DNA from: Bacilli bacterium
GTDB lineage: Bacteria; Bacillota_I; Bacilli_A; RF39; UBA660
DNA length: 36,056 nt
Reading direction: 5' to 3'
Assembly: GCA_900758895.1 (NCBI GenBank)
Contig: CAAETG010000017.1
Location: 1 to 36,056 of the forward strand
The position numbers were made by a program, and so were the translations under genes. Below the pieces are notes generated by a model that saw only the letters and a program-made list of their open reading frames with translations, ran no database searches and was not told where the DNA came from. This document shows, one piece after another, positions 1 through 36,056 of this stretch; position 1 is the first letter of the stretch; each line of letters opens with the position of its first letter.

Positions 1-1
1 A

Positions 2-1168
2 GTAGCAGATAATCTAGAAGCAACATTTGAATTAAATAATACAACTTTAACAACAAACCTAACCAGTAATGTAACAAGTGCAACTTATTGTACAACAACT
101 GACAATATTTGTACACCAAATACAAGCGTAAATATTTCAAATAGTAGTTATAAAGTAGCTTTATCAGGTGCAACACCTAAAACAAAGCAAGTAGCAACAG
201 CTCTTGGAAACATAACAGTAAATATTGCCTTACCACAAATGGTATGTACAAGATTAAATAATACAAGCAAAATAATCTGTTCTAATCCAGAAGGAACAAG
301 TCTAGTAAATTTTCATTATACAAGTTGTACAAGCAGATGTGGGGAAGTAACAGTAGGAATCTATGAGACTACAGATAATCTAGGAACCTCTTACTATTAC
401 CGTGGAGATGTGGAAAATAATTATGTATCATTTGCTGGATACTACTGGAGAATCATCCGAATTAATGGTGATGGGTCGATCAGAATTATCTATGATGGAA
501 CAAGTGCTCATGCAAATGGAGAATCATCTGAAGATAGACAAATAGGGACTAGTGCTTTTAATAGTTCGAGCCATCGTTATAGCTATGGCGTAGGATATAC
601 CTATTCAGAAGGATATCAACGACCAAGTTTGGCACCAGATACAATAGAAGAACAAGATAGTACAATCAAAGGAGTATTAGATAGTTGGTATCAAACAAAT
701 ATTGCTAATCAAGGATTAGATGATAAAGTAGTAAGTACAGCAGGGTTTTGCAATGATCGAGAAATAGAAACAGGATATACATGGAGTAGTGAACCAACTG
801 ATTATGCAGCAAATGAAAGATTGAATGCAAATAGAACACCAACCTTACAATGTAGTAATAATAATGACTTGTATACCACAAAGATAGGATTAATCACAGC
901 AGATGAAGTAGCCATGGCCGGAGGAACAGTACCGTCATTTAACCAAAGTTATTACCTATATACAGGAGCAAGAAATGGTTATTGGACGATGTCTCCGCGT
1001 AGCTTTAGCGACTATGCTCTCGTGTTTCTTGTGGATTCGGATGGCTCCCTCGGCTGGAACTACGTGTATCGTACGTGGTATGGTGTGCGTCCTGTTTTGA
1101 ATCTTTCTGCTGATGTAACAATAACCGGTTCAGGAACCATTCAAGACCCATATGTAGTTCAAACTTAA
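2..1168 (+). CDS. Secreted/surface protein, 5'-truncated by the window edge (C-terminal YW.MSP...GVRPV-type module)
   Basis: The frame of the listed 239..1168 ORF stays open back to nt 2 (VADNLEATFELNNTTLTTNLTS...), so the ATG at 239 is probably internal. The N-part is rich in Asn/Thr/Ser. The C-terminal GYWTMSPRS...YGVRPVLNL pattern recalls a common Firmicutes surface-protein module. A rho-independent terminator follows. Confidence 0.6.
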   Translation, partial: VADNLEATFELNNTTLTTNLTSNVTSATYCTTTDNICTPNTSVNISNSSYKVALSGATPKTKQVATALGNITVNIALPQMVCTRLNNTSKIICSNPEGTSLVNFHYTSCTSRCGEVTVGIYETTDNLGTSYYYRGDVENNYVSFAGYYWRIIRINGDGSIRIIYDGTSAHANGESSEDRQIGTSAFNSSSHRYSYGVGYTYSEGYQRPSLAPDTIEEQDSTIKGVLDSWYQTNIANQGLDDKVVSTAGFCNDREIETGYTWSSEPTDYAANERLNANRTPTLQCSNNNDLYTTKIGLITADEVAMAGGTVPSFNQSYYLYTGARNGYWTMSPRSFSDYALVFLVDSDGSLGWNYVYRTWYGVRPVLNLSADVTITGSGTIQDPYVVQT

Positions 1169-1223
1169 CTCACTTGCCTATGGCTCTTTTCCTTTACCCA
1201 TGGGCAGGTTTATTATTACAATT

Positions 1224-1264
1224 GAGTGAAGCTTTTTGTACTTTGGCTTCACTCTTTTTGTTTT
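1224..1264 (+). terminator. Rho-independent terminator
   Basis: A 9-bp stem GAGTGAAGC (1224-1232) / GCTTCACTC (1246-1254) is followed by a T-run. Confidence 0.6.
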
Positions 1265-1320
1265 AATATGTAGTGTTCTACATTTTTTTTAATTTCATAA
1301 AATTTGTTAGGTGATATCTC

Positions 1321-2406
1321 ATGAAGCATAAAAAAATGGATTATCTTCTTTTTATTAGTGTAATTATCATCTGTATTTTTGGGATTATTATGATTTATTC
1401 AGCTAGTAGTATTTGGGCTGAGTTTAAATATCAAGATGCTTTTAAGTATGTAAAACAACAAGGATTATTTTTTATAGTTGGTATTTTTGTTATGTTATTT
1501 GCAAGTAAGATTAATTTAGATTTTTTAAAAAAGAAAGCAAATCTTATTTTGGGTGTTTGCTTTCTTTTGCTTGTTCTTGTTTTAATTCCTGGAATTGGAA
1601 GTATTCGAAATGGTAGTCGAAGTTGGTTTGGTATTGGTGGACTTGGGATTCAACCGAGTGAATTTGCTAAATTGGGATTAATTATTTTTACAGCTAAATA
1701 TTTAGCGAATAATCAAAAGAATATGAATGATGTGAAAAAAGGGGCAATTCCTATTTTTCTTGTGATTGGTGTTTTCTTTTTGCTTATCATGTTAGAACCA
1801 GATTTTGGAACCGCGATGGTCATGGCACTTACTTTGATTGCTCTTATTTTTATTTCTGGTTTACCTTTTTCCTTTTTTATTAAACTCGGAATTTTAGGAT
1901 TAGGGGGTATTGTTGCTTTAATTATTGCTGCTCCTTACCGAATGGCCCGGATTGTATCGTTCTTAAATCCATGGAGTGATCCTTTGGGAAGCGGGTATCA
2001 AATTATTCAAAGTTTATATGCGATTGGACCAGGAGGGTTACTTGGGCAAGGTTTTTTAAATTCTAGACAAAAACATTTTTATTTACCAGAGCCTCAAACC
2101 GATTTTATTTTCTCTATTATTAGTGAAGAATTTGGTTTTTTAGGTGTTTTAATTGTTTGTAGCTTTTTCTTCTTTATTTTTTATCGAATGTTACGAATTG
2201 CTCTTCGCAGTTCTGATTTGTTTTGCAAATATTTGGCGTTTGGTCTTGCTTTTGGAATACTCATTCAAGCGGTTTTAAATTTAGCTGTTGTAGTTGGCTT
2301 GATTCCTGTTACAGGAGTTACGCTGCCTTTCTTTTCTTATGGAGGTTCTAGTTTACTTATGAGTATGATAAGTGTTGGATTGGTGTTAAATATCAGTCGA
2401 AGATAG
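1321..2406 (+). CDS. SEDS-family peptidoglycan glycosyltransferase (FtsW/RodA/SpoVE)
   Basis: 361 aa with about 10 TM segments. Typical SEDS strings are present: QPSEFAKL, EPDFGTA, PEPQTDFIFS, LPFFSYGGSS. Confidence 0.9.
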   Translation: MKHKKMDYLLFISVIIICIFGIIMIYSASSIWAEFKYQDAFKYVKQQGLFFIVGIFVMLFASKINLDFLKKKANLILGVCFLLLVLVLIPGIGSIRNGSRSWFGIGGLGIQPSEFAKLGLIIFTAKYLANNQKNMNDVKKGAIPIFLVIGVFFLLIMLEPDFGTAMVMALTLIALIFISGLPFSFFIKLGILGLGGIVALIIAAPYRMARIVSFLNPWSDPLGSGYQIIQSLYAIGPGGLLGQGFLNSRQKHFYLPEPQTDFIFSIISEEFGFLGVLIVCSFFFFIFYRMLRIALRSSDLFCKYLAFGLAFGILIQAVLNLAVVVGLIPVTGVTLPFFSYGGSSLLMSMISVGLVLNISRR

Positions 2407-2450
2407 TATGAATTGATTATTTTTATTTATAATAATAAAAAGGTGTTTAT

Positions 2451-3161
2451 ATGGGAAAAGTTGTAAAATATAGTCTTGTTATCGTTTTGGTGAGTGTTCT
2501 TCTTGTTGGAGGTGTTTTCTTTTATCTTCATAAAGATGGCTATCAAGTTGTTTTTAATTCTAATGGTGGAAGTGTTGTTGCTCCCATTCAAACACGTTTG
2601 GGTACTAGTGCTAATAAACCGGATGATCCAACCCGAACAGGATATCGTTTTGTAGGATGGTATCTCGGGGATGAAAAGTTTGATTTTGATACAATTATTG
2701 AAGAGAATATTACTTTGACCGCTCATTGGGAAGAAGAAGAGCAAATGATACATGTAATCTCTTTTGATACACTTGGAGGAAATTCCATTACTTCTATTGA
2801 ATTAAAGGATGGAGAAGTATTAGAAAACGTTCCTACAGCAGTGAAAGATGGTTATGAATTTTTAGGTTGGTATTATCATAATCAAGAATTTGATTTTACT
2901 GCGCCGATTTTGGATGATATGGTCTTGGTAGCTAAATATGAAAAAGTGAAAGAGGAGAAGACAGTAGCAACGATTTCTTTTGATTCCAATGGGGGAAGTA
3001 GTGTTGAAAATATTACAATTTCGATTGGAGAACTTGCTAAAATGCCAAAAGCACCAACAAAAGAAGGATATACTTTTGCCGGTTGGTATTTGGATGAAGA
3101 AGAATTTAACTTTATGGATCCTATTTGGGAAGATATTACTTTAGTTGCTAAATGGAGTTAA
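2451..3161 (+). CDS. Membrane-anchored protein with three Listeria-Bacteroides-type repeats
   Basis: An N-terminal TM anchor is followed by three copies of the pattern F(N/D)SNGGS...P.R.GY.F.GWY....FDF...I..D..L.AKW. Confidence 0.75.
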   Translation: MGKVVKYSLVIVLVSVLLVGGVFFYLHKDGYQVVFNSNGGSVVAPIQTRLGTSANKPDDPTRTGYRFVGWYLGDEKFDFDTIIEENITLTAHWEEEEQMIHVISFDTLGGNSITSIELKDGEVLENVPTAVKDGYEFLGWYYHNQEFDFTAPILDDMVLVAKYEKVKEEKTVATISFDSNGGSSVENITISIGELAKMPKAPTKEGYTFAGWYLDEEEFNFMDPIWEDITLVAKWS

Positions 3162-3234
3162 GTAAAAATATGTAAAAAAGGATGGAAATCTGTTCTTTTT
3201 TTTTGTATAATAGGACTATAGAGGAGAGAAGATT

Positions 3235-4431
3235 ATGAAAATATTAACAGTAAATGCTGGTAGTTCATCATTGAAATTTAATATGATTCAGTTACCAGAA
3301 CAAAAAGAATTAATTAGTGGAAATTTTGAGAAAATAGGTTTAAGTGGAGGGCTTTATAGTATCAAAATCAATGGTTCTAAAATTAAGAAAGAAGCAGATA
3401 TGAGAGATCATAAAGATGCAATTGAATTATTAATTAAAGAATTATTTGATAATCATATTATTACATCTTTAGATGAGATTGATGGAATTGGTCATCGTTT
3501 AGTTCATGGAGGAGATAAGTATGCATCAAGTGTTATTATCGATGATGATGTTATTCATACAGTAGGGGAATTATCAAGTTTGGCACCTCTACATAATCCT
3601 GCCAATATTTTAGGAGTAGAAGCATTTAGGGAAGCACTTCCTAATGTACCAATGGTTGGTGTATTTGATACGGCTTTTCATCAAACAATGGGAGAAGAAC
3701 AATATTTGTATTCTGCACCACTTAGTTGGTATCAAGACTTTCAAATTCGTAAATATGGTTTTCATGGAACTAGCCATAAATATATTACAAAAGTAATGCA
3801 AGAAAAACTTGGTAGAGAAGATATCAATATTATTAGTTGTCATATTGGAAGTGGAGCAAGTATTTGTGCAATTAAGGATGGCAAGAGCTTTGATACTACG
3901 ATGGGATTTACACCAAATGCCGGACTTATTATGGGTACTCGTTCTGGTGATATTGATTATTCTGTGATTCCTTATTATATGGAAAAGACTGGAGCTTCTA
4001 TCAAAGAAGTCGATACGATTTTAAATAAGAAAAGTGGTTTATTAGGTATTAGTGGTGAATTTAGTGATCATAGAGATATTGAATCTGCTATGGCTAATGG
4101 TAATCATGAAGCAATTTTAGCAAATAATATGTATGTGAATCGAATTGTTGATTACATTGCTAAATATTATGTAGAATTAGAAGGAAAAGTTGATGCTATT
4201 GTCTTTACAGCTGGTTTAGGAGAAAATGCGAGAGAATTTAGAGAACAAATTTTAAATAAACTTGCTTGTTTAGGTATTTTGGTTGATCCTGAGCGAAATC
4301 AAAAAATTGCTGGTTATTTAGAAGAAAATGAAGGTATTATTTCTAGTGATGAATCTCGTGTACCTGTTTATGTTGTACCTACTAATGAAGAATTAATGAT
4401 TGCCCTTGATACCTATGATTTAATTAAGTAG
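3235..4431 (+). CDS. ackA: Acetate kinase
   Basis: MKILTVNAGSSSLKF N-terminus; HRLVHGG, GFHGTSH and FTAGLGEN motifs; 398 aa; RGGAG-type RBS upstream. Confidence 0.95.
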   Translation: MKILTVNAGSSSLKFNMIQLPEQKELISGNFEKIGLSGGLYSIKINGSKIKKEADMRDHKDAIELLIKELFDNHIITSLDEIDGIGHRLVHGGDKYASSVIIDDDVIHTVGELSSLAPLHNPANILGVEAFREALPNVPMVGVFDTAFHQTMGEEQYLYSAPLSWYQDFQIRKYGFHGTSHKYITKVMQEKLGREDINIISCHIGSGASICAIKDGKSFDTTMGFTPNAGLIMGTRSGDIDYSVIPYYMEKTGASIKEVDTILNKKSGLLGISGEFSDHRDIESAMANGNHEAILANNMYVNRIVDYIAKYYVELEGKVDAIVFTAGLGENAREFREQILNKLACLGILVDPERNQKIAGYLEENEGIISSDESRVPVYVVPTNEELMIALDTYDLIK

Positions 4432-4435
4432 GAGG

Positions 4436-5419
4436 GTGATTCCTATTAATAATAATGTTGTAAAAAAAGTTTTTAAAAAAATTAAAGAATATCAAAAGAT
4501 TGTCATAGCAAGGCATGTAGGACCTGATCCTGATGCCATTGCTTCTACGATTGCTCTTAGAGATTCCATTCGTCTTACTTTTCCTGAGAAAGATGTTGTA
4601 GCCGTTGGGCTTGGCGTATCTAAATTTAAATATTATGGTATTTTAGATAAGATAGAGCCAGAACAATATCAAGGATGTTTACTGATTGTTTTAGATGTCC
4701 CTAATATTAATAGAGTAGATGGAATTGATGGTTTGGCATATCAAGAAATTATGAAAATTGATCATCATCCAGCCGAGGATATTAAAGGACCCGTTGATTG
4801 GACGGATGAGACGAGTTGTTCTACTTGTCAGATGATTGCTGAATTAATTTTAAAAACACCTTTAAAATTAGATACTAAAATCGCTGGTAATCTTTATTTG
4901 GGGATTGTATCAGATAGTGATCGCTTCTTGCTTTCTTATACAACGAATAAAACTTTTCAAGTGGTTCATGATTTGATCAAAGCTAGCAAATTAGATTTTA
5001 CTTCTTTATATAATTATTTATATGATCGTAGTTTAGATGAAGTAAAATTTCAAGGTTATATTGCAATGAATATGAAAGTAACAGAAAATGGTCTTGGGTA
5101 TCTAGTCATTCCTAGTGATATTATTAAAGAATATCATGTAGATTTAGCAACACCAGCGAATCTTATTAATAGTTTTAATTTTATTCGGGAAGTAACTGTT
5201 TGGACTTTTATTACAGAAGATGTGAAAAATAAAGTTTATAAAGTTAGTATTCGTTCGCATGGCCCTATTATTAATGAACTTGCTAGTAAATATAATGGTG
5301 GCGGTCATAAATATGCGAGTGGGGCTAGAATTACTAGTGAAGAAGAAGTAGAAGCGTTTATTCATGATTTAGATACTTTGTGTGAAGAGTATAAAAGAGC
5401 AAGTATTAGTAATCTATAA
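4436..5419 (+). CDS. nrnA: DHH/DHHA1 phosphoesterase (NrnA-like oligoribonuclease/pAp phosphatase)
   Basis: HVGPDPDAIAS, DHH (KIDHHP) and GGGHKYASGA (DHHA1) motifs. The exact start is uncertain because the GTG at 4436 abuts the GGAGG RBS. Confidence 0.8.
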   Translation: MIPINNNVVKKVFKKIKEYQKIVIARHVGPDPDAIASTIALRDSIRLTFPEKDVVAVGLGVSKFKYYGILDKIEPEQYQGCLLIVLDVPNINRVDGIDGLAYQEIMKIDHHPAEDIKGPVDWTDETSCSTCQMIAELILKTPLKLDTKIAGNLYLGIVSDSDRFLLSYTTNKTFQVVHDLIKASKLDFTSLYNYLYDRSLDEVKFQGYIAMNMKVTENGLGYLVIPSDIIKEYHVDLATPANLINSFNFIREVTVWTFITEDVKNKVYKVSIRSHGPIINELASKYNGGGHKYASGARITSEEEVEAFIHDLDTLCEEYKRASISNL

Positions 5420-5445
5420 CTCATTTTAACGAATGAGTTTTTTTG
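5418..5445 (+). terminator. Rho-independent terminator after the nrnA-like gene
   Basis: Stem AACTCATT / AATGAGTT with a 6-nt loop, followed by T7. Confidence 0.6.
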
Positions 5446-5475
5446 TACATTTTTTGTCAATCTTTTGTCTATTCA

Positions 5476-5504
5476 TTGTGGTTCTTCTTGACCCGTGTTA
5501 TAAT
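5476..5504 (+). promoter_or_regulatory. Candidate sigma-A promoter for ppdK
   Basis: Extended -10 TGtTATAAT (TATAAT at 5499-5504) with TTGTGG 17 nt upstream. Confidence 0.45.
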
Positions 5505-5534
5505 ACATTTATACCATAATTTAAAGGAGGCAAT

Positions 5535-8162
5535 ATGGAGAAAAAATATGTTTACCTTTTTTCAGAAGGTAATAAAGACATGAAAGAATTGTTAGGTGGT
5601 AAAGGTGCTAATCTAGCAGAAATGACTGGCTTGGGGCTTCCTGTTCCGAGAGGTTTTACAGTCACAACTGAAGCTTGTAATAAGTATTATGAAGATAAGG
5701 AAGTGATTGATGAAGCGGTTAAAAAGGAAATTTATGCGAAATTAGAAGAGTTAGAGCATATTACAGGGAAAACACTAGGAGATAAGGAAAATCCACTTTT
5801 AGTTAGTGTAAGAAGTGGGGCTCGTGCTAGTATGCCTGGTATGATGGATACGGTTCTTAATTTAGGTATGAATGATGAGGTAGCAGAGGGGTTTACTCTA
5901 GTTACTAATAATAAACGATTTGTATATGATTCTTATCGTCGTTTTATCCAAATGTTTGCAGATGTTGTAAAAGGATATCCGAAATCTAGTTTTGAGAGAA
6001 GATTAGATGAAATAAAGGAAGAAAAAGGTGCAAAGTTTGATACGGATTTAACAGCAGATGATATGGTAGAAGTAACGAATGAATTTAAGAAGATTTATAA
6101 GGAAATTGCCGGAGAAGATTTTCCACAAGATCCTAAAGTTCAATTAATTGAGGCAGTTACCGCTGTATTTAGAAGCTGGAATAATGAGCGAGCTATATAT
6201 TATAGAAGAATGAATGATATTCCATCTAGTTGGGGAACAGCAGTAAATGTTCAAGAAATGGTTTATGGTAATCGTGGTGAAGATAGTGGTACAGGGGTAG
6301 CATTCACAAGAAATCCTGCAACTGGAGAAAATAAACTTTATGGTGAATATTTAATAAACGCACAAGGAGAGGATGTTGTTGCTGGTATCCGTACTCCAGA
6401 GCCTATTAGTAAACTTGAGGATACAATGCCTGAGGTATATAAACAATTTGCAAGTATCGCTAAAACGCTTGAAAATCATTATAAAGATATGCAAGATATG
6501 GAATTTACGATTGAAAATGGCAAACTTTTCATGCTTCAAACAAGAAATGGTAAGAGAACGGCTACGGCAGCTTTAAAAGTTGCAGTTGATATGGTTCAAG
6601 AAGGTTTAATTACCAAAGACGAAGCACTCTTAAAAGTGGAACCAAAACAACTTGATAGTTTACTGCATCCTATGTTCAATGCGGAAGCTTTAAAAAATGG
6701 AGAAGTGATTGCTACGGGTCTTGCTGCATCACCTGGTGCTGGAGCTGGTAAAATTTATTTTACGGCAGAATCTGTTACAGAGCATGCTAAAGCGGGTGAA
6801 AAAACAATTTTGGTTCGACTTGAAACATCACCTGAAGATATTGAAGGAATGAATCATGCGGAAGGAATTTTAACCATTCGTGGTGGAATGACAAGCCATG
6901 CGGCAGTTGTTGCTCGTGGTATGGGACGCTGTTGCGTTTCTGGTTGTGGTGAACTTTCTATTGATGAAGAAGCAAAAATATTAACGACTAAAAGTGGTAA
7001 AGTTTATCATGAAGGAGACGAAATTAGCTTAGATGGTTCTACTGGTCGTGTTTATGATGGTTTAATCAAGACAGAAGAACCAAGTATTAGTGGTGATTTT
7101 GAAACATTTATGACTTGGGCAGATGAGGCTAGAAGAATGCGAGTTCGTACGAATGCAGATACCCCAAGAGATGCCATCCAAGCTCGTAAATTTGGTGCCG
7201 AAGGTATTGGTTTATGTCGTACGGAGCATATGTTCTTTGAAGAAGATCGAATTTTCAATTTTAGAAAGATGATTACTGCTGAAACAGTAGAACAAAGAGA
7301 AGCAGCACTAGAAGATATTCTTCCATATCAAAGAGGAGATTTTGAAGAATTATTTAAAGCAATGGCTCCATATAGCGTTACAATACGCTACTTAGATCCT
7401 CCTTTACATGAATTTTTACCTCATACAGATGAAGAGATTAAACCTTTAGCAGAAGCTTTAGGAATGAGTTTTGAGGCTTTAAAGAAACGGGTAGAATCTT
7501 TAAAGGAATTTAATCCAATGATGGGACATAGAGGCTGTAGACTAGCTGTTACTTATCCGGAAATTGCAAGAATGCAAACGAGAGCAGTTATTGAAGCAGC
7601 AATTAATGTAGGAAAAGAAGGCATTAAAGTAACTCCTGAGATTATGATTCCGTTAGTAGGAGATGCGAAAGAACTTAAATTTGTTCGGGATATCGTTGTA
7701 GAAGAAGCAGATAAGTTAATTAAAGATGCAGGTAGTGATTTAACTTATCAAGTTGGAACGATGATTGAAATTCCTAGGGCAGCCTTAACTGCTGATAAAA
7801 TAGCTGAATATGCTGAATTCTTCTCATTTGGAACAAATGATTTAACCCAAATGACTTATGGATTTTCTAGAGATGATGCTGGCAAGTTCTTAAATGATTA
7901 TTATCAAAAGCAAATTTTTGAATCTGATCCATTTGCTAAGTTAGATACAGAAGGCGTTGGGGAACTTGTTAAAATAGCTGCAGAAAAAGGAAGAAGGACA
8001 AGACCAAATATTCACTTAGGAATTTGTGGTGAACACGGAGGAGATCCAGCTAGTATTGAATTCTGTGAAAGTGTAGGTCTTGATTATGTGTCTTGTAGTC
8101 CATATCGTGTTCCTATTGCAAGACTTGCAGCAGCTCAAGCAGCGATCAAGTCTGGTAAATAA
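5535..8162 (+). CDS. ppdK: Pyruvate, phosphate dikinase
   Basis: 875 aa; GGKGANLAEM N-terminus; phospho-His loop GGMTSHAAVVARG; C-terminal PEP-utilising domain with CGEHGGDP. Confidence 0.95.
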   Translation: MEKKYVYLFSEGNKDMKELLGGKGANLAEMTGLGLPVPRGFTVTTEACNKYYEDKEVIDEAVKKEIYAKLEELEHITGKTLGDKENPLLVSVRSGARASMPGMMDTVLNLGMNDEVAEGFTLVTNNKRFVYDSYRRFIQMFADVVKGYPKSSFERRLDEIKEEKGAKFDTDLTADDMVEVTNEFKKIYKEIAGEDFPQDPKVQLIEAVTAVFRSWNNERAIYYRRMNDIPSSWGTAVNVQEMVYGNRGEDSGTGVAFTRNPATGENKLYGEYLINAQGEDVVAGIRTPEPISKLEDTMPEVYKQFASIAKTLENHYKDMQDMEFTIENGKLFMLQTRNGKRTATAALKVAVDMVQEGLITKDEALLKVEPKQLDSLLHPMFNAEALKNGEVIATGLAASPGAGAGKIYFTAESVTEHAKAGEKTILVRLETSPEDIEGMNHAEGILTIRGGMTSHAAVVARGMGRCCVSGCGELSIDEEAKILTTKSGKVYHEGDEISLDGSTGRVYDGLIKTEEPSISGDFETFMTWADEARRMRVRTNADTPRDAIQARKFGAEGIGLCRTEHMFFEEDRIFNFRKMITAETVEQREAALEDILPYQRGDFEELFKAMAPYSVTIRYLDPPLHEFLPHTDEEIKPLAEALGMSFEALKKRVESLKEFNPMMGHRGCRLAVTYPEIARMQTRAVIEAAINVGKEGIKVTPEIMIPLVGDAKELKFVRDIVVEEADKLIKDAGSDLTYQVGTMIEIPRAALTADKIAEYAEFFSFGTNDLTQMTYGFSRDDAGKFLNDYYQKQIFESDPFAKLDTEGVGELVKIAAEKGRRTRPNIHLGICGEHGGDPASIEFCESVGLDYVSCSPYRVPIARLAAAQAAIKSGK

Positions 8163-8220
8163 AAAAACAAAAGTGTATCAATTTTAGTGTAATTGCGTAT
8201 ATTAAAGATAGATATACTAA

Positions 8221-8249
8221 TTGACATTTTCATAAAAATATAGTATATT
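8221..8249 (+). promoter_or_regulatory. Candidate sigma-A promoter driving the TwoAYGGAY RNA
   Basis: TTGACA (8221-8226), 17-nt spacer, TATATT (8244-8249). Confidence 0.55.
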
Positions 8250-8276
8250 TATATTGCATTCAAAGAAATGTAGTAC

Positions 8277-8367
8277 ATGTTAACCGCTTATGGATGGTGC
8301 GGGTTATAAATGATTCCAATCGCGAAATGTTAGTCGCTTACGGATGGTGCGAGTTATAAATGATTCC
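8277..8367 (+). ncRNA. TwoAYGGAY-motif small RNA (two tandem hairpins with AYGGAY loops)
   Basis: Two 41-nt units lie 50 nt apart. Hairpin 1 (8281-8306) has loop UUAUGGAUGGU and hairpin 2 (8331-8356) has loop UUACGGAUGGU. Both stems are 7 bp with a bulged G. The four differences between units are a compensatory C-G to U-A pair, an A-U to G.U change and a Y change inside AYGGAY. The RNA is bracketed by its own promoter and terminator. Confidence 0.8.
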
Positions 8368-8386
8368 GAAGGAAAATGTTTGAAAA

Positions 8387-8416
8387 CTTTATTCTAAAAA
8401 AGAATAGAGTTTTTTG
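8387..8416 (+). terminator. Rho-independent terminator of the TwoAYGGAY transcript
   Basis: Stem CTTTATTCT (8387-8395) / AGAATAGAG (8401-8409), 5-nt loop, then T6. Confidence 0.7.
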
Positions 8417-8457
8417 CTTTTATATAGAATAATTTGTGTTAAGGTATATTTCTTAAA

Positions 8458-8487
8458 TTGACACTTCAACTTTAGATATGTTATTAT
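8458..8487 (+). promoter_or_regulatory. Candidate sigma-A promoter for the small-ORF cluster
   Basis: TTGACA (8458-8463), 18-nt spacer, TATTAT (8482-8487). Confidence 0.45.
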
Positions 8488-8520
8488 GGAACTCCCACCC
8501 TTGAAAGGAGATCCAATTTC

Positions 8521-8808
8521 GTGTTAGTTTATTTTTACTTAATTACTGTTGTTTTTAGCGTTTTTGTTGTCTATATTATAAGTATTAGTTTCATCAAAAG
8601 ATTTCAACAAGACCGAATTGAAGTGGTGGCTAAGCTATCTGGATTTGATGAGTGTAAGCATCTTTTTTCTTTATTTATTAAGATTTGTTTTCCTTTTGTT
8701 AATATGATTTATGATATTTATTTATTGGGATTTCATAATCAAATTTATCAAAAGATGATTACACAACTATTTTTGGAAGGAAGAGCAATTTTTAAGAAAA
8801 ATTTGTAA
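8521..8808 (+). CDS. Hypothetical small membrane protein
   Basis: GTG start 10 nt after AAAGGAG; hydrophobic N-terminus; no recognisable family. Confidence 0.35.
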   Translation: MLVYFYLITVVFSVFVVYIISISFIKRFQQDRIEVVAKLSGFDECKHLFSLFIKICFPFVNMIYDIYLLGFHNQIYQKMITQLFLEGRAIFKKNL

Positions 8809-8897
8809 TATATGAAAGTGAAGTTTATAGAGTAATTTGATATTTACTCTATTTTTCTTTGTTAATTTATGTTACAATTATCTAAGAGGTTAGATCT

Positions 8898-9014
8898 ATG
8901 AAGAAAAAAGAAGTTAAGAAAAATAAACGAACTATTAAACTCTATGAAGCACTATTTTTTGGGGCTTGTATATTATTATTTATATTTATGATATTTCGAA
9001 TTTGGTGGTGGTAA
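8898..9014 (+). CDS. Hypothetical 38-aa membrane peptide (not in the ORF track)
   Basis: ATG preceded by AAGAGG. Encodes MKKKEVKKNKRTIKLYEALFFGACILLFIFMIFRIWWW. Its stop lies 1 nt before the next ORF's ATG, which suggests coupling. Confidence 0.3.
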   Translation: MKKKEVKKNKRTIKLYEALFFGACILLFIFMIFRIWWW

Positions 9015-9015
9015 A

Positions 9016-9249
9016 ATGACAAGAGAAATTAAACTACAAACTTTTTTGATTGTTATGGTAATTTTAATTGCCTTAGAAATTTTTTTATTAGTGATGTTTC
9101 GGCCAAAACAAGTAAGTGAGAATTACAGTCCTATTTATTGCCAGGAAGCAGTATGTAATGAAGATGCTAGTTTGTGTTATGCTTATGATTTAGATGAAGA
9201 CGGTAATACAATTGTTGTATGGCGTGGCTCTTGTCAAAGTGGAAATTAA
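9016..9249 (+). CDS. Hypothetical membrane-anchored Cys-rich small protein
   Basis: One TM segment followed by a 5-Cys ectodomain; tightly coupled to the preceding mini-ORF. Confidence 0.45.
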   Translation: MTREIKLQTFLIVMVILIALEIFLLVMFRPKQVSENYSPIYCQEAVCNEDASLCYAYDLDEDGNTIVVWRGSCQSGN

Positions 9250-9311
9250 TGGTAGAGGTTGTATTTTATGATAAAATCTGTTAGAATATAACATGTCTTG
9301 TAGGTGATGAA

Positions 9312-9734
9312 ATGCGTTATTTAGGTTTAGATTTAGGAACAAAAACGCTTGGTGTGGCAATTACTGATGCAACAGGAACGATTGCTAGTCCTTTTAAAGT
9401 GATTCGTTTTCCTAGCGAAGAATATGATGTTGCTTTAAAGGAATTAAAAGGCATTTTAGAAGAAATGAGAATTAGTAAAATTGCTTTGGGACTTCCTAAG
9501 AATATGGATGGAAGTATGGGATTTGCTAGTGAAAGAAGTATTAAGTTTAAAGAAATGATTGAACAGATTACAGATATTCCTGTAATTTTGGTTGATGAGC
9601 GACTTACAAGTGTAGAGGCAGAATCTATTTTGCTGGAAGCAGACGTTAGTAGAAAAAAGAGAAAACGTGTTGTTGATGGGGTGGCGGCTGTTTTGATTTT
9701 AGAAACTTTTATGAAAATGGAGGAAAAACAATGA
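9312..9734 (+). CDS. ruvX: Holliday-junction resolvase-like pre-16S rRNA nuclease (YqgF/RuvX)
   Basis: MRYLGLDLGTKTLGVAI N-terminus, VDERLTS motif, 140 aa. Conserved ruvX-DUF1292-mltG order. Confidence 0.9.
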   Translation: MRYLGLDLGTKTLGVAITDATGTIASPFKVIRFPSEEYDVALKELKGILEEMRISKIALGLPKNMDGSMGFASERSIKFKEMIEQITDIPVILVDERLTSVEAESILLEADVSRKKRKRVVDGVAAVLILETFMKMEEKQ

Positions 9735-10003
9735 ATGAAGAAAAAAACCGCTATTTTACGGTAACAGATAATGAGGGAAATACAATCGAATATGAAATTC
9801 TTTTTACCTTTGATTCTGATGAAACTGGTAAAAGTTATATCGTTTTTACCGATCATACTGAAGATGAAGAAGGTAGTATTGTCACTTATGCTGCTGTTTA
9901 TGATAAAAATGGTGAAGTGTTAGAATTACAAGATATTGAGACAGAACAAGAATGGAATTTGATTGAGAATTTACTTGCTAGTATTGAAGAAGCAAACGAA
10001 TAA
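9731..10003 (+). CDS. DUF1292-like small acidic protein
   Basis: 90 aa, acidic. D.EGN..EYEILF.F......KSYIV pattern; ATGA overlap with ruvX. Confidence 0.75.
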   Translation: MNEEKNRYFTVTDNEGNTIEYEILFTFDSDETGKSYIVFTDHTEDEEGSIVTYAAVYDKNGEVLELQDIETEQEWNLIENLLASIEEANE

Positions 10004-10013
10004 GAGGAGTTAT

Positions 10014-11084
10014 ATGAAAAAGAAGTTAATGATCATACTAGGGGTTATTTTGGTTTTGATTATTCTTTTAGTTGTTCTTTATTTTTATGGACTTACTCCA
10101 GCATCAAAGAGTGATGAAGTGGTGTCTTTTACTGTTCAAAGTGGTGAAAGTAAAACAGATATTATTGATCACTTAGATGAAGCTGGGTTAATTAAAAGTA
10201 AGATATCTGCTTATATTTATGTTGGACTTCATCGTAGTTTAAATTTACAAGCCGGGGAATATGAACTTCGTCCCAATATGAGTTTAGAAGAAATATTAGA
10301 TAAATTTCATGAAGGAGATATTTCAGTAGATGAAAATACATTTCAACTTACTTTTGTAGAGGGAAGAAGATTTGTTTCTTATGCGAATGATATTGCTGAG
10401 GCAACCGGAGTAACAAGTGAGGAAGTCATTCAGACTTTAGATGATCCTGAGTATTTAGCAGAATTAATCAATGATTATTGGTTTTTATCTGATGATATTT
10501 TAAATGAAGATATTTATTATCCTTTAGAAGGTTATTTATTTGCTAGTACTTATGAGTTTTATGAAGGTAGTAGTGTGAAGGATATTGTGAGAAAAATGCT
10601 CGATGGAATGGACGATGTATTAAGTGATTATAAAGATGAAATAGAAGCGAGTAACTACAGTGTTCATGAGTTGTTAACGCTTGCTAGTATTGTTGAATTA
10701 GAAGGGTCTACTAGTGATGATAGAGCAGGTGTTGCCGGTGTATTTTATAATCGTTTAAAATCAGGAATGAGTTTAGGTAGTGATGCGACTACTTATTATG
10801 CTGCAAGAGTTGATTTTAGTGAACGGGATTTGTATCTTAGTGAAATTAACGATGTGAATGCTTATAATACAAGACCAGCAGCGATGGCTGGGAAACTTCC
10901 GGTGGGGCCTATTTGTTCTCCAAGTAGAGAGTCTATTGAAGCGGTAATTAATCCAGAAGAACATGATTATTATTACTTTGTTGCAGATAAAAATGGGGAT
11001 ACTTATTTTATGAAGACATATGCAGAACATGATGCAAAAATAAAAGAATTACAAGCGAGTGGCTTGTGGTATGAATACAATTAA
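10014..11084 (+). CDS. mltG: Endolytic murein transglycosylase MltG (YceG family)
   Basis: ATG at 10014 after AAGAGGAG. N-terminal TM segment. LASIVELEG, GVFYNRL and NAYNTR..AGLPPGPI-like motifs. Confidence 0.9.
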   Translation: MKKKLMIILGVILVLIILLVVLYFYGLTPASKSDEVVSFTVQSGESKTDIIDHLDEAGLIKSKISAYIYVGLHRSLNLQAGEYELRPNMSLEEILDKFHEGDISVDENTFQLTFVEGRRFVSYANDIAEATGVTSEEVIQTLDDPEYLAELINDYWFLSDDILNEDIYYPLEGYLFASTYEFYEGSSVKDIVRKMLDGMDDVLSDYKDEIEASNYSVHELLTLASIVELEGSTSDDRAGVAGVFYNRLKSGMSLGSDATTYYAARVDFSERDLYLSEINDVNAYNTRPAAMAGKLPVGPICSPSRESIEAVINPEEHDYYYFVADKNGDTYFMKTYAEHDAKIKELQASGLWYEYN

Positions 11085-11100
11085 TTAAGAGGTGAATTTT

Positions 11101-11694
11101 ATGAAAGAACTTATTTTAGAAATGGAGGAATATGCCTCCCTTAAAAACATTCCTATTATCGAAAAAGATTCGATTGCGTTTATTATGAAATATATTAAGA
11201 AAAATAACATTAAAAATATTTTAGAGATTGGTAGTGCCATTGGCTATTCGACCATTTTAATGGCTAGTGTAGCACAAGATGTAACGGTTACGACAATTGA
11301 ACGTGATGAAGCTAGATATATGGAATGTTTAAAAAATGTTAAAAAATGTGGTTTTGAAAAGAAAATTAATGTGGTTTTCCAAGATGCTTTAGAAGTTAAT
11401 TTAACGGGTGTTAAATATGATATGATATTTATTGATGCAGCGAAAGGACAATATATTAAGTTTTTTGAAAAATTTCAATATTTTTTAAATGATGGTGGTG
11501 TGATTATTACCGATAATTTAAAATTTCATGGTCATGTTGGAAAATCAAAAGAAATAGAATCAAAAAATCTTCGTGGTTTGGTAGAAAAGATTGAAAATTA
11601 TATTGATTTTTTGAAAAATAATCAAGATTTTGATACGAATTTTTATGATGTTGGAGACGGACTTTCCGTAAGTGTTAAAAAACATGACAAATAA
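11101..11694 (+). CDS. Class I SAM-dependent O-methyltransferase (YrrM/TrmR-like)
   Basis: ATG at 11101 after GAGGTGA. LEIGSAIGYS SAM-binding motif and IFIDAAK. Synteny with mltG and the U32 pair matches the B. subtilis yrrL-yrrM-yrrN-yrrO arrangement. Confidence 0.8.
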   Translation: MKELILEMEEYASLKNIPIIEKDSIAFIMKYIKKNNIKNILEIGSAIGYSTILMASVAQDVTVTTIERDEARYMECLKNVKKCGFEKKINVVFQDALEVNLTGVKYDMIFIDAAKGQYIKFFEKFQYFLNDGGVIITDNLKFHGHVGKSKEIESKNLRGLVEKIENYIDFLKNNQDFDTNFYDVGDGLSVSVKKHDK

Positions 11695-12484
11695 TTATTT
11701 ATTACTTGTTACAAATAGAGATTTGGTTTCGAAATTAAAAGATGAAAGCAATGTTACTTTCCTTTTTCCAATCAAAGAATTTAGTGTTGGATTTTCGAAT
11801 CCTTTTTCTTTAGAGGAAATTTCTGTTCCTCATGCTTTTATATTCGTAGATCGTATTCTTGATCAGGATGGAATTCAAAAGTTTCGAGAATTTGTTCAAG
11901 GTTTACCAGATTCGATTGAAGGAATTGTTTTTGATGATATTGGTGTTTTACAAGTATTAAGAGAAATTCCTAATCATCTTACTAAGATTCTATTTTTAAA
12001 TCATTTTAATTGTAATTATATGAGTGTTAATGCTTATTTAGAATTTGTTGATAGTGTCGTTTTAAGTACTGATATTACGGAAGGGGAAGTAAAAGAAATT
12101 TTAGATAAAGCGGATAAGCCTTTAGTTCTTTATACTTTTGGACATGTTAATATTATGTATTCAAGAAGACGCCTTATTACCAATTATAACGCGCATTTTC
12201 AAAAAGATGAACCACTTGATAGTTGTCTTACGAATGATTTAGGTCAAACGTTTCAAATGGTGGAAAATGAATATGGGACTGTTATTTATACAGGTGAGCC
12301 TTTTAATGGTTTAAGATACCGGGGAATGAATAACGTTTTATATCATCTTATTCATACTGCTTTCTTAAGTGATGAGGAAGTTATTAGCATCCTTCATAGT
12401 TCTAGTAATTTAGAAGATAGGTATCCATATGCTTATTTGAGTAAAGAAGAAACTATTGTGAGAATAAAGGAGAGAGATGTATGA
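11684..12484 (+). CDS. U32-family protein, YrrN (TrhP1)-like
   Basis: Position and size match the first member of the yrrN/yrrO pair. ATG at 11684 overlaps the preceding stop. Sequence-level assignment is weaker than for the next gene. Confidence 0.65.
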   Translation: MTNNYLLLVTNRDLVSKLKDESNVTFLFPIKEFSVGFSNPFSLEEISVPHAFIFVDRILDQDGIQKFREFVQGLPDSIEGIVFDDIGVLQVLREIPNHLTKILFLNHFNCNYMSVNAYLEFVDSVVLSTDITEGEVKEILDKADKPLVLYTFGHVNIMYSRRRLITNYNAHFQKDEPLDSCLTNDLGQTFQMVENEYGTVIYTGEPFNGLRYRGMNNVLYHLIHTAFLSDEEVISILHSSSNLEDRYPYAYLSKEETIVRIKERDV

Positions 12485-13668
12485 TTGAGTTACTAGCTCC
12501 AGCTGGAAATTTAGAACGTTTGAAAATCGCTTATCTTTATGGAGCGGATGCTGTTTATGTTGGTGGGTACTCTTATTCACTTAGAGCCAATGCCATTAAT
12601 TTTAGTAAGAGTGAATTAAGGGAAGCTGCTGCTTTTGCTCATAGTTTAGGAAAAAAACTTTATGTTACGGTCAATATTGTTTTTCATAATTGTGATTTGG
12701 AAGGGTTAAAAGAATATTTGGAGGAACTAGCAAGTTTTTCGGTCGATGCGGTCATTGTCAGTGATATAGCGGTGATTACCATGATTAAAAAATATCATAT
12801 TCCTCTTGAAATTCATTTATCGACGCAAGCAAGTACTTTAAATTATGAAGCTGCTTTGTTTTATAAAGAACTTGGAGTAAAAAGAATTGTTTTAGCAAGA
12901 GAAGCTTCTAAAGAAGATATTGTAGAAATTAAAGAAAAAACGGGATTAGATTTGGAATGTTTTATTCAAGGAGCGATGTGCACGAGTTTTAGTGGTAAAT
13001 GTGTTTTATCTAATGTTGTAACTAATCGTGATTCTAATCGAGGTGGTTGTGCGCAAATTTGTCGTTGGACTTTCCAGATTAATCAGGATCCCGAAATTTT
13101 TAGTATGACACCGAAAGATCTCAATATGTCTACTTATTTGGAAGAGATGATTAAGATTGGCGTTAATTCTTTTAAAGTAGAAGGAAGAATGCGTTCCGTT
13201 TATTATATTGCAACGGTTATTTCAGAATACCGTCATTTGCTTGATAAAATCGCCAGTCATACTTTAAGTGGAAGTGACATACGATATTCTAACGATATTA
13301 TTCATCGTTGTGCTAATAGAGAGTCGGTTCCGCAGTTTTTTCAAGGGTTGCCAACTCATCAAGAACAATATTACTTAGGAAGAGAAGAAGTTTCTAATCA
13401 AGACTTTTTAGGTATTGTTTTAGATTGCACTAATCACCGTGTATACTTGGAACAACGAAATTATTTTCAAGTTGGTGATGTTGTAGAATTTTTTGGGCCA
13501 GGAATGGATACTAAAACTTATCAAATACATAAAATATATGATGAAACCGGGGAAGAAATATCGGTTGCAAGGCATCCTAGAATGAAAGTATTTTTAGATG
13601 TGGATGAGGATATTGTAAAGTATGCGATGATGCGTTTAAAAGTATTTGACAAAAATGATTATTTGTAG
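12481..13668 (+). CDS. Peptidase U32 family protein, YrrO (TrhP2)-like
   Basis: ELLAPAGN....A...GADAVYVGG N-terminus. Cys-rich GKCVLSN...RGGCAQICRW segment typical of U32. ATGA overlap with the upstream gene. Confidence 0.88.
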   Translation: MIELLAPAGNLERLKIAYLYGADAVYVGGYSYSLRANAINFSKSELREAAAFAHSLGKKLYVTVNIVFHNCDLEGLKEYLEELASFSVDAVIVSDIAVITMIKKYHIPLEIHLSTQASTLNYEAALFYKELGVKRIVLAREASKEDIVEIKEKTGLDLECFIQGAMCTSFSGKCVLSNVVTNRDSNRGGCAQICRWTFQINQDPEIFSMTPKDLNMSTYLEEMIKIGVNSFKVEGRMRSVYYIATVISEYRHLLDKIASHTLSGSDIRYSNDIIHRCANRESVPQFFQGLPTHQEQYYLGREEVSNQDFLGIVLDCTNHRVYLEQRNYFQVGDVVEFFGPGMDTKTYQIHKIYDETGEEISVARHPRMKVFLDVDEDIVKYAMMRLKVFDKNDYL

Positions 13669-13707
13669 TATTCTTTTGTAGATGCAAAATTTAATGAGGT
13701 GGAATAA

Positions 13708-14175
13708 ATGAAAAAAGAAAATACAGTTGTATTAACCCCAGAGGGGTATTTAGAGTTAGAAGCAGAGTTAAATGATTTAAAATTAAACAAAAGACCTGAG
13801 GTTATTAATGCTTTAAAATATGCTCGTTCTTTAGGTGATTTATCAGAAAATGCCGATTATGATGCTGCTAGAAATGAACAAGCTCAACTTGAAAGCCGCA
13901 TTAAAGAATTAGAGTATAAATTAGAACATTGTGAAATCATTGATAATAAAGATAAGAATATTGCCAATGTAGGTTCAACGATTGTAATTGAATATGAACC
14001 TGGTGATGATGAGGAATATAAAATAGTTGGTTCTCTAGAAGCAGATCCTTTTAATAATAAGATTTCTAATGAATCACCAATTGGAAAAGCTGTTATTGGA
14101 CATAAGGCAGGAGAAGTTGTTTCTGTTGAAAGTCCTAATGGCGCTTATGAAGTTACTTTAAAAAGTGTTAATTAA
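13708..14175 (+). CDS. greA: Transcription elongation factor GreA
   Basis: LTPEGY..LE.EL..L...RPEV......AR..GDLSENADYDAA signature; 155 aa. Confidence 0.95.
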   Translation: MKKENTVVLTPEGYLELEAELNDLKLNKRPEVINALKYARSLGDLSENADYDAARNEQAQLESRIKELEYKLEHCEIIDNKDKNIANVGSTIVIEYEPGDDEEYKIVGSLEADPFNNKISNESPIGKAVIGHKAGEVVSVESPNGAYEVTLKSVN

Positions 14176-14176
14176 T

Positions 14177-14205
14177 TTGTATTTTATCTTTTTGTGTGTT
14201 ATAAT
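14177..14205 (+). promoter_or_regulatory. Candidate sigma-A promoter for rplS
   Basis: Extended -10 TGtTATAAT (TATAAT at 14200-14205) with TTGTAT 17 nt upstream. An ~80-nt leader precedes rplS. Confidence 0.45.
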
Positions 14206-14287
14206 GGATAAGACCCGAGAAAATATAATCCGCTGATAAGTTTTATTATGATTATAGGTTAATAAAAAAATAGAAAGGATGAGGAAG

Positions 14288-14629
14288 ATGGCAAATTTAG
14301 TCGATAAGATTAATGAACGTCATATTAGACGTGATATTCCTGAATTCCGCGTTGGAGACACAGTACGTGTTGATGTATGGGTTAAGGAAGGAAAGAAGGA
14401 GAGAATCCAAGCTTTTGAAGGCTTAGTTGTAGCTAAAAAAGGTAGTGGCGTATCTGAGACTTTTTCAGTAAGAAAGAAATCAGGTGGCGTTGGCGTAACT
14501 CGTATATTTCCAGTTAATGCACCAACGATTGATAAAATTGTTGTTGTGAAAAAAGGCTTGGTTAGAAGAGCAAAACTTAACTTTATTAAAAATATGCGTA
14601 AAGAATATCGTGTTAAAGAAAGAAACTAA
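14288..14629 (+). CDS. rplS: 50S ribosomal protein L19
   Basis: ATG at 14288 after AAAGGATGAGG. IPEFRVGDTVRV and RIQAFEG.V.A motifs. Confidence 0.95.
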   Translation: MANLVDKINERHIRRDIPEFRVGDTVRVDVWVKEGKKERIQAFEGLVVAKKGSGVSETFSVRKKSGGVGVTRIFPVNAPTIDKIVVVKKGLVRRAKLNFIKNMRKEYRVKERN

Positions 14630-14721
14630 TCTTTCTTTTTTTTGGGCCTTGTTTACACTTCAATCTTGATAAAAAGAATAAAAAGTGATACTATAAATCT
14701 ATGTGTAAAATGGAGGGTAAC

Positions 14722-15204
14722 ATGAAATTTATAAAAAGTTTAATTCCTTATATTATCATTATTGTTGTTGTGGTTTTTATTCGAACATTTATTATTACAC
14801 CAGTAAAAGTGAATGGAACTAGCATGTATCCAACTTTAGAGGGGGATGAGATCATGCTTCTAAATAAACTGGGTGAAATCGATCGGTTTGATATCGTTGT
14901 TTTAAAATTAGATGGTGAAAATGATAATTTGATTAAAAGAATTATTGGACTTCCAGGTGAGACTGTGGAAATTTATGATAATCAAATTTATATTAATGAT
15001 GAATTATTAGAAGATCCTTATGGCTATGGTGTTACATATAATATTGATCCCGTTACTTTGGATGATGATGAATATTTTATTTTGGGTGATAATCGGATTG
15101 TTTCTTTAGATAGTAGAGTATTTGGAAAAATTAATCGAAGTGAGATTAAAGGAACGACGAATTTTATTATGTATCCATTTAGTAAGATTGGAAAAGTAGA
15201 ATAA
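14722..15204 (+). CDS. lepB: Signal peptidase I
   Basis: ATG at 14722 after GGAGGG. TM anchor. GTSMYPTL (catalytic Ser box), KRIIGLPGE (Lys box) and GDNR..S.DSR. Confidence 0.9.
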   Translation: MKFIKSLIPYIIIIVVVVFIRTFIITPVKVNGTSMYPTLEGDEIMLLNKLGEIDRFDIVVLKLDGENDNLIKRIIGLPGETVEIYDNQIYINDELLEDPYGYGVTYNIDPVTLDDDEYFILGDNRIVSLDSRVFGKINRSEIKGTTNFIMYPFSKIGKVE

Positions 15205-15218
15205 TTTTTGAGGTAAAT

Positions 15219-15662
15219 ATGATTAAGTATGAAATGCGGAAGGCTTGCCGGGAAGATATCCCTATTTTAGTACGTTATAAACTAACCAATATTTTGGAGT
15301 ATGCGGATAGTGCTACATTAGAAGAACAAGATCAGATTGAGGGTTATGTTCAAGCAGAAATGAAAACAGAACTAGAAAATGCACAAATGGTTATGGTAGA
15401 AGGAAAAACAGTAGGATGCCTCGTTGTTACAAAAAAAGATGATGGTATGCTTATTGATGAAATTTATTTGGAAGAAGATTACCGGAATCAAGGAATTGGT
15501 ACTTCTTGTTTAGAACAATTATTACAAAAGTATTCTACTCTTTATTTATGGGTATATAAGTTGAATCATCAAGCTATTTCTTTGTATCAAAAATTGGGAT
15601 TTCAAATTATCATGGAAACAGAATCAAGATATTATATGAAATATAAGCGTATTAATAAATAA
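15219..15662 (+). CDS. GNAT-family N-acetyltransferase
   Basis: 147 aa. YRNQGIGTS.L (acetyl-CoA Q/RxxGxG/A loop) and C-terminal A..LY.KLGF. Confidence 0.8.
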   Translation: MIKYEMRKACREDIPILVRYKLTNILEYADSATLEEQDQIEGYVQAEMKTELENAQMVMVEGKTVGCLVVTKKDDGMLIDEIYLEEDYRNQGIGTSCLEQLLQKYSTLYLWVYKLNHQAISLYQKLGFQIIMETESRYYMKYKRINK

Positions 15663-15694
15663 GTGTAATGAAATAATAGAAAGGAGAATAACCT

Positions 15695-16729
15695 TTGAGC
15701 AATAAAAGTTTACAAGTAACAAATCACGATTTTTTAATCTATAGAGATGAAAATCATGATGTTAAAGTTAGTGTCATGTTAATTAATAATGATATATGGC
15801 TTACTCAAGATTTGATTGCAGAATTGTTTGGAGTTGGAAGAAGTACAATTACTGAACATATTAATAATATATTAAATAGCGGTGAATTAAGCGAAGAAAC
15901 TTCCGTCGGAATTTCCGACATAAGTTCTGGCGGTAGAAAGCCCAAAATATACAATCTTGATATGATTATTGCTGTTGGATATAGAGTGAATTCAAAAAAA
16001 GCGACCAATTTTAGAATTTGGGCGACTAAAATATTAAGAGAATTTATGATTAAGGGTGTAGTTATGGATGATGAAAGATTAAAAAATCCTAATTATATAT
16101 TTGGCGAAGATTATTTTGAAGAAACTCTTGAAAGAATTAGAAATATTCGTTCAAGTGAGAGAAGATTTTATCAAAAAATTACAGATATATATTCAACTTG
16201 TAGTGTTGATTATGATAAAGATTCAGAGATAACAAAAGAATTTTTTAAAACGGTTCAAAATAAATTGCATTATGCAATAACTGGAAATACTGCAGCAGAA
16301 ATCATATATAATCGAGTAGATTCGGAAAAGGAGAACATGGGATTAACAAATTGGAAAAATTCTCCAAATGGGCCTATTTATAAATACGATGTAGATATTG
16401 CTAAAAATTATTTAAGTGAAAAAGAATTAAAAGATTTAAATAGAATTGTAACTATGTATTTGGATTATGCCGAATTACAAGCTGAAAATCATAATGCAAT
16501 GACCATGAAAGATTGGGTAGAAAAGTTAAATGCCTTTTTGCAATTCAATGGTAAAGAAATACTTTATAATGCAGGGAAAGTATCTGCTAGTGTTGCTAAA
16601 GAATTGGCTTATCAAGAATATGATAAATTTAGAATAAAGCAGGATAAATTATATCAATCGGATTTTGATCATTTTTTAAAAGAAATAAATATGATAGAGA
16701 ATGGAAGTGAAAATAATGGCAAATATTAA
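15695..16729 (+). CDS. RhuM-family virulence-associated protein
   Basis: Characteristic IWLTQ..IAELFGV.RSTITEHI.NI...GEL and YNLDMIIAVGYRVNSKKATNFRIWATKILREF strings. TTG start after AAAGGAG. Confidence 0.85.
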   Translation: MSNKSLQVTNHDFLIYRDENHDVKVSVMLINNDIWLTQDLIAELFGVGRSTITEHINNILNSGELSEETSVGISDISSGGRKPKIYNLDMIIAVGYRVNSKKATNFRIWATKILREFMIKGVVMDDERLKNPNYIFGEDYFEETLERIRNIRSSERRFYQKITDIYSTCSVDYDKDSEITKEFFKTVQNKLHYAITGNTAAEIIYNRVDSEKENMGLTNWKNSPNGPIYKYDVDIAKNYLSEKELKDLNRIVTMYLDYAELQAENHNAMTMKDWVEKLNAFLQFNGKEILYNAGKVSASVAKELAYQEYDKFRIKQDKLYQSDFDHFLKEINMIENGSENNGKY

Positions 16730-16768
16730 TTGGTTGATTACGATTTATTGCAACCCCTAGCAAAAACC
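16728..16768 (+). repeat. Imperfect direct repeat copy 1 (AATTGGTTGATTACGATTTATTGCAACCCCTAGCAAAAACC)
   Basis: About 85% identical by eye to 16887-16927. Begins at the RhuM stop codon. Confidence 0.6.
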
Positions 16769-16886
16769 TTATAAATAAAGGCTTTTCTTGATTTTTGATC
16801 TTGCACATTTTTGATGAAAAAAGCCTAAAATCATTCAAAATAGATAAAAATATAGCAAATTTAATGATATTTATGATGGGAATTAG

Positions 16887-16927
16887 AATGGTGATTACGT
16901 CATTGCAACCCCCTAAAAAAAAATCGC
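16887..16927 (+). repeat. Imperfect direct repeat copy 2 (AATGGTGATTACGTCATTGCAACCCCCTAAAAAAAAATCGCC)
   Basis: Partner of 16728-16768. Similarity extends a few nt leftward into a degenerate copy of the last RhuM codons. Confidence 0.6.
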
Positions 16928-17014
16928 CCTTGAAACAAGAAAATAGTTGTTACACATTTTCATTTGCTAAAAAAATATAGTATCATATTTATATGAAATG
17001 AGAGTGTGATAAAA

Positions 17015-17161
17015 ATGAAAAAAATAAAATTAAAAGTTGATAATATAGAATATGGAATGCTTGTGAATGGATTAGTTGAATTAAGAAATAAATTATTAAG
17101 AGAAAAAGAAGATACATCTCCTGTTGATGAATTATTATTAAGGTTAGTAGATAAGAAATAA
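17015..17161 (+). CDS. Hypothetical 48-aa protein (not in the ORF track)
   Basis: ATG with a weak GAGAGTG RBS. Encodes MKKIKLKVDNIEYGMLVNGLVELRNKLLREKEDTSPVDELLLRLVDKK. A clean terminator follows. Confidence 0.3.
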   Translation: MKKIKLKVDNIEYGMLVNGLVELRNKLLREKEDTSPVDELLLRLVDKK

Positions 17162-17180
17162 ATAACATATAACATATTTT

Positions 17181-17211
17181 GAACTGGTAGTAAAATATCA
17201 GTTCTTTTTTT
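17181..17211 (+). terminator. Rho-independent terminator
   Basis: Stem GAACTG (17181-17186) / CAGTTC (17199-17204) followed by T7. Confidence 0.55.
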
Positions 17212-17282
17212 GTGCCTTGAAAGGCAGTACATAGCCATTTTATTTAAGATGGCTAAATATAAAAAGAAAGGAGGAGATGAAA

Positions 17283-27000: not shown

Positions 27001-30000
27001 TGTGGTACGGGTAATTTTATAGGAATGTTGCCAGAAACTCTTAATGAATGTAAATTATACGGAGTAGAGCTTGATAAAATATCTGGTAAAATAGCCCAAC
27101 AATTATATCAAAAGAGTTCTATTGCAGTACAAGGATTTGAAAATACTGCACTTCCAGACTCTTTTTTTGATGGTTGTATTGGAAATGTCCCATTTGGAGA
27201 TTTTAAATTACTAGATAAAAAGTATGATAAACACAATTTTTTGATTCACGATTATTTCTTTGCGAAAGCCATAGATAAAGTAAGACCGGGAGGAGTTATT
27301 GCTTTTATCACGAGTAAAGGTACACTTGATAAGGAAAGTCCTACTGTACGAAAATATATTGCTCAAAGAGCAGACCTTTTAGGTGCTATTCGTTTGCCGG
27401 ATAATACTTTCAAAGCAAACGCAGGAACAAAAGTAACTTCAGATATTATATTCCTACAAAAAAGAGATTCTATCACAGATTTAGAGCCAGAGTGGGTGCA
27501 TTTAGATACAAATGAAGATGGTATCAAAATGAATAAATATTTCATAGATCATCCAGAGATGATTTGTGGAAATATGGTAATGGAATCTACACAATTTGGT
27601 ATGGACTCTGCTTGTAAAGCAAATGAAGATACTACACTTGAAGAACAATTAAATAAAGCAATTCAAAATATACACGCTGAAATAAAAGAATATGAATTTG
27701 ATGACATAGAAGAAAATGAGGAAGATTTATCAATTCCTGCTGATGTAAGTGTTAGAAACTTCTCATACACATTAGTAGATAATAAAATATATTATCGTGA
27801 AAACAGTAGAATGTATCCACAAGAATTACCACTTACTACTCAAAATAGAATAAAAGGCTTAATTGAAATTAGAGATTGTGTTAGAACTTTAATTGAACTA
27901 CAAACAGAAGATTATCCAGACGAAGATATAAAGCAAGAACAAAGAAAGTTAAATGTTTTATATGATAATTTTACAAAAAAATATGGTCTTATCAATAGCA
28001 GAGCAAATACCTCTGCTTTTTCTAACGATAATAGTTTTTATTTATTATGTTCGTTAGAAATATTAGATGAAAATAAAGAATTAAAATGCAAGGCTGATAT
28101 GTTCACAAAAAGAACTATTAAGCCAAATATTGAAATAACAAAAGTTGATACTGCCCAAGAAGCATTAGTTGTATCTATATCTGAAAAGGCAAGAGTTGAC
28201 CTTGATTATATGCAAAAATTAACTGGTATGGATATGGATAAAATGATAAAAGATTTAGAGGGACAGATATTCAATGTTCCAACTTACGGTGATCCAAATA
28301 TATGGGTAACTGCTGATGAATATTTGAGTGGTAATGTTAGAGAAAAATTAAAAATAGCCGAAGAATTTTCTAAAACAGATTCAAGGTTTGAAACAAATGT
28401 AAAACATTTAAAAGAAGTACAACCCAAAGATTTAGAAGCAAGTGAAATTGCCGTAAGATTAGGTGCAACGTGGTTGCCACCAGAAGATATAGAAGAATTT
28501 ATGTGGTATTTACTAACTCCATCTTGGTATGTAAAAGATAGTGTGAAAGTTCATTATATGGAAAGTACAGCCCAATGGAGTATTGAAAATAAAAACTATG
28601 ATAGAGGAAATGTAAAAGCCAATTCTACTTTTGGTACTCATAGAGTAAATGCTTATAAAATTATAGAAGAAACACTTAATTTAAAAGATGTAAGAGTTTA
28701 TGATTATACAATAGATGATGAGGGTAGGCGAGTACCAGAATTAAATAAAAAAGAAACGGCTATTGCACAAGCAAAGCAAGAACAAATAAAGAGTGCTTTT
28801 GAAGAATGGATATGGACTGATCCAGAACGTAGACAAAGACTATGTAAAATATATAATGAAAAATTTAATTCAATTCGACCAAGAGAATTTGATGGCTCAC
28901 ATATTAGATTTAATGGAATGAATCCAGAAATAAAACTACGAAAACATCAAATAAATGGAGTAGCAAGAATACTTTATGGAGGTAATACCTTATTAGCACA
29001 CGAAGTTGGAGCAGGGAAAACGTTTACAATGGTTGCTGCAGCTATGGAAGCAAAAAGATTAGGACTATGTAATAAAAGTATGTTTGTAGTACCTAATCAT
29101 ATTGTGGAACAGTTTAGTTCAGAATTTCTGCAATTATATCCATCTGCGAACATTCTCGTAACGACAAAGAAAGACTTTGAAACTGGTAATAGAAAGAAGT
29201 TTTGTTCACGAATCGCAACAGGAGATTATGACGCAGTTATTATCTCACACAGTCAATTTGAAAAAATACCAATGTCTGTTGAAAGACAAACACAAATACT
29301 ACAAAAGCAAATAGATGACATTATGCGAAGCATAGCAGATTTAAAAGAAAATCACGGAGAAAGATTTACTATCAAACAGTTAATGAAAACACAAAAGACT
29401 TTGGAAACAAAATTAAAGAAATTAAATGACACATCAAGAAAAGATGATGTTGTCACATTCGAGGAGTTAGGTGTCGATAGAATATTTGTTGATGAAGCAC
29501 ATTATTATAAAAATCTCTTTCTTTATACAAAGATGAGAAATGTGGGTGGTATTGCCCAAACAGAAGCACAAAAATCTAGTGATTTATATATGAAATGTCG
29601 CTATCTTGATGAATTAACTGATGGAAAAGGTGTTACGTTTGCCACAGGAACACCAGTAAGTAATAGTATGGTAGAATTATATACAATGCAAAGATATTTG
29701 CAGTATGCAGAACTTGAAAAAAGAAATCTCCAAAACTTTGACGCTTGGGCTTCGACCTTTGGAGAAACAGTAACTGCCATAGAACTTGCACCAGAGGGTA
29801 CAGGTTATCGTGCTAAAACAAGATTTGCAAAATTCTATAATCTACCAGAATTACTTGCAATGTTTAAAGAAGTTGCTGATATTCAAACATCAGATATGCT
29901 TAATCTACCAGTACCAAAAGCAAACTATGAAAATGTTGTGGTAAAGCCTACTGAATTACAAAAAGAAATGGTTGCAGAACTTGCAGAGCGTGCTGAAAGA

Positions 30001-31404
30001 GTAAGGAATAAAATGGTGGACTCATCTATTGATAATATGCTTAAAATTACGAATGATGGTAGAAAATTAGCACTAGACCAAAGACTTATGAATGAAATAT
30101 TACCAGATGATCCAAACAGTAAAGTGGCTACCTGTGCTAAAAATATTTATCGTATATGGGAAGAAAATAAAGACCAAAAACTTACTCAACTTGTATTCTG
30201 TGACTTGTCCACTCCACACAATGACGGTAAGTTTAATGTATATGATGACTTAAAGAAAAAACTAGAAGAAATGGGTGTACCAGAAGATGAAGTACAATTT
30301 ATTCATTATGCAAATACTGATATTAGAAAGAAAGAATTATTTGCAAAAGTTAGGAAAGGAATTACCAGAGTTTTAATGGGCAGTACCCAGAAGATGGGTG
30401 CTGGAACTAACTGCCAAGATAAACTTATAGCATTACACGATCTTGACTGTCCGTGGCGACCTAGCGATTTAATACAACGCTCTGGAAGAATTGTCAGACA
30501 AGGAAATAATAATCCAGAGGTGTTTATCTATCGCTATGTAACTGAGGGAACATTTGACGCATATCTTTATCAGTTGGTAGAAAATAAACAAAGATTTATT
30601 TCACAAATAATGACATCTAAAACCCCAGTAAGAAGTGCAGAAGATATTGATGAAACAGCTTTATCTTATGCTGAAATTAAATCTCTTGCTTCTGGTAATC
30701 CTCTAATAATTGAAAAGACAGAACTTGATACAGAGGTTGCTAAATTAAAATTATTAAAGCAAAGTCATTTAAGTCAGATATATGCAATAGAAGATAAAAT
30801 AATTAAATATTATCCTAATGAAATTAAAAGATTAGAAACAAAAATATTAGATTTAAAAGAAGATATAGGACTATTAAATAGTCATTTGCAGACTGAAGAA
30901 ATCAAGTTTGATAGTATGGTTATTAAAGATAAAACCTATACAGATAGAATGGAAGCAGGAAATAAAATATTAGAAATTTGTAAAGGTATGACTAATCCAG
31001 AGCCAATAGAATTGGGAGAATATAAAGGATTTAAAACAAGTATTGAGTTCGATAAAATAGGAAGAACTTTTAACTTGATTTTAAAAAATAAATTGTCTTA
31101 TGAAGTTAGTTTAGGAACTGATCCTAGTGGAAATATTACACGTATTGATAATAAATTAAAAGATATAAACGAAATATTAAAAGATACTATAACATCACTA
31201 GAAGATACCAAATTACAATTTGAAAATGCAAAAGAAGAAGCAAAAAGACCTTTCAAACAAGAGCAAGAATTAAAAGAAAAATCTAAAAGATTAGATGAAT
31301 TAAATATAAAATTAAATATGAATGATAAGGAAAAAGAAGTAATAGATTTCTCTGATAATGAAGAAGTAGAGTGTCAAACCTACGAAAAGGCTTATGCAAG
31401 ATAA
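24031..31404 (+). CDS. Polyvalent conjugative-element protein: ArdC-N-like domain, disordered linker, YodL-like region, N6-adenine DNA methyltransferase, SNF2/DEAD-like helicase, coiled-coil tail
   Basis: Uninterrupted 2457-codon ORF. N-terminus NYKYSFSDQALIYAQ...WNRSFKRWVNKGATGIALL. MTase motif I LEPACGTGNF (~26986-27024) and motif IV GNVPFG (27181-27198). Helicase Walker A HEVGAGKT (~28996-29026), DEAH (VDEAHYYKN, ~29488-29512) and motif VI QRSGRIVRQGN (~30474-30510). The true start may be the TTG at 24046, 6 nt after GGAGGTG (MARRIRDITELYG). Confidence 0.9.
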   Translation: MEVTILARRIRDITELYGETLKEISKSPDEWLSFMECAAMNYKYSFSDQALIYAQKPETVACAEIETWNRSFKRWVNKGATGIALLTEKNGYPFLRYVFDVSDTNSRLGKNFLLWTVTKAYEENVIEALENRYGELENKTSLATAIISSAYNMVEDNLPDYLEDLKQFSDNSMLGSQDDNHIKATYQTLLSNSVAFMMMKRCGIDPTEYFKADDFKDIQEFNTYDTITRLGIATSDISEMGLREIYATIKNVRKNEIDKIRTFDKEKQIDYDISENRNIESERSEEYAKSNLHNAGRLQNTRPNVATEREERSQWEIRIDEAKLPKRTQESIIHNTPNERPVDGTSIRDTGTIRNESGTISITDDDKREYQRGIETTRPDEVGRLNEQLEDDSRGDNNERTNLQLGVFDKDSHHCPYVVIDAKVNQILSSANLKVTNEEIRNYFETEKDKTKRAEYLKNAFDNVYVGIYVGTELYGYKAFDNGLLIWKGNFLSRDTESFISWEDLTEHYNSMILLKQLYDRKQKLPTEKEQLSLLDLTEEQERPELEFSQEFIDTFFQEQNSERKYYIYRQLQSSLSTSDNITFLKNLYGISGSSHTVKGSGVGFNSNGKGITLYRGYEADEIEVLLKWNTIEKRLKELISLDRYLNPKEKEYYPTWLEKYENSQREEYKDENVLEQEEQNDIEIVEQQEDFIEEYEYHLGDKVYIGAEEYEILSFDENTVRLYDYQYPLFNKEMTREEFDRKVQENPANDHLKVKKSKTVEEITPKEETKEEIQEQTPQVDDLVGEHLTIDNREFIVDTIHNDRVSLRDVTFQGATGFPIFREENIDYVKELLTEKEKTEFVPAFEKKKKSKVTTFDLHPEIKNEDRHNFHITDDMLGIGTDREKFNRNVEAIKVLKLCEKENRFATPEEQKVLSQYVGWGGLPQAFDEKNSSWASEYLELKNLLDEDEYKSAMESTLTAFYTPPVVIRTMYKALEQMGMKTANILEPACGTGNFIGMLPETLNECKLYGVELDKISGKIAQQLYQKSSIAVQGFENTALPDSFFDGCIGNVPFGDFKLLDKKYDKHNFLIHDYFFAKAIDKVRPGGVIAFITSKGTLDKESPTVRKYIAQRADLLGAIRLPDNTFKANAGTKVTSDIIFLQKRDSITDLEPEWVHLDTNEDGIKMNKYFIDHPEMICGNMVMESTQFGMDSACKANEDTTLEEQLNKAIQNIHAEIKEYEFDDIEENEEDLSIPADVSVRNFSYTLVDNKIYYRENSRMYPQELPLTTQNRIKGLIEIRDCVRTLIELQTEDYPDEDIKQEQRKLNVLYDNFTKKYGLINSRANTSAFSNDNSFYLLCSLEILDENKELKCKADMFTKRTIKPNIEITKVDTAQEALVVSISEKARVDLDYMQKLTGMDMDKMIKDLEGQIFNVPTYGDPNIWVTADEYLSGNVREKLKIAEEFSKTDSRFETNVKHLKEVQPKDLEASEIAVRLGATWLPPEDIEEFMWYLLTPSWYVKDSVKVHYMESTAQWSIENKNYDRGNVKANSTFGTHRVNAYKIIEETLNLKDVRVYDYTIDDEGRRVPELNKKETAIAQAKQEQIKSAFEEWIWTDPERRQRLCKIYNEKFNSIRPREFDGSHIRFNGMNPEIKLRKHQINGVARILYGGNTLLAHEVGAGKTFTMVAAAMEAKRLGLCNKSMFVVPNHIVEQFSSEFLQLYPSANILVTTKKDFETGNRKKFCSRIATGDYDAVIISHSQFEKIPMSVERQTQILQKQIDDIMRSIADLKENHGERFTIKQLMKTQKTLETKLKKLNDTSRKDDVVTFEELGVDRIFVDEAHYYKNLFLYTKMRNVGGIAQTEAQKSSDLYMKCRYLDELTDGKGVTFATGTPVSNSMVELYTMQRYLQYAELEKRNLQNFDAWASTFGETVTAIELAPEGTGYRAKTRFAKFYNLPELLAMFKEVADIQTSDMLNLPVPKANYENVVVKPTELQKEMVAELAERAERVRNKMVDSSIDNMLKITNDGRKLALDQRLMNEILPDDPNSKVATCAKNIYRIWEENKDQKLTQLVFCDLSTPHNDGKFNVYDDLKKKLEEMGVPEDEVQFIHYANTDIRKKELFAKVRKGITRVLMGSTQKMGAGTNCQDKLIALHDLDCPWRPSDLIQRSGRIVRQGNNNPEVFIYRYVTEGTFDAYLYQLVENKQRFISQIMTSKTPVRSAEDIDETALSYAEIKSLASGNPLIIEKTELDTEVAKLKLLKQSHLSQIYAIEDKIIKYYPNEIKRLETKILDLKEDIGLLNSHLQTEEIKFDSMVIKDKTYTDRMEAGNKILEICKGMTNPEPIELGEYKGFKTSIEFDKIGRTFNLILKNKLSYEVSLGTDPSGNITRIDNKLKDINEILKDTITSLEDTKLQFENAKEEAKRPFKQEQELKEKSKRLDELNIKLNMNDKEKEVIDFSDNEEVECQTYEKAYAR
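24890..25246 (+). CDS. TnpV-family protein, nested in the +1 frame inside the polyvalent gene
   Basis: ATG at 24890 lies 8 nt after AAAGGAG (24875-24881). The 118-aa product MQKVTYTMQGDYKIPDLMLPP...YLKEHKKALYTTLL....L.EHLSEIQEQ...DQMKWVGLMNNLKMIAEEITMKELIYN matches my recollection of the TnpV family (Tn4451-type) along its whole length. Confidence 0.6.
   Translation: MQKVTYTMQGDYKIPDLMLPPKERKEVNGKYALMRLNYLKEHKKALYTTLLMKDQLMEHLSEIQEQSEMRVEQLVSQMMIKENINEELKQQDQMKWVGLMNNLKMIAEEITMKELIYN
26342..26378 (+). repeat. 37-nt exact repeat, copy B
   Basis: Identical to 19533-19569. The preceding ACTCCAAAAGAAGAAAC (from 26323) also resembles 19421-19437. Confidence 0.9.
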
Positions 31405-31465
31405 TTTGCACATTTGTTTATCTTCTTTTGATTATTTATAATGGTTGCAGGAAAGGAAGAATTAT

Positions 31466-31726
31466 ATGTCAAGTGAAGATTTTGAATTGATGAATAAATT
31501 GTCTATAAACATTATGATTTATAGAATAAAAGCCAACTTGAGTCAAGAAGAATTATCAATAATTATAGGCAAACCCAAAGATTATATTGAAAGATTAGAA
31601 AGCCTTAAATTGAAAAAGATTCCTCCTGTGGCTGTTGTAATAGATATATGTAAAACATTAAATACCAGTTTGGAATCTTTAATAGGAGAAAATTATTTTC
31701 AAAAAATTGTTATGGAGGGAATTTAA
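31466..31726 (+). CDS. XRE-family helix-turn-helix protein
   Basis: ATG at 31466 after GAAAGGAAG. The ...ANLSQEELSIIIGKPKDYIERLE... segment is a Cro/C1-type HTH. Confidence 0.75.
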   Translation: MSSEDFELMNKLSINIMIYRIKANLSQEELSIIIGKPKDYIERLESLKLKKIPPVAVVIDICKTLNTSLESLIGENYFQKIVMEGI

Positions 31727-31727
31727 A

Positions 31728-31967
31728 ATGAGTGATAATAATTGTAGGTTGAAAACAATAGTTACAAACAATATTAAATATTATCGAGAGCAAAATAATT
31801 TAAGTCGAGAGGAATTATCAGTAAGACTTGGTAAGACAAAAAAGTTTATAGAAAATTTGGAACAAGAAAAATATAAGAAAGAGCCAACACTTGTTTTAGT
31901 AGAGAATATATCAATTATTCTAAATGTTCCAATAGTAAAATTCTTTACTGAAAGGGAAAGCGATTAG
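31728..31967 (+). CDS. XRE-family helix-turn-helix protein (tandem paralogue)
   Basis: ATG at 31728, 8 nt after GGAGGG. QNNLSREELSVRLGKTKKFIENLE is collinear with the preceding gene. Confidence 0.75.
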   Translation: MSDNNCRLKTIVTNNIKYYREQNNLSREELSVRLGKTKKFIENLEQEKYKKEPTLVLVENISIILNVPIVKFFTERESD

Positions 31968-31988
31968 AGAAATCTAGTTGCTTTTTTT
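31959..31988 (+). terminator. Rho-independent terminator
   Basis: Stem AGCGATTAG / CTAGTTGCT (with G.U pairs) overlapping the stop codon, then T6-7. Confidence 0.5.
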
Positions 31989-32023
31989 ATTGCAATTAAA
32001 AACAAAGAAAGGTGGAAAATATT

Positions 32024-32359
32024 ATGAATATTAGAGAAGAATTATATAGTAAAATGGAAAAAGAGTATGATCTTTTTATTGAGAATTTAAAACAATTATC
32101 TCCGGAAAAAATTATAGATAGTGCCTATGAAAAAGTTATGAAAGAGGAACTTGTTTCAATGTTTTATCCAGAATATGAGAAGTATGATATTAGTGATATT
32201 AAAGCATTAAATAAATGTGAAAAGCCACTTGAAGAACTTTATCAAGGATGGATGGATTTTGATGGAGGAATACACGAGTCATTAGAATATAGTATAGATG
32301 ATACAATAGAAACTTTAAAAAGAGAACAAAAAGAAAAGAATAAATCTATGGAAAGGTAG
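32024..32359 (+). CDS. Conjugative-element protein (DUF3848-like)
   Basis: ATG at 32024 after AAGGTGG. The L.QLSPEKIIDSAYEKVMKEELV pattern recalls the DUF3848 family, which is common next to Toprim/primase-like genes in Firmicutes ICEs. Confidence 0.5.
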   Translation: MNIREELYSKMEKEYDLFIENLKQLSPEKIIDSAYEKVMKEELVSMFYPEYEKYDISDIKALNKCEKPLEELYQGWMDFDGGIHESLEYSIDDTIETLKREQKEKNKSMER

Positions 32360-32367
32360 TGATATAT

Positions 32368-33327
32368 ATGGCTTACTACCCACCAGAGATTATTCAAAAA
32401 GTAAAACAAATGGACTTACTAACTTATTTAAAAAACTATGAGCCAGAAGAATTAGTACAGTTCAATAGAAATACTTTTATGACCAAAACTCACGATAGTT
32501 TAAAAATAAGTAATGGTATGTGGTATTGGTTTTCAAGAGGAATTGGTGGCAAAAGTGCATTAGAATATTTAATACAAGTAAAAGAATATTCTTTTTTAGA
32601 AGCAGTAGAAACTATTGTTGGTAAAGTAGCAGTTGTACCACCAAGACCTTATAAAAGTTACTCTACAAAAAAGGAAAATAGATTATATTTACCAAAGAAA
32701 GCACCAAATAATGATAAGGCAAAAGCATATCTAGTTAGTAGAGGAATTGATGAAAATATCATACAAGAATGTATAGATAATGATTTGATTTATCAAGATT
32801 ATCCTAACAATAATGTTGTGTTTGTTGGATATGATAACAATAAAAACGCAAGGTATGCAATGTGTAGAGGAACAAATGAAAGTAGATATATGAAAGAAGC
32901 AACAGGAAGCCATAAGGCTTTTTCTTTTAGATTAGAGGCACTAGAAAAAACAGATAAAATACACCTATTTGAAAGTGCTATTGATTTACTTTCTTATGCT
33001 ACTTTGATGAAAATATATAACCTTGAATGGTATAATGAAACACTTATATCATTAGGAGGAGTTTATCAACCTGCCAAAGAAATAAAGGATAGTTCATTAC
33101 CAATTTCTTTAAAATATTATCTTAATGAACATCCAGAAATTAAAAAGATTATTCTCCATTTAGATAATGACAATGCAGGTAGAAACTCATCATTAGCAAT
33201 TCAAACATTGCTAAAAGATAAGTATGAAATCATTGATGATCCACCAAAAGTTGGAAAGGACGTCAATGATTTTTTGTGTAAAAAATTAGGAATAAATCCA
33301 AAGAAAAACAGAGAAAGGGAAAGGTAA
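32368..33327 (+). CDS. DUF3991/Toprim domain protein (primase-like)
   Basis: ATG at 32368. Toprim Glu (LFESAIDLLSYA) and DxD (LHLDNDNAGR) motifs. The N-terminal region is typical of DUF3991 proteins. Confidence 0.8.
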   Translation: MAYYPPEIIQKVKQMDLLTYLKNYEPEELVQFNRNTFMTKTHDSLKISNGMWYWFSRGIGGKSALEYLIQVKEYSFLEAVETIVGKVAVVPPRPYKSYSTKKENRLYLPKKAPNNDKAKAYLVSRGIDENIIQECIDNDLIYQDYPNNNVVFVGYDNNKNARYAMCRGTNESRYMKEATGSHKAFSFRLEALEKTDKIHLFESAIDLLSYATLMKIYNLEWYNETLISLGGVYQPAKEIKDSSLPISLKYYLNEHPEIKKIILHLDNDNAGRNSSLAIQTLLKDKYEIIDDPPKVGKDVNDFLCKKLGINPKKNRERER

Positions 33328-33331
33328 AATT

Positions 33332-33874
33332 ATGAGATTTGATTATTATAAATTAGCAAAAATTTTAAAGGACAGAAGAAATCAATTAAAACTTACAATA
33401 AGAGATATTGAAGATTTAATTGATGTAAGTCATAGTGAAATATCACGAATTGAAAATGGTTTTAAGCCAAAAATTGATGTAGTAACTTTAATAAAATTAT
33501 GCGAAATTTTAGATTTGGATTTTGTGAATTTATTAAAAGAAACTAATTATTTAGTTGGTAAAAATTTTAGAAAGAGAGGAATGGAAAGTATGAAAAAGTT
33601 TAAAGTTTTAGTACAAAAATCAAAACAAATTGAAATGGAAGTTGGAGCAGAAAGTGAAGAAAAAGCAGTTGAAATGGTAGATGAAATTTTAAATGAAGTA
33701 GATTTATTTGAGTTAGATGGAATGGAAATTGCAAATGAATTTACTGAAATGGAAATTGAAGAAGTTGAAGATGATAATGAAGAAATCGAGGAAGAATTTA
33801 CAGAAGAAACTAATGAAAAATGTTGTAAAAATTGCCCATATTTTTGTTCAGAATGTGGAAGATGTTTACTTTAA
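33332..33874 (+). CDS. XRE HTH protein fused to a DpnD/PcfM-like module, an acidic stretch and a C-terminal Cys cluster
   Basis: Residues 1-70 form an HTH (LTIRDIEDLIDVSHSEISRIENG). From an internal ATG at 33590 the sequence reads MKKFKVLVQKSKQIEMEVGAESEEKAVEMVDEIL. The tail is CCKNCPYFCSECGRCLL. Confidence 0.65.
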   Translation: MRFDYYKLAKILKDRRNQLKLTIRDIEDLIDVSHSEISRIENGFKPKIDVVTLIKLCEILDLDFVNLLKETNYLVGKNFRKRGMESMKKFKVLVQKSKQIEMEVGAESEEKAVEMVDEILNEVDLFELDGMEIANEFTEMEIEEVEDDNEEIEEEFTEETNEKCCKNCPYFCSECGRCLL

Positions 33875-33915
33875 GAACAGGCTATCTTCAAGAAAGGTAT
33901 GTCCTAGCCAGCACT

Positions 33916-33959
33916 GAATATATACTCCCGTATATATTCGTATGTGGGGAAAGTCCCCA
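33916..33959. other. Candidate oriT inverted-repeat cluster
   Basis: Perfect 10-bp inverted repeat GAATATATAC-tccc-GTATATATTC (33916-33939), followed by TGGGGA-aag-TCCCCA (33945-33959). Lies in non-coding DNA upstream of the DUF3789-like/mobC pair. Confidence 0.35.
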
Positions 33960-33978
33960 AACCTCTTATGAGAATATC

Positions 33979-34013
33979 AGAGCCAATATTTAAAAATATG
34001 TTGGCTCTTTTTC
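33979..34013 (+). terminator. Rho-independent terminator
   Basis: Stem AGAGCCAA (33979-33986) / TTGGCTCT (34001-34008) followed by a T-run. Confidence 0.55.
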
Positions 34014-34047
34014 TTATTAAAAAATATGAGAGAAAGGAAAATGAAAT

Positions 34048-34203
34048 ATGAAAGAATTATTATTTTTTATAATGGGTTTGATCATTGGTGGTTTATCAAT
34101 GACAACTCTTATGTGTTGTTTACAGATTAACAGAATAAATGAAATGGAAGCAAAATGTGCAGAGTTAGAAAAAGCAAATACGGAGGTGCAAGATGAGAAA
34201 TAG
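34048..34203 (+). CDS. Small membrane protein (DUF3789-like; not in the ORF track)
   Basis: ATG at 34048 after AGAAAGGAAA. Encodes MKELLFFIMGLIIGGLSMTTLMCCLQINRINEMEAKCAELEKANTEVQDEK. Overlaps the mobC start by 11 nt. Proteins of this type commonly precede mobC in Firmicutes elements. Confidence 0.5.
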   Translation: MKELLFFIMGLIIGGLSMTTLMCCLQINRINEMEAKCAELEKANTEVQDEK

Positions 34204-34522
34204 AAATATAAAAAAACAAGTATGGCTTAATAGAGAAGAAGCAACACAATTAAAAAAGAAAGCAAAGAAAGTTGGACTTAATGAATCGGAGTTATTAAGA
34301 AACTTGATTATAGGTTTTGAGCCGAGAGAAAAACCGGGCGAAGAATTTTATGACACAATGAAAGAGATGAGAGCAATAGGAAATAATCTTAATCAAATTG
34401 CAAGAAAAGCACACTCACTTAATTTCATTGATGAGCCACTATATAGAAAAGAAGCAGAAAAGTGGAATCAGTTTATGCTTAAAGTAAAAAAAGAATATTT
34501 ACTACCGAAAGAAAATAAATAA
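34193..34522 (+). CDS. mobC: Relaxosome accessory protein MobC
   Basis: ATG 4 nt after GGAGGTG. Contains the MobC-family hallmark IGNNLNQIARKAH. Confidence 0.85.
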   Translation: MRNRNIKKQVWLNREEATQLKKKAKKVGLNESELLRNLIIGFEPREKPGEEFYDTMKEMRAIGNNLNQIARKAHSLNFIDEPLYRKEAEKWNQFMLKVKKEYLLPKENK

Positions 34523-34627
34523 TACCACTACAATATTCTCCAATAGTATAGATTATTTTTTGTTTTAATGATATAATTAGCACAACAAACAAATCGTTAA
34601 ATAGTAATGTGTAGAGAGGATTAGAAA

Positions 34628-35167
34628 ATGAATTTAGAACAATTAAAAAAAGATTGCATAAAAAAACAAAAGAAAGGTATCCATTTTATTCTTGCGTCAA
34701 TAGTAATATGGACTATGGTTTTAATGGTACAATTAACAAGTTTTCCTATATTAACAAAAAATCTATTAACATTTTGTTGTATAGCACCATTATTGCCAAT
34801 ATCGTTTTTAATATCCAAAATATTGAAAATACAATTTCAAGATAAAAGTAATCCATTAAATAATTTAGGTATATTATTTTCTGCAAATCAAATGATATAT
34901 CTTTTAATAGCAATGTGGGTTTATCCTACATTGCCAGATAAAATGTTAATGGTTATTGCTATGATTTTTGGAGCTCATTTATTACCTTATGGTTGGTTAT
35001 ATAATTCAAAATCATATATGGCATTGTCAATAATTATTCCAATATTATCTCTAATAGTTGGTTTGAATTTTGCAAGTTATATTCTTGCAATGATGATGAT
35101 AGTAATAGAAATAATATTTAGTGTACTTTTATTATTTGAAAATAAGAAAATAGGAAATAATAGTTAG
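34628..35167 (+). CDS. Hypothetical polytopic membrane protein
   Basis: GAGAGGA RBS, 179 aa, about 5 TM segments. No family recognised. Confidence 0.55.
   Translation: MNLEQLKKDCIKKQKKGIHFILASIVIWTMVLMVQLTSFPILTKNLLTFCCIAPLLPISFLISKILKIQFQDKSNPLNNLGILFSANQMIYLLIAMWVYPTLPDKMLMVIAMIFGAHLLPYGWLYNSKSYMALSIIIPILSLIVGLNFASYILAMMMIVIEIIFSVLLLFENKKIGNNS

Positions 35168-36056: not shown

Follow-up and report, generated by a model that had tools for sequence, protein, structure and literature searches.

The window analysed here, a 36,056-nt stretch covering positions 1 to 36,056 of contig CAAETG010000017.1 from the Bacilli bacterium assembly GCA_900758895.1, carries a short array of direct repeats between ppdK and a 95-aa hydrophobic open reading frame (8521-8808). 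The array and its borders comprise the following features, in which S1 and S2 denote the two helices of each repeat and L100 is a homologous locus used for comparison.

8221..8249, + strand: sigma-70-type promoter of the cptI array, with TTGACA at 8221-8226 (-35) and TATATT at 8244-8249 (-10)
8256..8271, + strand: short 5' leader hairpin, GCAUU-CAAAGA-AAUGU, placed by folding at the predicted transcript start
8275..8324, + strand: CptI repeat unit 1, predicted H-type pseudoknot (row 1 of alignment A1)
8281-8287 with 8299-8306, + strand: S1 of unit 1, with bulged G8303
8291-8294 (UGGA) with 8315-8318 (UCCA), + strand: S2 of unit 1
8307-8314, + strand: A-rich loop of unit 1, UAUAAAUGAU
8325..8374, + strand: CptI repeat unit 2, predicted H-type pseudoknot (row 2 of alignment A1)
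8331-8337 with 8349-8356, + strand: S1 of unit 2
8341-8344 (CGGA) with 8365-8368 (UCCG), + strand: S2 of unit 2, with a compensatory change from U-A to C-G relative to unit 1
8357-8364, + strand: A-rich loop of unit 2
8375..8387, + strand: partial third repeat (AAAUGUUUGAAAAC), overlapping the 5' arm of the terminator
8382..8415, + strand: intrinsic terminator, an AT-rich 14-bp hairpin plus U-run, from folding and an alignment of 33 homologues
8403..8435, + strand: putative deletion junction, which aligns to L100 DNA both after cptI and after cptN

The overall architecture described in an earlier note on this DNA, in which a promoter and a terminator bracket two 41-nt units placed 50 nt apart, was borne out. 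The promoter (TTGACA-17-TATATT) matches 11 of 12 consensus positions in a promoter scan, and a TTGAC(A/T)...TATAGTATATT layout recurs upstream of most homologous arrays. The hairpin at 8382-8415 folds and is conserved in 33 homologues, with eight conserved pairs, four of which show changes on both sides; a simple terminator scan requiring at least three G-C pairs found nothing at the array because the stem is AT-rich. The two 41-nt direct repeats (8277-8317 and 8327-8367; offset 50 nt, identity 90%) are present, and the repeat period was corrected to 50 nt, with units at 8275-8324 and 8325-8374 and, behind them, an incomplete third copy (AAAUGUUUG...) that enters the terminator. In nearly all arrays, AAAAUGUU(U/A)G stands directly after the last unit. 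The fold also contains the hairpin proposed for each unit, with its bulged G and 11-nt loop, and at the sequence level both hairpins are followed by an identical tail, GTTATAAATGATTCC (also given as GUUAUAAAUGAUUCC); further copies of loop or tail are absent from the rest of the 36-kb window. The array thus stands as a real structured noncoding RNA that is separately promoted and terminated.

The short leader hairpin is kept in homologues with other sequences (GCACUU..AAGUGU and GUACUU..AGUAC, the covariation being judged by eye rather than by a formal count) and may have a role in 5'-end stability. The folding energy of the whole transcript is no better than that of shuffled sequence (z = -0.98), and the structural evidence is therefore comparative, not thermodynamic. 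In addition, a 15-nt inverted repeat (87% complementary) flanks the promoter at window positions 8205-8219 and 8241-8255, and GTATACT...AGTATAT surrounds the promoter in many homologous arrays, though not in every one, across genomic settings that are unrelated. This inverted repeat might act as an operator or mark the left boundary of the mobile cassette.

Homologous arrays were collected by scanning species-representative genomes with the pattern GGAATCATTTN{7,13}CCATCCRTAA. The scan returned 90 stretches, approximately 75 of which have the 10-nt gap of the window and come from metagenome-assembled genomes (MAGs) of uncultured gut Bacilli or 'Tenericutes', with hosts including Clostridium sp. 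CAG:302, CAG:451 and CAG:914 and Mycoplasma sp. CAG:472. Where the gap had another length, the matches fell in unrelated phyla and seem to be due to chance. A profile search of the scanned loci identified 168 unit copies (95 distinct sequences) in 96 arrays, most of which hold two units (74) or one (20), with single examples of three and four; among annotated phage and plasmid records, blastn with the element found no counterpart. Nine metagenome contigs encode an identical PpdK and carry the identical element wherever their DNA reaches beyond ppdK, save one (L004, from MAG GCA_964317575.1). On this contig, the sequence departs from that of the window exactly 2 nt 5' of the cptI -35 (L004 5683-6238, corresponding to window 8218/8219). 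The DNA past this point is unrelated and contains a TTGACA of its own as well as an ORF of at least 131 aa that has no Pfam match, before the contig ends; the likely cause is insertion of a mobile element, or else a repeat at which the assembly broke.

Alignment A1 comprises 89 distinct 50-nt units without gaps, with S1 formed by columns 7-13 and 25-32 (one bulge) and S2 by columns 16-20 and 41-45. Over the 89 units, 88.7% of the cells are paired; shuffling lowers this to 79.2 +/- 0.6%, and sliding the partner strand to 34-45%. In 134 cells both sides have changed, compared with 53 +/- 6 after shuffling, the observed count being reached by none of 500 shuffles. Double changes occur in all five S2 pairs, for example 17:44 (CG 48, UA 36), 20:41 (AU 66, GC 22) and 19:42 (GC 78, AU 9). 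The loops read AUGGAU, ACGGAU, ACGGGU, CCGAGU, CCAGGU, CUGGGU or ACAGAU, each with a matching tail; in second units, CCGAGU (25 arrays) and ACGGGU (12 arrays) occur together with CCAGGU, CCGGGU and others. Nearly invariant positions comprise the loop-closing UGGUGCG, the A-rich UAUAAAUGAU, and AAAUGUU at the starts of the repeats. Because the collecting pattern required GGAUGG and AAAUGAUUCC in one or more units of every locus, the sample is biased to close relatives; such fixing can only lower the apparent covariation. Judged from sequence comparison, an S1 hairpin and an S2 helix joining loop to tail are shown by this covariation, and the H-type pseudoknot between UCC and GGA, which the earlier note had offered as speculation, gains support from every one of the S2 pairs.

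A further proposal, that all differences between the two units of the window are neutral, stands only in part. Compensatory changes are indeed present, but a fifth difference, A8318 versus G8368, had been overlooked. It lies just outside the 41-nt repeat and pairs with loop U8291/C8341, so that the supposedly neutral Y change is one half of a compensatory pair, the loop-tail helix reading UGGA/UCCA in unit 1 and CGGA/UCCG in unit 2. Differences of this kind are widespread, as the S2 helices differ between units in 65 of 73 two-unit arrays. Typically, unit 1 has UGGA/UCCA and unit 2 has CCGAG/CUCGG, CGGG/CCCG or CGGA/UCCG, and these unit-1 and unit-2 types are conserved across species (arrays in L010-L103). 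The consistent difference could be a designed feature that prevents mis-pairing between neighbouring repeats or builds a 2:2 complex with two different RNAs.

The same alignment bears on the identity proposed in the earlier note, namely TwoAYGGAY (RF01731). The two window loops do read AUGGAU and ACGGAU, and the source is gut-associated and Bacillota-like, in line with the gut metagenome source of that family. However, 'AYGGAY' is, on the aligned sequences, simply one strand of the S2 helix as it happens to read in the window's genome, since the motif varies among homologues and covaries with the 3' tail. Canonical TwoAYGGAY consists of two hairpins sharing a basal stem (bioRxiv 10.64898/2026.09.22.753630), whereas an enclosing stem is absent both from the single-sequence fold of the element and from the 33-homologue consensus, and the units are independent 50-nt repeats of which arrays hold one to four. 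The suggested covariance-model search (Rfam 15) gave no RF01731 match in the whole window at the gathering threshold, and RF01731 is absent from the five chance-level matches obtained at E<=10 in 421 nt (8100-8520), which are only LhrC, snR36 and others, all far below threshold. Ten homologous loci likewise lack RF01731 and have no noncoding RNA match other than tRNAs. Unlike TwoAYGGAY, the loops are engaged in pseudoknots and the genetic partner is a toxin gene. Membership in the TwoAYGGAY family is hence extremely improbable.

Hairpin loops containing A(N)GGA are the sites recognised in CsrA targets. The earlier note had drawn a parallel with such sites, and a sponge for a CsrA/RsmE-type protein might accordingly be envisaged, given that the loops UUACGGAUGGU and UUAUGGAUGGU resemble A(N)GGA-in-loop sites and that the 50-nt spacing of the two sites would allow a dimer to be bridged. 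Against this reading, many units have GAG, GGG, AGG or AGA in place of GGA, always with a compensating tail; selection therefore acts on pairing and not on GGA as a sequence, which is itself paired in S2. The consistent genetic partner is moreover CptN, not csrA, and a sponge function has scarcely any probability. A coding role is more doubtful still. Both units contain a 10-codon ATG...TAA frame (MLTAYGWCGL and MLVAYGWCEL), yet a Shine-Dalgarno sequence is absent, the start context is variable (some units begin ACAUG, CAAUG or AAAUA), and codon 6 changes in concert with positions beyond the stop codon (pairs 18:43, 19:42 and 20:41), which coding cannot explain. That each unit encodes a 10-aa peptide is thus vanishingly unlikely.

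The gene that accompanies the arrays provides the functional assignment. In most loci, an ORF of 155 aa lies 60-135 nt past the terminator, and its product, with the N-terminus MKVxTGY(I/L)YHIKDEFFD, matches along its full length the 'CptN Toxin' of Eubacterium rectale (PDB 4RMO, chain A; residues 5-150, E=1.9e-17), together with a sub-threshold Pfam match to ToxN and a weak PADLOC match to AbiQ. Full-length cptN accompanies 48 of the 96 arrays, 19 have a partial gene, 24 (including the window) have none, and five are not judgeable. Type III toxin-antitoxin (TA) loci are defined by a promoter, tandem repeats, a terminator and a toxin, and cptIN loci by repeats of 40-48 nt in 1.9-3.4 copies and toxins averaging 149 aa, with chromosomal location and several truncated toxins, according to Blower et al. 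2012, who defined the family (PMC3401426). The window has approximately 2.2 copies of a 50-nt repeat, with a promoter before and a terminator after them. An adjacent CptN homologue is present in orthologous loci (full-length in 48 of 96) and absent here, as tblastn with CptN found no CptN-like sequence across the 36-kb window. A TA function is therefore not claimable for the window copy, and the window holds a cptIN remnant, not a complete locus. The view that the family has no assigned function gives way to its placement as the antitoxin of a characterised TA class.

Several loci depart from the simple order of array and toxin. In three that were binned as Muribaculaceae (Bacteroidota; L013, L015 and L068), the cassette recurs with its low GC content and almost unchanged units, accompanied in two of the three by a CptN that shares 88-90% identity with those of Bacilli; mis-binning seems likelier than inter-phylum transfer. 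In six others (L020, L025, L036, L047, L067 and L069), a second array with CUCUUGGA-type loops lies approximately 500 nt 5' of the intact locus and precedes a divergent cptN fragment (63-68% identity, residues ~70-155 only) directly upstream of the intact cptIN. These are tandem cptIN loci, one of which is decaying.

The partner gene also bears on a regulatory interpretation. A promoter followed by two small H-type pseudoknots with A-rich loops, a terminator and a gene looks like a tandem riboswitch or leader controlling the downstream gene by termination, and the A-minor twist of CptI also occurs in SAM-II (PMC4627078). In relatives, however, the gene that would be regulated is always a CptN toxin homologue, no Rfam riboswitch family was matched, and the next gene of the window has its own promoter and lies, in L100, past cptN and a second terminator. 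A riboswitch is for these reasons very unlikely.

Crystallised CptI is a 45-nt H-type pseudoknot with an L1 of 1 nt and a very A-rich L2 of 9 nt packed along S1; its single-stranded ends are held in the active sites of CptN, the RNA is cut after A45, and the complex is a 2:2 ring (PMC4627078). The dimeric protein partner suggested in the earlier note would fit this CptN-CptI arrangement, by analogy with the E. rectale complex. The E. rectale CptI 45-mer, taken from the primer table of PMC4627078 (AAGUUUACCACUGACCGAUAUGUGGUAUAUAAAUGGUCGGGUUGA), has the same order of elements as the window-family units in a MAFFT alignment, with UAUAAAUG common to the A-rich loops, 19 invariant columns including AUAAAUG, and GGUUGA at the 3' end common to E. 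rectale CptI and some units. Nhmmer with the family profile found no match to E. rectale cptI. Type III antitoxins diverge fast (PMC4627078). The similarity at the level of the RNA profile is too weak, and CptI membership is therefore based on toxin and architecture, not on RNA sequence: the link consists of toxin homology in orthologous loci, a common layout and one common 8-mer.

That layout includes, as in E. rectale CptIN, a promoter, approximately two tandem repeats, a terminator and, in orthologous loci, a toxin of about 155 aa, and, as in E. rectale CptI, an H-type pseudoknot with an 8-9-nt A-rich loop and single-stranded A-rich 5' and 3' tails. Chromosomal loci and frequent truncation of the toxin are shared as well, and the A-rich junctions of the window family (..GA AAAUGUU..) resemble the A45^A1 site. 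Unlike known CptIN loci, the window copy has no toxin gene, the repeats measure 50 nt, 2 nt beyond the range of 40-48 nt reported in 2012, the S2 helices within an array are mostly unequal, a 5' leader hairpin is conserved, and the hosts are uncultured gut Bacilli rather than Lachnospiraceae. L1 has 3 nt instead of 1 nt and a 4-nt UGGU is inserted between S2 and S1, so that three-dimensional details may differ from those of E. rectale CptI. More distantly, ToxIN of Pectobacterium atrosepticum and Bacillus thuringiensis and AbiQ/antiQ belong to the same class, with pseudoknot antitoxin units, and share with CptIN the principle of a repeat RNA processed by the endoribonuclease toxin that it inhibits. 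Their toxins, however, form another family, their repeats measure 34-36 nt and reach 5.5 copies, their complex is a triangular 3:3 assembly, and there is no significant sequence match.

How the toxin gene came to be missing from the window can be read from L100, which is 91.6% identical across ppdK and the array and has the order ppdK-cptI-cptN(155 aa)-94aa-38aa-77aa-ruvX. The gene order of the window is that of L100 minus cptN only. The two high-scoring segment pairs (HSPs) with L100 overlap at window 8403-8435, which matches both L100 2324-2356 and 2869-2901, and approximately 545 bp including cptN are missing from the window relative to L100. The switch between the two alignments falls inside GAGTTTT, and the window terminator is a hybrid, with a 5' arm from the cptI terminator and a 3' arm and tail identical to the terminator that follows cptN in L100. 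We infer that the event was a deletion in the window rather than an insertion in L100. At the same site, L066, L034 and L016 have both cptI and cptN and lack the 95-aa ORF, and in L054 and L027 cptI joins the 38-aa and 77-aa genes directly.

The 95-aa hydrophobic ORF was considered as a replacement toxin and rejected, as its homologue in L100-L103 lies past an intact cptN and a second terminator. It has its own promoter (8458-8487) and no Pfam match, and only two related clusters exist among 5.8 billion proteins; one relative, of 109 aa (L104 1365-1694), occurs in another context, after STAS-domain and sigma-factor genes. It is an ordinary neighbour gene.

The array of the window is orthologous to arrays that precede cptN, and cptN itself is absent from the window. 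With high probability, a CptIN-family type III TA locus has here lost its toxin gene, the element being the antitoxin half (cptI) that was left. In intact loci, a single promoter would drive a 5' hairpin, two 50-nt pseudoknot repeats, a partial third repeat and a leaky terminator, and read-through of this terminator would allow expression of the CptN endoribonuclease. Within each pseudoknot, the A-rich loop UAUAAAUGAU would lie along S1. By analogy with the E. rectale complex, CptN would cut the precursor at the A-rich inter-repeat junctions (...GA^A(A)AUGUU...) and leave a 2',3'-cyclic phosphate, the cleavage position being placed by reference to A45^A1 of E. rectale CptI, and the partial third repeat would supply the A-rich junction that serves as the 3' processing site of unit 2. 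The released pseudoknots would then hold CptN inactive in a ring of two proteins and two RNAs; both the processing site and this 2:2 mode of inhibition are carried over from the E. rectale structure. In the window, the ~545 bp containing cptN would have been lost when the terminators of cptI and cptN, whose 3' halves are similar, recombined there, leaving the promoter and both pseudoknots intact and a hybrid terminator just upstream of the 95-aa gene. Because promoter and terminator are intact, transcription is still likely, and the RNA is probably made as an unprocessed species of approximately 160 nt without a cognate partner at the locus, its expression being predicted from these signals.

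Such an orphan array might instead have been kept as an antidote acting in trans against a related CptN, whether that toxin comes from another site in the genome, from a conjugative element or from a phage. Retention is common, as 24 of 96 arrays are toxin-less, most of them with intact promoters and pseudoknots, and three lineages (the window, L054 and L027) have an array without cptN at the ppdK-ruvX site. On five contigs (L010, L074, L085, L089 and L092), an orphan array lies beside an intact cptIN. A precedent exists in the pseudo-ToxI repeats of phage PhiTE, which are reported to neutralise ToxN (PMC3475682). These repeats resemble the window element in being an antitoxin-type array without an adjacent toxin gene, and differ in being phage-borne and serving escape from the ToxIN of the host, whereas the window array is chromosomal and occupies the site of a deleted toxin.

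Mobile DNA is a possible source of such a toxin, and the window itself includes, at 15695-33327, a series of genes of the kind found on integrative conjugative or mobile elements:

15695-16729: RhuM
17935-19002: ParB_N protein
20087-22600: SpaA-domain surface protein
24031-31404: SNF2-helicase/Eco57I-like methylase giant, 2457 aa
32359-33327: DUF3991-Toprim

A scan of IMG/VR found one contig with a complete cptIN (UViG_3300011008_002676, L106 4583-5239), comprising two units, a terminator and a 159-aa CptN. The contig is filed as viral, and its cptIN neighbours, a SpaA-like surface protein and a large multi-pass membrane protein, look like those of a conjugative element; cptIN of the window subfamily may thus travel on mobile DNA, a pointer to mobility and not to the status of the orphan copy. 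Both this conjugative-element-like contig and the ICE-like region of the window speak for an antidote in trans. On the other side, CptI rescues only its cognate CptN in kill/rescue assays (PMC4627078), and cptN was not found within the 36-kb window. Furthermore, the S1 core and S2 are intact in 100% of the units beside a full cptN (n=92), compared with 94% (S1 core) and 89% (S2) of orphan units, both window units being among those intact. This lower integrity suggests some relaxed constraint, and broken pairs at 89-94% intactness are what relaxed constraint predicts. Selection of the window array as a trans antidote is, on balance, unlikely, while retaining an appreciable chance.

Reading the element as an orphan cptI array replaces the annotation as an orphan 'TwoAYGGAY' small RNA, tempting but wrong, with a concrete one, and illustrates how one strand of a pseudoknot helix can, when only one genome is viewed, pass for a conserved loop motif. 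The collected arrays document a large CptIN subfamily of uncultured gut Bacilli that had gone unannotated, none of it represented in Rfam, and covariation supports for this subfamily a pseudoknot laid out like that of crystallised CptI. Roughly one array in four has lost its toxin while retaining the RNA gene, which provides a natural data set on the decay of type III TA loci, and orphan arrays of this kind are useful for the annotation of TA and defence loci in metagenome-derived genomes. If the trans-acting role were true, toxin-less CptI arrays would be maintained RNA antidotes in small-genome gut Bacilli, not just debris, and would protect against CptN carried by incoming conjugative elements, phages or paralogous loci.
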